From the NCBI GenBank assembly GCA_963829925.1, contig CAWHKQ010000005.1, positions 24,164 to 88,163 on the forward strand: a DNA stretch of 64,000 bases, written 5' to 3'. Below the pieces are notes generated by a model, which ran no database searches, was not told the origin of the DNA, and saw nothing but the letters and a program-made list of their open reading frames with translations. Positions 1-64,000 of this stretch are shown here, piece by piece. How positions within the stretch are numbered: the stretch's first letter is position 1; each line of letters begins with the position of its first letter. This DNA is from an uncultured Acidobacteriota bacterium. Lineage in GTDB: Bacteria > Acidobacteriota > Thermoanaerobaculia > UBA5066 > Gp7-AA6. The translations under genes were made by a program, and so were the position numbers.

Positions 1-653
1 ACGCCGCCCGCCGCCGCGAGCGCCGAGCCCGAGCGCGAAGGTGAAGGCGATGATGCGGTCGGTCTTGATCCCCATCAGCTTCGCGGCGTCGAGGTTGAAG
101 CGACACCGCGCGCATCGCCTTGCCCGTCCGCGTGCTTCAGGATGAAGACAGCGCAGGCAGCGACCATCAGGACGCAACGCGACGGCGAGGACCGTGATCT
201 GCTCGCGTCTGTCGATCGCGCACGCCCCCGACGATGAAGTCGCGTCGCGGGATGCGAGCGACGGGAAAGAACTTGCGGATCGGCCCGAAGACGAGCTGGC
301 CGCCATTCTCGAGGAAGAGCGAACGCCGATCGCCGTGATCAGGAGCGTCAGCCGGCGCGCTCGCGCGTGCGCACCGGGCCGGTAGGCGAGCGCTCGATGA
401 GGATCCCGAGCAGCGGCGCAGACCACCATCGAGCCGAGCATCACGAGCAGGGCCGAGGCGATCGACGGCTCCGTCTCCCTGCAGCTTCCGCGAGAGGTAG
501 TAGCCGACGAAGGCCCCGACCATGTAGACGTCGCCGTGCGCGAAGTTGATCAGCCGCAGGACGCCGTAGACCATCGTGTAGCCCAGGGCGATCAGCGCGT
601 AGATCGACTCCCAGCGACAGGCCGTTGATGAGCTGCTGGAGGAACGTGGTCAT
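1..653 (-). CDS. livH: Branched-chain amino acid ABC transporter permease (frameshifted, runs off window)
   Basis: [15 protein letters not shown]... and [21 protein letters not shown] motif, split across frames. Confidence 0.88.
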
Positions 654-1856
654 GCGGAGGACTCGCACCGTCGCGCTCCTTGACCCCGCGCGCCTCGACG
701 GGCTTCATCGCCTCGGGCTTGATGGTTTCCGTCAGGAGGTACTTGCCGTTCTCGACCTTCAGGACGACGGCCGGCTTACCGCGTTGCGCTCGCGCGTCGA
801 TCGTGATCTGCCGGTCACGCCCGGGAAGTCCTTGGTCGCGGCGATCGCGTCGCGCACCTTTGCGCCGGTCGGTGGAGCCCGGCGCGCTGTCATCGCGTCG
901 AAGAGGATTTCGCGGCGTCGTAGCCGAGCGCGGCGAGGGCGTCCGGCACCTCGTCGTACTTGGCCTTGTAGTCGGTGACGAACTTCTGGACGCGCGGGTT
1001 CGGGTCGTCGGCCGAGTAGTGGTTCGAGAAGTAGGAGCCGTTGAGCGCCTCGCCGCCGATCTCCGCAGAGCTTGGGCGAGTCCCAGCCGTCGCCGCCGAG
1101 CAGCGGCACCGTCGATGCCGAGCTCGCGCGCCTGGTGGGCGATGGTCCCGACCTCGGTGTAGTAGCCGGGGACGAAGATCGCGTCGGGATTGCGGCCTTG
1201 ATCGCCGTGAGCTGCGCGCTGAAGTCGGTGTCGCCCTCGCTGTAGCTCTGGTCGACGACGATCTCGCCGCCCAGCTTCTTGAAGTTCTGCGTGAAGAACG
1301 TCCGCGAGCCCGACCGAGTAGTCGCTGCGGACGTCCACGAGGATCGCGACCTTCTTGACCTTGAGCGTGTCGTAGGCGAACTTCGCCATCACCGCGCCCT
1401 GGAACGGATCGATGAAGCAGACGCGGAAGATGTAGTCGCCGACCTGGGTCACCGCGGGTTGGTCGAGGAGGGCGAGATCATCGGGAATCTGCGCTGGCCT
1501 GGCGACGGGGCGGCGGCGAGCGAGCGGGACGAGGCGACCTCGCCGAGGATCGCGACCACGTGGTCCTGGTGATCAGCTTGGTGACGACGGTCGCGGCTTC
1601 TTCGGGCTTGGACTGGTCGTCCTCGACGATCAGCCGGATCTGCTTGCCCAGAACGCCGCCCGTGGCGTTGATCTCCTCGATCGCGAGCTGCGATGCCGTT
1701 GCGGGTCGAGATGCCGAAGGTCGCGATCCCGCCGGTCAGGGAGCCGTACTCGCCGACCAGGATCTCGGACTTTTGCGGACCTCTTCGGCCGCAGGACAGC
1801 GTGGCCGCGACAATCGCCGCCAGGAAGGCGGCGAGGACGATGCGGGTTCTCATCAT
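650..1856 (-). CDS. Branched-chain amino acid ABC transporter substrate-binding lipoprotein (LivJ/LivK family, frameshifted)
   Basis: Lipobox-like TLSC; VGEYGSLTGGIATFG, ILGEVASSRSLAAAP, ISPSSTNP, GDYIFRVCFIDPFQG, GGDGWDSP segments in successive frames. Confidence 0.88.
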
Positions 1857-1994
1857 TTCGACCTCCTCGGTCTCTCGGATGCTGAAAGACGGCGTATTCT
1901 TTCGCACAGGGAGAAGGAAAGTCAAAATGCTTTCTGTCAATGGCTTAAGCGATAGAATCCTGATCCTCGAGAACTACTAGAGAGGCTGACCTTC

Positions 1995-3417
1995 ATTAGA
2001 GACACGTCAGATTCCCGGTCCCCGACCCCGAGATTTCCGCCCGCAGTCCGTCGAGCCGCCTCCCCGCATCCGTCCCCGGGCCGACCACCCGATCTCCCGA
2101 TCGCGGATCGATCCCGACGCCCTCAAGGTGCTCTACCGGCTGCGGGGCGCCGGGCACAAGGCCTACCTGGTGGGCGGCAGCGTGCGGGACCTGCTCCTGG
2201 GCCGCGTCCCCAAGGACTTCGACATCGGGACCGACGCCCAGCCGTCCAGGCCCTGCGCCGGCTCTTCCGGAACTGCCGGATGATCGGCCGGCGCTTCCGG
2301 CTCGCCCACATCCTCTTCGCGAACGGCAAGGTCGTCGAGGTGGCGACCTTCCGCCGGCCGCCCGACCCTGCGGCCGAGAGGCGGCGGCCCCGAGAGCTCC
2401 TCCAGACGTCGGACAACACGCTTCGGGACGCCCCGCGAGGACGCGCTGCGGCGCGGACTTCACGATCAACGGGCTCTTCTACGACATCTCCGACTATTCG
2501 GTCATCGACTACGTCGGCGGGCCTCGACGATCTCGAGGCCGGGCTCGTGCGCACGATCGGCGACCCCGACATCCGCTTCCGGGAGGACCCCGTCCGGATG
2601 ATGCGCGCGGTCGAGTTCGCGAGCCGCCTCGGCTTCGCGATCACGCCGGACGCGTACGAGGCGATCCTCCGGCACCGCAAGGAGATCGTCAAATCCGCGC
2701 CGCCCCGGGTGACCGAGGAGCTCGCGCAGGCCCTCCGCGGCGGCCACGCGCTGCCGACGCTCCTCCTGATGCGGGAAGTGGGGCTTCTCGACGCGCTCCT
2801 GCCCGAGCTCGCGGCGGTGCTCCGGCAGATCGACCCGGATCATGCGCACGGGACCGGCCACTTCTTCTGGGCGCTCCTCGAGGTCCTCGACGCGGAACGC
2901 CGGCGAGGCCGCATGTTCGGGGACGCGGTCCTCTTCGCCCTGCTCTTCATTCCGATCGTACGCGGCCGCGTGCGCGACGCAGTTCCCGGAGGGGGAGCCC
3001 GATCCGAACCGGCTCTCGACGATCATCGAAGAGGTGGTGTCGCCGCTGGCTTTCCGCATGTCCCTGCCGCGCATGGCGACCGATCGGATCAAGCAGGCGC
3101 TGGCGATCGTGGGCAAGCTCTCCCACCGCCCCGACGCCAGGGTCGCCACGCGCCGGCTCGCGTTTCGGGAAGCTTTCCCCATCGCGCTCGACCTCTTCGA
3201 GCTGACGGCGATGGCCACCGGACGCGGCCAGGAGCTCGTGCGAGACTGGCGCGGCATCCAGGCAAAGGTCGAGCGGGCGCGGGCGAGCGGCGAGATCCCC
3301 GCCCTGCCGGCGCCTCCCCCGGCGCCGCCGCGCGCCCGGCCGGAGGTCACGGCGGCCGGGCCTGGAGAGGAGACTGAAGCGACTTCCCTTCCACGGTCCA
3401 TGAAGCGGATCCGCTGA
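1995..3417 (+). CDS. pcnB: Poly(A) polymerase I (frameshifted; start codon uncertain, probably non-canonical)
   Basis: [43 protein letters not shown]-specific [10 protein letters not shown] signature, [12 protein letters not shown]. Confidence 0.88.
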
Positions 3418-4319
3418 TGTTTCTCCACTCCAACTTTCTCGGGATTCCGCCCGAAGAGAACACGCTCGAGAAAAGCCGCGTCGTCATCCTGCCCGGTCCC
3501 CTACGAGCGGACCGTCTCGTACGGGGCGGGCACGCGAAACGGGCCCGGCGCCATCCTCGAGGCGTCCCACTACGTCGAGCTCTACGACGACGAGCTCGAC
3601 GAGGAGGTCTACCGGATCGGCATCCACACGCTTCCGTCCTGGCTTCCGGACGACATGGAGCCCGCCGCCGCCGTCGCAGAGCTCGAGAAGATGGTCGCGA
3701 GCCTGCTCGCGCCGGGACGGTTCCTGCTGACCCTGGGCGGCGAGCACTCGATCGCTCCCGCCCCGATCCGCGCTCACCACGCGCCGACACCCGAAGCTGT
3801 CGGTCCTCCACTTCGACGCCCACGGGGATCTGCGCGACAGTACGAGGGCCAGAAGAACTCTCACGCCTGCGCCGCGCACCGCTGGGTCGAGCTGGGGATC
3901 CCGTCGGTCCACGTCGGCATCCGGTCGATCTCCAGGGAGGAGGTCGACTACGTCCGGAAAACCGGCACCCTGATCGTCTCGAACCGCGAGATGCATCGCT
4001 CGACGCGTGGATGGAGAAGGCCCTGGCCCGGCTGACCGAAGAGGTCTACGTGACCTTCGACGTCGACTTCTTCGACGGCTCGCTCGTGCCCGGGACCGGC
4101 ACGCCCGGAGCCGGGGGGCGGCACGTACGACCAGGCCCTCGCGATCCTCCGCCGGGTCGCGTCCGAGCGGCGGATCATCGGGGCCGACGTCGTCGAGCAC
4201 GCGCCTCTGCCGGGCAACCGGGCGCCCGATTTCCTGGTCGCCAAGCTCTGCTACAAGCTGCTCGGGTATGCCCATTTCCCGAGAAAGGCCCGACATCCGT
4301 CCTGTCGCCGGTTGCTTAA
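3417..4319 (+). CDS. speB: Agmatinase / ureohydrolase (frameshifted)
   Basis: LGGEHSI, HFDAHGD, SHAC, VGIRS, YVTFDVDFFD...PGTGTP arginase-family motifs. Confidence 0.85.
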   Translation: MFLHSNFLGIPPEENTLEKSRVVILPGPLRADRLVRGGHAKRARRHPRGVPLRRALRRRARRGGLPDRHPHASVLASGRHGARRRRRRAREDGREPARAGTVPADPGRRALDRSRPDPRSPRADTRSCRSSTSTPTGICATVRGPEELSRLRRAPLGRAGDPVGPRRHPVDLQGGGRLRPENRHPDRLEPRDASLDAWMEKALARLTEEVYVTFDVDFFDGSLVPGTGTPGAGGRHVRPGPRDPPPGRVRAADHRGRRRRARASAGQPGARFPGRQALLQAARVCPFPEKGPTSVLSPVA

Positions 4320-4375
4320 GCGAGCATTGACGTCAGACAAGAGCTTCCGCCAGAGCCCCGGTACGCAACCTCCGC

Positions 4376-4404
4376 GAACTTTCCCGGACTGCTCTACTGC
4401 GTCT
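4376..4404 (+). promoter_or_regulatory. Putative ECF sigma promoter (GAACTTT-N18-GTCT) upstream of the ECF sigma gene
   Basis: Resembles ECF AAC/-35 and GTC/-10 elements; similar motif at 5840-5869; spacer slightly long. Confidence 0.35.
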
Positions 4405-4423
4405 TGTCCGAGTTGAGGCAAGC

Positions 4424-5042
4424 GTGAGCACCACCGAAGACAAAGATCTGGTCGCACGCTGCCGTCAAGGTGACGACGAAGCCTGGAGGGAGCTGGTGGA
4501 CCGGTTCGGACAGAAGGTCTATGCGATCGCGTACCACTTCACGATGAAGCGCGAGGACGCCGAGGAGCTGTCCCAGGAGATCTTCCTGAAGGTCTTCGAG
4601 AACCTCCACCGCTACGACGGCGGCTTCCCTCTGGTGGCCTGGATCCTCTCGGTCTCGCGCAACCTGTGCATCGACCGATACCGGCGCCGCAAGCGCGAGA
4701 AGTCCTTCCGTTTCGTCTCCGATGAGAGCCGTGACCGACGCTCCTGAAATCCGACGACGACCCGGCCGAGCATGGCGCTGAAGAAGGAGCGCACACGGCT
4801 TCTCTTCTCGGCGCTGGCGGAGATCCCCGAGGACCTGGCCGAGATCCTCGTTCTCCGGGACCTCAACGGCCTGGCCTACGACGAGATCGGCAAGTCCCTG
4901 GACCTGCCGGACGGCACCGTCAAGTCGCGCCTGTTCCGGGCGCGGGGCGAGGTCGCCCGGCAAGATCCGCGAGCGCCACGAGAGGCGATCCGCGCCGAGC
5001 GCCTTCGCTTCGATCGCGGCGGCCGCGGTGGGAATGGTATGA
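4424..5042 (+). CDS. ECF RNA polymerase sigma factor (one frameshift near 4730)
   Basis: Region 2 [14 protein letters not shown]...[12 protein letters not shown]; region 4 [25 protein letters not shown]. Confidence 0.9.
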
Positions 5043-5869
5043 GCTGCCGCGAGCTCGAGCGACTGTTCCTGGCCGGCGTCCCGGAGGCGGACATCTCCGC
5101 TCACCGCCGACGCGTGCGCCGACTGCGCGCCATCGGGCCGACGCCCTGGACGAAGCGCTCGCGCTGACGTTCTCCCCTGCGCCCCCCCGAGATGAGCCCG
5201 GCGCTTCGCAGAGCCTGATCGAGATTCCGCGCAGACCGTCTCCTGCGAAGGCGCGGAGCCGCTGCTCGCCCTTGCCGTGGAGGAAGAGCTCCCGGCCGCG
5301 GATCAGAAGCGCCTGCAGAGCCACCTCTCCCGCTGCGCCGCGTGCACGGAAGCCGCGGGCGCGCTTCTTTCGGTGCGCGACATGCGGCTCCCCCGGCGCC
5401 GCCATGGCTCGGCCGCGCGGCTGGCCGCCGTCCGCCCGGAAACGAAAAAGAAGTCCTTCTGGCGATCGGCCTTCTCCGGGAAGGCCGTCGTCGGCTACGC
5501 GTACGGGGCCGCTGTCCTCGTCATGCTGCTCGGCTTGAACCCGACCGCGGTCGCCCGCGGGAAGAGTTCGTGAAGCTCGGCGAGAGCACGCGCAACGTCG
5601 TGACGGTCGCCCAGAGCTCGGTCGGGGACCGGCTCGGAGCGTTCCAGGAGAAGGCGATGCGCACGCTGGCCGTCTGGAAGGGCCACGTCGGCGGGTACGG
5701 CCGCGCCGCGGTCTCCAACGCGATCGCTCTCGTGCTCCGGCCCGAGCAGAAGAAGACTCCGCCTCGCCCGCGTCTGGGCAAGGACGGCGGCGTCACCGCC
5801 GACCCCGGCGGCTTCTCCGAGGCGGGCCGGCCGGAGCCGGAACTTTTTGCCTCCCGATTTCGTGTCTAA
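5039..5869 (+). CDS. Zinc-finger (zf-HC2/ZAS) membrane anti-sigma factor (frameshifted)
   Basis: ATGA-type junction with the sigma gene; SCE...[11 protein letters not shown] motif; hydrophobic segment [17 protein letters not shown]. Confidence 0.7.
5840..5869 (+). promoter_or_regulatory. Putative ECF promoter (GAACTTT-N17-GTCTAA) upstream of the membrane protein gene
   Basis: Matches the motif upstream of the sigma gene; followed by RBS GAGGAG and ATG 5902. Confidence 0.4.
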
Positions 5870-5901
5870 GGAAGACGGAAGACGTCAACGAGGAGATAGC
5901 C

Positions 5902-6502
5902 ATGAATGACAATTACGCTTCGCAGCCCCCGCCACCGCAGACGCCCACGGGCGCGCCCTTCGTGGCGCCGCCGCCGGTGGTCGTCCCGCCGGTGGTCCCC
6001 GTGGTCGTGGAGCGCAAGTCTCCCGGGCTGGCGGGATTCCTGTCGGTGTTCCCGGGTCTCGGCCACCTGTACCTCGGGCCTCTACCAGCGCGCCTTCGCG
6101 ATCGGCGGCGCGTTCATCCTGCTGATCTCGCTGACCTCGCACGGCCGCAGCGGCGAGTTCTTCGGTCCGATGATCGCCTTCGTGTGGTTCTTCGGGATCA
6201 TCGACGCGGTGCGGCAGGCCAAGGCGATCAACCGCGGACAGCTCGCCGAGGCGGGATTCGCGGGCGAGCGGCAGCTCAAGGCGTCGGCCGGCGCGGGCGC
6301 GCTGACGTGGGGCGTGATCCTCGTCGGGCTCGGCTCGCTCTGGCTGATCGACCGCAACTTCGAGATCGACTGGTCGTTCATGGACGACTGGGGCGCGCCC
6401 GCCGCCTTCATCATCCTCGGCCTGATCCTGATCGTCAGCCACATGCGCAAGCGCCGCCGCGAGAACGACGCCCAGTTGGGGATGCCGCCGCGCAGCCGCT
6501 AG
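5902..6502 (+). CDS. Multi-pass membrane protein (TM2-like N-terminus, LiaF/LiaI-like C-terminus; frameshifted)
   Basis: KSPGLAGFLSVFPGLGHLY motif; WGVILVGLGSLWLI...FIILGLILI helices. Confidence 0.65.
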
Positions 6503-6525
6503 CCGGGCCCTTGTTCGAGATTCCG

Positions 6526-6549
6526 AGCGGGAGACGAAAGTCTCCCGCT
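6526..6549. terminator. Hairpin between convergent genes, likely bidirectional terminator
   Basis: AGCGGGAGAC-GAAA-GTCTCCCGCT, perfect 10-bp stem with GNRA loop. Confidence 0.7.
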
Positions 6550-6556
6550 TCGTGTT

Positions 6557-8299
6557 TCAGCGGCGCTTGAAGTACTTCTCCAGCTCTTCCTCCGACATCG
6601 AGAGAACCACGGGTCTCCCGTGCGGACACGTGAACCGGTCCTCCGTCTTCGACCAGTCCGCGATCAGGCGCCGGATCTCCTCCGGCGCCAGGTGGTACCG
6701 GATCGTGACCGCCGAGCGGCAGGCGATCGAGGCCGCGAGCCGGTTGCGCCGCTCCCCTTCTTCGACGGCCCCGGTGTCGGCCAGCGAGTCGAGCGCCATC
6801 CGCAGCGTCTCGGCCGGGTCTCTTCCCGTGGCCTCCGCCGGCAACGACGCGATCGCGTAGGAGCGGCCCGACATCGGCTCGATCTCGAACCCGGCCGCAA
6901 AGAGATCGTCGATGCGGGCCCCCAGGGTTTCGACTTCCTCCGGCGTCGCCTCGTAGAGCACCCGCATGAGGAGTCTCTGCGACATCACTCTTCCGGAAGC
7001 GATGCGGTCCCGGATCCGCTCGTAGAGCGTCCGCTCGTGCGCGGCGTGCTGGTCGATCACGAGGAGGCCCTCCGGCCCCGTGGCGAGGATGTAGGACTCG
7101 CGGTGCTGCCCGATCGGCAGGATCTCGGCGGGCCGCTTCTCGACCGGAGGCGGAGACGGTTCCGGCGTGCGGCTCACCGGACGGCGGCGAGGGCACGCCC
7201 ACGGGCGGACCCGGCGCCGGCGGCATGGCGAAGGGGTCCCGGTAGGGCGCCGAGGGTTCGGCCACGACGGACCCCGACGGCACCGAGCGCAGCCGCCGCT
7301 CCTCCTTGCCGGCCAGGAGCGCCGAGTTCAGCGCGTGGTAGACGAGCCGGAAGGCCGTTGCCGGCGTCGGCGAAGCGGACCTGCGTCTTGGCCGGTGAGA
7401 CGTTGACGTCCACGGCGCCGGGCTCGGCGGTCAGGAACAGGAAGACCGCGGGGTGGCGGTCGACCCGGATCGCGTCCTTCGACGCCTGGGAGATGGCCCG
7501 GGCGAGCGCCCGGTCCTCGATCGGCCGCCCGTTGACGAACAGATACTGGTACCGCCGGGTCGGAAACGTGATGGAGCCGCGGGTCGCATAGCCCGTCAGC
7601 CTGAGCGGTCCGGACCTGCGCCTCGAAGACCTCCAGCTCGCCGAGCGTCGCCTTGCCGAAGACCTGCAGGATGCGGGCGCCGCGGTCCACCGCCGGCCGG
7701 CGCCTCCAGGGTCTCGCGCGAGTTCGAGCGGAGCGAGAAGGCGACGGCCGGGTTGACCAGCGCGGCCCGGGTGACCGCGGCCGCCACCGCGCGCGCCTCG
7801 GCCTCCTTGGACGCCAGAAACTTGCGCCGGGCGGGTGTGCGCTCGAAGAGGCCCTGGACCAGCACGTCCGTGCCGCGCGGACGCGGGGCGGGCTCCTCCG
7901 CGACGGGCGCCCCGTATTCGAGGCTCAGCCGGATCGCCTCGGGGCTCGTGCCGTCGGAAGTCGTCAGCGTCAGTCGTCGAGACCGACGCGATCGAGGGAA
8001 GCGCCTCGCCGCGGAACCCGTAGGTTCCGACCTGCCGGAGATCTTCGTCGGAGGTGATCTTCGAGGTCGCGTGCCGCTCGAGCGACAGCCGCGCGTCCTC
8101 CGCCGACATGCCCCGAGCCGTCGTCGCGCACCAGGATCCGCTCGATCCCGCCGTTCTCGATCTCGACGTCGATCCGCGTCGCGCCGGCGTCGAGCGCGTT
8201 CTCGATGAGCTCCTTGACGGCCGAAGCCGGCCGCTCGACGACCTCGCCCGCGGCGATGCGGTCGATGACGGGACTCTCGAGACGATGGATCCGGGGCAT
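6557..8299 (-). CDS. mutL: DNA mismatch repair protein MutL (frameshifted)
   Basis: [59 protein letters not shown]. Confidence 0.95.
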
Positions 8300-8395
8300 C
8301 GCGTCGCAGTTTATCTCCGCGCCCGGGCGCGTTGCGCCTCGTGACAATCCCTACACGAGGGACTTGCCGGTGAGCTCTCCAACGAGGAGGCAATC

Positions 8396-11300
8396 GTGAC
8401 AAAGAAATTTGCGGCGGTGCTCCTGCTCCATCTGCTGTCGACTTTCGCCGCGGTCCACGCGCAGAACGGCCCGGACAACGATCCGGATGCGGCCCCGGGA
8501 TACACGAACAGCGTGTTCGACCACGGTCCGGCCGATTCGATCAACCTCTATAACGGTCAGCTCACGATCCCGATTGCGGTCGGCCCGTCCTACCCGATCG
8601 GCCCGAAGCTGCGCTTCCAGCTCTCGCTGGTCTACAGCTCTCGGGTCGACGACTACGGGGCGCCGAAGCCCGGGGCGCAACCGGGAATCCTGGACGGGTA
8701 CATCTACCGTCCGCTCGTCGGCAACTCCTCGCTCGGCATCGGATGGGAGCTCACGCTCGGAGCGATCAAGCCGTGCCGACATGGGATGACGGAGGCCGTC
8801 TGCTACTTCGGTCCCGACGGAAGTCAGCACATGTTCCACCGCGTGCGAGGCAACGGCAAGGTCACGGGCGACGGCAGCCAGCTCTTTCTCAAAGGCTCGG
8901 GCCCCTATGAGATGTGGGACGGCGACGGGAACCGCCACGTCTTCGACAAGCAGGCGAGCGGCTTCGACGACACGGCCGCCCAGGGTTACACCCACGACTT
9001 CGGACGGGGGCGTGACGGCTGGTACCTGGGGTCGCTGACGGATCCCCACGGCAACGGCTACAGCGTCTCCTACTGGACCGGAGGGCATCCTCGCTGGACG
9101 TACGGCGTGCCGACCTGCTCGCCGGCGGTCGCCGGGAACATGCAGATGGCCCCGCCCGCCGGCGTCGGCGGCTGGGTGCCGAAGGAGATCACCCTCCCCT
9201 CGGGCGACAAGGTTCGCGTCAATCGCGGACACAGCGGCTCCGTGGACGGCATGATCCTCTCCTTCGACTTCCCGGTTTTCGCGGCAGGCGCGGCCGGGAT
9301 GCGCACGTGGTCCCTCGCCTACGACACTCCTTACGCTTCCTACCTCCGGCCGTGCGGTCCGGGGACCTCGCTGCCGGTCAATCTGCAGCGCATCAAAGAG
9401 CTGCGGCTTCCGTCGGATCTCGCCGGCTCTCCGAAGTACCAATTCGCGCAGGAGAGTCTCCTGACCCGGCTGACGCTTCCGACGGGCGGCACGATCGAGT
9501 ACTGCTACAGCGAATACACCTTCCACCACGGCCGGGCGGGTTCGGTGACGCCCAACTGCCCGGGGCTGCCCGTCCCGTCAACCCAAACGACGGCGGTCAC
9601 ACCCAATGCGCTGTACTGCGACGGCTCCGGGCTCGCGCCGGAGCCGCGGCCCAACGCCCACGCACAGTGCACGGAGGACAACGAGGCGCGATGGATCGAC
9701 GTCCAGATGGGGGTCCTCCGGCGCACGGAGACCGAGCCCGTGCGGGGACGCGTGGCGACCACCACGTACACGCAGTACGCCTTCCCCTTCGGCGAGGCGG
9801 GCTCGGCCGGCTCTCCGGGAGAGCCCCAGACTTTGACCGTCGTCGTGTCTCCGCCGACCGATCAGAACGCCGCCGGAAGTGCCGGGCGCCGGCGCGCGAA
9901 GGCCACCCTCTTCCTCGCGAGTCCGAGGGTCGTTCAGCCTCCCGGCGGGCCGCGGCCGAGCGTGCCAGGCGACCGTGTCGGCGCCGACGTCGAGGAACGC
10001 GTCTTCGAGACCGATCCGAACCTCCTCAACCCCGGCTCGCCGGCCTGCCCTGGAACGGCGGCCGACGCGCCTTTCTGCGCGAGCAAGTCCGTCCGCACGG
10101 TCAAACGCACGTTCGACTACGACGATCCCGGCAACCTCGAAGGCAACCGTCGCGTGCAGTCGGAGAGGACGATCTTCGGCCCCGGGGCGTGCGGCAGCTG
10201 CGCGCACCACCAGGTGACTTTCACGAACTCCACGGCCGGCTGGGAAGACAACGGCCGCCACTACGAGAACGAAGTCCGTTCCGGCACCCTCGGGAACGAC
10301 GCGCGTACGACGTTCACGGACTGGGCGCCCGCACACTGGATGACCGGGCCGCCCCCTGGGGGGCGCGTGCTACCCAATCTGTTCGTGCAGCGCCGGACGA
10401 CCGACGGCACGTCGGTCCGCGACGAGCTGCTCGAACCGGACGCCGGCAGCGGATTCCTGAAGGGATCGGTCGTCTACGACGACGCCCGAAACCTCGCCTT
10501 CGTCCGCTGCCGCTACTCCGACGACAACGGAAATGTGGACAAGGAGTTCAGCAAGACGGTAGTCGCCGCGACCCGGCCCTCGCTCACGTACTGCTCCGAC
10601 AATCACGGGACGTTTCCGGCATCCGTCGGCCTCGACGGCGACACGTTCGGCAAGGACTACACGTGGCAGAACGGCGAGCTTCTCGGGGCGAGGTGGATCA
10701 ACGGCTCAACCGTCGCCCCCACCTTCCCGACACGCAGCTACGTGAGGAACCTCACGACCGGCTGGGTCCTGTCCTCCAGCGACACGTCGGGCCGGACGAC
10801 CGGCTATTCCTACGACGGCCTCGGGCGCGTCACGCAGATCTCACCCCCCGCTGTTGGAGAGCTGAAAACGTTCGTCTGCTACGAGGGGCCAAACGCCACG
10901 ACGGCGTACCGTGCGTCCTCGGCGCTGGCGTGCCCGGTCGCGGCCAGCCATCCCGGCGCAAAGACGTGGGAGCACTTCGACTACGACGGCCTTGGCCGGA
11001 AAATCCGCGAGAAGAGGCTCCTGCCCGGCGCGCAGGTGTCCAAGCGTTTCACTCTCCGGGATGGGGCGGGGAACGACTTCTTCGCCTCCGAATGGGTCGC
11101 CGATGCCACCCCCGAAACGATCGCCGCGGATCTGCCCACGGCCTGCGTCTTCTCGACCGGCAGCTTCGCCACGGCCCGCCCCTCGGCAGCGCCCGGCACC
11201 TATCGCCTGTGCTTCGATCCCTTCGGCCGTCCCCAACAGATGGTGGGCTCCAGGCACTCGAGCCTCGCGACCGTAGATCGCAAGGACGGTTCGGCCTGGT

Positions 11301-14167
11301 ACAGCGACACGCTGGAGTCCGCCCTGACCTATTGCGTCAACGGCAGCTTCACGAACCTCCAGGCGGCGACCTGCTCGGCAGGAGGGTTCAACGTCTCGAG
11401 AGCCTCTCGCCGAGACGCCTTTGGTCGGACGACGAGCGTCACGGAACCGACCGGCGAGACGACGAGCTACGTCTACGACGTCAACGCGAAGCTCACTCGG
11501 GTCACGCAGGGCTCCCAGACCCGGTCGTTTGCCTTCGACGCCGCCGGGATTCTGCGCTCGCAAACGACGCCGGAGGAGGGGACCGTCAGCTACGACCTGA
11601 TCGGGAGCCTCGGAAACGTGCGCCAGGAAAGACGCCCGGATGGACTCCTCGTCGCGCGAAAGTTCGACTTCGCCGGCCGGGTGGCGCAGGAGGACGCCGG
11701 CGGGCAGAAATACCTGGTCCAGTGCTTCGACGGCGCCGGAGTCTGCGTGGACGGGAGCCCCAACGCCGGAGGCGGCTCGTATCCGGCCGGAAAGATCACA
11801 CGGCGATACGGGTTCAACTACATCCCGACAGCCGCTGCTGTCGTCGATGACTCGTTCGAGTACGGTGACGCCGCGGGCCGGCTGACGAAGCTCACCACGA
11901 CCGCCGGCAACGGAGACCTCGGAACGTCGGTCTCTCAGACCTGGAGCTACGACGGCCTCGGTCTTCCGGCGGTGCACGGCCACCCGCGGGTGACCGGCGC
12001 GTTTCCCGTGTCGTTGACCTATTCGAACGCCCTTCCGACGGGAATCGCGGCGAGCACGGGCGGCCTCGTGACCGGGGCGAGTTATACACCGGCCGCCGGG
12101 CTCGCCTCCTGGACGGCCGGGAACTCCGGAGCGCCCGTCGTCACGGCGATCACGCCGGATCCGACCCTGCTTGCGCGCCCACAGAGCGTCTCCAATCCTC
12201 TCTGGTCGAGCGGGACCTACGCCTACGACGGGGAGGGCAACATCCTCAAGACGGGCGCCGACACGTTCACTTACGACTCGCGCTCGCGCCTTCTTTCGGC
12301 GAAGTTTGCCTCCAACCAGCGCAACTTCACTCACGACCGCTGGGGAAACCTCACGCAGAACGGAGGGACGACCTTCCAGATCGACGCCCTGACGAATCGA
12401 CTCAAGCCCGGCAACCCCGGCGCTCCCGCCTACGACGGCCGGGGGAATCTCACCGCGTGGAACGGAGACGTCATGGCCTACGACGCCCTGGACCGCCAGT
12501 ATCGGAATACCAACGCGGGCTCCGACTGGGTGTACCTCTTCAACGGCGCGGGCGAGCGGATCGTCAAGTTCCCGGCGAAGTTCGGCGTGCTCCGCCGCGA
12601 GATGGCTCGCTACCTCGCCGAAGCCAACGGAATCGCCAGGGGATGGGCGCTGCCCGGCTGCACGCCGACCTTTGCGGACGTCTCGTGCACCGATCCCGAC
12701 GCGCGCCAGATCCAGCTCGTGTACTCCAAAGGCGTGACCGGAGGCTGCAGCACCAATCCCCTCAAATACTGTCCAGATGCTCTTCTGACCCGCGCGCAGA
12801 TGGCTGTCTTCGTCGTCAAGGGTTATAAGCCCGATGGATTCGTTCCGCCCCCCTGCCAGGGCACGTTTCAGGATGTGTCGTGCTCCGGCCCCTACGCGCC
12901 CTTCGCGCCCTGGATCGAACAGCTCCGCCGGGACGGCGTGACCGCGGGTTGCAACGCCTCCCCGCTCCAGTTCTGCCCCGGGAATACCGTCGGCGAGTGG
13001 GAGATGCTCGTCTGGCTCGGCCGGGCCCCGGGGCCGAGTCCCGGAAACGCCTTCTGGTCCGCGTATCGCCCGGTCCCCCGCGGGGCGATCTACACGTGGC
13101 GCGACGAGCAGAACCGCGTCGTCACGGAGGCGGCGGGCGGAACGGCCGGCGCCGCGACCGCGAGCCTCTCTGTCGTGCGTGATAACGTTTTTTTAGGCAA
13201 TCTCCTCGTGGCCTCGTACGTCGCGTCCCCGGCCGGCTGGCAGTTCACGGCTTCCGACCACCTCGGCAGCCCGCGCGTCGTGTGGGACTCGCAGGGGCAG
13301 CTCGTCGAGTCCCACAAGCACTGGCCCTACGGCGAGGACACGAACCCGACCCCGCCTTCCCAGCGTCTCTCGTTCTGCCTGATGGAGCGCGACAACGAAT
13401 CCACCCGCTACTACGACCACGCCCGCACGCACGACCTCGGCCTCGGCCGGTTCCTGTCTCCGGACCGGATCGGCGGCAAACCCGCGGATCCCCAGTCCTG
13501 GAATCGATACGCCTACGCACTCAACAACCCGATGAAGCACATCGATCCGGATGGCCTGCTCACGATCGTGGTGCACGGAACGTATGCTTCGGACAGCCCC
13601 AGCTTCAAAGCCGGAGGCATGGTCTACGAGCAGAGCAAAGCTCTATTCCGCGATCCGAACACCGTGTCTTTCAAATGGTCAGGCGGAAATACGGGCTGGC
13701 AAAGACAACAGGCGGCCGCGGAACTCGGTAAGCTGATCGCAAGTTACAAGTTCGCTCCGGGCGAAAAGCTGAACATCGTCGCACATAGTCACGGCGGCAA
13801 TGTTGTCGTCCCGGCAGCGAACGCGTTGCAGGGACGGTCCGTAGACAATCTCATCACCTTCGGCACTCCGGTTCGCCTGGGGAGCGGACTCGAGCGGACC
13901 ACAAATGTCAACACGTTCATTGCGGTGTCCAATACAGCGGACCTCGTGCAGGTTGCGGGTGGCCTGATGGGTCTTGTTCCGTTCATCGGAGAGTACGGCA
14001 TCGCGGGGCGTGAACAGCCAGGCGCAATCAACGTGCGCATCACGGATGGATCGTCACCGTTCGGCGCTCATTCCGGTGTCTACAAATCCGAGGCAACCTG
14101 GAGGCTTCTCAGCGGTCTCATCGATACGGTCGTGAAACCCATTGAGATCGTGGAGGTTCCGAACTGA
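8396..14167 (+). CDS. Secreted Rhs/YD-repeat polymorphic toxin with internal SLH-like repeats and C-terminal alpha/beta-hydrolase domain
   Basis: Intact 1923-aa ORF after RBS GAGGAGG; N-terminal signal peptide (AVHA/Q); YD repeats (YDGLGRV, YDVNAKL, YDSRSRL); core GRFLSPD...NRYAYALNNPMKHIDPDG; FADV..TRAQMA SLH-like repeats; tip with VHG and AHSHGG. Confidence 0.92.
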   Translation: MTKKFAAVLLLHLLSTFAAVHAQNGPDNDPDAAPGYTNSVFDHGPADSINLYNGQLTIPIAVGPSYPIGPKLRFQLSLVYSSRVDDYGAPKPGAQPGILDGYIYRPLVGNSSLGIGWELTLGAIKPCRHGMTEAVCYFGPDGSQHMFHRVRGNGKVTGDGSQLFLKGSGPYEMWDGDGNRHVFDKQASGFDDTAAQGYTHDFGRGRDGWYLGSLTDPHGNGYSVSYWTGGHPRWTYGVPTCSPAVAGNMQMAPPAGVGGWVPKEITLPSGDKVRVNRGHSGSVDGMILSFDFPVFAAGAAGMRTWSLAYDTPYASYLRPCGPGTSLPVNLQRIKELRLPSDLAGSPKYQFAQESLLTRLTLPTGGTIEYCYSEYTFHHGRAGSVTPNCPGLPVPSTQTTAVTPNALYCDGSGLAPEPRPNAHAQCTEDNEARWIDVQMGVLRRTETEPVRGRVATTTYTQYAFPFGEAGSAGSPGEPQTLTVVVSPPTDQNAAGSAGRRRAKATLFLASPRVVQPPGGPRPSVPGDRVGADVEERVFETDPNLLNPGSPACPGTAADAPFCASKSVRTVKRTFDYDDPGNLEGNRRVQSERTIFGPGACGSCAHHQVTFTNSTAGWEDNGRHYENEVRSGTLGNDARTTFTDWAPAHWMTGPPPGGRVLPNLFVQRRTTDGTSVRDELLEPDAGSGFLKGSVVYDDARNLAFVRCRYSDDNGNVDKEFSKTVVAATRPSLTYCSDNHGTFPASVGLDGDTFGKDYTWQNGELLGARWINGSTVAPTFPTRSYVRNLTTGWVLSSSDTSGRTTGYSYDGLGRVTQISPPAVGELKTFVCYEGPNATTAYRASSALACPVAASHPGAKTWEHFDYDGLGRKIREKRLLPGAQVSKRFTLRDGAGNDFFASEWVADATPETIAADLPTACVFSTGSFATARPSAAPGTYRLCFDPFGRPQQMVGSRHSSLATVDRKDGSAWYSDTLESALTYCVNGSFTNLQAATCSAGGFNVSRASRRDAFGRTTSVTEPTGETTSYVYDVNAKLTRVTQGSQTRSFAFDAAGILRSQTTPEEGTVSYDLIGSLGNVRQERRPDGLLVARKFDFAGRVAQEDAGGQKYLVQCFDGAGVCVDGSPNAGGGSYPAGKITRRYGFNYIPTAAAVVDDSFEYGDAAGRLTKLTTTAGNGDLGTSVSQTWSYDGLGLPAVHGHPRVTGAFPVSLTYSNALPTGIAASTGGLVTGASYTPAAGLASWTAGNSGAPVVTAITPDPTLLARPQSVSNPLWSSGTYAYDGEGNILKTGADTFTYDSRSRLLSAKFASNQRNFTHDRWGNLTQNGGTTFQIDALTNRLKPGNPGAPAYDGRGNLTAWNGDVMAYDALDRQYRNTNAGSDWVYLFNGAGERIVKFPAKFGVLRREMARYLAEANGIARGWALPGCTPTFADVSCTDPDARQIQLVYSKGVTGGCSTNPLKYCPDALLTRAQMAVFVVKGYKPDGFVPPPCQGTFQDVSCSGPYAPFAPWIEQLRRDGVTAGCNASPLQFCPGNTVGEWEMLVWLGRAPGPSPGNAFWSAYRPVPRGAIYTWRDEQNRVVTEAAGGTAGAATASLSVVRDNVFLGNLLVASYVASPAGWQFTASDHLGSPRVVWDSQGQLVESHKHWPYGEDTNPTPPSQRLSFCLMERDNESTRYYDHARTHDLGLGRFLSPDRIGGKPADPQSWNRYAYALNNPMKHIDPDGLLTIVVHGTYASDSPSFKAGGMVYEQSKALFRDPNTVSFKWSGGNTGWQRQQAAAELGKLIASYKFAPGEKLNIVAHSHGGNVVVPAANALQGRSVDNLITFGTPVRLGSGLERTTNVNTFIAVSNTADLVQVAGGLMGLVPFIGEYGIAGREQPGAINVRITDGSSPFGAHSGVYKSEATWRLLSGLIDTVVKPIEIVEVPN

Positions 14168-14500
14168 TGGCCGAACCTCCGGCTGTTGCCCGAGCCGACC
14201 GGCTCCTGATCTTCCAAATGACGCTTCTCGCGCAGATCGTCCTCTATCGCGAGATTCTGAGGCTGTTCCTCAAGGCGACGGGGACATGGAGCGATGTTGG
14301 CAGTAATTTCATGGCGTTCTGGCTCCTGGCGGTCGTTCCGGGGGCGGCGCTCCTCGCCGCCCTTGGTGCCTGGAGTCACCGATGGGTCCGAGCTCAGCAC
14401 CCCGACCGAGCCCGAGAGTGGTTTTTCGGGGCGTCTTGCCGTCAACGCAGCCCTCCTCGCCCTCTCGCTGATCGTCTATTCGCGAAATTTTCATGAATGA
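14167..14500 (+). CDS. Putative immunity protein, about 3 TM helices (probable 1-nt frameshift near 14430)
   Basis: Start overlaps Rhs stop (TGATG); hydrophobic helices; alternative frame ends LAVNAALLALSLIVYSRNFHE at 14500. Confidence 0.6.
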
Positions 14501-14592
14501 GCTGGGCTCGACGGCTCGTCACCGCATGTGACGCGAGCCCGCGAGCGATGACCAAGCGCCCGGCGCCCTCAGCCGTCCTTGCGCGAACTGAT

Positions 14593-14615
14593 TAGACTAG
14601 ACTAGACTTAGTCTA
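14593..14615 (+). promoter_or_regulatory. Probable TA operator/promoter: (TAGAC)x3 plus palindrome TAGAC-TTA-GTCTA abutting the ATG
   Basis: Seen directly at the antitoxin start. Confidence 0.55.
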
Positions 14616-14851
14616 TGCGAATCGTAAAGGTCCACGAAGCCAAGACGCATCTCTCCCGGTTGCTCGAGCGAGTCGAGAAGGGCGAAGAAATCCTGATCGC
14701 GCGCGGCAGGGTTCCCGTAGCCCGACTCGTGCCGGTCACCGCTCAGCCGCGCCGGCCCGGGCGGCTGAAGGGGAGGATCCGGGTCGGGCGGGCGTTCGAC
14801 AAACCTCTTCCCACGGATTTGCTCGCGGCGTTCCGAGGCGAACGGGGTTGA
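14615..14851 (+). CDS. Phd/YefM family antitoxin
   Basis: VKVHEAKTHLSRLLERVEKGEEILIAR..PVARLVP. Confidence 0.92.
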   Translation: MRIVKVHEAKTHLSRLLERVEKGEEILIARGRVPVARLVPVTAQPRRPGRLKGRIRVGRAFDKPLPTDLLAAFRGERG

Positions 14852-15228
14852 GGCTCCTCCTCGACACGCACGCCTTTCTCTGGTGGCTGCAGGACAGCCC
14901 TCGCCTGGGACGTGAGGCACGCCGCGCGATGTCAGACATGCAATCGATCATCCACGTCAGCGCCGCGAGCGTCTGGGAACTCGCCATCAAGACGGCCCTG
15001 GGGAGGCTCCACGTCGACGGGGCCGACATTCCGGACGAGATCGCGGCCAATGGGTTCGTCGAGCTCCCGGTCGGCTCGCGGCATGCGTGGCACGCGGGGG
15101 GACTGCCCCGGCACCATGACGACCCGTTCGACCGAATATTGATCGCCCAGGCTCAGCTCGAGGAATTGACGCTCGTCACCCACGATCCCGCCTTCGGGAA
15201 GTACAAAGTCCCGCTCCTGTCGGCCTGA
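14848..15228 (+). CDS. vapC: PIN-domain VapC toxin
   Basis: LLLDTHAFLW, SAASVWELAIK, HHDDPFDRILIAQA, LVTHD; 4-nt overlap with antitoxin. Confidence 0.92.
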   Translation: MRLLLDTHAFLWWLQDSPRLGREARRAMSDMQSIIHVSAASVWELAIKTALGRLHVDGADIPDEIAANGFVELPVGSRHAWHAGGLPRHHDDPFDRILIAQAQLEELTLVTHDPAFGKYKVPLLSA

Positions 15229-15237
15229 AGCAAGGCC

Positions 15238-16340
15238 CTACCCCGCCACCCGCTGCACGAACCAGAACAAGCCCGATCGCGGCGATCGCGATGGACCCGG
15301 GGATGACGACGCGCCGGCGGTACCACGGCTTGTGGCGAAACGGCAGGCCGATGAGCAGGAACGCCAGGCGCGATGACGGTGAGCTGGCCGAGCTCGACGC
15401 CGGCGTTGAAGCAGAGGAGCGCCGTCAGGAACTCCGAGCGCGGCAGGCCGAGCTGGGAGAGGACGCCGGCGAAGCCCATGCCATGGAGGAGGCCGAAGGC
15501 GAAGACGAGGGCGACGCGCCAGGGGCGAGAGCTCCGGCGTGAGGATGTTCTCGACGGCGACGTAGACGATCGACAGGGCGATCAGCGGCTCGACGATCCG
15601 CGGCGAGAGCGAGACGAGGCCGTAGATCGTCAGGGCGAGCGTGATCGTGTGGGCGACGGTGAAAGCGGTCACCTGGAAGAGGATGGGCTTGAGGCGGGTC
15701 GAGAGGAGAAAGATCCCGAGGACGAACAGGATGTGGTCGGTGCCCTTGGGCAGGATGTGCGTGAAGCCGAGCTCGAGATACGCCGCGGCGACCTGGCCGC
15801 GCGTCATCGGCACGATCTCGGACTTCAGCGCGAAGGGCTCGCTCGGCGCCGGCCCCTCGATCCACTGGCGCGCGGTCTCCTCGTCGCCCTCGGTGCTGGA
15901 TCGCCAGCATGTAGGAGCCGAGCTTCACGTCGTTCTGCCAGGTGAAGGTCTTCGCGCCCGCCGGGGATCGCGCCGGAGAACCGGAGCTTCAGCTCGGGGG
16001 CCTCGGCCGCGGAGGCGCCGCCCTCCGGGCGCGACGATCGAGACACTGCGGCGCGACCTCTCGGCCGTCGAACGCGACGTGGACGCCGTTGATCGAGGCG
16101 GCGATCAGGCCTCGACGCGCGGCCTCGAGCTCCGGGGTCAGGTCCTCGATCTTCCCGAACCGCGGATCGATCGTCCGGCGTGCGCCGAACCCGGGAGGCA
16201 GGTGCTGCCGGTCGACGATCGCCTCGACTACGTAGGTGCCGTCCTTGCGAAACTGGGCCGAAGACGCGGATCGTGCCGAGCTCGTGGGCGGAGGCCGCCG
16301 CGGGCAGCGCGAGGAGGAGGAGCGCGAGAAGGCGGCGCAA
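15238..16340 (-). CDS. HupE/UreJ family protein (frameshifted)
   Basis: Signal peptide ASAHE; LGFTHILPKGTDHILF, TAFTVAHTITL, FNAGVELGQL. Confidence 0.85.
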
Positions 16341-16356
16341 GGCCGGCGCCGGGCGG

Positions 16357-18014
16357 CTAGCGGGGATAGACGACCCGGCCGCCCACGACCGTCGTGTCGA
16401 CCTGGATCTTCTCGATCGCCTCGGGGCGCACGGCCAGCACGTCTCCGGAGAGGACTACGAAATCCGCGAGCTTTCCGATCTCGAGCGAGCCCTTTTCCTT
16501 CTCCTCGAAGGCCGGCGTAGGCGGCGGAGGACGTGTACGCGCGCAGGGCCTCCTCGGGCCGGATCTTCTGCTCGGGCACCCAGCCGCCCGGCTGCTTGCC
16601 GTCGATCGTCGCGCGCGTGACGGCCGCGGCGATTCCCAGGATCGGCGAGAGCGGCGCGACGTCCCAGTCGGAGCCGAAGGCGAGCGGTCGCTTTTTCGTC
16701 GAGCAGCCACCGGAACGCATAGGTGCCGAGGCTGCGCTCGCCTCCGCCCAGCCGCCGGTCGGCCCACCGCCCGTCGTCCACGGCGTGGTACGGCTGCATC
16801 GAGGCGATGACGCCCTGCTCGGCGAAGCGCGGGATCTCGGCGCGGCGCATGTGCTGGGCGTGCTCGATCCGGAAGCGCCGGTCCTTCGCACCGTTCTTCT
16901 TCGCGACGCGCGCGAAGATGTCGAAGAGCTCGGCGATCGCCTTGTCGCCGATCGCGTGGACCTCGACCTGGAGGCCGGCGGCGTCGGCTCCGGCGATCCG
17001 CTCCTCGATCTTCGACGAGCGGAATGGCCTCGGCCGCGTAGAGGCCCGTGTTGCCCGGATCGTCGGAGAACGCCTCGAACATCACGGCGGTGCCGGCGCC
17101 GAGCGCGCCGTCCATGTAGCCCTTCACGCCGCCGACCTTGAGCCACTCGTCCTGCTTCATCGACGTCTGCGCGGCCTTCGCGCCCTGCCAGTCGGAGAGC
17201 GAGGGCCGGTAGTTGACCCGCACGGTCAGCGCGCCCGCGTTGCGGAGCTCGTCCCAGGCCGCCAGATCCAGGGCAAGTGCCCGGCAGGTCCTGGACGGAC
17301 GTGACGCCGTTTTTCGCGGCATGCTGGACGGCGGCGCGCAGACCCTCCACGACCTCGGCCTTCGTGCGGGGCGGCCGGACCTTCCCGACGAGGTCCATGG
17401 CCGCGTCCTTGAGAACGCCGGTCGGCTCGCCCGCGGCGTCCTTCACGATCACGCCGCCCGGCGGGGCCGGCGTGTCCTTCGTGATGCCGGCGAGCTTCAA
17501 CGCGAGGCTGTTGCAGACCATCATGTGGCCGTCCTGGCGCCCCAGGCAGGTCGGCCGGTCCCCCGTCGCCGGATCCAGAAGCGCCTTCGTCGGAAGGCGG
17601 GCCGGCGTCCACTGCTCGTGGTCCCAGGCCCCGTCGGTCAGCCACTGCCCCGGCGGACCGCGTCTTCGCGAAGGCCGCGACCTGGCGCGTGAAGTCGGCC
17701 TCGTCCTTCGTCTTCCGCAGGTCCAGGGCCAGAAGGTTCAACCCGCCCATCGACATGTGGGTGTGGGAGTCGATGAATCCCGGCACGACCCGCCGCCACT
17801 TGCCGTCCAGGACGACGGTCTTCGGGCCCTTCCAGGCGGCGATCTCCTTGTCCGACCCGACGGCCACGATGCGGCCGCCGCGCACGGCCAGGGCTTCGGC
17901 CTCGGGCTTCGCCGGGTCGCCCGTCCAGATCTTCGCGGACAGCAGGACCAGGTCCGCCGCAGGCTCGGGGGCGCCCGCGGCGCCGAGGGTCATCGCGATG
18001 CGCCAGAAGCATCG

Positions 18015-18018
<4 letters not shown>
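16357..18018 (-). CDS. Amidohydrolase (YtcJ-like, frameshifted)
   Basis: [57 protein letters not shown]. Confidence 0.88.
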
Positions 18019-20731
<2,713 letters not shown>

Positions 20732-20735
<4 letters not shown>

Positions 20736-22812
20736 TTTTCCACCACGATTTCGGAGAAGTCCGCCAGGCGGCCGAATTCTTGCTGAATCGAGGCCAGTAA
20801 CGCCAGCCGATTCCTGCGCAGGTCTTCCTCGGGGGCGTTGACGAGGACGTCGACGAAGAAGCGGTCGAGCGACGGGGCGATCGAGGCGATGGTCTCCATG
20901 GCCTCGCGGTAGTGCTTCTGGGCGGCGAAAGCGGCGATCGCGCTCCTGGCCTGGAGGAAGTCGGAAGCGAGCGCCTGCTCGGCCTCCTCGCGGTAGAGCT
21001 CGGGCCGGGGCGCCCCGGGCGAGGCGTCGCCGACGATGTTGCGGATCCGCTTGAAGGCCAGGATCAGCGACCGGAAGTCCATGTGACGGCGGGCCTCGGA
21101 CAGGGCGCTGGCGCGGTCGGCGGCGTCGGCGAAGTCCCAGACTCCCACTTTGACGACCGCGGAGATCTCGTCGTAGCTGGCGCCCCGGCGCTCCAGGAGA
21201 TTGCGCAGGCGCTCGGCGAAGAAGCGCTCCATCTCCGCGATCACCTCCTCGGGGCCGGGCCCCTTGAGCTGGCGGGATAGAGCGACAGCGCCTTGCGCAC
21301 GGCCTGCCGCCAGTCCGCCCGCCAGTTGCGGCGCGATGCAGATCGACACGAAGCCGAGGGCGGCGCGGCGCAGCCCGTACGGGTCCTTCGAGCCGCGTGG
21401 GCGCCAGGCCGATGCGGAAGAGCCCGGCGAGCGAGTCCAGGCGGTCGGCCATCGAGAGGATCGCTCCCGCCGCCTCGCGGGGCGGGTCGTCCGAGACCGA
21501 CGCCGGGTTTGTACTGGTCGTACACGGCTTTCCACACGGCGTCGGGGTAACGCTCGCGCCGCGCGTAGATGCCGCCCATGACGCCCTGGAGGTCCGTGAA
21601 CTCCTTGACGACCAGGGTCGTCAGGTCGGCCTTGGAAAGCAAGGCCGCGGTCCGCACCGAGTCGACCAGGTCCGCGCGCCCGACCAGGCGGGCGATCTCC
21701 TCGGCGAGGTCCTGGATGCGGGCGGTCTTCTGACGGTAGTCGCCGAGCTTGTCCTGAAACGTCAGGCGTGAGAGCTGCTCCACCCGCGCCTCGAGCGGCT
21801 TGCGGACGTCCTCCTCGAAGAAGAAGCGCGCGTCCGCGAGCCGGGCGTTCAGGACCCATTCGCTGCCCTTGGCGATGAACCCCTTGCGATCCTCGGTGTT
21901 GTCCATGACCGCGATGAAGTGCGGGAGGAGCCCGGAGGGTCCCCGCACCGGCAGGTACTTCTGATGCGTGCGCATGGCGGTGACCGCGATCTCCTCGGGG
22001 AGCTCGAGAAACTCCGGAGCGAAGGAACCCCGCACGAGGCCGGGCCACTCGACCAGGTCCGCGAGCGTGCCGGCGAGATCGGCGTGGGCCTCGATCTGGC
22101 CCCCGACTCCGGACGCCAGCTTGCGGGCCGCCTCGAGGATTCGGGTGCGGCGGGCCTCGCCGTCCGGCTCCACGAAATTCCGGCGCAACCGCGCTACGTA
22201 GTCGTCGGCTCCGGTCAGGGCGAGCTCTCCCTCGGACAGGACGCGATGGCCGACCGTGCGATCGCCGGCCGCGACGCCGAAGAGCTCCAGGGGGACGACG
22301 CGGTTCCCGAGAAGGGCCACGACGCCGCGGACCGGACGCACGAATGGCCGCGACCCGGCGCCCCAGCGCATCGTCTTCGGAAACGTCAGGCCCGCGACGA
22401 CGCGGGGCACCACCTCGCCGAGGACCTCGTCCGCCGGCCGGCCGGGGATCGTCCTGCGCGCCGCGACGGCCTTGCCCCGCGGAGCGTCGACGACGACGAG
22501 GTCGGCCACATCGACCTTCTGGGCCTTCGCGAACCCCTCGGCGACTTTCGTCGGCTTCCCGTCGGCGTCGAACGCGTTGGCGGCGGGAGGGCCGAGGACC
22601 TCCGCGTACCGATCGGCCTGCCGCTCCGGCAGGCCCCGCAGGATCACCGCCAGGCGTCGGGGCGTGGCGTAGGACTCGACCGAGGCCGGGGCCAGCCCTT
22701 CCTGCCCGAGGGCCTCGCCGAGACCGCGGGCGAGCTCGAGCCGCGCCGGCAGCAGGGCCGGTGCCGGGATCTCCTCCGTCCGGATCTCGAAGAGGAAGTC
22801 TTGTGTGTTCAC
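20732..22812 (-). CDS. glyS: Glycine-tRNA ligase beta subunit (frameshifted)
   Basis: FLFEIRTEEIP, YATPRRL, LVEWP, NARLADARFF, EFTDLQGVMG, FFVDVLVN...RRNRLALL. Confidence 0.93.
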
Positions 22813-22865
22813 TCGGAAACGTCGGGCCTTCCGCCCCTACGGAAGGCCGGAAGACGAAGCGCTTC

Positions 22866-23756
22866 TCAAACCGTGGCCGGCTGCGGTTCCGAGAGCGGGG
22901 ACCGCTGCTGCCCCGTCGTTGCCGAAACGTAGGCCCGCGCGCACGCGCAGGCAAGATCGCGAATCCGCCGCACGATGCCGACGCGGTCGGTCGCGGACAC
23001 GGCCCCGCGCGCGTCGAGGATGTTGAACTGATGGGAGCAGACGAGCGTCGCTTCGTAGGCCGGGATCACGAGGCCCGCCTCGAGGCAGCGCCGCGCCTCC
23101 GCCTCGTGCTGGTCGAGCATGAGAGCCGCGAGCTCGGGGTCGGCCACCTCGAAGAAATACTTCGACATCTCGACCTCGTCGCGCCGGCGCACCTGGCCGT
23201 ACGAGAGCGTGTCGTTCCACATCACGTCGTAGACCGAGTCGAGCTTGGAGAGAAACATCGCGATGCGCTCGAGGCCGTAGGTGATCTCGGCGGTCACGGG
23301 CGAAAGGTCGATGCCGCCGGCCTGCTGGAAATACGTGAACTGGGTGATCTCCATGCCGTCCATGACGACCTGCCAGCCGACGCCCCAGGCGCCGAGCGTC
23401 GGGGATTCCCAGTTGTCCTCCTCGAATCGGACGTCGTGCTCCGCGAGCACGATCCCGAGCCGCTCGAGGCTGCGCAGGTACATGGCCTGGACGTCCTCGG
23501 GAGAGGGCTTGAGGACGACCTGGAACTGGAGGTGCTTGCCGAGGCGGAACGGGTTCTCGCCGTAGCGGCCGTCGGCCGGCCGGCGGGAAGGCTGCACGTA
23601 GGCGCAGCGCCAGGGATCCGGGCCGAGGACCCGCAGAAACGTCGCCGGGTGCATCGTTCCGGCGCCCATCGGGAGGTCGTAGGGCTGCTCGATCAGGCAG
23701 CCTTCGCCCTCCCAGAACGCGGTCAGCTCGCCGATCAAACGCTGCAGGGTGAACAC
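22866..23756 (-). CDS. glyQ: Glycine-tRNA ligase alpha subunit
   Basis: [50 protein letters not shown]. Confidence 0.96.
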
Positions 23757-23845
23757 GGAGAGGAGTTTATCGCAGGGCGGCCGCCTTCCCGAGCGGTCTC
23801 ACGCCGTCATCCCCCGCGCTCCCACGCCGTCATTCCAGAGGCCCC

Positions 23846-24000
23846 GCCGTCATCCTGAGCGAAGGGAAACAGCCGGCCACCGACGACAGACCCCCGGCGG
23901 TAGGCAACGCCGTGCGGAGCGGCGTTCATCCCGGACTCGACACACGGCAGTCTCGTACAAGTCTGGGATCCTTCGGGCCTGCGGCCCTCAGGATGACGGC
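23846..24000. repeat. REP/MITE-like element with 14-bp terminal inverted repeats
   Basis: GCCGTCATCCTGAG (23846-23859) ... CTCAGGATGACGGC (23987-24000); partial GCCGTCAT copies just upstream. Confidence 0.7.
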
Positions 24001-24032
24001 TACGCGCTCGTTACGAGCGCTGCGCCGTCACC

Positions 24033-24797
24033 TCAGGAGGGCTGCGGGCGGCCGATGGCGCCTGCAGCCACCTCTTCCAGGACCCGCTGCGATTTCAGCT
24101 CGTGGCCGAGGAAGTGGCGGCGGGCGCGGCGCGCCACGCTGGCGATCTCCGCGATTCCCTCCGGCCGGGAGGCGGGATCCAGCGGCCCCGACAGAAACGC
24201 GGCCAGAGTCTCGTGCGCTTCGGGCGTCAGCCGCAGCGTCTCGCCGCTTCGACACTCGGGTCCGACGAAGCCGGGCCGCCGCTCGTCGAAGAGGATCGGG
24301 CCTTCCGGCTCCAGCGCGCGGCCGCAGCCGGCGCACTCGCGGGGCGACGGGAAGAGGCCGGAGAGCTTCAGGATCCAGACGTCGAAGTAGGCCGCGGCCA
24401 GAGCCGCGGGAGCGTCGCGGAAGAGCGCGTCCATGGCGTGCCGCGCCAGCCGGTAGAAGGGCTCGGCCGGGTCCGACTCGGAGACGAACGTCTCCAGGCT
24501 CTCGGCGAACGCCGAGAGGAGCAGTCCCCGGTCGAGGTCCTTCGAGAGGGCGAAGGACGGCCGGATCGGGTCGACGGCGTTGAGGTTGACGAGCTCGCGC
24601 CCCTCCTTCTCGAAGTACACGACCCGGGCCTCGGTCATCGGCTCCAGGGCTCCCGAAAAAATGCTGCGCGAGCGTCGGGCCCCGCGGGCGACTCCCCGCT
24701 TCTTGCCGGCGTCGCGGGTCAGAAACGAGACGATGCGATCGGTCTCGCGCAGCGCGTAGGTGCCGAGGATGAAGGATTCCGAGGAGTGGAGGCGCAC
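24033..24797 (-). CDS. recO: DNA repair protein RecO
   Basis: ETDRIVSFLTRDAGKKRGVARGARRS, CAGC...C zinc motif, HELKS; upstream of glyQ. Confidence 0.92.
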   Translation of the reverse strand: MRLHSSESFILGTYALRETDRIVSFLTRDAGKKRGVARGARRSRSIFSGALEPMTEARVVYFEKEGRELVNLNAVDPIRPSFALSKDLDRGLLLSAFAESLETFVSESDPAEPFYRLARHAMDALFRDAPAALAAAYFDVWILKLSGLFPSPRECAGCGRALEPEGPILFDERRPGFVGPECRSGETLRLTPEAHETLAAFLSGPLDPASRPEGIAEIASVARRARRHFLGHELKSQRVLEEVAAGAIGRPQPS

Positions 24798-24878
24798 GCC
24801 GCGATTATGATGAGCGGCATCGGTTCCGGAAGCGTGCCTAATAAAATTAGCAAAAAGCGTATAAACGCCTAATAAATT

Positions 24879-26138
24879 ATGCCTACTCCGGGCGCCCCTG
24901 ACCCCGATCCTCCCCCGCCGGGAGAGGGAGGAGGCGAGAGCGCCTGAACCGCGGGGTCCTGACTCTCGGGTGGGTGTCGTTTCTGTCCGACGTGGCGTCG
25001 GACATGATCTTCCCGCTCCTGCCGGACTTTCTGACCCGCACGCTCAAAGCGGGTCCCGCGGCGCTCGGGTTGATCGAGGGAGTCGCCGAGGCGACGTCCT
25101 CCTTCACGAAGCTGCTGTCGGGGTGGTGGTCGGACAGGGTCGGGCGCCGCAAACCCCTGGTGATCGCCGGCTATTCGATCGCCGCCGTCGCGCGGCCGCT
25201 GGTCGGCCTGGCCACGAGCTGGGGACAGGTGCTGGCGATCCGGTTCACCGATCGTCTCGGCAAGGGGATCCGCACGTCTCCCCGCGACGCGCTCCTGGCC
25301 GACCTGGTGCCGCCCGAGAAACGCGGGCGCGCGTTCGGCCTCCAGCGCGCGATGGACAACGCCGGCGCCGTGGCCGGGCCGCTTCTGGCCGCGTTCCTGC
25401 TGAAGTTCGTGTTCGACGACGAGCGCTCCGTGTTCCTGCTCGCGGCCATCCCGGGCCTGCTCGCCGTGCTTCTGCTGATCTTCGCCGTCAAGGAGCCTTC
25501 GCGCCGGCGGCCTGTCGAGAGGGCCTCCGCCGCGCCCGTCGGCCATCTCCCGAGGCGTTTCTGGCGAGCGATCGCGATCTTCGTGCTCTTCACGCTCGCG
25601 AGCTCGACGGACGCGTTCCTGCTTCTCCGGGCGAGCGACGCGGGGATCCCGCTCTGGCAGCTCCCTCTGCTCTGGGCCGTCTTCCACGCCGTCAAGGCGG
25701 CCGCCGGGGTCCCCGGGGGCGTGCTCGCCGACCGCGTCGGGCGGATCCCGACGATCGTCGCGGGTGGACGGTCTACGCCGTCTCCTACCTCGGCTTCGCC
25801 TACGTTTCGGGACCGACGCCGCTCTGGTGGCTCTTCGGCTTCTACGCCCTCTTCTACGCGCTGACCGAAGGCGCGGAGAGGGCGCTCGTCGCCGACCTCG
25901 TTCCGGCGGAGCTGCGGGGCCGCGCCTTCGGCGCCTTTCACGCGAGCGTGGGCCTGGCCGCGCTGCCGGCCTCGGTCCTCTTCGGAGTGTGGTGGAAGCT
26001 CTTCGGTCCGCGCGTGGCTTTTCTGATCGGCGCGGCCATCGCGGTCGTCGCCGCGGCGGCGCTGCTCGTTTTCCGGAGCGGCACGCCGCGTCGCCGGCGG
26101 CCCCGGCGCCGGACCTCCCGGACGGGCGGAACTGATAG
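24879..26138 (+). CDS. MFS transporter (frameshifted)
   Basis: SFLSDVASDMIFPLLP, GWWSDRVGRRK, DRLGKGIRTSPRDALLAD, RAFGLQRAMD. Confidence 0.88.
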
Positions 26139-26150
26139 CATTCTGCCCTC

Positions 26151-26375
26151 ATGGGTCCGGTGTGGAGGCTGATCAAAGGGCAGAAGGACATGTGCCACCG
26201 CTGTGGCCGGGAGATCGTGGATTTTCCGGCCGTGGGGCGGGTCGTCGACTTCCGCTTCGAGCCCGAGGAGAAGTACTGCTGGGACTGCTACCGGTACCTC
26301 TCCCCTTTCCTCGACGACATCGCTCCCGAATCCTCTGACCCCTTCCAGTCGGTGTCCAAGCCCGCGATCCCGTGA
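26151..26375 (+). CDS. Small CxxC...CxxC putative zinc-binding protein
   Basis: CHRC and CWDC pairs; stop overlaps next GTG (GTGA). Confidence 0.6.
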   Translation: MGPVWRLIKGQKDMCHRCGREIVDFPAVGRVVDFRFEPEEKYCWDCYRYLSPFLDDIAPESSDPFQSVSKPAIP

Positions 26376-27518
26376 CGGACTTTCTCTCCAGTTTTCGCGG
26401 CTCCGAGCTCGCCCCTCTCGCCGAGAAGGTGATCGGGGGTCGAGCGGTTGTCCTTCGACGAGGGCGTGCAGTCTCTTCGCAGACCCGGGACTTCCTGGGC
26501 CTGGGCCGGCTGGCCAACCACGCGCGCGAAGCGCGGCATGGCAATCTCGCTTTCTACAACGTCAACCGGTACCTGAACCCGACCAACCTCTGCTGGGTGG
26601 ACTGCGCGCTCTGCGCCTGGGCGAAGAAGGTCAACGAGCCCGGCGGCTACGAGATGGCGATCGACGAGTGCGTCGCCGAGGCGGGCAAGGGCTACAGCGA
26701 GGCCGTGACCGAGTTCCACATCGTCGGCGGCCTCCACCCGACGTGGCCGTTCGAGTACTACACCGGGCTCCTGTCGGCCCTGAAGGCGAAGTTCCCGGGC
26801 GTGCACCTGAAGGCCTGGACCATGGTCGAGCTCGACTGGATCGCCCAGGTCGGGAAGATGCCGCTCGACCAGGCGATCCGCGAGCTCCATGCCGCCGGGA
26901 TGGACTCCTGCCCCGGCGGAGGCGCCGAGATCTTCGCCCGGCGCGTGCGAGACATCATCTGCACGAACAAGATCTCGGGCGAGCGGTGGCTGGAAGTCGC
27001 GCGCGAGTGTCACCGGCAGGGCGTCCGGACCAATGCGACGATGCTCTACGGCCACGTCGAGACCGTCGAAGAGCGCGTGGATCACCTGCTGCGGCTGCGG
27101 GAGCTCCAGGACGAGACCGCGGGGCATTCCTGGCCTGATCCCGCTGGCGTTTCACCCGGAGAACACGCCGCTCGCGCATCTGCCGGCCTCGACCGGCCAG
27201 CTCGACCTGCGGGTCATCGCCGTCTCCCGCCTCCTGCTCGACAACGTTCCGCACATCAAGGCCTACTGGATCCAGATCGGGACCAAGCTCGCGCAGGTGG
27301 CCCTCTTCTTCGGCGCCGACGATCTCGTGGGCACGGTGGTCGACGAGACGATCACGCACGCGGCAGGCGCCACGACGGCCTCGGGCCTGACGCGCACCGA
27401 CTTCGAGCGGATCATCCGGGAATCCGGCCGCGAGCCCTTCGAGCGGGACTCCGAGTACCGGCGGGTCGTGCGGCAGGGGCCGCGCGCCGAGCCGGTGCCC
27501 GCGCTGGCCGGGTGCTGA
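26372..27518 (+). CDS. mqnE: Radical SAM aminofutalosine synthase (MqnE/CofH family, frameshifted)
   Basis: NPTNLCWVDCALC, EFHIVGGLHP, PGGGAEIF, TMLYGHVE, HIKAYW...GADD. Confidence 0.8.
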
Positions 27519-28466
27519 GAAACGGCCGCCTGAGCCGGGGAACCGCTACCGCGCTGCTGGCCGCGGCCCTCCCGGCCGCGGCATGTCTGCACCGGGACTA
27601 CCAGACTCTTCCCCGCGTGGCGGTCACCGACGGCGACCCGATCGTGCAGATGGCCGCGCCGGGGAAGTTTCCCTCCCTCGTCGAACCCCCGCTCCGTCCC
27701 GTTCCGGCGGCACAGCGATCCGCCGTTTCGGAAGGAAAAAGTGATCGGGCTGGCCCTCGGAACGGCCCCGCGCATGTACCCGATCGGACTGCTCGACACG
27801 TACGAGGTCATCAACGACGAGGCGGACGGAATGCCCTTCGTCGTGGCCCGCTGCGCCCTGACGGACCTGACGGCGATCTTCGACCGCCGGGTGGCCGGTC
27901 GTGTCCTGACCTTCGAGAACTCCGGCGCTCTCTGGCGCGACATGTTGGTCCTGAAGGACCGCGAGACGGGAACGTGGTGGACGCCGGCGACCGGCCGGGC
28001 CCTCTTCGGGCCTCTCGCGGGAGAGCGCCTCACGGGAATCCCGGGCCCGCATGACGACCGCCGAAACCTGGGAGGAGCTCTATCCGGAAACGGTCTGCCC
28101 CGAGACGGGCGACATGACCGCCGTGCCGCTGCCGCCTGAGGGCGTACGCGGCATCGCCGTGGGAGGGAGTCTCCGGAATGAAGACGGATGACCGGCGCCA
28201 CAAACCCAAAGAAAAGGTCTTCTTCGTCGCTGTCGAGGGAGAGGCTCTGGCCTTCCCCGCTGCGGAGATCCGCGAGAAAAGAAAGCTCGAGACGACGCTC
28301 GGCGGCTCGGCCGTCACGGTCGAATGGGACGCGGCCCTGCGGGCTCCCCGCGGCTACCGTCAGGTGGTGGCGGCCCGGCAGGAGATTCCCGTTCTGCCGA
28401 TCTACTGGTTTGCCGTTCTGCGCCACTTTCCGAACGGCGTCCGCTCGGGGTTCCCGGCGAGAGTAA
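27512..28466 (+). CDS. DUF3179-domain protein, likely lipoprotein (frameshifted; ends approximate)
   Basis: YPIGLLDTYEVINDE, LTFENSGAL...KDRETGTWW, YWFA motifs. Confidence 0.7.
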
Positions 28467-28490
28467 GCGCTTGGCAGATCATCGACGCCT

Positions 28491-28581
28491 GTCATCCCGA
28501 GCGGAGCGAGGGATCCAGGACTCGACACGCGAGCAAGGCAATCGAGCACGGGATCCCTGTCGCTTCGCTCCTCGGGATGAC
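28491..28581. repeat. REP-like long palindrome between convergent genes
   Basis: GTCATCCCGAG-CGGAGCGAGGGATCC ... GGATCCCTGTCGCTTCGCTC-CTCGGGATGAC. Confidence 0.75.
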
Positions 28582-28664
28582 GGCTAGATCGCGGCAACCG
28601 GCAGAAACGGTCCGTGTGGACGCAGATACGACGTGGGCCCTGCCGAACGCTCTTCAGCAACCCG

Positions 28665-29564
28665 CTAGTCGTCGCCCTGGACGGCCGTGATCTCTTCGTC
28701 GGTCCCGACCGAGAATTTCTTGTAGTCGCTGTACTGCGACGAGAGCTTGACGCGGGCGCCGAAAAACAGCAGCATCTTCGCCGCTCCGGTGAAGCTGGCC
28801 TCGGCCGGCAGCCAGATCTCCCCGTTGACCTTCCGGCGCTGGAAATAGCCGCTCGAGCCGCTCTGGAGCCGGGCCACCCGCGCGGGACCCACGCCCATGT
28901 TGTCGAGAAGCCGCGTTTCCAGGCGGACGAGCTGCCGGTCGGCCTCGTCGATCCAGGCGCGGCCCTGGATCTTCTGGATCACCTTGGCCCCCTGGGTGAC
29001 CGGGCGATAGTCCGGCTTCGGCGTGAAGTCCACGATCACCGTCGGGCGGCCATCGATCGTCTCGCGCCCGAGGATCACGATCTCGTCCATCAGAAAGACC
29101 TCGTCCACGACGCGCTGTTCCCTGACACGCCGCTCCTCTTCCCGGGCCAGCCGCTTCTGGCGGGCGGCCGCGTCCTCGGAGGATCTCCGCCTCTCGCGCT
29201 TCTCGGTCCGTTCCTCCTGCTTGCGGTCCTGCTCGGCCAGCTCCCCTTCGGAAAGCCTGTTCCCGTCGCGGGCGACCAGGCGGCGGTAGAGTTTGCCCGG
29301 CTCGTAGGAGGGATAGACCTCGTAGGTCTCTCGCCTGGATTTCTTGACGCGGCCCTTCGAGTCGAGGCGTGTCTCGATGAACTCCTCGGTGAACGTGTAC
29401 TGGTCCAGGAGGCTCTCGTCGCTGCGGATGTTCTGCCGGACCTCTTCCAGAAACGCGCGGGTCTCGGGAAGCGGCGGGTCGGGCTCCTGCCCGAGCAGGA
29501 AGCCCGACAGACAGAGCCCCGCGACGGCCACGCGCAGGCGTAGTCCCCTCATCTTTTTCTTCAA
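28665..29564 (-). CDS. Secreted hypothetical protein (beta-rich)
   Basis: Signal peptide; clean ORF; QYTFTEEFIE...GRAWIDEADRQLVRLE...YSDYKKF. Confidence 0.75.
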   Translation of the reverse strand: MKKKMRGLRLRVAVAGLCLSGFLLGQEPDPPLPETRAFLEEVRQNIRSDESLLDQYTFTEEFIETRLDSKGRVKKSRRETYEVYPSYEPGKLYRRLVARDGNRLSEGELAEQDRKQEERTEKRERRRSSEDAAARQKRLAREEERRVREQRVVDEVFLMDEIVILGRETIDGRPTVIVDFTPKPDYRPVTQGAKVIQKIQGRAWIDEADRQLVRLETRLLDNMGVGPARVARLQSGSSGYFQRRKVNGEIWLPAEASFTGAAKMLLFFGARVKLSSQYSDYKKFSVGTDEEITAVQGDD

Positions 29565-29635
29565 CGCGGCGCCCTGTCGCCCGAATTCCCGACCGGATTC
29601 GGGAGCCCGGCGGCGCCTGCATATAATCGCCGGCA

Positions 29636-30331
29636 GTGGCCGCCGTTGCACCGCGAGAAGAAACCCGGACGCTCCCGGCCCCCGGCTTCCTCCGTTCCTC
29701 GATCGGCCGGAAGGTCATCATGGCCGTCACCGGGGCGGTGCTTTTCGGGTTCGTGGTCGCCCACCTGATCGGCAACCTCCAGGTCTACCTGGGCCCGGAG
29801 GCCATGAACGACTACGGGGTTTTCCTCCGCGAGATCTTTCACGGGGCCGGGCTCTGGATCCTCCGGATCGCCCTCCTGGCCGCGGCCGTCCTCCACGTCT
29901 GGGCGGCCACGTCCCTGACCCTGGAGAGCCGGAAGGCCCGGGACATCGGCTACCGCGAGCAGAAGTGGCGCGAATCCACCTACGCCTCCCGAACGATGCG
30001 GTGGAGCGGCGTGATCGTCCTGGTCTTCGTGGTGTACCACCTCATGCACTTCACCTTCGGCAACGCGCATCCGAGCTTCATCGAGGGCGACGTCTACCAT
30101 AACTTCGTGGCAGGGTTCCGCAGCGTTCCGGTGTCCCTTTTCTACATCTTCGCCATGATCCTGCTGGGGCTTCACATCCGGCACGGGTTCTGGAGCATGT
30201 TCCAGACCCTCGGCGTCTCGCACCCGCGCTACATGCGGATGGCCCACACGGCCGCATGGATCTTCGCGGCCCTGATCGTGCTCGGCAACATCTCCTTTCC
30301 CCTGGCGGTGCTCGCCGGGTACGTGAAGTAG
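29636..30331 (+). CDS. sdhC: Succinate dehydrogenase cytochrome b subunit (single anchor)
   Basis: [19 protein letters not shown], His-bearing helices, [11 protein letters not shown]. Confidence 0.92.
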
Positions 30332-30342
30332 CCGGAGGCCGC

Positions 30343-32257
<1,915 letters not shown>

Positions 32258-32261
<4 letters not shown>

Positions 32262-33041
32262 AGGTCACGCTGAAAGTCTGGCGGCAGAAGGACGCGGCGG
32301 CCCGGGGCGGCTTCGTCACCTACGAGGCGTCCGAGGTCAACCCCGAGATGTCGTTCTTCGAGATGCTCGACGTCGTCAACGAGGGGCTCGCTCTCAAGGG
32401 CGAGGATCCGATCGCCTTCGACCACGACTGCCGCGAGGGCATCTGCGGCACCTGCGGCGTCGTCATCAACGGCCGGCCCCACGGCCCGCGCGAGCGGACG
32501 ACCGCGTGCCAGCTCCACATGCGGAGCTTCTCCGACGGCGACGTCCTCACGATCGAGCCCTGGCGCGCCGACGCGTTTCCGGTGGTGCAGGGACCTCGTC
32601 GTGGACCGCGCGGCGTTCGACCGGATCATGGCCGCGGGCGGTTTCGTCTCGGCGACGATCGGGGGCGCCCAGGACGGAAACACGATCCCGATCCCGAAGG
32701 AGGACTCCGACCTCGCCATGGACGCCGCCGCCTGCATCGGCTGCGGGGCGTGCGTGGCCGCCTGCCCGAACGCCTCCGCGATGCTGTTCACGGCGGCCAA
32801 GATCTCCCACCTCGGCCTTCTGCCGCAGGGCCAGCCCGAGCGTTCGACGCGCGTCCGCAGGATGGTTGCGCAGATGGACGCCGAGGGCTTCGGCACCTGC
32901 ACCAACCACGGCGAGTGCGAGGCGGCCTGCCCCAAGGCCATCCGCGTCGAGTTCATCGCCCGGATGAACGCCGACTACCTCAAGGCGAAGTGGACGGCCG
33001 GGCGGCGCAAGTCGGGGCTCTCGGAAGGAGGCGCCGGGTGA
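32258..33041 (+). CDS. sdhB: Succinate dehydrogenase iron-sulfur subunit (frameshifted)
   Basis: [33 protein letters not shown]. Confidence 0.94.
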
Positions 33042-33054
33042 GACCGCCCCGCAC

Positions 33055-34474
33055 ATGACCGAGAACAAGACAGCGACCCGCACCGAGTCCGACACCATGG
33101 GGCCGATCGAGGTGCCGGCCGACCGCTACTGGGGCGCGCAGACGCAGCGCTCGCTCCACCATTTCGCGATCGGCGGAGAGCGCGAGCGGTTCCCCCGCGA
33201 GCTGATCCGCGCCTTCGGGGTCCTCAAGAAGGCCGCCGCCATCGTCAACCGCGACCTCGGCGCGCTGCCGGCGGACAAGGCGCCCGGCGATCGTGCAGGC
33301 GGCCGACGAGGTCATCGAGGGAAAGCTCGACGACCACTTCCCGCTGGTCGGTCTGGCAGACGGGCAGCGGCACCCAGACCAACATGAACGCCAACGAGGT
33401 CATCGCCAACCGCGCGATCGAGCTCCTCGGCGGCGCGCTGGGCTCGAAGAAGCCGATCCACCCCAACGACGACGTCAACCGGAGCCAGTCTTCCAACGAC
33501 ACGTTCCCGACCGCGATGCACATCGCGGCGGTCGAGCAGATCCGACGACCGCCTGATCCCGGCCGTGCAGCGGCTGCGCGACACGCTCGACGGGAAGGCC
33601 GAGGCGTTCGCGGACATCGTCAAGATCGGGCGCACGCACCTCCAGGACGCGGTCCCGCATGACGCTCGGCCAGGAGATCTCGGGCTGGGTCGCCCAGCTC
33701 GACCACGGCCTCCGCCACATCGAGGACGCGCTGCCGCATCTCGAGGAGCTGGCGCTCGGCGGCACGGCGGTCGGCACCGGGCTGAACGCGCCCGCGGACT
33801 TCGGCGAGCGCGTCGCCAAAGAGATCGCGAGCCTGACCGGGCGGCCGTTCGTCACGGCGCCGAACAAGTTCGAGGCGCTGGCGGCCCACGACGCGCTCGT
33901 CAACGCGCACGGCGCCTCCGCACGCTGGCCGCGGCGCTGATGAAGATCGCCAACGACGTCCGCTGGCTCGCCTCCGGCCCGCGCTCCGGCCTCGGCGAGA
34001 TCCGCATCCCCGAGAACGAGCCCGGCTCCTCGATCATGCCGGGCAAGGTCAACCCGACCCAGTCCGAGGCGATGACCATGGTCTGCGCCCAGGTCTTCGG
34101 CAACGACGTCGCGGTCGACCTCGGCGGCGCGTCGGGCAACTTCGAGCTCAACGTCTTCAAGCCGCTCATCATCCACAACGTGCTGCAGCTCGATCCGCCT
34201 GCTGGCCGACGCGTGCGACTCCTTCGAGGAGCACTGCGCGCGGGGCATCGAGCCCGAGCACGCCAGCGCATCCGCGAGCACGTCGAGCCGCTCGCTGATG
34301 CTCGTGACGGCCCTGGCGCCGCGCATCGGCTACGACAAGGCCGCCGAGATCGCCAAGAAGGCGCACAAGGACGGCACGACGCTGCGCGAGGCGGCGCTGG
34401 CCCTCGGCTACCTGACGGCGGAGGAGTTCGACCGGGACGTCCGGCCGGAGAAGATGGTGGGCCCGGAGGATTGA
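33055..34474 (+). CDS. fumC: Class II fumarate hydratase (frameshifted)
   Basis: [48 protein letters not shown]. Confidence 0.94.
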
Positions 34475-34506
34475 CCGTCGGAGTGCGGAGCGGGTCGAGT
34501 CCGTAA

Positions 34507-34956
34507 TCAGGGCTCGCTCTTCCGGATGAACTCCTTCCAGTCGAGCGGCGACTCGTACTGGTACTCGCGCCAGCTGGCAATCTTTCCGCCGCGGATGCGG
34601 ACGACGACGATGCCGTGGTAGCGCCGGTTCATCTGGAAGGTGTATTCCCCGAAGCCGACCTGGGACTCTTCGTCGAAGGCGAGGTGGTGCCAGCTCATGC
34701 GCATCGGCGGCTCGGGCTTCGCGGCTCCGCCGAAAAACTCGTAGAGAGCCGCTCTCCCCGAGTAGAACTGGCGGTCCGGCGGCTCGAGATAGAGCGCGTC
34801 CTCGGTGAAGCAGTCCGCCGCTTTACGCGCATCTCCCTCGTTCCATCCGGCCGCGACCGTTTCCATCAAGGACCGGAACGTGGAGGTCGAGGCCTCGTCC
34901 GGCGCGGCGCAGGCGACCGAAGCAGCCAGGAGCAGGGCGACAGCAAGTGCGCGCAC
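34507..34956 (-). CDS. Secreted SnoaL/NTF2-like protein
   Basis: Signal peptide; WNEGDARKAADCFTEDALY...GKIASWREY. Confidence 0.8.
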   Translation of the reverse strand: MRALAVALLLAASVACAAPDEASTSTFRSLMETVAAGWNEGDARKAADCFTEDALYLEPPDRQFYSGRAALYEFFGGAAKPEPPMRMSWHHLAFDEESQVGFGEYTFQMNRRYHGIVVVRIRGGKIASWREYQYESPLDWKEFIRKSEP

Positions 34957-34957
34957 C

Positions 34958-35716
34958 CTAGGGCTTTCCGTACTTCCGGTTTGCTTCGACAGCCGCTTCC
35001 TGCAGGACCTTCGTTTCGGCGTCGGTGAGATCGAGCGCGGTGCCTGCATCTTCCTTGACCGAGAGTTTGCCCGGCAATCCCACGGGCGACTGCCCGTACA
35101 GCCGCTCGTACATCACGAGCGCCGCCAGATAGGAGCCGCCGGTGTCGGGTGGAGGTCCGTCCGGCGAATAGAGAGCCAGCTTCGCGTCCCGTTTTCCGGC
35201 CAGCCGCCAGGCTTCGCCCACCGGAAACAGCAGGCCGTCCACCTGCCGGGCCGCGAGCCGGTAGGACTGGCTGACGTCGTCGAAATCCGAGGTCCGGCTC
35301 GAGGACGGCCAGACCATGTAGATGGCCGGCCGTCCTCCGGCGGCGCGGATCGCGCGGGCGAACCGGTCGGCGTATCCGAGCAGCATCGCGCGTCCCTCCG
35401 GCGAAGCCGACGGCCCCTGCTGCAGGACGACGAAGTCCCACTTCTCCCGGGTGATCGCGCGGCGGGCTTCGCCGGCCCTCCACTGGTCCTCGAGACTCGC
35501 GCCGGGAACGAGGACTCCCTTCCACGAGAGCGCGGGTTGGCCGCCGGCCTTCGCCAGGGCCTCGAGCATCGCGGGCAGGTCGTTGAAGTACGTGAGGCTG
35601 TTTCCGATGAAGAGGACCCGGAGCGAACGGGCGGGCGGATCCACAGCCGAGGCCGGTGCCGGGAGCCCGAGCCCCGCCGCCAGGAGCAGCGCGGCAGCGG
35701 CTTTCAACGGACGCAC
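34958..35716 (-). CDS. SGNH/GDSL-like hydrolase, secreted
   Basis: RVLFIGNSLT block I, WDFVVLQ, LYSPDG (the expected His may be affected by an indel). Confidence 0.8.
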   Translation of the reverse strand: MRPLKAAAALLLAAGLGLPAPASAVDPPARSLRVLFIGNSLTYFNDLPAMLEALAKAGGQPALSWKGVLVPGASLEDQWRAGEARRAITREKWDFVVLQQGPSASPEGRAMLLGYADRFARAIRAAGGRPAIYMVWPSSSRTSDFDDVSQSYRLAARQVDGLLFPVGEAWRLAGKRDAKLALYSPDGPPPDTGGSYLAALVMYERLYGQSPVGLPGKLSVKEDAGTALDLTDAETKVLQEAAVEANRKYGKP

Positions 35717-35717
35717 G

Positions 35718-36533
35718 TCAGTCTCCTCCACCGAATCGGATCCAGAAGCCGGGCAGGGGCTCAACGGCCCCGCGGCGTTCCGCGGAGATCTCCGCATCCG
35801 CCCCGAACGCGACGCCGAGCAGGCGCGGCCCGGGGGCCGGCCCCCGAAACGGCACGACGACGAGCGACCCCCGGCCCAGGGCCCAGCGCGTTCCGCCCCT
35901 CCCGTCGGGCAGCCGCGCCGGCCCGCAGGCGCGGGCTCCGACCTCCCGGAGGAGAGCTTCCAGGCTGGGGCCGCCTTCGATCCACGCTTCCTCCAGAGTC
36001 GTTGCGGGATTGCCGTGCTGGAAAATCGAATCGGGATCGGCCGGCGCCGTCCAGCCCGATCCGAAGAACACGGCGGAGGCATCCGACGGCGGCGGGAAGC
36101 TCAGGAATCGCCAGGGACCGGAGCCGCTGCGTCTGGCGGGAAGCCCGAGCCGCTCCGCCGCCTCTTCGATCGGCCGGAGGTCCGGCACTTTCAACGCGGC
36201 AAAGACGCCGCCCTCCCCTTCGCGGAGAAGCCGCCGGTAGTTCCGGGCCATGGAGTCGCTCGCTTCGCCCCGAACGGTCATCAGCTCGAGCTCGGTGCCG
36301 TCCCGGAACTTGATGTGCCGGTTGAGAAGGCCGTTCGAATGCAGCCGCCCCTCCTTGAACCGAAACCCGAGCCGGGAGAACGGCTCGGAGGCGGCATCCA
36401 GGTCGTGCACGACGAGGATCGCGTGGTCCAACCGCGGTGTGTCCGGAGCGGCGCCGCAGGGCGCCGGCGCTGCCCGGAGGAAGGGCCCTCCGAAAAAAAG
36501 CAACGTGAGGACGACGGGCCTGGCGCTCCTCAG
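35718..36533 (-). CDS. VOC/glyoxalase-like protein (start approximate)
   Basis: LDHAILVVHDLDAA...LGF...G.H.NG..N..IKF.DGTELEL. Confidence 0.7.
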   Translation of the reverse strand: MRSARPVVLTLLFFGGPFLRAAPAPCGAAPDTPRLDHAILVVHDLDAASEPFSRLGFRFKEGRLHSNGLLNRHIKFRDGTELELMTVRGEASDSMARNYRRLLREGEGGVFAALKVPDLRPIEEAAERLGLPARRSGSGPWRFLSFPPPSDASAVFFGSGWTAPADPDSIFQHGNPATTLEEAWIEGGPSLEALLREVGARACGPARLPDGRGGTRWALGRGSLVVVPFRGPAPGPRLLGVAFGADAEISAERRGAVEPLPGFWIRFGGGD

Positions 36534-38255
36534 CGGAGGCCTTCCGTTCCCCGGGTCAGCCGCGTCAGGCCGGACCCGTCGGCCCCGACGACATAGATCT
36601 CGTCGAGCTCCGCCGTCTTGCCCGAGAACAGGATCCGGCGTCCGTCGGGCGACCACGCCGGCTGCGCCCAGACGGCGATTCCCCGGGTCAGGCGCGAGAC
36701 CGTCCCGGAGTCGACGTCCACGCGGTAGAGGTCCCGCCCGCCGTCCCGGGTCGACGTGAACGCCACGAACCGGCCGTCCGGGGAGAAGCCGGGCGCCTGG
36801 TCGGAGGCCGCGCTCGGCGCGAGGGGGCGGACAGCTCCGGTCGCGAGCTCGAGGAGGAAGAGCTGGTCACGGCCCTCGGGATCCGCGTAGAGGACGAGGC
36901 GACTGCCGTCCGGGCTCCAGCTCGGCACCTGGCTGCTCCAGCGGTTGGACGTCAGCTTCCTCTCGCCGCGACCGTCGGCGTCGACGACATGAAGGTCCCA
37001 GTGAAAGTCGTCTCCCGCCGCCGTTCCCCGCTGGAAGGCGATCCGCTTGCCGTCCGGAGACGGGACGGGGACCCCGTCGAATCCCGGCGCCGCGAGGAGG
37101 CGCCGCGGATTTCCTCCGCCGGCCTCCATCAGATAGAGGTCCACCTCCTCGGGCGACGGCGGAGTCGCGGGGCGACTGGAAGACGATCCCCTTCCCGTCC
37201 GGCGTGAAGGCGGGATGCGCGTCCCGGCCGGGGCTCGCCGTGAGCCGCCGGATCCCGGTCCCGTCCGCTTCCATGACGTAGATCTCCCAGTCTCCGCCCT
37301 CGCGCGTGGACCCGAACACGATGCGGCGGCCGTCCGGCGACCACTGCGGCCAGGCGCTTCCGTATCCCGTGCTCGTGACCCGGCGCGAATTTCCCCCGTC
37401 CGCGTCCATGACGAAGAGCTCGAATCTCCCCGGCGCGTCCGAGTAGTAGGCGATCCGGGCCCCGTCCGGCGACCACGCCAGCTCGTACTTCGTCGCGGAG
37501 TCGTTCGTCAGCGGCCGCGGATTCGACCCGTCGCGGTCCGCCGCATGGATCTGGGTCTTCCCCTCCCGCTCCGTGAAGAAGGCGATCCGGCGGCCGTCGG
37601 GAGACACCTTCACCCCCGCCTCCGTTCCGGGACCGCTCGTCAGGCGGCGCGGCTCTCCGCCGGCGGCGTCGACTTCCCAGACGTCCCCGTTGCCGCTCCG
37701 TGCGGAACCGAAGAGAACGGAACGGCCGTCCGGCGAAAACGACGCGTGTCCGTCCCGGCCCGGGCTCGTCGTCAGGCGCCTCGCCCCGCTTCCATCGGCC
37801 GCCATCACGTAGACCTCCTCGTCGCCGTCCCGGTCCGAGTCGAAGGCGATTCGGGCCCCGTCGGGCGACCAGGCCGGATGCCTCGCGAACGTCTTCCCGG
37901 TGGAGTCGCCCCGATGCGTCAGGCGGCGCTCGTCCGTGCCGTCGGGCCGGATGACGTAGAGGTTCCAGTAGCCGTCCCGATTGGAGTCGAACACGATCCG
38001 CTCGCCGTCCGGCGACCAGGCCGGATGCGTGTCCTCGGCTCCGCTCCAGGTCACTCGACGTTCACCGGTCCCGTCCGCGCGAATGACGTAGAGCTGGCTC
38101 GAGCCGGTGCGTTCGCTCTGGAAGACGAGCTGCCGGCCGTCCGGGGACCAGGAGGGGTTGATGTTCAGGAAGGCTGGAGGCGGATCCTGCGCCGCCGCGG
38201 AGGCGGACGCGGCGAGTCCTGCGATCGCCAGGGCCCGACGGATGTTCCCGACCAT
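36530..38255 (-). CDS. TolB-like PD40 beta-propeller repeat protein (frameshift near 37140)
   Basis: Signal peptide and about 12 P-x-[WF]SPDG-x-x-I-x-F repeats. Confidence 0.9.
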
Positions 38256-38345
38256 GTTCGCCCTCCCGGTGGCGTCTCGGTGTCATACGTCTCCGGGACT
38301 TCGGAGTTCTGGAGGGAGGGCGCCGCAAGAAGTTCCCGATGACGC

Positions 38346-38788
38346 TCAATCGTGCTCCTCGCTTCTCGCCGAGCGGTACGCTTCCTTCAGATAGGGCGTG
38401 ACGGCGCGGACGTCGGACATCTTGCGCAGCAGGGCGACGTGGCCGACGCGGCGGCCCTCGCCTCTGCCGACTTTGAAGAAGAGCGGAATTCGGACTTCCC
38501 GGTCCAGGTGCACGGCCAGGCGCAGGGCCTCCTTCTGGAAGACGAGGTCCGCGAAGATCCGCGTCGTCCGAAAGAGCGCGTAACGGTCCCGCGCGACGAT
38601 CTCGACGCCGCTCAGGCCTTTCAGCGCCCTCTCGAGCGCGCCGTAGAGCGCGACGAGGACATCGGACTTGCCGCGGAGCAGCTGGCGCGACTGCCCGTGC
38701 CGCACGAGTGACGCTGGCCCGGCCGCCGGAACTTCCGGCCGCAACGCTCGCAGCTCCAGAACGCGGTCACGATCGCGTCGGACGCCAT
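38346..38788 (-). CDS. DUF5655-like protein with N-terminal CxxC...HxC (frameshifted)
   Basis: WSCERCGRKF...QRHSC, then LYGALERAL...FADL...LKEAY in a second frame. Confidence 0.6.
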
Positions 38789-38792
38789 CGCG

Positions 38793-39107
38793 TCAGGAGG
38801 CCCTCGGCCGCCACCGAAAGCGTGCGAGTGAGATGCGGCCACGCACGTCGAACCGCACCCCTTCGCGCCGCAGCCGGGCACGCTGGACCGCTCCCATGGG
38901 GCTTCCGTCCGACCGCTCGCTGATCCCGCCGCGCGCGTTCACGACCCGATGCCAGGGAACCCCGCTGCCGTCAGGAAGCGACGCGAGCGCATAGCCAACG
39001 AGGCGGGCGTGGCCCGGGGCCCCGGCCAGGCGCGCGACCTGCCCGTAGGTGGCCACGCGGCCGGGCGGGATTCGCGAGACCACGGCGTGGATCCTCCCGT
39101 GAGACAC
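38793..39107 (-). CDS. Alkyltransferase-like protein (ATL, YbaZ/Atl1 type)
   Basis: IPPGRVATYGQVA...ARLVG...VPWHRVV, with Trp replacing the catalytic Cys of PCHRV. Confidence 0.88.
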   Translation of the reverse strand: MSHGRIHAVVSRIPPGRVATYGQVARLAGAPGHARLVGYALASLPDGSGVPWHRVVNARGGISERSDGSPMGAVQRARLRREGVRFDVRGRISLARFRWRPRAS

Positions 39108-39111
39108 GCTC

Positions 39112-39297
39112 TCAAAAGTGCGCGGGCGTCAGCTCGAGCGCGGGGTCCTGGGACAGCCGCGACTTGAAACATCCGGCATGGCAGAACCAGGCCTGCGTGA
39201 GCCCGTCTTCCGTCTCCACGCTGACGACGCACGGATCCACGGCGTTGCGTTCGATCGCCTTACCGCAAAAACAGCAGGGGCCTTCCAGATCGACCAT
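39112..39297 (-). CDS. Small Cys/His protein (CxxC...HxxC), 61 aa
   Basis: RBS GGAGGA; MVDLEGPCCFCGK...WFCHAGCFKSRL. Confidence 0.65.
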   Translation of the reverse strand: MVDLEGPCCFCGKAIERNAVDPCVVSVETEDGLTQAWFCHAGCFKSRLSQDPALELTPAHF

Positions 39298-39438
39298 CCG
39301 TCCTCCCGTGCTCCGCGACCTCGATCCGCTGGCATCATCTATTGACGGGACGCTCCGCGCAACGTCAAGGGGGCGAACGCACGATTTCAATCGATCGGAC
39401 AGGCGCACGCCGTCGGCGCCGGCCGCGAGCTCCCGGCG

Positions 39439-39870
39439 TTACCGCCGGCCGGGACGCTTTTTCGACCGCAGCTTCGCGGGCCTCTTCGTCGCCCGAGCCG
39501 GCTTTCGAGCGGGCAGCCGCGATCCCATGGCCTTGGGCCGGGCGTGTCGCGGCTCGTAGACGCCCAGACGTCCGCCGCCGGGGAGGCGGAGCTCCGTCAG
39601 CCGGCCCCAGCCCAGGCCCTGGACGGGGCCGCAGGTGATTTTCCGTTTCTTCATGTCGGAGATGAACGCCTCGACGTCGTCGCACAGGAGGTAGAACTCG
39701 TGCACGTCGTTCTCTTCGGCGGGGTGAACGGCCAATTCCGAAGGTGGCAGCCCGAAGATCAACCATCCGTCGCCAGCGTCCACGTTCGGGAAATTGAGCA
39801 CGTCGCGCAGAAAGGCCCGGTCGGCTACGGGGCGCTTGCTGTAGATGATCGAATGCGCTCCGATGATCAT
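39439..39870 (-). CDS. VOC family protein
   Basis: MIIGAHSIIYS...RAFLRDVL...ELAVHP...WG...LPGGGRLGVYEPRH. Confidence 0.85.
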   Translation of the reverse strand: MIIGAHSIIYSKRPVADRAFLRDVLNFPNVDAGDGWLIFGLPPSELAVHPAEENDVHEFYLLCDDVEAFISDMKKRKITCGPVQGLGWGRLTELRLPGGGRLGVYEPRHARPKAMGSRLPARKPARATKRPAKLRSKKRPGRR

Positions 39871-39917
39871 TCGGGTGACCCTCCCGTCTCCCCGATGCTG
39901 TCACAACGCCGGCAGCC

Positions 39918-40247
39918 TCACGAAAGCCGCCACGAGCTCAGGAGACAGAGCGCCAGGGAGAGGAACACCCCGGCGATCGCCAGGAAGCGCAGGAAGCCCC
40001 GGGTCGACAGTGCCCCTCGCACCAGGAAGTAACCCGCGGCGCCCGACAGGAGGAGAGAGCTCAGCGTGAGCAGTCCCTCCCTGCGGGCGAAAGCCGGGAA
40101 GTATCCAAGGAAGGCGGACACACGGTCCTCGGGCGTCGCGTGGCGGCCGAACTCCCTGAACCACAGGACCCACACGATCAGAGGCAACAGGAGGAGCAGA
40201 AACCCGACGACCACCGCCGTCCTGTTCTGTTTCTCCGGCCCGTTCAT
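39918..40247 (-). CDS. Small membrane protein (3 TM)
   Basis: MNGPEKQNR... reads from CAT at 40245-40247, so it is on the minus strand although the ORF track labels it +. Confidence 0.65.
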   Translation of the reverse strand: MNGPEKQNRTAVVVGFLLLLLPLIVWVLWFREFGRHATPEDRVSAFLGYFPAFARREGLLTLSSLLLSGAAGYFLVRGALSTRGFLRFLAIAGVFLSLALCLLSSWRLS

Positions 40248-40316
40248 GCTCGAGTGGAGTCTCCGACGGGGAGACTACCAAAGCTGCCCGGGACGCCTCA
40301 GAACCCCGCGCTGGCC

Positions 40317-42003
40317 CTAGGCCTTTCTTTCCCGGGCCCCGCGCATCCGGGCCTTGCGGTCGGTCGTCACGATCGACACGATCAGGGCAATCCCTCCCAC
40401 GGCGGCGGCCGCGAAGAGCACGACCGCCAGAGCGGGATAGCCGAGGATCACGAGACGAGTCGGGATCTGCATGACGATCGCGGCTCCCACGATCAGGGCC
40501 GCGAGAACGACGCCCATCGCGATGCGGTTCGCGATCTTCTGCAACCCCTCGATCAGAGCGGCCTCGTCGATCGCGTCGACTCGGACCTTCACCTCGTTCT
40601 TGGCCAGAAGCTCGAGGAAGCGGTTGAGCCGTCCGGGGAGCTCCTGGGCGAACTCCTTCGCGTCGAGGAGCGCCGAGGCGAGGTGCCCGGGGCTGAACTT
40701 CTGGGTCATCCGACGGCGGAGCAGATCCGGGGCTTCGCGCCGGATGCAGGCGGTCGGGTCGAAGGACGGGTCGAGTGCCTTTCCGATCTCGTCGAGATTC
40801 AGGAGCGTCTTGCCCAGCAACGACAGTTCGGGGGGAATCCGAACGCCCGTGTCGCCGGCTACGCGGGCCACCTCGATCAACGCGCGCCCCATCTTCAGAT
40901 CGCCGACCCGGACCTGAGCGGCCTCGGCGACGATCAACCCGATCGACCGGCGGAATTCGGCCTCGTCGAAGTCCTCGCGACGCTCGCCCATCTCCAGCAC
41001 CCGGCTGGCCGCCTCGTCGCCGCGCCCCTCCCCGATCGCGATCAGCAGGCGGAGCAGCCCGTCCCGCAGGCCGGAGGGAACGCGTCCCGTCATGCCGAGG
41101 TCGAGCAGGGCGAGGCGCCGATCCTCCGTCAGAAAGACGTTGCCCGGATGGGGGTCGGCGTGGAAGAACCCGTCGATCACGACCTGGTGCAGGTAGGCCC
41201 GAAACAGCTCCTCGGCGAGGGCGCCGCCGTCGATGTCGATCCGGGTCAGCGGGTCCAGGCTCGTGACCTTCTGCCCTTCGACGTACTCCATCGTGAGGAC
41301 GCGACCCTTCGAGAAGTCGTCGACCGGGAGAGGCACCGAGATCCGCGGGAACCCCTCGAGGTTGTTGTGGAGGAGCTTGAGATTCTGAGCCTCCCGGCGG
41401 TAGTCCAGCTCCTCGAGTCAGGGACCGCGAGAAGGCGTCGACGGTCTTCTCGAGCTCGTAGCGGCCGCCGATCGACGAGTGCCGGTCCAGGAACGCCGCC
41501 AGCTCCTTGATTGCCTCGAGGTCCTCGGCGATCCGCTCGCGGATCTTGGGGCGCTGGACCTTGACGGCCACCCGCCGGCCGTCCCGGAGCCGGGCGCGGT
41601 GCACCTGTCCGAGAGACGCGGCCGCGATCGGGACGGGATCGAAGTCGGAAAACGCCCTGGTGATCCGAACCCCGAGCTCGGCCTCGACGATCTCCTGCGC
41701 TTCTTCGAAGGAGAACGGCTCGACCTTGTCCTGGAGACGCGAAAGCGCATCCACGTACGCCGGCGGGAGCAGATCGGCCCGGCTGGCGAGGAGCTGGCCG
41801 AGCTTGATGAACGTGGGCCCGAGGCTTTCCAGGTCCCTGGCCAGCTCTTCCGGCTTGCCGCCCTCGGGCTCTCCTTTCCCGGGCTCGGCCTGCGGCAGCT
41901 CGCGGCTCAAGTCTGTCGCCAGCGGCCCTCGCCCGTACTTGACGAAGAGGCGCGCGACCTCGGCGTAGCGCTTCAAATGCGTGGGAGCGAGCGATAGCGA
42001 CAT
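40317..42003 (-). CDS. ABC1/UbiB (AarF) atypical kinase (frameshift near 41415)
   Basis: LGPTFIKLGQ, AAASLGQVHRA, VAVKVQRP, GFFHADPHPGN, LLDLGM. Confidence 0.92.
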
Positions 42004-42083
42004 GAGTTGCCTCGGCGCCTCACATTTCAAGAATCGTGCCGCGTGCAGGCGCTACCGCCGTCGGAGTTAAGCGATGTCTCCAG

Positions 42084-42135
42084 AAAAAAAGGAATCCGGC
42101 AGCTCGAGGGTCGCCCTCGAAGTGCCGGATTCCTT
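42084..42135 (-). terminator. Rho-independent terminator
   Basis: AAGGAATCCGGCA...TGCCGGATTCCTT stem with a 7-nt A run (U-tract on the minus strand), downstream of the 42177-42869 gene. Confidence 0.8.
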
Positions 42136-42176
42136 CGGGAATCCGTGGTCCGGCCGTCGAACGGCCGGCCGTCTCG

Positions 42177-42869
42177 TTATTGAACGGTCGTCTTCTTCTG
42201 AGTCGTGGTCGTGGTCGTGATCCGCTTCACGACGAGCGGTCCGCTCGTCGACGTGCGGGTCGTCTCCACGACGTACGTCTTGCCGACGGCCAGGTCCGAC
42301 GGGAGCTGCGAGTTCGCGTCCACGGTGTAAACGACAGTCGTCTTGTCGGGCATCAGGAAGGTGACCGAACGTCCCGGCTCGTAGGCCGAGACCGTCCCCG
42401 TGATGCTCGTCGCGCCGCTCTGCGTGGTGGACTTCGTCATCGTCTGATCGCCGGTGGAGCTCTGGGTGCGGGTCTCGGTCTCCGTCTTCATGCTGCCGTC
42501 GGCGCCCACCGAGCGGGTCGTGATGCGGGTGACGGTGACGGGGCCCGAGGCGGACGGCTCGGTGTTCAGCGTGACGACGCGGCCGACCTGGATGTCCGCC
42601 GGAACGACGACGTTCGAGGACAGGGAGTAGGTCGTTTCGCGGTTGTCGGAGCCGACCACGACGATCGTCTTGCCCGGCTCGTAGCGCACGACCTTGCCTT
42701 CGACCGTCGTGGTCGTGGTCTTCCGGGTCATGCCGTCATCGGTGACCTGGGTGTTGGTCGTCGTCGTTCCGGGGTTCTGGTTGGACGAGGGATCCTGAGC
42801 TCCTGCCGCCGACACGAGAGCGAAGCTCCCGGCGAGGCACAGGGCCGTAGGAGTGAGCCATCTCTTCAT
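42177..42869 (-). CDS. Secreted Thr-rich protein with two internal beta-rich repeats
   Basis: Signal peptide AAGA/Q; repeats G.V..YEPG.T/S...VG......T...SGP..V.RITT. Confidence 0.75.
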   Translation of the reverse strand: MKRWLTPTALCLAGSFALVSAAGAQDPSSNQNPGTTTTNTQVTDDGMTRKTTTTTVEGKVVRYEPGKTIVVVGSDNRETTYSLSSNVVVPADIQVGRVVTLNTEPSASGPVTVTRITTRSVGADGSMKTETETRTQSSTGDQTMTKSTTQSGATSITGTVSAYEPGRSVTFLMPDKTTVVYTVDANSQLPSDLAVGKTYVVETTRTSTSGPLVVKRITTTTTTQKKTTVQ

Positions 42870-43016
42870 GGGGTTTCCTTTCGCATGTCCGACCGAAAGA
42901 ACGGCGGACGAGTCAATGAACAGAGCCCGCGCACCACCGCTGCGGTCTCCATATCTCTGTTGGTGCAAGGGGGGTGCCATGTCGCCGGGGAGGACAGAGC
43001 GAAGGAAAAATCGAGT

Positions 43017-43457
43017 TTATCGGGAATACGAGCGACGGACCGGCCGCTGTCGCGAAGCGGTCCGGCGAGGCGTCAGCTTCGCGTCCTGCTCCGCCAGAAG
43101 CTCCCGCAGCACCGAGCGGTGACACCGCTTCTCGCTTTCGCAGTAGCAACCCACGGAGAAGTCGGTCGTATGCGACAGGTGGGCCAGAAGCGCGAGCAAG
43201 CGCTGCCGGTCGGGCTGCGCCATTTCGCGGCGGTACGCGCGGACCCATCGAGCCCAGCGGCGGTCCGTCAACGGTACCGCGGACGCGAACCGGACGAGCC
43301 GGGCGCTGGGCGCAAGCTCGGGAAACCACAGGTCGAAGTAGTCCCGCCGGGCATAGTCGCGCTTGAGCACTCCGCGGGGCGGCCGGCGGACGGTGCCCAG
43401 GCGGAGGCCTTCCCCCGGCGTCCGCGGACTCCCCAGCCGGATGACTCGGATCGCCAC
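43017..43457 (-). CDS. DUF488 (YeaO-like) family protein
   Basis: GLRLGTVRRPPRGV.K...DLWFPELAPS...YRREM...CHRSVL. Confidence 0.85.
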   Translation of the reverse strand: MAIRVIRLGSPRTPGEGLRLGTVRRPPRGVLKRDYARRDYFDLWFPELAPSARLVRFASAVPLTDRRWARWVRAYRREMAQPDRQRLLALLAHLSHTTDFSVGCYCESEKRCHRSVLRELLAEQDAKLTPRRTASRQRPVRRSYSR

Positions 43458-43465
43458 CGCGAGCC

Positions 43466-44031
43466 CTAGCCGCTGATCGCCGTGAGCTCCGTGTACCGGA
43501 TCCAGATCGGCGCGATCCGATCCAGTCGGGCTCGGAGCGCGGCGGCCGAAGCGGGGCGAGCCCGGCGAAGGGATCGGACGACAGGCGCTGCTTCATCTCC
43601 GGGCTCGCAAGCTCCACGTTCAGCTCCTTGGGGCCGGGAATCTTGCCCTGGAAGTCCAGCGTCTCGAGGACCCGGTCCACCGTGCGCCGCGTCTTCAGGT
43701 ACCGGTCCGGGTCGGCGCCGATGGCGCGGGCCGCTTCGGGAGCCGTCGCCGTTTCCCACCCGGACTGCGCCGCGGCGGCGCGCTCCTCCGGTGTCGCGGC
43801 CGCCGACCCGCGCGCCTGGGAAGCCTGAAAGAGCTCGATCTCCTTCTTCAAGCCGCGTTCGTAGGCGTCCAGGTCCGCCTCGGTGAAGGCAAAAGGCGCG
43901 TCGGCAGGCGCCGCCGCGGCGGCCTCCGGCGTCGGGGCGGTCGGCGGGGGCGCGGAGGCACGGTCGGAAGAGGCAACCTCGCGGCGGCAGGCGAAAAGGA
44001 CAGCGAGTGAGATCAGGGACAGGACGCGCAT
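43466..44031 (-). CDS. Hypothetical lipoprotein (frameshifted)
   Basis: MRVLSLISLAVLFAC lipobox; helical body. Confidence 0.6.
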
Positions 44032-44044
44032 GGGACCTCCTGGA

Positions 44045-44770
44045 TCAACGGGTTTTCGGACTCGGGGCCGTGTGCTGAAGGAGCCACTCGAAAACGTCGG
44101 GGCGGTCGTACACGTCGAGAATGCCATGGTCCCGGCCGGGCAGGATCGTGAGTCTGGGGTGGCCGCCGGCGCGCTCGATCTCCTGCGCCAGGCCTCTTGC
44201 CTCCGCCGCGGGGGCGAGCGCGTCGTTCTCGCCGCCAACCAGCCAGAGCGGCACGCCGGCGAGCCGGCGGGACCAGGCGAGGATCGGGCTGACGGGCGAA
44301 AGCGCGAGCACGGCGGCGAACCGCCCGGGCAGGCGATGGGCGAGGTAGAGCGCGCCGCGGCCGCCCATGCTGTGTCCTGTCACGTACACGCGCGCGGGGT
44401 CGGTCCGGTAGTCGCGCAGAAGCGCGTCGACGAGAGCCGACAGAGCCTCCGTGTCCGTCCAGATCTCTCCGTCGGCGCAGTGAGGAGCGGCCACGACGAA
44501 GGGAAACGCGGGGTCCTCCTCGGCTCTCTTCGGGAGAGCCGATTGGCGGAGGCGCGCGATGTCGCCTCCTCGCAGGGATCCGCCGTGGAGGTAGAGGATC
44601 ACGGGCCAGGGGCCCGGCGAGCCTTCGTAGGCGGCCGGGAGATACAGGAGGTACGGCAGCTCGACCGCGTGCGGCAGCGTCGCTTTCAGGATTCGCTCCC
44701 GGGGAGCGGTGGCGGTCGAGATCGAGGCGCTCAGCGCCGCGGCAGCGAGCACACCGGCAGCCCCCGTCAT
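44045..44770 (-). CDS. Alpha/beta-hydrolase (esterase/peptidase)
   Basis: PVILYLHGG, VYVTGHSMGG, GENDAL, GRDHG. Confidence 0.85.
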   Translation of the reverse strand: MTGAAGVLAAAALSASISTATAPRERILKATLPHAVELPYLLYLPAAYEGSPGPWPVILYLHGGSLRGGDIARLRQSALPKRAEEDPAFPFVVAAPHCADGEIWTDTEALSALVDALLRDYRTDPARVYVTGHSMGGRGALYLAHRLPGRFAAVLALSPVSPILAWSRRLAGVPLWLVGGENDALAPAAEARGLAQEIERAGGHPRLTILPGRDHGILDVYDRPDVFEWLLQHTAPSPKTR

Positions 44771-45237
44771 GCCCGCTCGGAGAGCTGGTTCCGGGCGGCG
44801 AGCGCGATCGGGAGTCCGATGAGAAACATGTGCACGAGAATGCCGGTGATCCAGACGACCGGCGCGGGCGTCCCCCGCGGACCGGGCACGGCGGAAAGCG
44901 GAATCACGACGTAGTTCATGACCCCGTAGACCCCGAGCCCGTAAAGCGGCCCATAGAAAAACGGCCGCCGGAGCAGCGCCGGGATCTTCCGGCTGGCGAG
45001 CACGTAGACGGCGGCGATGATGCAGGCGTTCAGGAAGTGGAGGAAGAGGCCGAGCGCCGCGGCGGGCGCCCCGCCGGTCCGCGCCGACTCGCCCAGAACC
45101 CCGCTGGCGACGGACCGCAGGATTCTGGCCGGGCCGACGCCTCGGAGCCCCCAGAGGACGAAGGCGTAGGTGATGTCGAGCGCGCCGGCGATGGCGCCGC
45201 CCGTGAGGATGGCCCGAGTCGTCGCACTCGCCCTCAT
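44767..45237 (-). CDS. Membrane protein (4 TM)
   Basis: GAIAGALDI..., LGLFLHF, VMNYVVIPLSA, LVHMFLIGLPI. Confidence 0.75.
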   Translation of the reverse strand: MRASATTRAILTGGAIAGALDITYAFVLWGLRGVGPARILRSVASGVLGESARTGGAPAAALGLFLHFLNACIIAAVYVLASRKIPALLRRPFFYGPLYGLGVYGVMNYVVIPLSAVPGPRGTPAPVVWITGILVHMFLIGLPIALAARNQLSERA

Positions 45238-45482
45238 ACGCGCGGCGCGGCCGAAGAACCTGGGGGCCGGAGCTCATTCTCGACGACGAGATCGCCGACC
45301 CGCAACCGCCTCACGTCCAGCTCGCCGATCACGAGCTTCCCCCAGCGGCCGCGCGCGACCACGAGCCGGCCGATCGCCAGCGAGCCGATCGCCAGGGCTC
45401 CCACCGCCGCGGCGCCCGCCGCGAGCGCTCCGATCGCCGCCGCCCCGAGCTTTCCGAGTCTCTTTCTGCGCCGACTCCGCAT
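45234..45482 (-). CDS. Small basic, Gly/Ala-repeat hypothetical protein
   Basis: GALAAGAAAVGALAIGSLAIG; overlaps the downstream start. Confidence 0.6.
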   Translation of the reverse strand: MRSRRRKRLGKLGAAAIGALAAGAAAVGALAIGSLAIGRLVVARGRWGKLVIGELDVRRLRVGDLVVENELRPPGSSAAPRV

Positions 45483-45492
45483 GGCACCTCCC

Positions 45493-47124
45493 TTACGGCG
45501 CGGCCCGTCCCGCTCCGTAGAGTACCCTTCCCGGCCGCTCGGCCGTCATCGCGCCGCGCTCGAACACGATACGGCCGTTGACGACGACCAGGAAGACGCC
45601 CTCGGCATACTGATGCGGCCTGGCGAAAGTCGCCGTGTCGCGCACGCGCGCGGGATCGAAGACGGCGATGTCGGCCTTCATCCCGGGCCGCAGCAGGCCG
45701 CGGTCGACGAGGCCCAGACGCGCGGCCGGAAGCGACGACATTTTCCGCACCGCGTCCGAGAGCGTGAGCACCCGGCGCTCGCGGACGTAGACACCCAGGA
45801 CGCGAGCGAACGTCCCGTAGCTGCGCGGGTGCGGCATCGCCTGGCCAAAGATCGGCAGCCCCCCGTCGGAGGCGACCATCGTCGCGGGGTGCTTCAGGAT
45901 GCGTTCGAGGTCCTCCTCGCCGATGGCGTGGAAGATGGCGGAGCAGCCGCCCTGCTCGACGATCCACAGGACGGTCTTCGCCGCGTTCTCGACATCGGGA
46001 GGCAGGCCCCGGGCGGCCGTCGCGGCCGCCAGGCTCTGGCCGTCGAGCGAGCGGTCCCACTCGCACTCGGCGAGGACGACGTTCTTCGGGTCTCCGCCGC
46101 CCCGCTCTTCCCGGATGAGCCGCTCCGTTTCCTTCTGGATACGGGCTCGGTCCGCGCCGTCCGCCATCCGCGCGCGGAGCCGGTCCTCTCCGCCCTCCTG
46201 CGCCCACGAGGGAAGCAGGGCGGCGCCGATGCTCGTGCTCGAAGCCGTGTAGGGATACTGGTCGATCGTGGCGTCGATGCCGCGCGCCCGGGCCTCGTCC
46301 ACGAGCCGCAGCGTCTCCACGCTCTTCCCCCAGTTGGTCTTCCCGATGATCTTGTGGTGCGTGATCTGCGTCGGAAGGCCTCCGTGCTCTCCGATCGCGA
46401 TCGTTTCGCGGACGCTGTCGAGGATGCCGGCGGCCTCGTTTCTCATGTGGGACTGGTAGATGCCGCCTGTCGCCCCGGCGACCCGGGCGAGCGCGACGAC
46501 CTCGTCGGTCGTGGCGAACGCGCCGGGCACATAGAAGAGGCCGGAGCTCAGCCCGAAGGCGCCGTCCCGCATCCCCTGCGCGACGAGCTGGCGCATCGCC
46601 TCGAGCTCCTCGCCGGTCGGCTTCCGGTCGGCCGCGCCGAGGACGGCCTCGCGGATCGACCCCTGGCCGATGAAGCTGCCGATGTTGACGGACCTGGGCA
46701 GCGCCACGAGACGGTCGAGGAACGGTCCGAGCGGCACGGGCGAGCTCCCGTCGGGGCCTTCGATGAGCGTCGTCACGCCCTGGCGGACCGAGCTCTCGGC
46801 GGTCGGCACCTCGAAGATGCCTTCCCGGGCATGACTGTGGATGTCGATGAACCCCGGCGCGACGATCAGGTCGGCGACGTCCACGGTCCGCGCCGACGGC
46901 CCCGCGATCGCGGGCCCGATCCGCACGATCTCGTCCCCCCGGATCGCCACGTCCGCCCGGTACCAGGGGTTGCCCGACCCGTCCAGGATCCGGCCGTTGC
47001 GCAGGACGAGGTCATACGGCGGCCCCCCGGCGGAATCCGCCGCGGCCCCGAGAACGAACGCCAGAGCCAAAAACGCGCAGAGCGCGAGCGCCCGGCCAGG
47101 GAGCGTCCGGTTGTGCATCGGCAC
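45493..47124 (-). CDS. N-acyl-D-amino-acid deacylase family amidohydrolase
   Basis: APGFIDIHSH, GAFGLSSGLFY, SHMRNE, ASDG...HPRSYGTF. Confidence 0.9.
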   Translation of the reverse strand: MPMHNRTLPGRALALCAFLALAFVLGAAADSAGGPPYDLVLRNGRILDGSGNPWYRADVAIRGDEIVRIGPAIAGPSARTVDVADLIVAPGFIDIHSHAREGIFEVPTAESSVRQGVTTLIEGPDGSSPVPLGPFLDRLVALPRSVNIGSFIGQGSIREAVLGAADRKPTGEELEAMRQLVAQGMRDGAFGLSSGLFYVPGAFATTDEVVALARVAGATGGIYQSHMRNEAAGILDSVRETIAIGEHGGLPTQITHHKIIGKTNWGKSVETLRLVDEARARGIDATIDQYPYTASSTSIGAALLPSWAQEGGEDRLRARMADGADRARIQKETERLIREERGGGDPKNVVLAECEWDRSLDGQSLAAATAARGLPPDVENAAKTVLWIVEQGGCSAIFHAIGEEDLERILKHPATMVASDGGLPIFGQAMPHPRSYGTFARVLGVYVRERRVLTLSDAVRKMSSLPAARLGLVDRGLLRPGMKADIAVFDPARVRDTATFARPHQYAEGVFLVVVNGRIVFERGAMTAERPGRVLYGAGRAAP

Positions 47125-47125
47125 C

Positions 47126-48157
47126 CTAGGCGAGCGTCGCCACGAGGATGGCCTTGATCGTGTGCATGCGGTTTTCCGCCTGGTCGAACACGACCGAGGC
47201 CTCGGACTCGAACACCTCGTCGGAAACCTCGAGGCCTTCCATCCCGAACTTCTCGTAGAGCTCGGCGCCCTTCGTGGTCTCCCTGTTGTGGAAGGCCGGA
47301 AGGCAGTGCATGAACCTGGCGCGGGGATTCCCGGTCGCCTTCATCAGCGCGGCGGTGACCCGGTATTTCTTCAGGAGCTTGATCCGCTCGGCCCACTTCT
47401 CCGCGGGCTCCCCCATCGAGACCCAGACGTCGGTGTGGACGAAGTCGCAGCCGTGGACGCCCTTGCGGGGATCCTCGGTCAGCGTGATCCTCGCCCCCGA
47501 CTCCCGGGCCAGCGCGCGGGCGCGCTGGACGACGGACGCCGCGGGCCAGAGCGACTTCGGAGCCGCGAGGCGCACGTCCATGCCCATGCGGGCGCCGGCG
47601 AGGAGGAGGGAGTTGCCCATGTTGTTGCGCGCATCCCCCAGGTAGCAGAACGCGATCTTCGAGAGGGGTTTCGTCGAGTGCTCCTCCATGGTCAGGAGGT
47701 CGCCCAGCATCTGGGTGGGATGCGACTCGTCCGTGAGGCCGTTGTAAACGGGCACCCCGGCGTACCCGGCGAGCTCCTCGACGACCGCCTGGCGGAACCC
47801 GCGGTACTCGATCGCGTCGTACATCCGCCCGAGCACGCGGGCCGTGTCCTTGATCGACTCCTTGTGGCCGATCTGCGAGCCCGTGGGGTCGAGATAGGTG
47901 ACTCCCATCCCCTGGTCATAGGCCGCGACCTCGAAGGCGCAGCGCGTGCGGGTCGAGGTCTTCTCGAAGATCAGGCAGAGGTTCCTGCCGCGGAGACGAG
48001 GCACTTCCGTGCCGTCGTGCTTGGCGCGTTTCAGGTCCCGGGAAAGGTCGAGCAGGAACCGGATCTCCTCGCGGGAAAAGTCCGAGATTTCGAGCACGCT
48101 GCGATTCTTCAGGACGACCGCCCCGGGAACATTCTCTCCGGCGGACCGACGCTTCAT
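47126..48157 (-). CDS. argF: Ornithine carbamoyltransferase
   Basis: [46 protein letters not shown]. Confidence 0.93.
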
Positions 48158-48639
48158 TGGCGCGTCCGGTACGCAAAGAACGCGGCCGTGGCCGACGTGC
48201 CGGTCGTGTTGTAGAGCAGGACCCGGTACCGGGGAAAGCCCACTTCGAAGGTCTGCTGGGGCGCCATCGCGTACGCGCCGGACTCCAGATTCGCCGCCAC
48301 GGTGAAGTCGACCATCGCGGGCACGAGACCGAGCGTCCGCCAGACGCGCCGGAACGGCTCCACGTCGGGAAGAAGCAGCGCGCCGACGACCCCGGGCCGG
48401 GTCGCCGTGCCCTTGAGCTCGATGGCGAGATTCAGGGTCATGTGCGTGTAGCCGTCCGTGTCGATCGTCCCCGCGTCGATCAGGTTGGTCGCCTCCGACC
48501 GTGCGATCGGCGGCACCATCAGGCCGCGGAGGCCGATCAGCGCGTCCGAGCCCTCCATCTTCTCCAGGGTTTGCCCGGCGAGCGCGCCGGCCGCCGCCGC
48601 GCAAAGAACGAATGCGAGCATCGTGCGCTTCATGATCAT
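48154..48639 (-). CDS. Secreted hypothetical protein
   Basis: Signal peptide ALA/GQ; stop overlaps argF start. Confidence 0.65.
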
Positions 48640-48659
48640 CGTGGCCTCCCGACCGCCCA

Positions 48660-49333
48660 TTATTCACGACTCCCAGGGGGAGGCGGCACGACGCCCACGG
48701 CGGCGTCGGCCTCCCGAGTGATGGCGTCGATCGATTCTCCGATCCGGGCCAGCGTCGCCGCCTCGTCGCCCTCCTCCGGAATCGGAAAGGGCTCGCCGTA
48801 GGACACGACGCAGCGGGAGAACGGCTTGGGCACCATGTACCGGTCCCAGGACTTCAGAAACCAGGGCCGCGTGCTGGCGCCGGTCACCGGCAGGACCCAC
48901 GCGCCGGTCCGTCGGGCGAGCTGGAGAATCCCGGGCTGGACGACACGGGGAGGCCCCTTGGGCCCGTCGACCGTCAGCGCCGCCGGATGTCCGGCCTGCA
49001 CGAGCTCGATCATCTCCTGGAGAGCGGTGCCGCCCCCCTTCCGCGTCGAGCCGCGGGCCGGGATGACGCCGTTGCGGGAGAGCCAGCGCGCGATGATCTC
49101 CCCGTCCTTCGAGCGTGAGGCCATCGTCACGATTCCCTGGTGGCGGTGCGCCAGGATGGGCAGCACCATGCGGCCGTGCCAGAGCGCGTACGTGAAGGGC
49201 ACGCCTCGCGCTCGCAACCGCTCCCTTCGGTCGCCGTGAAGCGTGTCGATGCGGATCGAGGCGCGCAGCCCCAGGATCCCGAGACCGACGGCGGCGTCCG
49301 TCAGGCGGAGGCCGATCGGAGACCTCCCGTCAG
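48660..49333 (-). CDS. DUF374 lysophospholipid acyltransferase-family protein (N-terminal frameshift)
   Basis: [38 protein letters not shown]. Confidence 0.85.
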
Positions 49334-50298
49334 GGGCGGCGCCCGGCGAAGTGCGCGGCCACCTTCTCGTACGCGCGCGGGATGACCCCGGGCACGGTCT
49401 TCACGCCCTTGGTGAAGACGGCGAGGACGAAATCGGAGCCGTTGGGCAGGGCGATCCGGCCGACGAGATGATGAAAATCGTAGGCGTCGCCGGACTTCGC
49501 CCACATCCGGCTGCCCTCGGGCAGCCCCTGGCCCGCCAGGCGCGCGTCTTCGAGCTCCCCGTCCTCGAGCGGCTTCTCTCCCGCGATGTCGCGCGCGAGG
49601 AGAACCAGGGCTTCGTCGGTGAAGGACGGGCCCGCGACCTCGCCTCGCACGATCTCCTTGAAGATGCGCGCGGACTCGGCGGCCGTCATCCGGTTGCGGT
49701 TCTTTCCTCCGTCGCGAAAGGCCTGCTCGCTCCCGTACGCGTCCTCGCAGAACGTCTTCTGGTTGGCGTTCAGGTTCGTGTAGCCGCGGCCGCGGTAGAA
49801 GTCGTTGACCGCGTTTCTCTTCGTTTTCCACTTCTCCCACTCGCGGCCGTCGGCGATTTCGGGCCCCGAGGTCGTTCCCGTGATCGAGTCGACGACGAAC
49901 CCGGTGGCGTCGTTGGAGGAGACGGTGATCATGTCTTTGACCGCGCGGGCGAGCTCGGGGCTGTCCGAGAGCTTCCCCGCCTGCTTCTGGGCCTCGTAGT
50001 AGGACAGGAAGCAGAGCTTGACGACGGAGCAGGGGTAATAGGACACGTCGGCGCGGTAGCCCCCGGCCGGAAAAGACGACACGGGAGTCGGGTCCGTCAG
50101 GTCGATGATCGCGATCGAGAGGCCGTCCTCGGCCAGGCCGGCCGCCGCGAACTCGGCGACGGTCTCGGCCGCGACCCGGGCGGCGAGATCGTCGAGCGCC
50201 GGCGAAGGGTCGAGCCTGGAGACGGCGGACGGGGCCCCCGCCGGGAGAGCAGCCGCGAGCAGCGAAGGCAGAATGAGCAGCGCGACGGCGAGGCTCAG
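49330..50298 (-). CDS. Class A beta-lactamase-related serine hydrolase (start approximate)
   Basis: SxxK (CSVVKL), SSN, KSG motifs; signal peptide. Confidence 0.8.
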   Translation of the reverse strand: MSLAVALLILPSLLAAALPAGAPSAVSRLDPSPALDDLAARVAAETVAEFAAAGLAEDGLSIAIIDLTDPTPVSSFPAGGYRADVSYYPCSVVKLCFLSYYEAQKQAGKLSDSPELARAVKDMITVSSNDATGFVVDSITGTTSGPEIADGREWEKWKTKRNAVNDFYRGRGYTNLNANQKTFCEDAYGSEQAFRDGGKNRNRMTAAESARIFKEIVRGEVAGPSFTDEALVLLARDIAGEKPLEDGELEDARLAGQGLPEGSRMWAKSGDAYDFHHLVGRIALPNGSDFVLAVFTKGVKTVPGVIPRAYEKVAAHFAGRRP

Positions 50299-50618
50299 GG
50301 CCGGGCTCCCCGCGAGTCCGGGAACGGCAGGGGCGCTTCGACCGGCGGCAGGCCGGACGGCCGGCGCCGGCGCGCCCGAACGATCATCAGGACCATGAAT
50401 CCGAAGATGCTGAACGGCATCGCGATCATCAGGAGGATCGACCAGTACATCCCGCGCCACACCCCGCCGCCCGTGCCGGCGGCGGCGTCCGTCTCCTTGC
50501 AGAGCGGGCAGGCGGAGGCCAGCGCGGGCAGCAGGGCCGCCAGAAGGAGCAGCAGCGCCAGCGCCGGGAGAAATCGCCTCCATGCGACGCGTCGGGTCAT
50601 CCCGGCCAATCTATCCAA
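50295..50618 (-). CDS. Small CxxC membrane protein of the oxidase operon
   Basis: Signal peptide ...ALASA/CPLCK followed by one TM helix. Confidence 0.7.
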   Translation of the reverse strand: MDRLAGMTRRVAWRRFLPALALLLLLAALLPALASACPLCKETDAAAGTGGGVWRGMYWSILLMIAMPFSIFGFMVLMIVRARRRRPSGLPPVEAPLPFPDSRGARP

Positions 50619-51045
50619 TCCCGCCGGGCGGGTAAAGCTGGTAGAGCATCACGTAGATCACGACGCCCGTGACCGACACGTAGAGCCACAGCGGGAAGGT
50701 CCACCGGGCCAGCCGGCGGTGGGGCTCGTCGCGGCGCTTCAGGCCCAGGTACAGCGTCCGCAGGACCATCGGCACGATCGCGACGGCCAGGATCGTGTGC
50801 GTCAGGAGGATCGCGAAGTACAGCGTGCGGACGGGCCCCTGCCCCGTGAAGCGCACCGAGCCGACGTGGAAGTGGTAGACGAGGTAGGAGACCAGGAACA
50901 CCGTCGAGGTCGCCGCGGCGGCCAGCATCAGCCGGCGGTGCCGGTCGATCGCGTGGGCGCGGACCGCCCGAAAGGCGAGGACGAGCAACACCCCGGTCGT
51001 GGCGTTGAGCGCCGCGTTGACGGCCGAGAGATCCGAGATCTGCAA
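50611..51045 (-). CDS. DUF420 (CtaM/YozB-like) oxidase assembly protein
   Basis: NAALN, HRRLM, FLVSYLVYH, HTILA, WLYVSVTGVVIY. Confidence 0.9.
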   Translation of the reverse strand: MQISDLSAVNAALNATTGVLLVLAFRAVRAHAIDRHRRLMLAAAATSTVFLVSYLVYHFHVGSVRFTGQGPVRTLYFAILLTHTILAVAIVPMVLRTLYLGLKRRDEPHRRLARWTFPLWLYVSVTGVVIYVMLYQLYPPGGIG

Positions 51046-51080
51046 GAGCCGGCCTACGGCTTACGGCTCGCGGCTCACGT

Positions 51081-51683
51081 TCAGATCAGGTACACGATCG
51101 CGAAGAGCAGGATCCACACGAGGTCCACGAAGTGCCAGTAGAGACCCAGCGTCTCGATGCCGAGGTGGTGCTGCTGGGTGTACTTGCCGAGAAACAGCTT
51201 GCCCGTGCACCACGCGATGCAGACGACGCCGCAGAAGACGTGGAACCCGTGGAACCCCGTCATCGTGTAGAAGGTCGACCCGAAGAGCGAGACGTGCGGG
51301 TTGAATCCGGCGTGCAGCAGGTGCTGGTACTCGTAAACCTGCACGCCCAGGAAGATCGAGCCCCCGAGCAGCGTCAGGCACATGAAGAGCTTGCTCTTGG
51401 CGATGTTGCCGCGCTGGATCCACTCGAGCGCCTTGACCATCGTGACCGAGGAGCAGATCAGGATGAAGGTGTTCGCGGCGGTCAACCAGATGTTCAGCGT
51501 CAGCTTCGGGTCCGGCCACGTCGACCCGTACCGCAGGACGATGTAGGAGCCGATCAACCCCGTGAAGAACATGACCTCCGAGCAGAGGAAGACCCACATC
51601 CCCATCTTGTCGTGGGGAATCCCGGTCGAAGTGCGGTCCTCCTCCGCGTGCGGGTCGAACGTGACGGCGGCGGCGTGGTCCAT
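51081..51683 (-). CDS. ctaE: Heme-copper oxidase subunit III
   Basis: GMWVFLCSEVMFF, TGFHGFHV, GLYWHFVDLVW. Confidence 0.93.
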   Translation of the reverse strand: MDHAAAVTFDPHAEEDRTSTGIPHDKMGMWVFLCSEVMFFTGLIGSYIVLRYGSTWPDPKLTLNIWLTAANTFILICSSVTMVKALEWIQRGNIAKSKLFMCLTLLGGSIFLGVQVYEYQHLLHAGFNPHVSLFGSTFYTMTGFHGFHVFCGVVCIAWCTGKLFLGKYTQQHHLGIETLGLYWHFVDLVWILLFAIVYLI

Positions 51684-51705
51684 GTCGGGTTTCGTTCCTT
51701 TCGGC

Positions 51706-52010
51706 TTACCGTTGACGGCTCACGGCCTCGGCAGGACCAGCTCGGCGATGCCGACCGAGACCAGGATCGCGCCCAGGATCAGGGTCGAGGCAAAGAGCCA
51801 GCCCGAGAATCCGGCGCTCGAACTTCAGGTGCATGAAGTACAGCGCGACGAGGACCGCCTTGATGATCGCGAGCTCCGACGATCCCGGCGGCCAGCACGA
51901 ACTCGGAGCGGTGCGGGATGACCGCCCAGCCGACCTCGAGCGATCGTCAGGCCGAGGAGCCACCAGAAGACGGCCATGTAGTTGGGGATCGTGTGTTCTT
52001 GCGTCTCCAT
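51706..52010 (-). CDS. Heme-copper oxidase subunit IV (frameshifted)
   Basis: YMAVFWWLLGLT, KAVLVALYFMHLKFE. Confidence 0.85.
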
Positions 52011-52020
52011 CGTCCTCTCC

Positions 52021-52128
52021 TCAGTGCGCCCGGGAAATGATGAACAGGATCGAGCCGACGAACAGGGACAGCCCGATGGCCACGAGGGTCCACAGCAGTC
52101 GCCGGTTGCCCGCGGCCGTCGCGCTCAT
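52021..52128 (-). CDS. 35-aa single-TM peptide (not in ORF track)
   Basis: MSATAAGNRRLLWTLVAIGLSLFVGSILFIISRAH; ATGA overlap with ctaB stop; ends just before the subunit IV RBS. Confidence 0.65.
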   Translation of the reverse strand: MSATAAGNRRLLWTLVAIGLSLFVGSILFIISRAH

Positions 52129-53013
52129 CGATCGAACACCATGAGCCCGAGCAGAGCGGGCAGGTAGAGCACCGAAACCAGGAAGAGCCGCCGCGCGCGT
52201 TGCGGGCCGACCGCTTCCAGGCGAACAGCGCGGCGCAGGCCAGGAACCCGACGCCCATCACGAGCGCGCCCCAGAGGTAGCTCGCTCCCCGCCGCCGCGA
52301 GAAGCCCCGCGGCGAGCGTCACGGGCAGGAGGGCCGCCGCGTAGAGAAGCGCCTGGCGGCCGGACGCCGAGCCGTCGGGGTCCGTGACCGCGAGCATCGG
52401 GAAACCGCCGCGGGCGTAGTCGTCCCGGTAGAGCCAGCCGATCGCCAGGAAGTGCGGGAGCTGCCAGAGAAAGAGGATCGCGAAGAGTCCCCACCCGGCC
52501 GCGCCCAGCTCTCCGCGCGCCGCGGCCCAGCCCATCAGCGGCGGCAGGGCTCCGGGCACCGCTCCGACGACGGTGCACAGAGAGGTCACCCGTTTCAGGG
52601 GCGTGTAGGCCAGGACGTACGAAAGCAGCGAGGCCGCGCCGAGGGCGACGGTCAGGAGATTGACGAAGCTCAGGATCAGGAGCCCCGCCGCCGACAGCGC
52701 CAGGCCGAAGACGAGGGCCTCCTCGGGTCGAAGCCGGCCGGCCGGGACCGGGCGCCGGCTCGTGCGGACCATGCGGGCGTCGGCATCGCGTTCCATGTAC
52801 TGGTTGAGCGTCGAGGCGCCGCCGCACAGGAGAGCCGTCCCGGCCAGGAACACGAGAAACGCCGACGGGTCGAAGCTCCCCTGCCCGCCCACGGCGTAGC
52901 CCACCGCGGCCGTCACCAGGACGAGCGCCGTGATCCTGGGCTTCGTCGAGCTCGACGAAGTCGGCGGCGCGGCCGGGCGCGACGGCGAGCGCGGCGGCCG
53001 GGACTACTTCCAT
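52125..53013 (-). CDS. ctaB: Protoheme IX farnesyltransferase (heme O synthase, frameshifted)
   Basis: NQYMERDADARMVRTSRRP, YTPLKR, GAVPGALPPLMGW, WQLPHF. Confidence 0.92.
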
Positions 53014-54023
53014 CCCGCGGCCCTTCCCGCCATGGCCGTTCGGATCGGCACGACGTTGTTGCGCCGCCGTTCGGCGGCCAGGGACCCGAGGCCGAGGGCG
53101 AGCGTCGAGCCGAGAAGAAGCGCGCCGGTCGCCACGTGGGCCGTCGTGACGGCCACGGACTTGCGCGTCAGGACCGTGAAGGCCCCGAGCGCGATCTGGA
53201 CGACGACGAGCGCGGCGAGCATCCCGCCGCCTTCTCGAGGCCCGGAGCGGCGCGTGCGGACGGCGCCAACGGCGCACCAGACGACGAGAGCCGCGACGGC
53301 GAGGCGCCGACGCCGGTGGGCGAAGTGCGATCACGACCGGGAAAGATGTCGAGCGGCGGCACGAGCCGGCCGAGCGAGAGCGGAAAGTCCGGAATCGCCA
53401 GCCCCGCCTTCGTGTGGCGCATGACCGCGCCGACGACGAGCTGGAGGAAGACGACGGCCGTGGTCGCTCCCGCGATCCGGGCCAGAGCCGAGGCGCCGGA
53501 AAGCCGCTCGCAGGTCCGCGGGGGCCGCCTGTCGCCAGCGCGGCGAGGTGACGACGGCGATCGCGACGGTCAGGCAGAAAAACGCCTGCGCGAGGCAGGC
53601 GTGCGCCACCGAGACGGCGGTCGGGCAGCAGGTAGAGCACCGTCAGGCCGCCGAGGACCCCCTGCGCGACGACGGCGGCGACGGCGAGGTATCCGAGCCG
53701 CCGGACCCAGCGGCGCTTCTCCCGGCCGCGCGAGCCAGACCGCGAGCACGATCGTCAGCAGACCGACGGTCGAAGCGACCAGGCGGTGGGTGTGCTCGTA
53801 GCGGATGCCGCCGACCATCTTCGAGAGGGGGAACGTGAACATGTTCTGCCCGTACGTCGTCGGCCAGTCGGGAACGGAGAGCCCGGATTCCGTCGAGGTG
53901 ACGAGGCCGCCCGCGACGATCGAGCGCCGAGCGTGGCCGCGGCCGTCAGGACCGCGAAGGCGTGGAGACGCGCGGCCGGCCGGAGCGACGGCCCGGACGG
54001 GCGGCTCCCGGTCGCGGCGCGGA

Positions 54024-54031
<8 letters not shown>
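53004..54031 (-). CDS. ctaA: Heme A synthase (COX15/CtaA, frameshifted)
   Basis: GGLVTSTESGLSVPDWP, YEHTHRL, HACLAQ, MRHTKAGLAIPDFP, AHVATG. Confidence 0.88.
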
Positions 54032-55817
<1,786 letters not shown>

Positions 55818-55821
<4 letters not shown>

Positions 55822-56555
55822 GAGCTTCCTCCCTTTTCGACCGGGGCCGCGGCCTGCTGCTGCTCGGCCGCCTGGGCCGCCGCCTGCTCGTCCAGCCACT
55901 TCTGGAAGTTCTCCGGCGTGTCGACCGTGACGAAGCCCTTCATCCGGTAGTGGCCGAGGCCGCAGAGCTCGGCGCACGCGATCTCCCAGTTGCCGACGTG
56001 GGTTCCCTCGAACCAGATGCGTGTCTTCAGCCCCGGCACCGCGTCCTGCTTGACGCGGAACTCCGGGAGAAAGAAAGAGTGGATGACGTCCTTGGACATC
56101 AGAGTCACCACGACGGGCTTGCCGACCGGGAAGTGGAGCTGGTTCAGCGTCACGACGTCGTCGGGCGTGGCGAACTTGCCGTCCGCGCCGGGATAGCGGA
56201 TGTTCCAGGCGAACTGCTCGCCCACGATCTCGATCGGCATCGCGTCCTTCGGCATGCGCTCCTTGATGTCTTCCCAGAGGCGGCGCGAGAGCAGGGCGAG
56301 CATGACGCAGATGAGGGCCGGCACGATCGTCCAGATGACCTCGAGCCGGTTGTTGCCGTGGGTGTAGTGGACCTCGCGGCCCTCGCGATGGCGGTACTTC
56401 CACAGGAAGTAGAAGAGCAGGACCTCGACGATGACGAAGACGATCCCGGTGATCCACATGATCAGGTGGAACAACGAGTCGATCTCGTTCGCGTAGGTGG
56501 AGGCCTGCTCGGGAAGGCGGAGCCAGAACGGGAGCGCTCCGGCGGCGCCCGGCAC
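55818..56555 (-). CDS. ctaC: Cytochrome c oxidase subunit II (CuA; no fused cytochrome c)
   Basis: LEVIWTIVP, DVIHSF, CAELCGLGHYRM; no CxxCH in the C-terminus. Confidence 0.93.
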
Positions 56556-56652
56556 CGCGGCCGCCCCCGAAAAAGAAAAGCGCCGTCCGGAGGGTCCGGG
56601 CGGCGCCAGAGAACCGCGAAGGTGTGCTTCACGGTCATGAAGAGTACTGTGA

Positions 56653-57460
56653 CTATCCCTTGAAGGTGAAGTCGAGGGACTTGGCCTCGGCGCCCGAGAT
56701 GGTCACGTTCTGCGTCTGCGGCCCGTACTTCTCGTGCCAGGCCTCGATGACGTAGTTGCCGGGCGGCAGGTTCTTGATCTCGAACGTCCCCTGGTCGTTG
56801 GTCACCGCGTAGAAGGGATGGTTGAACACGCCGGAGTAGGCGCCCATCCACTTGTGGACGTCGCACTTGAAGCTTGACGGGCACTTCGACGTTGTCGAAC
56901 TTCTTGACCGTCTCCATGCCCTTGAAGGGCTGGCCGATGTTGAACTCGGGGTTCTTCTGGGGCAGGGCGTGAATGTTGTGGAGGGTCCCGTCGCTGTTCA
57001 AGATCTTGAGCGGCTGCCCCGCCTGGATCCCGAAGACGTGCGGCCGGTACTGGCAGCCGTGCTGGTCGAGGGTGACGGGCTCCGTCGGCGCCGGGTAGCT
57101 GCCCGAGACGCCTTCCTTGACGTAGATCAGCACCCACTGCAGGGTGTTGTTGGCGTTGACGACGACGTCCTGGGGGTAGACGGGCTCTTTGTGCTCCGCT
57201 TTGCAGAAGGCATCGGCATCCATCTTGATCGCCGGCATCGCGGGCTTGGTACCCTCGAAGGCGACCTTGCCGGTCAACGTGGCGCCGCCGGCCGCGGGGG
57301 CCGCCGCCGGAGCCGCCGCAGGGGCGCCCGCTGGAGCCGCCGCCGTGGCCGGGGCCTCGTCTTCCATCAACGCATCCTCGTCCTTCTGGCCGCCGCAAGC
57401 CAGGAGCGACAACGTGGCGGTGGCCGCCAGGAGCAGAAAAAGGGCGCGCTTCAACATCAA
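56653..57460 (-). CDS. Lipoprotein with cupredoxin-like and carboxypeptidase-regulatory-like domains (frameshift near 56870)
   Basis: LLAC lipobox; LDQHGCQYRPHV, HNIH, KCDVHKWM (read from the DNA), LPPGNYVIEAWHE. Confidence 0.8.
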
Positions 57461-57542
57461 AGACTCTCCTTACGTGAATTCTCGGTAGCCGCGCTGCCCG
57501 GAGCCGGCGCACTTCCGCGAAGGCGCCGCCGAAAGCGCGACG

Positions 57543-57572
57543 ATCATATCCAAGCCCTTCTTCCTTTTTCAA
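57543..57572 (-). promoter_or_regulatory. Putative sigma70 promoter for the oxidase operon
   Basis: TTGAAA-N18-TATGAT on the minus strand. Confidence 0.45.
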
Positions 57573-57603
57573 GCGCGCCGGATGGTATCGTCAATGGAAC
57601 CCC

Positions 57604-58250
57604 GTGTCGATCACGACCCTTGCCGCGGAGAACCTCGACAAGTCTTTCTCGGGACCGCCGTTGTTCTCGGGGCTCGATCTGCGCGCGGGGACGGGGCTCG
57701 TCGCCGTCACCGGGCGAAACGGCAGCGGAAAGACGACTCTCCTCAAGATCCTGGCGGGGCTGATGCGCCCGACCTCCGGCCGCGTGCGCGTCGAGCGGGA
57801 CGGCCGGGCCCTGGAGGACCAGGAGCGCCGGCTGGCCGTGGGCTGGGCGGGCCCCGATCTCGCGTTCTACGGCGAGCTGACCGCCGAGGAGAACCTGCGC
57901 GTTCTTTCGCCGCGCGGCAGGCCGCGCGGCCCGCGCGAAGACATCCGCCGGCGGCTCGACGACGCCGGCCTGGCCGAGGAGTCCTTCGCGCCGCCGCGTC
58001 GAGGAGTACTCGACCGGGATGAAGCAGCGGCTGCGAGTCGCGTTCGCGACGCTCTTCGATCCTCCGCTGCTCGCTCCTCGACGAGCCGACCGCGGGGCTG
58101 GACGCCGAAGGGCGCGCGGTTGTTCTCGGCGGTCGATCGACCGCGCCCGCCGCCGGGGCGCCGTGGTCCTGGCGTCGAACGACGAGCGGGACTTTGCCGC
58201 GCCGGAGTCGAGGATCGAGCTCGGGGGAGCGCGGGAGCCGGGAGCCATGA
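57604..58250 (+). CDS. ccmA: Heme exporter ATP-binding subunit (frameshifted)
   Basis: GRNGSGKTT, LTAEENL, STGMKQRL; first gene of the ccm cluster. Confidence 0.8.
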
Positions 58251-58919
58251 GCCTTCCGGCTCAGGCCTGGGCCGTCGCGCGAAGGACGCCACCCAGGAGC
58301 TGCGGCGGCGGATCGCGATCGTGGCGGTCTTCTTCTTCGCGGCCACGGCGCTCGCGCTGGTGTCGTTCGCGATCGGGCCCTTCGGCCTGCCCGAGGCGGA
58401 CCGGCCTCCGCTCCAGGCCGCGCTTCTCTGGATCATCCTCTTCTTCGCCGCCGCCACCGGCCTGCCCGGGCCTTCGTTCGGGAGGAGGAGACCGGCACCG
58501 CGCTCGCGCTGCGCAAGACCCTGCCGGCGCGCTCTCGTCCTCGCCGGGCAAGACCATCTTCAACTTGCTGCTCTTTCTGGCGATCGCGGCGGTCGACGAT
58601 TCCCGGCTTCCTGATCCTGCTCGACTGGAGGGTCGGCTCGCCCGGGGCGCATCGCCGCGACCGTGCTGGCCGGCGGCTACGGACTCGCGGTCGTGTCGAC
58701 GTTTCTCTCGGCGCTCTCGGCCCGCGCCGGGCAGCGCAACGTGCTCTTCGTCCTCGATCGCTTTCCCCCTTCTCGTGCCGCTGCTGCTGACGGCGATCGC
58801 CGGCACTCTCGAGGCGACGCGGGGCGATTTCCCTGGACGCCGCTGCGCGTCTGATCGCGTACGATGGGGCCGCGACGTGGGCAGCGTACCTGCTGGCCGC
58901 GGTCGCCTGGGAGGACTGA
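58247..58919 (+). CDS. ccmB: Heme exporter permease (frameshifted)
   Basis: Multi-TM, ALLWIILFFAA, FPLLVPLL; lies between ccmA and ccmC. Confidence 0.75.
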
Positions 58920-58950
58920 CCCGAAATCCGGCTCCGCACCCCGAACCACG

Positions 58951-59613
58951 ATGAAGATCCTGAAGCTCCTCCTCCTCCCCTACATGGCGGCCGTCGTCGC
59001 CGCGGCCTTTCTCTGGCCGGAGCCGGCCGAGGGATTCCTGGGGGAGTCGTCTCGCATCGTGTTCTTCCACGTGCCCTGCGCCTGGACATCGACGCTCGCC
59101 TTCCTGGTCGCCGCCGCCTATTCTCTGGCGTATCTCCGGCGCCGGGACCCCTGGCACGACGAGATCGCGGCGGCGGCCGTGCGCCTGGGGCTCCTCTTCG
59201 GCGTCCTGACGCTCGTCACCGGCTCCCTCTTTGCGAAGATCATGTGGGGATCCTGGTGGAACTGGGACCCGCGGGAGTCCTCCTACCTCCTCCTCGTTTT
59301 CCTCTACGGCGCCTATCTCTTTCTGCGGGCGTCGATCGAAGACCCCGAGCGGCGCGCCCGGATCGCCGCGGCCTATGCCCTGTTCGCCGCGGTCCTGATG
59401 CCGTTTCTGGTCTTCGTGGCGCCCCGGGTCACGGCCTCTCTTCACCCGCAGACCGTCATCAACCCGCAGGGCAAGATCCTGATGGATGGGCCGACGAAAG
59501 CCGTCTTCTTCGGGGCGCTCCTGGGCTTCTCGGGACTCTTCCTGTGGCTGCTTTCGCTCGAGGCCCGCCTGGAGCGCCTCGCCCGAATCCGTCGAAATGC
59601 GGGACGGGTCTGA
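58951..59613 (+). CDS. ccmC: Heme chaperone/transporter CcmC
   Basis: IVFFHVP, WGSWWNWDPR (WWD motif), LHP. Confidence 0.92.
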   Translation: MKILKLLLLPYMAAVVAAAFLWPEPAEGFLGESSRIVFFHVPCAWTSTLAFLVAAAYSLAYLRRRDPWHDEIAAAAVRLGLLFGVLTLVTGSLFAKIMWGSWWNWDPRESSYLLLVFLYGAYLFLRASIEDPERRARIAAAYALFAAVLMPFLVFVAPRVTASLHPQTVINPQGKILMDGPTKAVFFGALLGFSGLFLWLLSLEARLERLARIRRNAGRV

Positions 59614-59688
59614 TGGGTTCTCACCTGTTGTCCCGTCCTGTCGCCGTCGACAGTTGCGCCGGGGACCCCGAAGGGAGAGACTAATCCC

Positions 59689-59802
59689 GTGAGCAGCCTC
59701 GGATACCTCGCCGGAGTCAACGTCGTCATCTGGGTCGGCCTTTTCCTGTACCTCTGGCGGCTCGACCGCCGGATCGCGGCGGCGGAGGCGCGCAAGCCAT
59801 GA
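59689..59802 (+). CDS. ccmD: CcmD-like small membrane protein (37 aa, not in ORF track)
   Basis: MSSLGYLAGVNVVIWVGLFLYLWRLDRRIAAAEARKP; ATGA overlap with ccmE. Confidence 0.75.
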   Translation: MSSLGYLAGVNVVIWVGLFLYLWRLDRRIAAAEARKP

Positions 59803-60207
59803 AACGCGGATACTGGATCGCCGCCGCGCTCACGCTCGGCTTCATCGGCCTGGGCCTGACCGCCTTTCAGAAGACCCTCACGCCCTATCTGACTTTCGAC
59901 GAAGCGAAGAAGTCTCGCGGCGTCGTTCAGGTCATGGGCGCGCTCGACAAGACGAGCGACCGCTACGACAACGGGAGGGAAGAGCTCGCCTTCGAGCTCC
60001 TGGAAGAGGGCGGCGGCCGCATGCCCGTCGTCTACCGCGGCATTCGACCCGGCAACTTCAAGGACGCCATCTCCATCGTCGCCATCGGCCGGTACCGGGA
60101 CGGCCGGATCGAGGCCGAGAAGCTCCTCGTCAAGTGCCCCTCCAAGTACCAGGGCGCCGAGGTGGAAAAGGCCTACGAGACGAAGGCTCCGGGCAGTCAC
60201 GTCCTGA
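59799..60207 (+). CDS. ccmE: Heme chaperone CcmE, CxxxY variant
   Basis: PVVYRGIRPGNFK...AEKLLVKCPSKY; true stop probably TGA 60205-60207 overlapping the ccmF ATG. Confidence 0.88.
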
Positions 60208-62544
60208 TGTATTTCTGGCCCGGGGTGGCGGCCATCTGGGGAGCCCTTTTCGCGGGGCTCACTTCGGCCGTCACGTACCTCGCGCGTGGATCGCGGGCGC
60301 CGTGACCTGCTGCCGCTGGCGAGGACGACGTACGCGGCGTTCGCGGCCTGCGTCGTCGCGGCCTCCGCCATCCTGATGACGCTGCTCCTCCAGCATCGCT
60401 TCGACGTCTCCTACGTCAACTCGTACTCGAGCCTGGATCTCCCGCTGCATTTCCTGGTGTCGACCTTCTGGGCGGGCCAGGAGGGGTCCTTCCTTCTCTG
60501 GTGCTTCTTCGGCTCGCTCATCGGCCTCTGGGTTCTGCGGAGGGCGAAGGAGCAGGAAGCCCCGGTGATGGTCGTCTACCTGGCGACCTTCCTCGGCATC
60601 ATCGCGATCCTCTGCAAGCAGAGCCCGTTCCGCTACCTCCCGCCGCCGATCCCGGCCGACGGCGTCGGCCTGAATCCTCTGCTGCAGGACCCGTGGATGG
60701 TGATCCACCCTCCGGTCATGTTCGTCGGGTTCGCGTCGCTCTCGGTCCCCTTCGCCTTCGCGATCGCCGCCCTGTGGAAGAAGCGCTGGGACGGGTGGAT
60801 CGTCCGGTGCCTGCCGTGGGCCCTGCTGACGTTCCTGACGCTCGGGACCGCGATCCTGATGGGCGGCTACTGGGCCTACAAGACGCTCGGGTGGGGCGGC
60901 TACTGGGGCTGGGACCCGGTCGAGAACACGAGCCTGGTCCCGTGGATCTTCACGGCCGCCCTGATCCACGGCATGTTCCTCCAGAAAGCGAGGAAGCGGC
61001 ATCGCAAGATCAACCTCATTCTCGCGTGCACGGCCTACGCGTCGATTCTCTACGGCACGTTCCTGACCCGGTCCGGCGTGCTCGCCGACTTCTCGGTCCA
61101 TTCCTTCATCGACCTCGGGATCACCGGCTGGCTGGTCGCCATCCTGGGGACGTTCATCGCGCTCTCGGTCGTGCTCCTGGCGTGGCGCTGGCGGGCGATC
61201 CCGCGCGCCGAGGATGAGGACCCGCCGGTCCTGTCGCGCGGCGTGCTCTTCATCCTGGGCATCGCCGTCTTCTGCGTGCTCGCCGGAGTGATCCTGCTCG
61301 GCACTTCGGCCCCCCTTCTGACGCGGCTGTCCGGCACGCCCTCCCAGGTCCAGATCGCCTTCTACGAGAAGACGACGGCGCCCGCGGCGCTGCTGCTGCT
61401 GCTTCTGTCCGGCCTGGTTCCCTTCGTGTCGTGGAAAGGCGAAAAGCCCGGGGAGCTCCTCAAGAGCTCGCGCCGCTCGCTCGCCGTCGCCGCGGTGCTG
61501 ATCCTGGCGGCGGCCGGACTCGGAGCGCGGCGGCCCGACACGCTCGTCCTGCTCTTCGCCGCGTTTTTCGCGGCGGACATGAACCTGCGCGCCGTGATCC
61601 GGAAGGCGAAGAACGGCAAGTTCGGCGGGGCGGGCGGGTACCTCGCTCACGTCGGCGTGGGCATCATGCTCGCGGGGGCCGTCCTTTCGGGCGCCTACGC
61701 CGTCTCGCAGCGCCTGACGCTCCCGATCAACGCGCCCATCAAGTCGGGGGACATGACCTTGACCTTTCTCCGCGTCGTGCCCGGGACGGCGGAGCGCAAG
61801 CAGGCGATGGAAGTGAAGGTCGACACGGCGGCCGGCAAGACCTTCTTCGCCTACCCGAAGATGTACGTCAACAGCCGGACCGGGCAGCTCATGGCGAATC
61901 CCTCGATCCGCAGCGCTGCGGTCATGGACCTCTACATCGCGCCCCAGCAGTACGACCCGGGCCAGCCCCAGATGGTCGGCCGGGACGCGCGCCTGACGAA
62001 GGGGACGACCACGGACATCGAGGGAGCGGGGTTCACTTTCCGGGACTTCAACGCCGACCGCTCGGCGATGCTCCGGGGCGAGCAGACGATCCTCGTCCTG
62101 GCCGACCTGACGATCACGCCGCCGGACGGATCCCAGCACGACGTCACGCTCCGCTACGTCTTCCACATGGACGGACGCGAGGCCGAAGCCGAGGAGACGG
62201 ACATCCCGGGCTTTCCCGGCGGGAAGATGAAAGTCGTCGCGGTCTCGCCCAACGACGGAGCGGTCGTCTTGCGGCTGCGGGGAATCTCGAAGAACCCGGC
62301 CGACGAGTTCCAGGCGGCGACCGTCGAGTCGCTCTCGCTCGACGTGACGCGAAAGCCCTTGATCAGCCTGGTCTGGGGCGGGTTCTACGTGATGATGGCC
62401 GGCGCGTTCCTGGCCTTCGTGAAGCGCTCCCGCGAGGCCCGCAAGGCGATCGTGGAGGCTCCGGCGGCGCAGACCGAGCGCGCCGAATCGCCGGTCGCCG
62501 CCACCGGCCCGGCAATTCCCGTCCACCCCAGGTCGGACCTGTAG
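60207..62544 (+). CDS. ccmF: Cytochrome c synthetase CcmF (N-terminal frameshift)
   Basis: WAGQEGSFLLW, GLNPLLQDPWMVIHPP, WGGYWGWDPVEN, RSGVLADFSVHSF. Confidence 0.94.
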
Positions 62545-62557
62545 CCGTCCCTGAGGC

Positions 62558-62584
62558 CCCTCGCCCCCCGAACGGGGGAGAGGG
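62558..62584. repeat. Palindrome / terminator-like hairpin between convergent genes
   Basis: CCCTCGCCCC-N7-GGGGAGAGGG. Confidence 0.55.
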
Positions 62585-62595
62585 TCTTCCCCACC

Positions 62596-63360
62596 CTAGC
62601 CCGTATCGCGAGTTGGGCGTCGGACCCGCATATCGATTTCCACCTCCAGCCCGTCGTAGGCCGCGGTGACCGTGCAGCCGGGAGGGTTGGCGGCCGCGAG
62701 CTCGGCCAGCGCCCGGTCCAGCGCCTCTCTGCCCATCTCGATCGGGCCCTTCCCGAAGTGGGAAAAAACCGCGCGGGGCACTCCGTGGCGCGCGAGCCAT
62801 CCGAGCTGGGCCCGGACGGTCGTGTGGCCGAGGAGCGCGCCGCTCGCGTGCCGCCGGACGAGCGAGCCGGTCAGGGTCGAGCCGTCGCCGATGTAGAGGT
62901 CGGCGCCGGCCAGAGCCGCCGCGGGCTCCTCGAAGGCCACGATGTCGCCCGAGTACACGACCGTGAAGCCATCGACCGTGACGCGCGCGCCCACGCAGGG
63001 GCACCGGACGGAGTGATGAACGGGATAGGTCGTGAGCTGAAAGGGACCGATCGAGACGGCCTCTTCGGGGGCGAGCATCACGCGGTTCAGGAGCGGAAGC
63101 TCCTTCAGGAGCTCGTGAGTGATCGCCGAAGCGTGCACCGGAGCGTCGGTTCCCTCCCACAGACCCCATCCGTGGTCCGGGTGCGCGTGGGAGACGAACA
63201 CCGCGTCGGGACGGATCTTGCGCAGCATTCCCTTTCGGTTCTCGCCGAAGTCGCAGAGGAGGCGAAAGCCCCTCGCCTCGATCACGAAAGCCGAGTGGCC
63301 CGCGTGCGCACGCGAGGACTCCTCGACGTAACCCTTCGTCCCGTAGAACTGCAGCCTCAC
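62596..63360 (-). CDS. Metallo-beta-lactamase-fold hydrolase
   Basis: LLCDFG, VSHAHPDH, VHHS, YSGD, GH. Confidence 0.85.
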   Translation of the reverse strand: MRLQFYGTKGYVEESSRAHAGHSAFVIEARGFRLLCDFGENRKGMLRKIRPDAVFVSHAHPDHGWGLWEGTDAPVHASAITHELLKELPLLNRVMLAPEEAVSIGPFQLTTYPVHHSVRCPCVGARVTVDGFTVVYSGDIVAFEEPAAALAGADLYIGDGSTLTGSLVRRHASGALLGHTTVRAQLGWLARHGVPRAVFSHFGKGPIEMGREALDRALAELAAANPPGCTVTAAYDGLEVEIDMRVRRPTRDTG

Positions 63361-63365
63361 CGGTT

Positions 63366-63407
63366 GAGTCTACGGGTTAAGGCGAATCTACGGGTTAAGC
63401 GAGTCTA
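63366..63407. repeat. Short tandem direct repeat, 17-18 bp x about 2.4
   Basis: GAGTCTACGGGTTAAGGC GAATCTACGGGTTAAGC GAGTCTA. Confidence 0.7.
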
Positions 63408-64000
63408 GGGGGACGGCGAGCTCGCGAGACCGGCCGCGGCCACGAAAACGCTCCAGGCCTTCGCCGGCGCGACGTCCTTCCCGAAGGGGCGACGGTAGAC
63501 GAGCTGGAGCCAGCCCTGTCCGGCTCCCACGACTGGAAACTCGAAGGTCTGGAACCCTCCCCTTCCGGGCGCGGAACGGGCCGGTGTCTCCATTTTCGGT
63601 TCGGCTCCCGACTGCAGGACTCCAGGGGCCGACTGCGCGACCGCCCAGCTGTAACCCGTCGTCACGTTGGCGGGCAGCCGGACCGAGAGCGTGTCGCCCT
63701 GGACGACGTACTGCTTCGAGCCGTCGTCGGACTCGCCGAGCGAGACGACTCCCGGAGCGGCGAGAACCTGCTCGACCACGACGGCCACGCGGAAAAAACT
63801 CCCGGGGGCGGCGGCCGGGCCGGACGGATTCCCGGAGACCAGGCCCAGGTTCGATTTTCCCGCGCGGGTGGCCTGGAACTCGAACACCTGGGAGCCGCTC
63901 GAACCGGCGAGATCCGCCGCGACGGGCTCGAGACGGGGAGCTCCCGCGCTCCGAAGAACCTGGGGGTCGTTGACCGCGACGCGCCAGTCCCGACCCGCGG
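63405..64000 (-). CDS. Chagasin / protease inhibitor I42 domain protein, probably tandem domains (5' end beyond window)
   Basis: LSVRLPANVTTGYSW, PGRGGFQTFEF, QLVYRRPF; the preceding FEFQATRAG is the end of a second such domain. Confidence 0.78.
   Translation of the reverse strand, partial: AGRDWRVAVNDPQVLRSAGAPRLEPVAADLAGSSGSQVFEFQATRAGKSNLGLVSGNPSGPAAAPGSFFRVAVVVEQVLAAPGVVSLGESDDGSKQYVVQGDTLSVRLPANVTTGYSWAVAQSAPGVLQSGAEPKMETPARSAPGRGGFQTFEFPVVGAGQGWLQLVYRRPFGKDVAPAKAWSVFVAAAGLASSPSP

Follow-up and report, generated by a model that had tools for sequence, protein, structure and literature searches.

How a Rhs-type toxin with a secretion leader and an S-layer homology (SLH) module could be held and delivered by a bacterium with an LPS-containing outer membrane is the question raised by a gene in a 64,000-nucleotide stretch of DNA (the window) from an uncultured Acidobacteriota bacterium. 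Delivery of Rhs cages without a T6SS, Tc, or T7SS partner is described as an open question in a recent preprint on teneurin-like proteins (TLPs; 10.1101/2025.11.11.687626). Our preferred reading, to which we assign a probability of roughly 0.7, is that the gene encodes a Rhs polymorphic toxin that an LPS-diderm acidobacterium exports by the Sec route, independently of a T6SS, and that is tethered through its SLH module and carries a lipase-like tip.

Gene anatomy and predicted leader

The features assigned at the locus, in positions of the window, are as follows.

8384..8390, + strand, Shine-Dalgarno-like GAGGAGG, 5 nt 5' of the GTG start, read off the sequence
8396..14167, + strand, Rhs/YD-shell polymorphic toxin gene, GTG start, 1923 aa, uninterrupted
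8396..8461, + strand, predicted Sec (SPI-type) leader, aa 1-22, cleavage expected after AVHA (heuristic)
8462..12580, + strand, YD/RHS shell, aa 23-1395, with RHS_repeat and YD_repeat matches
12581..13081, + strand, inserted SLH module, aa 1396-1562, assigned from orthologue Pfam matches, profile, and fold model
13082..13555, + strand, last shell strands and Rhs-associated core (aa 1644-1720), TIGR03696 match
13556..14164, + strand, toxin tip, aa 1721-1923 (203 aa), predicted minimal alpha/beta hydrolase, from AF2 fold and weak Pfam scores
14167..14500, + strand, candidate immunity gene (P0002), small membrane protein, adjoining the Rhs gene, no Pfam or NCBIfam family

The 1923-aa protein matched RHS_repeat PF05593 in Pfam (E 4.6e-20) and YD_repeat TIGR01643 (E 6.5e-17), and its Rhs-associated core matched TIGR03696 at aa 1644-1721 (E 1e-14). 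The core terminates in NPMKHIDPDG (aa 1711-1720), with L1721 as the next residue. R1677, D1680, and D1690 are present in the core, and R1677, D1690, D1717, and G1720 were invariant in all 30 aligned family members. The DPDG at 1717-1720 is the presumed autocleavage site before L1721, and the chain is probably cleaved after it. When compared with solved structures, the family profile matched RhsA (7q97), RhsP (8h8a), and teneurin-like proteins, and a phmmer search of PDB sequences with the whole protein returned the RhsP core as the sole match. A search of the ESM Atlas with aa 24-780 yielded RHS-type clusters only and no additional delivery domain, a result that we treat as a lead.

The N-terminus runs from MTKK through a hydrophobic stretch to AVHA/QNG (slash, expected cleavage), and inspection of the leader sequence revealed no lipobox Cys. 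Among the 74 homologues with the same Q-x-GPD mature start, 72 have a leader of 15-45 aa that is first basic and then hydrophobic, with Ala or Gly at -1, and the leader suggests export of the Rhs protein by the Sec route. The preliminary description of this DNA had read an intact 1923-aa ORF with YD repeats, a core ending in PMKHIDPDG/L, and a signal peptide; the first two were borne out by the domain matches and the third by the heuristic prediction, with which the same-start homologues agree.

An SLH module within the shell

The shell is interrupted at aa 1396-1562 by an insert with five helices in total, in which a core helix (LRRE at 1399) precedes two complete Cys-rich repeats marked by FADV at 1426 and FQDV at 1491. 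The second and third core helices start at TRAQ 1465 and VGEW 1532, and the insert contains eight Cys residues. Instead of three tandem SLH repeats, the window's insert has two full repeats and the helix. The Pfam SLH model (PF00395) did not match the window's own insert at either E ≤ 10 or E ≤ 1, and the identification as SLH rests on matches of its orthologues, on profile matches, and on fold superposition. PF00395 was matched by 22 of 23 orthologous inserts (best E 4.5e-14), and a profile of the insert family matched the SLH domains of Sap (1.4e-13) and SbsB (1.5e-11). When the Rhs protein was compared by tblastn with the Pfam-positive SLH sites of its own genome, dozens were matched at 35-45% identity, with E values down to 3e-25. 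An AF2 model of the insert (pLDDT 88.3) aligned over ∼150 of the 165 residues of three-repeat SLH domains; ranks 1-15 of the Foldseek search were all Sap or SpaA SLH (TM 0.54-0.71), and the OmpM1 SLH entry 8bz2 was among the weak matches. By sequence comparison and fold modeling, the SLH-like repeats of the preliminary description are thus a genuine SLH module.

The SLH motifs of SpaA are TRAE, TVEE, and TRAQ, in which Arg residues bind pyruvate (PMC6081394). The LRRE, TRAQ, and VGEW helix starts of the insert parallel these motifs, the third lacking Arg as does TVEE in SpaA, and insert residues R11, R12, and R77 were invariant in 23 of 23 inserts. Wall binding by the insert, including tethering of the toxin to the envelope of its own producer, appears probable. 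When orthologues from sister genera are compared, the insert stands out as a clean indel. Among the YD-shell toxins of the group, SLH was found at three positions (N-terminally and at ∼158 and ∼440 aa ahead of the tip), a spread that, on the broader proposal considered below, would speak for selection on tethering of the cages to the wall.

A lipase-like tip on a polymorphic family

The AF2 model of the 203-aa tip (pLDDT 84.9) gave as its best folds the LipA lipases of B. pumilus and B. subtilis (E 2e-6, TMt 0.66-0.71, 16-22% identity). The tip possesses a nucleophile motif, AHSHGG at 1796, and a candidate triad of S1798, D1849, and H1892. All 12 aligned tips have the nucleophile Ser (S78 of the tip). 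Among the nine tips of the LTIVVHGT subtype, to which that of the window belongs, D1849 and H1892 were conserved (His in 8 of 9, with Ala at locus L017), and the three tips of the VAVGFTGLGNS subtype do not align at these two columns. Scores against the lipase and hydrolase models of Pfam all fell under the curated cut-offs, the best being weak: DUF7379 (E 0.0022), PGAP1 (E 0.006), Tle3 (E 0.017), and Lipase_2 (E 0.17). Sequence and model together point to an alpha/beta-hydrolase fold with a candidate Ser-Asp-His triad, for which lipase activity is plausible. The hydrolase tip of about 203 aa proposed earlier was retained as a LipA-like fold at aa 1721-1923 with sub-threshold Pfam scores.

A profile of the tip recovered 5904 representative proteins at E ≤ 1e-3. 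Among the 150 matches listed, the matching region was C-terminal in all 24 proteins longer than 1000 aa, and RHS repeats occurred in 6 of 10 examined proteins. Our searches found 328 Rhs homologues. Tips of 120 homologues fell into 50 clusters, with divergence beginning directly after DPxG, in a set obtained with a query that included the tip and in which hydrolase tips are over-represented. The clusters include HNH nucleases and a DUF4157-type tip, and the 90 insert-bearing homologues carried tips from 32 clusters. Homologues with different tips, for which the preliminary description had proposed a search, were thereby found, and the sequences define the family as a polymorphic toxin with a conserved delivery part and variable C-terminal tips. 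GC3 is 0.86-0.87 across the shell and core but only 0.685 in the tip and 0.655 in P0002.

The downstream membrane gene

P0002 overlaps the stop codon of the Rhs gene by one base (TGATG), and the ORF as read extends over 14167..14496 (109 aa). Intact homologues have 108-110 aa and three hydrophobic segments. A word-indexed search with P0002 returned a single homologue; a homologue at locus L011 (47% identity) follows the tip, and another, P0123 (77% identity over 88 aa), is likely the third tip-linked case. Alignment with its closest homologue shows that P0002 of the window shifts frame at about 14431-14436, after which the C-terminal part of the homology is found in the ORF ending at 14500. 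Split genes occur elsewhere in the window as well, which favors an assembly error as the source of the break. Contigs of four sequencing runs mapped to 13400-14900 provided no cover at 14420-14470. Of the sequencing runs that share words with the window, none is listed as RNA, and in none does the share of sampled words exceed 0.16.

Other tip subtypes are followed by different small membrane genes. Locus L015, with the most similar tip (56% identity), contains no P0002-type gene and instead has a different gene for a secreted protein of ∼190 aa. This secreted-protein gene also lies 3' of the tip in L011, L016, L017, L018, and L033, and at L019 it is found further downstream, past a small membrane gene; it was not found in the window's own genome. 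Of the coupled membrane immunity gene that had been described initially, the overlapping small transmembrane gene stood, but the gene is frame-broken in the window and missing at L015. We assigned P0002 by its position alone, as a candidate immunity gene only.

The 50 tip clusters, the differing downstream genes, and the compositional break shared by the tip and its neighbor together constitute the signature of a toxin-immunity cassette. They also weigh against a different explanation of the locus, in which the shell stores or delivers a lipase or esterase that serves nutrition or predation or acts on a eukaryotic target, and the membrane gene is unrelated. In favor of that explanation, the latter gene is family-less, broken in frame, and missing where the tip is most similar, and neither the LipA-like fold nor the Pfam scores below the cut-offs single out a substrate for the tip. 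Against it stand the many other tips on one conserved shell, HNH nucleases and a DUF4157-type tip among them, and the different small genes that follow different tips, and we regard this explanation as highly improbable. The locus contributes a new hydrolase tip, widespread and borne by Rhs proteins, along with small membrane proteins as immunity candidates, with modest practical value.

Host envelope and secretion context

The organisms in which the closest homologues occur suggest that the host probably belongs to Thermoanaerobaculia. BamA and LpxC were both found in the host genome, and by these genes the host is an LPS diderm, confirming what had earlier been called probable. The genome exhibited 64 SLH matches in 48 reading frames. 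When 10 of the SLH-bearing frames were scanned with Pfam, 9 matched SLH and 5 matched another domain too, the partners being beta-helix/NosD (twice), IPT/TIG (twice), an M12 protease, a P-domain, and a beta-propeller; SLH was located at or near the C-terminus in the scanned frames. A gene for a CsaB-like pyruvyltransferase lies 3-6 kb from SLH genes in this genome. Within the family, a strong pyruvyltransferase match (E ≤ 1e-25) was detected in 16 of 18 SLH-rich genomes (at least 9 matches) versus 1 of 28 others, and SLH-rich genomes accounted for 9 of 9 examined genomes with an insert-bearing Rhs protein versus 2 of 6 with insert-less Rhs only; these genomes are related rather than independent, and both cut-offs were chosen after the data had been seen. 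The SLH/CsaB repertoire is all-or-none among close relatives, and the presence of the anchor, as a clean indel between sister genera, tracks it. The family also points to a large SLH-anchored exoproteome in an LPS diderm of the Acidobacteriota, a subject on which a literature search for Thermoanaerobaculia returned nothing.

TssC, the T6SS sheath protein, and PAAR were not found in the host genome (57% complete), and none of 26 genomes from the genus, of which 13 are at least 90% complete, yielded TssC. The absence of a T6SS rests on the genus count because the host genome is only 57% complete. Two checks that the preliminary description had suggested for this genome, for a T6SS and for csaB, accordingly returned neither PAAR nor TssC on the one hand, and a CsaB-like gene together with many SLH proteins on the other. 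No transport gene was found near the Rhs locus, where the neighbors are mutL, an ECF sigma factor gene, VapBC, HupE, and an amidohydrolase gene, and the locus also lacks an outer-membrane translocation signal or partner gene. The host genome has two secretins, for which no link to the Rhs gene was established. The Rhs gene occupies a chromosomal site that is conserved in 19 of 20 other genomes from the genus.

A Sec-exported SLH protein of a diderm would by default be periplasmic rather than surface-located. The SLH domains of known diderms sit in the periplasm. The toxin could, along these lines, be stored on the wall beneath the outer membrane of the producer and be freed by lysis, vesicle shedding, or outer-membrane exchange, as a public or altruistic weapon. 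An LPS-diderm host, a Sec leader accompanied by no outer-membrane signal or partner gene at the locus, and the weak fold match to OmpM1 would all suit such a store, as would the periplasmic precedent. The same logic would confine all ∼48 SLH frames to the periplasm, however, including that of the M12 protease, and a surface location is assumed for the large Rhs proteins with signal sequences in Myxococcus (PMC10433427). We consider a periplasmic store unlikely.

The all-or-none SLH/CsaB repertoire among close relatives would also mark a discrete set of targets, as expected if the insert were a targeting module by which a released cage binds the pyruvylated polymer of SLH/CsaB-bearing kin, with killing restricted to them. 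Polymorphic toxins usually hit relatives (PMC10433427), and the ligand of a diderm is expected under the outer membrane, a position that suits neither self-display nor easy targeting. Half of the 10 scanned SLH frames, however, have the classic self-anchor layout of another domain plus a C-terminal SLH, and the insert-bearing Rhs proteins occurred only in genomes with the SLH system (9 of 9), as self-anchoring requires, although targeting predicts likewise. Use of the insert for targeting seems to us decidedly unlikely.

Proposed mechanism

According to the preferred reading of a tethered polymorphic toxin, the leader would carry the Rhs protein across the inner membrane, and the YD repeats would close into a shell round the 203-aa C-terminal tip. 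The Rhs core would cleave the chain after DPDG (1720), with the tip freed inside the shell. The SLH domain, in a shell loop ∼158 aa before the tip, would bind a pyruvylated, peptidoglycan-linked polymer made by the CsaB-like enzyme and so tie the loaded cage to the envelope, like the many SLH-bearing exoproteins of this lineage. The tip, as a predicted lid-less Ser-Asp-His hydrolase of the LipA type, would most likely attack the membrane lipids of a neighbor from the periplasmic side, and the overlapping small membrane protein may protect the producer. We infer, from these assignments, the way in which the toxin reaches its target.

A broader proposal, that an LPS diderm runs monoderm-style SLH/CsaB anchoring for a large exoproteome and has spliced the anchor into the wall of a Rhs cage, is possible and still rather doubtful. 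If it is true and the ligand lies under the outer membrane, the protein would form a toxin depot in the periplasm, tethered to peptidoglycan, and with it a mode of delivery not described for Rhs proteins; if it is true and the ligand is on the surface, a new kind of diderm surface display would result. With a defined anchor domain and a known class of ligand, the family provides a tractable handle on delivery.

Comparison with known systems

The preliminary description had presented the locus as a new toxin system of uncharacterized architecture, which was overstated. Signal-peptide (Sec/T2SS) toxins with RHS repeats had already been catalogued across all bacteria (Zhang et al. 2012, PMC3482391), and Myxococcus Rhs4/Rhs5 and the SLH modules noted on TLPs also precede it. 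What looks new is the in-shell position of the SLH domain in a diderm host: we found no paper on such an insertion into a Rhs shell in a diderm, with the proviso that the extended data of the TLP preprint may hold SLH-bearing cases. A literature search on S-layer homology combined with YD-repeat toxins returned nothing, and in a cellulosome paper (PMC6780208) Rhs-like modules and SLH modules are in separate scaffoldins.

Of the solved structures, those that matched best in sequence were the T6SS Rhs effectors (RhsA 7q97, RhsP 8h8a, Tse5 8cp6), which share the shell and Rhs core. Their N-termini are linked to PAAR/VgrG and have no signal peptide, whereas the protein of the window has a leader and no PAAR; given a host genome without detected PAAR or TssC and a genus with TssC in 0 of 26 genomes, we rejected identity as a T6SS Rhs effector.

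TLPs (PDB 9pt5, 9ifo) possess YD shells that encapsulate polymorphic toxins, SLH modules having been noted on some, and are defined by an FN-plug, an NHL propeller, and a YD shell, usually with TIP and TTR, and by N-terminal adhesion modules (10.1101/2025.11.11.687626). The family profile matched the chains of 9pt5 and 9ifo (4e-23 and 7e-21) over the shell and core only, and no NHL or TTR match was obtained at E ≤ 0.1, so we rejected TLP identity for the window's protein. Its SLH lies within the shell rather than N-terminally. One distant relative among our homologues, P0114, does resemble TLPs: it has NHL domains and carries its SLH at the N-terminus.

Rhs4 and Rhs5 of the diderm Myxococcus xanthus are large, carry a signal sequence, and act without a T6SS (PMC10433427), and they have in common with our protein the diderm host, the signal sequence, the lack of a T6SS, and polymorphic tips; kin discrimination is their role in Myxococcus. 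They differ in being ∼4000 aa and prophage-borne, with no SLH reported for them, compared with ∼1900 aa, a conserved chromosomal site, and SLH here.

Lipase-like alpha/beta-hydrolase toxins are known from polymorphic systems, in which Tox-ABhydrolase-1 is mainly T6SS-linked (PMC3482391). The predicted fold of the tip is like that of the Tox-ABhydrolase and Tle toxins, but its Tle3 score is below the cut-off and the genus yielded no T6SS sheath. Bacillus LipA is likewise a lid-less alpha/beta hydrolase of ∼200 aa with an A-H-S-x-G-G elbow, although identity to the tip is only 16-22%.

WapA of the monoderm Bacillus subtilis is a Sec-exported, wall-associated Rhs toxin with nuclease tips, the immunity protein WapI, and N-terminal wall-binding repeats that are not SLH. 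Pfam detected no CWB2-type wall-binding repeats in the Rhs protein of the window, and with this result and the BamA and LpxC of the host we rejected membership in WapA. The WapA-like reading given earlier nevertheless fits the leader, the wall module, the shell, and the polymorphic tip. Both systems combine a Sec leader, a wall-binding module, a YD/Rhs shell, and a DPxG core with a polymorphic C-terminal toxin, an adjacent immunity gene (a candidate here), and independence from a T6SS; the present protein differs in its anchor, an SLH module within the shell, in its LPS-diderm host, and in having a predicted hydrolase as its tip.

Rhs gene and predicted export

The Rhs protein was encoded by one intact frame, and the following features were assigned at this locus.

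8396-14167, + strand: Rhs gene, single open frame of 1923 aa, GTG start with GAGGAGG just before it
14167-14496, + strand: gene for a small membrane protein (P0002), overlapping the Rhs stop codon by one base (TGATG)
14615-14851, + strand: Phd/YefM antitoxin (E = 1.7e-10), directly after the Rhs cassette
14848-15228, + strand: PIN-domain toxin (E = 2.2e-16), overlapping the Phd/YefM gene

Pfam and NCBIfam scans of the protein detected RHS_repeat (4.6e-20), YD_repeat (6.5e-17), and an Rhs-associated core at aa 1644-1721 (1e-14) that is closed by NPMKHIDPDG (1711-1720), with L1721 next; the intact frame with RHS/YD repeats and a core ending in DPDG agrees with the preliminary description. The last 203 aa contain an AHSHGG elbow. 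The gene is flanked upstream by genes for an ECF sigma factor, an anti-sigma factor, and MutL, and the cassette is followed by the Phd/PIN pair and genes for HupE and an amidohydrolase; none of these neighbors is a secretion or chaperone gene. At the place of the Phd/PIN pair, a related locus (L011) carries a gene for a ∼200-aa secreted protein.

The N-terminus opens with basic residues, continues with a hydrophobic stretch, and then reads AVHA/QNG; no lipobox was found in this leader. Within 60 aa, 74 of 120 homologs have the mature start Q-x-GPD, and in 72 of these a leader-like segment, 15-45 aa long, comes before it, with Ala or Gly at position -1 in nearly all. On these sequence patterns, Sec/SPI export through the proposed signal peptide is likely.

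An SLH module inserted into the Rhs shell

The insert of the window copy (aa 1396-1562) had no Pfam SLH match by itself, but four lines of evidence, from tblastn, orthologs, profile comparison, and modeling, identify it at the level of sequence and predicted fold as a real SLH module, as had been proposed for this stretch. Residues 1398-1545 matched dozens of sites in the host genome (35-45% identity, E down to 3e-25), which are those where PF00395 scores over its cut-off; by tblastn with the Rhs protein, the genome holds only one Rhs. PF00395 was detected at E ≤ 1 in 22 of 23 orthologous inserts from related genomes (best 4.5e-14), and, among solved structures, a profile of these inserts matched the Sap (1.4e-13) and SbsB (1.5e-11) SLH domains. 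The AF2 model of the insert (pLDDT 88.3) comprised five helices, a leading core helix followed by two complete repeats, and its 15 best Foldseek matches were only Sap and SpaA SLH domains (TM 0.54-0.71 over ∼150 columns).

The core helices of the insert start with LRRE (1399), TRAQ (1465), and VGEW (1532). The SpaA equivalents are TRAE, TVEE, and TRAQ, whose Arg residues touch the pyruvate of the wall polymer according to PMC6081394; by this comparison two Arg-bearing motifs, LRRE and TRAQ, are kept in the insert, and both were invariant in 23/23 inserts. A receptor for the target would be an alternative role for such a domain; we favor attachment of the producer's own Rhs protein to the wall polymer. 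The insert also contains eight conserved Cys, four per repeat, which is unusual for SLH and recurs in other SLH proteins of the host genome.

Some match to the Rhs protein at E ≤ 1e-20 occurred in 110 of 301 sampled genomes of the class, a tally that takes in the unpublished genome G104 and in which many matches are partial, covering the SLH or core part only; full-length homologs were present in 19 of the 20 other genomes of the genus. At no fewer than 15 loci of other genera (at least 15), the alignment ended at query position 1388-1397 and restarted at 1546-1567 on adjoining DNA, as in G036, where the two pieces abut at 481421-481426. Because the alignments break off and resume in this way, aa ∼1396-1562 represent an insertion into a shell loop, and the SLH insert is, by alignment, a clean indel. 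An SLH module was present in 90 of the 120 listed homologs: 83 carried it at the position of the window copy, a median of 158 aa before the tip, six of another clade ∼430-445 aa before the tip (P0092, P0094, P0095, P0097, P0099, and P0120), and one near the N-terminus (P0114, 2910 aa, with NHL domains). The different positions in YD-shell toxins of the same group suggest repeated recruitment of SLH. P0163 (aa 1991-2093) and P0173 (aa 1659-1780), two distantly related Rhs proteins that share the tip type of the window protein, carry Ig-like or DUF11 domains amid their RHS repeats; since these are embedded in the shells, domain insertion into Rhs shells may be more general.

SLH proteins and a CsaB-like gene in a diderm host

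The host genome encodes BamA, LpxC, and two secretins, so the host is an LPS diderm; a diderm envelope had been supposed. TssC and PAAR were not found in this genome (57% complete), and none of the 26 genomes searched in the genus, of which 13 are ≥90% complete, gave a TssC match, in agreement with the earlier observation that no PAAR or VgrG partner is visible here.

The genome contained 64 SLH matches of the Cys-rich variant in 48 reading frames on contigs C4, C10, C12, C13, C15, and C16 (e.g., C13:155646-158048; loci L040-L049). A Pfam scan of ten of these frames detected SLH in nine, at or near the C-terminus, and another domain in five; the partners were beta-helix/NosD, IPT/TIG, M12 protease, P-domain, and beta-propeller. 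These Cys-rich SLH proteins point to an exoproteome that is anchored in the manner of monoderms although the host is an LPS diderm. The check for csaB gave a CsaB-like pyruvyltransferase gene at C13:151898-152803, 3-6 kb from SLH genes.

SLH was all-or-none across the family: among 46 genomes (including the unpublished G317), 18 had 9-119 SLH matches, one had a single match, and 27 had none. A strong pyruvyltransferase match (E ≤ 1e-25) occurred in 16 of the 18 SLH-rich genomes versus 1 of 28 others, the cut-offs for SLH-rich (at least 9 matches) and for strong having been chosen after the data were seen. The gene adjoins SLH genes in six genomes (G000, the host, and G064, G068, G319, G321, and G326), and even within single genera SLH and the CsaB-like gene either occurred together or were both missing. 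Each of the nine insert-bearing Rhs genomes examined was SLH-rich, versus two of six with only insert-less Rhs; because the genomes are related, these counts are only suggestive that insert-bearing Rhs tracks SLH-rich genomes. An alternative fate of the protein in such an envelope would be a periplasmic depot, let out by lysis or vesicles; our preferred reading is a cage that would be tied to the envelope, either in the periplasm or at the surface.

Polymorphic tips with a lipase-like member

When the core was mapped onto the 120 homologs, divergence began right after DPxG, and the tips fell into 50 BLAST clusters, confirming that the C-termini are polymorphic; the chief refuting condition named in the preliminary description, one C-terminus common to all homologs, is thereby removed. 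The largest cluster (n = 53) holds the hydrolase tips, a type that is over-represented since the tip was part of the query; among the rest are a cluster of 13 members and HNH-bearing and DUF4157-bearing tips. The 90 insert-bearing proteins alone have tips from 32 clusters. GC3 values for shell, insert, and core were 0.86, 0.83, and 0.87, respectively, and those of the tip (0.685) and the downstream gene (0.655) were lower, a drop compatible with a swapped tip-immunity cassette.

The lipase-like character given to the tip (aa 1721-1923) agrees with its modeled alpha/beta-hydrolase fold; its Pfam matches to alpha/beta-hydrolase models (DUF7379, PGAP1, Tle3, and Lipase_2) were all below threshold. 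For the AF2 model from 12 aligned tips (pLDDT 84.9), the nearest folds were those of LipA from B. pumilus and B. subtilis, which are minimal lipases (16-22% identity, TMt 0.63-0.71, E 2e-6 to 1e-5); S1798, D1849, and H1892 are the candidate triad. Among 1.84 billion representatives, a tip profile matched 5904 proteins at E ≤ 1e-3, of which 1059 reached E ≤ 1e-10. Of 150 listed matches, 24 exceeded 1000 aa, all with the tip match at the C-terminus, and RHS repeats were present in 6 of 10 examined tip-bearing proteins, two of these six with SpvB and FG-GAP; by these matches the tip recurs as a toxin module of Rhs proteins. Its substrate may be lipid, the likeliest candidate. A non-antibacterial role is a rival to the reading that we prefer, a toxin against which the producer would be guarded.

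The downstream gene as candidate immunity gene

P0002 belongs to no family in Pfam or NCBIfam. In L011, the gene after the tip encodes a 108-aa protein that is 47% identical to P0002, shares its central motif, and has three hydrophobic segments. P0123 (110 aa) is 77% identical to P0002 over 88 aa; its longest contig equals in length that of P0004, an 87% identical Rhs protein, which suggests that the two may be neighbors. Comparison with P0123 revealed a frame change near 14431-14436 in the window copy, the homologous last ∼22 residues being read in an ORF ending at 14500. Split genes occur elsewhere in the window too: the ECF sigma factor (4424-5167, + strand) is broken into separate ORFs for regions 2 and 4, and mutL (6557-8109, - strand) into two ORFs. 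These splits, and a host genome rated 57% complete yet comprising 3.8 Mb in 16 contigs, suggest an indel-prone assembly and make an assembly indel a plausible cause of the frame break in P0002, a spot for which public contigs gave no coverage.

Behind tips of other subtypes lie different small membrane genes with three helices (L012, L017, and L018; L013, L019, and L022). In sister genomes, a conserved secreted protein of ∼190 aa, marked by a VWSPDG motif, follows the hydrolase tip in L011 (7592-8197), L015, L016, L017, L018, and L033, and lies further downstream, past a small membrane gene, in L019; the L017 and L018 versions are fused to a membrane part with three helices. This protein, not found in the host genome, may be the real immunity protein or a second one. 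The coupling of P0002 to the Rhs gene, claimed earlier, agrees with the one-base overlap, and we infer the immunity role from position and covariation only; L015, the locus with the most similar tip, has no P0002-type gene.

Comparison with known systems

The most economical mechanism is a Rhs cage that would be exported by Sec, tied to the envelope by binding of its SLH domain to a pyruvylated wall polymer, and armed with a lipase-like warhead, while the small membrane protein would guard the producer. In the main texts covered by our literature search, we found no SLH domain inside an Rhs shell and no SLH-bearing Rhs in diderms, and the term SLH was not found in 300,000 examined characters of PMC3482391. 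That text (Zhang et al. 2012) lists Sec-dependent toxins with RHS repeats for all bacteria. The large signal-sequence proteins Rhs4 and Rhs5 of M. xanthus work without a T6SS, according to PMC10433427, and a preprint on bacterial teneurin-like proteins (10.1101/2025.11.11.687626) notes SLH modules on these YD-shell toxins and states that their delivery is not known. Because of these precedents, we do not retain the claim of a new toxin system and place the cassette beside Sec-dependent RHS toxins, Rhs4/Rhs5, and the teneurin-like proteins.

Follow-up and report, generated by a model that had tools for sequence, protein, structure and literature searches.

An SLH-type module inserted into a shell hairpin of an Rhs toxin from a diderm Acidobacteriota bacterium, a candidate envelope tether

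The Rhs gene and its surroundings

The window that we analysed, a 64,000-nucleotide stretch of a contig from an uncultured Acidobacteriota bacterium of the Thermoanaerobaculia, encodes a polymorphic toxin of the Rhs/YD type with a length of 1923 aa (P0001, 8396..14167, +). The protein matches the Pfam family PF05593 (RHS_repeat, E 4.6e-20) and the NCBIfam family TIGR01643 (YD_repeat, E 6.5e-17) and has 322 homologues at E<=1e-10. Its Rhs-associated core (TIGR03696, E 1e-14) spans aa 1644-1721 (13325..13558, +) and ends, as read from the translation, in DPDGL. At the N-terminus, a basic start, a hydrophobic core and an AxA-like site without a lipobox cysteine were recognized by eye in the translation, and a Sec signal peptide is predicted for aa 1-22 (8396..8461, +), which end in FAAVHA and are followed by QNG. 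Similar N-termini are present in relatives of P0001. A tblastn search with the whole Rhs protein found no second Rhs gene in its own genome, the assembly of which is 57% complete and consists of 16 contigs.

The C-terminal toxin domain (aa 1726-1923; 13571..14164, +) appears to be a small, lipase-like alpha/beta-hydrolase with the motif AHSHGG, for which all matches were weak (DUF7379, PGAP1-like and, at E 0.12, lipases of the B. subtilis LipA type). The C-terminal families vary among the Rhs relatives and include HNH and REase types as assigned by Pfam. The stop codon of the Rhs gene overlaps by 1 nt with an ORF for a hydrophobic protein of 109 aa (P0266, 14167..14496, +), a putative immunity protein without Pfam family. 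In L011, a genome from the same genus, this toxin type is likewise followed by a homologue of P0266 (38% identity, E 1.2e-16). The neighbouring genes (MutL fragment, LiaF-like, PIN, amidohydrolase, PPDK, GlyQ and RecO) hold no hint of a secretion system, and no T6SS genes were found among the scanned Rhs neighbours. P0001 does not have the features of a T6SS-delivered Rhs protein: its N-terminus is of the Sec type instead of being PAAR/VgrG-linked, and no T6SS sheath gene (PF05943, TssC/VipB) was found in the same-genus genomes G000, G024, G032 and G184, of which G000 is only 57% complete.

An SLH-type insert in the YD shell

The shell of P0001 is interrupted by an SLH-type insert of 173 aa (aa 1392-1564; 12569..13087, +), which was delimited by alignment with homologues. 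The strand on its N-side, WVYLFNGAGERIVK (aa 1378-1391; 12527..12568, +), aligns with W.YLY.G.GER..K of insert-less homologues and the strand on its C-side, IYTWRDEQNRVVTE (aa 1565-1578; 13088..13129, +), with YTYRDE.NRV.TE. In these homologues the two strands are linked by a short turn, e.g. WRYLYGGAGERVAKVAGGGTPQYTYRDE, which is replaced by the insert in P0001. AlphaFold2 likewise predicted strands on the N-side (model residues 2-7 and 11-15) and on the C-side (188-192 and 198-200). The original prediction had placed a module of about 170 aa at 12570-13085 within a YD beta-hairpin; the site and the interruption of the hairpin were confirmed by the comparison with insert-less homologues, and the limits had to be adjusted to those given above. 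The motif strings that it had quoted all lie in frame in the ORF 8396..14167 (+), i.e. LRREMARYL at aa 1399-1407, CTPTFADVSC at aa 1422-1431, LTRAQMAVF at aa 1464-1472, CQGTFQDVSC at aa 1487-1496 and EWEMLVW at aa 1534-1540, and the reading frame is uninterrupted over both joins. The insert is a real insertion, and a chance pattern is ruled out.

Among the 120 listed Rhs relatives, 91 (P0001 counted) carry an insert of 157-185 aa at the same site, and in 27 the short turn is there instead, with a spacing of -3 to 11 aa between the strands. One relative, P0257, bears an unrelated insert of 138 aa in the same hairpin, which has no Pfam family and which in the ESM Atlas gave unnamed clusters only (0.82, below lead level). 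Another one, P0265, is without an insert at the site used in P0001 and contains an independent, complete SLH insert of three units at another shell hairpin; insertion of SLH modules into the Rhs shell arose at least twice. A different arrangement was seen at G164:C6, where C-terminal Rhs fragments are repeated in an array, several of them with the insert region.

The SLH-like identity of the insert, which the original prediction had derived from motifs, was followed up with profiles. A search of the 173-aa insert of P0001 against Pfam, including the SLH family PF00395 (in PROSITE, PS51272), and NCBIfam returned no family at E<=1, and the insert is also missing when the whole genome is scanned with PF00395 at E<=0.01; on the protein's own copy, the PF00395 check of the original prediction failed. 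In four of the 11 Rhs-type relatives scanned, the insert scores above the PF00395 cut-off (P0010, 30.7 bits; P0013, 27.1; P0012, 23.5; P0022, 21.4), and P0009 (19.5) and P0024 (20.2 bits) fall narrowly below the threshold of 20.8, a gathering score that is operational and represents no structural feature. The sole PDB matches of a single-sequence phmmer search were fatty-acid synthases (E 0.0036-0.39), which we regard as chance. With the insert as query and a limit of E<=1e-3, phmmer collected 12,495 representative proteins, its matches to PF00395-positive proteins reaching an E of 1.9e-105. All 12 non-Rhs top matches that were scanned are PF00395-positive. When the whole Rhs protein was compared with its own genome by tblastn, 89 of the 90 matches fell within aa 1382-1555 and coincided with SLH paralogues, with identities of 41-60% and a best E of 6.3e-27. 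A profile made from 25 Rhs inserts alone matched solved SLH structures in the PDB, namely Sap (9g93, 1.7e-14; 3pyw, 3.5e-14) and SbsB (4aq1, 4.7e-11). Even though PF00395 misses the copy in P0001, the insert is genuinely related to SLH domains.

Predicted fold and ligand pocket

The first SLH unit of the insert is truncated. Its first half is absent and its core helix, h0 (aa 1400-1414; 12593..12637, +; model helix 23-37), carries LRRE as the equivalent of TRAE, in agreement with the earlier reading of a partial helix in a partly truncated set. In alignments with SLH paralogues and SbsB, h0 corresponds to the C-terminal helix of the unit that comes before; within the insert it is the most conserved segment (mean pairwise identity 0.68). 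SLH unit 1 (aa 1422-1477; 12659..12826, +) is composed of C..FADV.C, a lobe helix, a GVTGGC..YCP loop and an LTRAQ core helix (model helices 59-67 and 89-100) and aligns with SLH2 of Sap. SLH unit 2 (aa 1487-1543; 12854..13024, +) aligns with SLH3 of Sap and is composed of C..FQDV.C, a lobe helix with W1506, a GVTAGC..FCP loop and a core helix in which GEWE replaces TRAE (model helices 127-135 and 157-166). A return linker (aa 1544-1564; 13025..13087, +) with conserved W1554, Y1557, P1561, R1562 and G1563 was modelled with a pLDDT of about 83-89 and probably carries the chain back to the hairpin.

The AlphaFold2 model of the insert (pLDDT 89.5, pTM 0.83) contains five helices, not six, in the expected order; they form two FxDV/GxxxG lobes and a third core helix, and three complete tandem units are absent. 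In a Foldseek search the model matched 6bt4 with E 3.6e-6 and a TM score of 0.69. All 14 matches listed through rank 15 were SLH trimers, and the next match had an E of 0.28. Alignment with 6bt4 by VIA-align gave a Z of 16.0 and an rmsd of 2.9 A over 149 of 165 residues, with Z about 14-16 across the SLH trimers. Structure prediction thus bore out the SLH assignment, and the insert is predicted to have the parallel three-helix SLH core with lobes, i.e. the three-pronged spindle.

The likeness to the SLH trimers of S-layer proteins (B. anthracis Sap, 3pyw/6bt4; P. alvei SpaA, 6cwc) includes the profile match (E 1e-13 to 1e-14), the predicted fold (Z 14.7-16.0), the three-helix core and the common motifs FxDV, GxxxG and TRAE/TRAQ type. 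Whereas the known trimers have three full units, the insert has two lobes and a third core helix. It also differs from them in having GEWE for the third TRAE, in its LPS-diderm host and in its location within another domain instead of at the end of a protein. Two cysteine pairs are additional in the insert in comparison to Sap and SpaA: a GC..CP pair in the Gly29 loop, which is widespread in the lineage and present in 139 of the 139 nearest non-Rhs matches, and a C..FxDVxC pair, which occurs in only 17 of these 139. All eight cysteines are kept in 62 of 76 rows. The losses are partly paired, affecting 1451 and 1459 (2 rows), 1422 and 1431 and also 1496 (4 rows) or 1487 and 1496 (1 row), events that are too few to prove disulfide pairing.

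In SpaA, according to PMC6081394, an SLH pocket is formed by Arg43 of unit i, the Gly29 loop of unit i+1 and Trp13 of unit i+2. Judged from the aligned residues, exactly one full predicted pocket is conserved in the insert. It comprises R1400 (76 of 77 aligned rows, as for the adjacent R1401), G1450 (77 of 77) and an aromatic residue at position 1506 (74 of 77), which is W in P0001. A second predicted pocket with R1466 (75/77) and G1518 (74/77) is without the aromatic platform. The third predicted pocket is lost; position 1534 is E in 45, P in 13 and H in 8 of the 77 rows, with no Arg among these three commonest residues, and the unit-1 equivalent of Trp13 is Gln in P0001. Binding competence of the module is not assured because it has two lobes instead of three.

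Candidate roles of the insert

In the genome that encodes P0001, PF00395 is matched 87 times at E<=0.01. The genome also encodes a pyruvyl transferase of the CsaB-like/PF04230 type (TIGR03609, 197.6 bits, under the cut-off of 213.1; PF04230, E 1.8e-37), which lies 3-10 kb from SLH genes. A pyruvyl transferase is also present in the SLH-null genome G028. LptD was found, and the host is an LPS diderm. Seven genomes that encode a full insert-bearing Rhs were covered by the SLH census, and all of them are SLH-rich, with 24-127 matches; the three SLH-null genomes with Rhs have insert-less forms only; these are related genomes, so that the counts are non-independent. G076 is SLH-rich, yet only insert-less Rhs was detected there.

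In the usual description, an Rhs cage is a closed shell, and N-terminal adaptors (e.g. PAAR/VgrG, TcA or wall-binding repeats) govern its delivery. Precedent for extra folded domains on a YD shell is provided by TcB/TcC and teneurins, in which a beta-propeller or an FN-plug closes or plugs the shell; these are not known to be carbohydrate-binding SLH domains. WapA of Bacillus subtilis, a wall-associated Rhs-type toxin of contact-dependent competition, is Sec-exported and T6SS-independent as is P0001, but is held at the wall of a monoderm host by N-terminal wall-binding repeats that are not known to be of the SLH type. The Gram-positive YD-shell toxins described in the text of a preprint are also Sec-exported and possess surface-anchoring modules including SLH; these anchoring domains are N-terminal, whereas the SLH module of P0001 lies inside a shell hairpin turn in a diderm. 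A full-text literature search, with most subscription journals outside its coverage, did not turn up any report of an SLH module within the shell of an Rhs protein. The arrangement combines known parts in a new architecture. It means that a hairpin turn of an Rhs shell can accommodate a folded domain of 19 kDa, provides a naturally occurring SLH module with two lobes and a single pocket predicted to be intact, and points to the insert site as a permissive position for engineered displays on Rhs shells.

The insertion and its boundaries, the SLH homology, a predicted SLH fold and conserved pocket residues are established here, and we favour, at modest confidence, the proposal that the insert is a glycan-binding SLH module that tethers the Sec-exported, T6SS-independent Rhs cage to envelope polysaccharide, chiefly on the producer. 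By this proposal, the module arose as an out-of-register copy from the many cysteine-bearing SLH repeats of the lineage and entered the turn of one late YD hairpin in such a toxin. It retains the three-helix core of the pseudo-trimer (h0 with LRRE, unit 1 with LTRAQ, unit 2 with GEWE) together with two of the three lobes. Presumably oriented towards the exterior of the shell, it may bind a pyruvylated polysaccharide of the envelope, like the one to which the other SLH proteins of the organism are anchored, and this binding would keep the loaded toxin cage on the producer envelope. The cage could potentially also sit on kin target cells because the polymer is common to kin. In an LPS diderm, the ligand could be a peptidoglycan-linked periplasmic polymer or a surface glycan. 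The proposal offers a testable idea of how diderm Acidobacteriota hold or aim Sec-exported, T6SS-independent Rhs toxins at cell envelopes.

Alternatively, the module may serve as a target receptor binder that recognizes an envelope polymer of competitors and sets the target range of a released, diffusible cage without any retention on the producer, which we consider possible but rather unlikely. Having only a Sec signal, no secretion genes nearby and no T6SS sheath gene found, the toxin needs some targeting device; among the C-terminal toxins of relatives are nuclease-type families, which have to reach the inside of bacterial cells, and the 138-aa module of P0257 and the SLH trimer of P0265 would fit swappable targeting modules. 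However, insert-bearing Rhs proteins were observed in SLH-rich genomes only, for which a ligand polymer made by the producer itself is the simplest explanation, and a ligand linked to peptidoglycan would be shielded by the outer membrane of a diderm target. If kin were the targets, target binding could not be distinguished from producer anchoring on present data.

In a more far-reaching idea, which we put forward only tentatively and hold to be unlikely, the shell would use its hairpin turns as sockets in which exchangeable modules for envelope targeting are displayed, in a lineage that delivers its Rhs toxins independently of a T6SS, and the SLH insert would be a receptor-binding device that lets the cage dock on the pyruvylated envelope polymer of competing kin and so determines who is killed. 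The idea draws on the two-lobed SLH module described here, the module in the same hairpin of P0257 and the SLH trimer in the other hairpin of P0265. If it is true, the insert would be a natural minimal SLH fold, and one lobe of the pseudo-trimer would be dispensable for binding.

It is improbable that the insert is a structural decoration without ligand binding that stabilizes the shell, promotes oligomerization or provides homology for recombination with orphan C-terminal modules. The missing lobe, the loss of the third TRAE motif, the failure of the own copy in the PF00395 search and the array of repeated fragments at G164:C6 would agree with such a role, but the near-invariant residues make up one complete predicted pocket while those of the lost pockets have decayed, and the shell received SLH insertions more than once. 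An assembly or annotation artefact, i.e. a chimera of two genes as considered with the original prediction, has a negligible probability even with a source assembly as incomplete as this one: the frame is open over both joins, and an assembly chimera is excluded because the same SLH-Rhs join recurs in clusters of NCBI, ENA, JGI and Logan origin as well as in 12 of the 13 other genomes of the genus, some assembled in 2-6 contigs. Sequence conservation of the insert is on a par with that of the shell (mean pairwise identity 0.526 vs 0.518-0.564), and the insert-in-shell architecture has been kept by constraint in 91 of the 120 clusters listed, across the genus and beyond.

Interruption of one hairpin in the Rhs shell

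The Rhs gene of the window (8396..14167, + strand), in DNA of 69% G+C, is an ORF for a protein of 1923 aa (P0001) that carries RHS/YD repeats (PF05593, E 4.6e-20; TIGR01643, 6.5e-17); its Rhs-associated core (TIGR03696, E 1e-14) covers aa 1644-1721, with DPDGL at the end. The strings quoted in the original prediction, an SLH-type module inside the YD shell, were all found in frame in P0001. The shell is interrupted from aa 1392 to 1564 (nt 12569-13087; 173 aa), about 80 residues ahead of the core. A search of a collection of 5.8 billion proteins with aa 1200-1725 yielded 322 homologues at E<=1e-10. Among the 120 listed, every protein with a source name was labelled as from a Thermoanaerobaculia or Acidobacteriota MAG. 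Each of the 120 was scored by three separate queries covering the pre-insert, insert and post-insert segments. An insert of 157-185 aa is present at the window's site in 91 of the 120 listed homologues, P0001 counted among them, and the flanks are joined by -3 to 11 residues in 27 (example: WRYLYGGAGERVAKVAGGGTPQYTYRDE). The insert-less homologues have a short turn, indicating that the 173 residues stand in for the turn of one YD hairpin.

In a survey of 201 genomes sampled from the class, 12 of the 13 further members of the genus had contiguous flank-insert-flank matches, and so did one genome from a different genus within the family (G068) and one from a different family within the order (G100). 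This tally takes in the unpublished genome G104, on which no conclusion rests. Insert-less Rhs forms occur in G036, G076, G120, G160 and G068. An assembly chimera is excluded because the same join recurs in those homologue clusters (91/120 listed) and same-genus genomes (12/13). In the same-genus genome G164 (G164:C6:313771-328305), a long Rhs frame stands ahead of five or more shorter ones (196-771 aa). Three of these start anew upstream of the insert and read through it to the core; the locus resembles an array of orphan C-terminal modules, with the SLH insert as part of the repeated homology block.

Two relatives from the homologue search carry other inserts. P0265, one of the 120 listed, is without an insert at the window's site and contains a complete three-unit SLH insert at aa ~1065-1260, a different shell position that corresponds to aa ~1197-1203 of P0001, with three FxDV motifs, three GC..CP loops and a PF00395 score of 33.4 bits; it looks like an independent insertion. 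P0257 carries an unrelated beta-rich insert of 138 aa in the same YD hairpin (aa ~1377-1516, starting YFTLAPCRFFDTRRP), for which we found neither a Pfam family nor an ESM-Atlas lead. The P0257 insert suggests that the turn of this hairpin is an insertion hot spot, and the P0265 and P0257 cases support the idea that shell hairpin turns are permissive display sites.

SLH relationship and predicted fold

A direct PF00395 search, the first check proposed for the SLH assignment, gave no match on the P0001 copy at E<=1, nor did Pfam and NCBIfam together yield any family for the insert at this threshold. Scanning of the own genome (3.8 Mb, 57% complete) with PF00395 at E<=0.01 found 87 places, all of them other than the P0001 insert. 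The more sensitive tests agree in pointing to SLH, and the relationship is upheld by phmmer, tblastn against the own genome, an insert profile and the predicted fold. When the insert was compared by phmmer with 1.84 billion representatives, 12,495 proteins matched at E<=1e-3. We scanned 23 top matches with PF00395: all 12 non-Rhs proteins were positive (E down to 1.2e-48), and six of the 11 Rhs-type proteins had the domain within the insert, four exceeding the 20.8-bit cut-off. The whole Rhs protein gave 90 tblastn matches in its own genome, one being the gene itself. The remaining 89 all fall inside aa 1382-1555 (34-60% identity; lowest E 6.3e-27), and many coincide with loci of the PF00395 scan. 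The GC..CP loop is common to the insert and the SLH units of the lineage, as exemplified by three C-terminal SLH units in a metalloprotease-like ORF (L005). Finally, a profile made solely from 25 Rhs inserts (A4) was searched against the sequences of solved structures and matched Sap (9g93, 1.7e-14; 3pyw, 3.5e-14; 6bt4, 1e-13), SbsB (4aq1, 4.7e-11) and three more SLH entries.

Structure prediction led to the same answer. The AlphaFold2 model of aa 1378-1578, computed with A4, has a mean pLDDT of 89.5 and a pTM of 0.83. With Foldseek, every one of the 14 listed matches to rank 15 is an SLH trimer (6bt4: E 3.6e-6, TM 0.69), and the first match beyond them has an E of 0.28. VIA-align superimposed 149 of 165 residues on 6bt4 (Z 16.0, rmsd 2.9 A) and gave Z 15.7 for SpaA-SLH (6cwc). 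Five helices are modelled in the insert: h0 (aa 1400-1414), a lobe and a core helix of unit 1 (aa 1436-1444 and 1466-1477) and a lobe and a core helix of unit 2 (aa 1504-1512 and 1534-1543). In the profile alignments unit 1 falls on SLH2 and unit 2 on SLH3 of Sap, and h0 pairs with a preceding unit's C-terminal helix, in SbsB as well as in those own-genome paralogues that align from aa 1392-1399 onwards. Taken with the model, these alignments indicate an SLH pseudo-trimer cut out of register. The partial truncation that had been predicted is borne out, the modelled insert comprising three core helices and two lobes only.

A predicted ligand pocket and its conservation

According to the parts of Blackler et al. 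(2018; PMC6081394) drawn on here, the three-helix core takes one helix from each SLH unit, and in SpaA the ligand pocket draws SLH-Arg43 from SLH1, the SLH-Gly29 loop from SLH2 and SLH-Trp13 from SLH3. Carried over to the insert by sequence, the scheme as given there predicts one complete pocket, formed by R1400 (h0, LRRE), G1450 (unit 1) and W1506 (unit 2). A second predicted pocket would have R1466 (LTRAQ) and G1518 but no Trp because lobe 1 is absent, and the third is probably lost, since unit 2 reads GEWE, not TRAE, and lobe 1 would have been the source of its Gly loop.

Conservation was counted in 77 insert-bearing rows of an alignment of Rhs relatives (A2), one row being P0257 with its unrelated insert. 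R1400 is present in 76 rows, G1450 in all 77, an aromatic residue at 1506 in 74 (W33/Y26/F15), R1466 in 75 and G1518 in 74; at position 1534 the three commonest residues are E45/P13/H8, Arg not being among them. This pattern follows the pocket scheme. It also bears on the proposal that the insert has a structural role and binds no ligand, which we regard as improbable because selective conservation of one pocket fits it poorly. In mean pairwise identity the insert (0.526) matches the shell (0.518-0.564), and no piece is better conserved than h0 (0.68). All eight cysteines occur in 62 of 76 rows. Among the 139 nearest non-Rhs SLH proteins, the GC..CP pair is found in all and the C..FxDVxC pair in just 17. 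We infer disulfides within the insert, as well as the pocket geometry.

Host context and possible role

LptD is present in the own genome and the cell is therefore an LPS diderm. A CsaB-like pyruvyl transferase domain (G000:C13:151868-152833, L009; PF04230, E 1.8e-37; TIGR03609, 197.6 bits, not reaching the cut-off of 213.1) shares an ORF of >826 aa with a GT2 glycosyltransferase domain; this ORF lies 3-10 kb from SLH genes, and SLH clusters are on the same contig. In the family, 17 of 41 genomes have PF00395 matches, 1 to 127 each. Every SLH-positive genome has at least 23, save G208 (1) and the unpublished G206 (9), without which the claim also stands, so that SLH repertoires per genome in this family are nearly all-or-none. 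They are patchy inside genera g3, g4 and g6, a distribution suggesting that the SLH anchoring system has been acquired or lost as a unit.

Where the Rhs survey and the SLH census covered the same genomes, full insert-bearing Rhs was found in G024, G032, G056, G084, G092, G128 and G068, all seven SLH-rich (24-127 matches). The SLH-null G036, G120 and G028 had insert-less Rhs matches only; in the SLH-rich G076 only insert-less Rhs was seen, and the SLH-rich G064 has insert-bearing fragments. The association of insert-bearing Rhs with SLH-rich genomes is suggestive, not statistical, because the genomes are kin. PF04230 was detected in G024, G032 and the SLH-null G028 and was absent from the SLH-null G036 and G120.

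The N-terminus of P0001 has a predicted Sec signal peptide, judged by eye, and those of its relatives are alike. Secretion-system genes were absent among the scanned Rhs neighbours, which are housekeeping genes, and neither the own genome (57% complete) nor three same-genus genomes of 92-98% completeness gave a TssC/VipB match. We favour, with moderate confidence, a mechanism in which Sec would export the Rhs protein, the SLH module would be shown on the outer side of the cage, and its single intact predicted pocket would bind a pyruvylated envelope glycan shared with the other SLH proteins of the organism, so that the loaded cage would stay on the envelope. The main rival assumes the same biochemistry and makes the module a receptor-binding device for kin targets; we consider this less likely, and the present data do not separate it from envelope retention. 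WapA is a YD-shell toxin anchored to the wall through N-terminal modules. Such N-terminal anchoring of YD-shell toxins is well known, as are SLH trimers and Rhs toxins; here, in contrast, the SLH module sits inside a shell hairpin. This position, the trimmed two-lobed form and the diderm acidobacterial host are new, and no description of an SLH module inside an Rhs shell was found in the full-text literature searched.

The C-terminal toxin domain (13571-14164, +; last ~200 residues) has weak alpha/beta-hydrolase, lipase-like matches, among them LipA-type (E 0.12) and weak PGAP1/DUF7379 matches, and an AHSHGG nucleophile elbow; by sequence it resembles minimal lipases. A weak PGAP1-like match recurs on P0237, a relative with an insert-less shell, and on P0257. 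The ATG of a hydrophobic 109-aa ORF (14167-14496, +), which has no Pfam family, shares one base with the Rhs stop codon, and in a same-genus locus (L011) a homologue with 38% identity stands behind a toxin of the same type. This ORF likely encodes a putative immunity protein, and the arrangement fits a toxin-immunity pair. Just 3' of it lies a PIN-domain (VapC-like) gene (14848-15228, +; PF01850, E 2.2e-16), and the window also contains a 206-aa ORF (6557-7177, -) whose sole match is the MutL C-terminal dimerisation domain.
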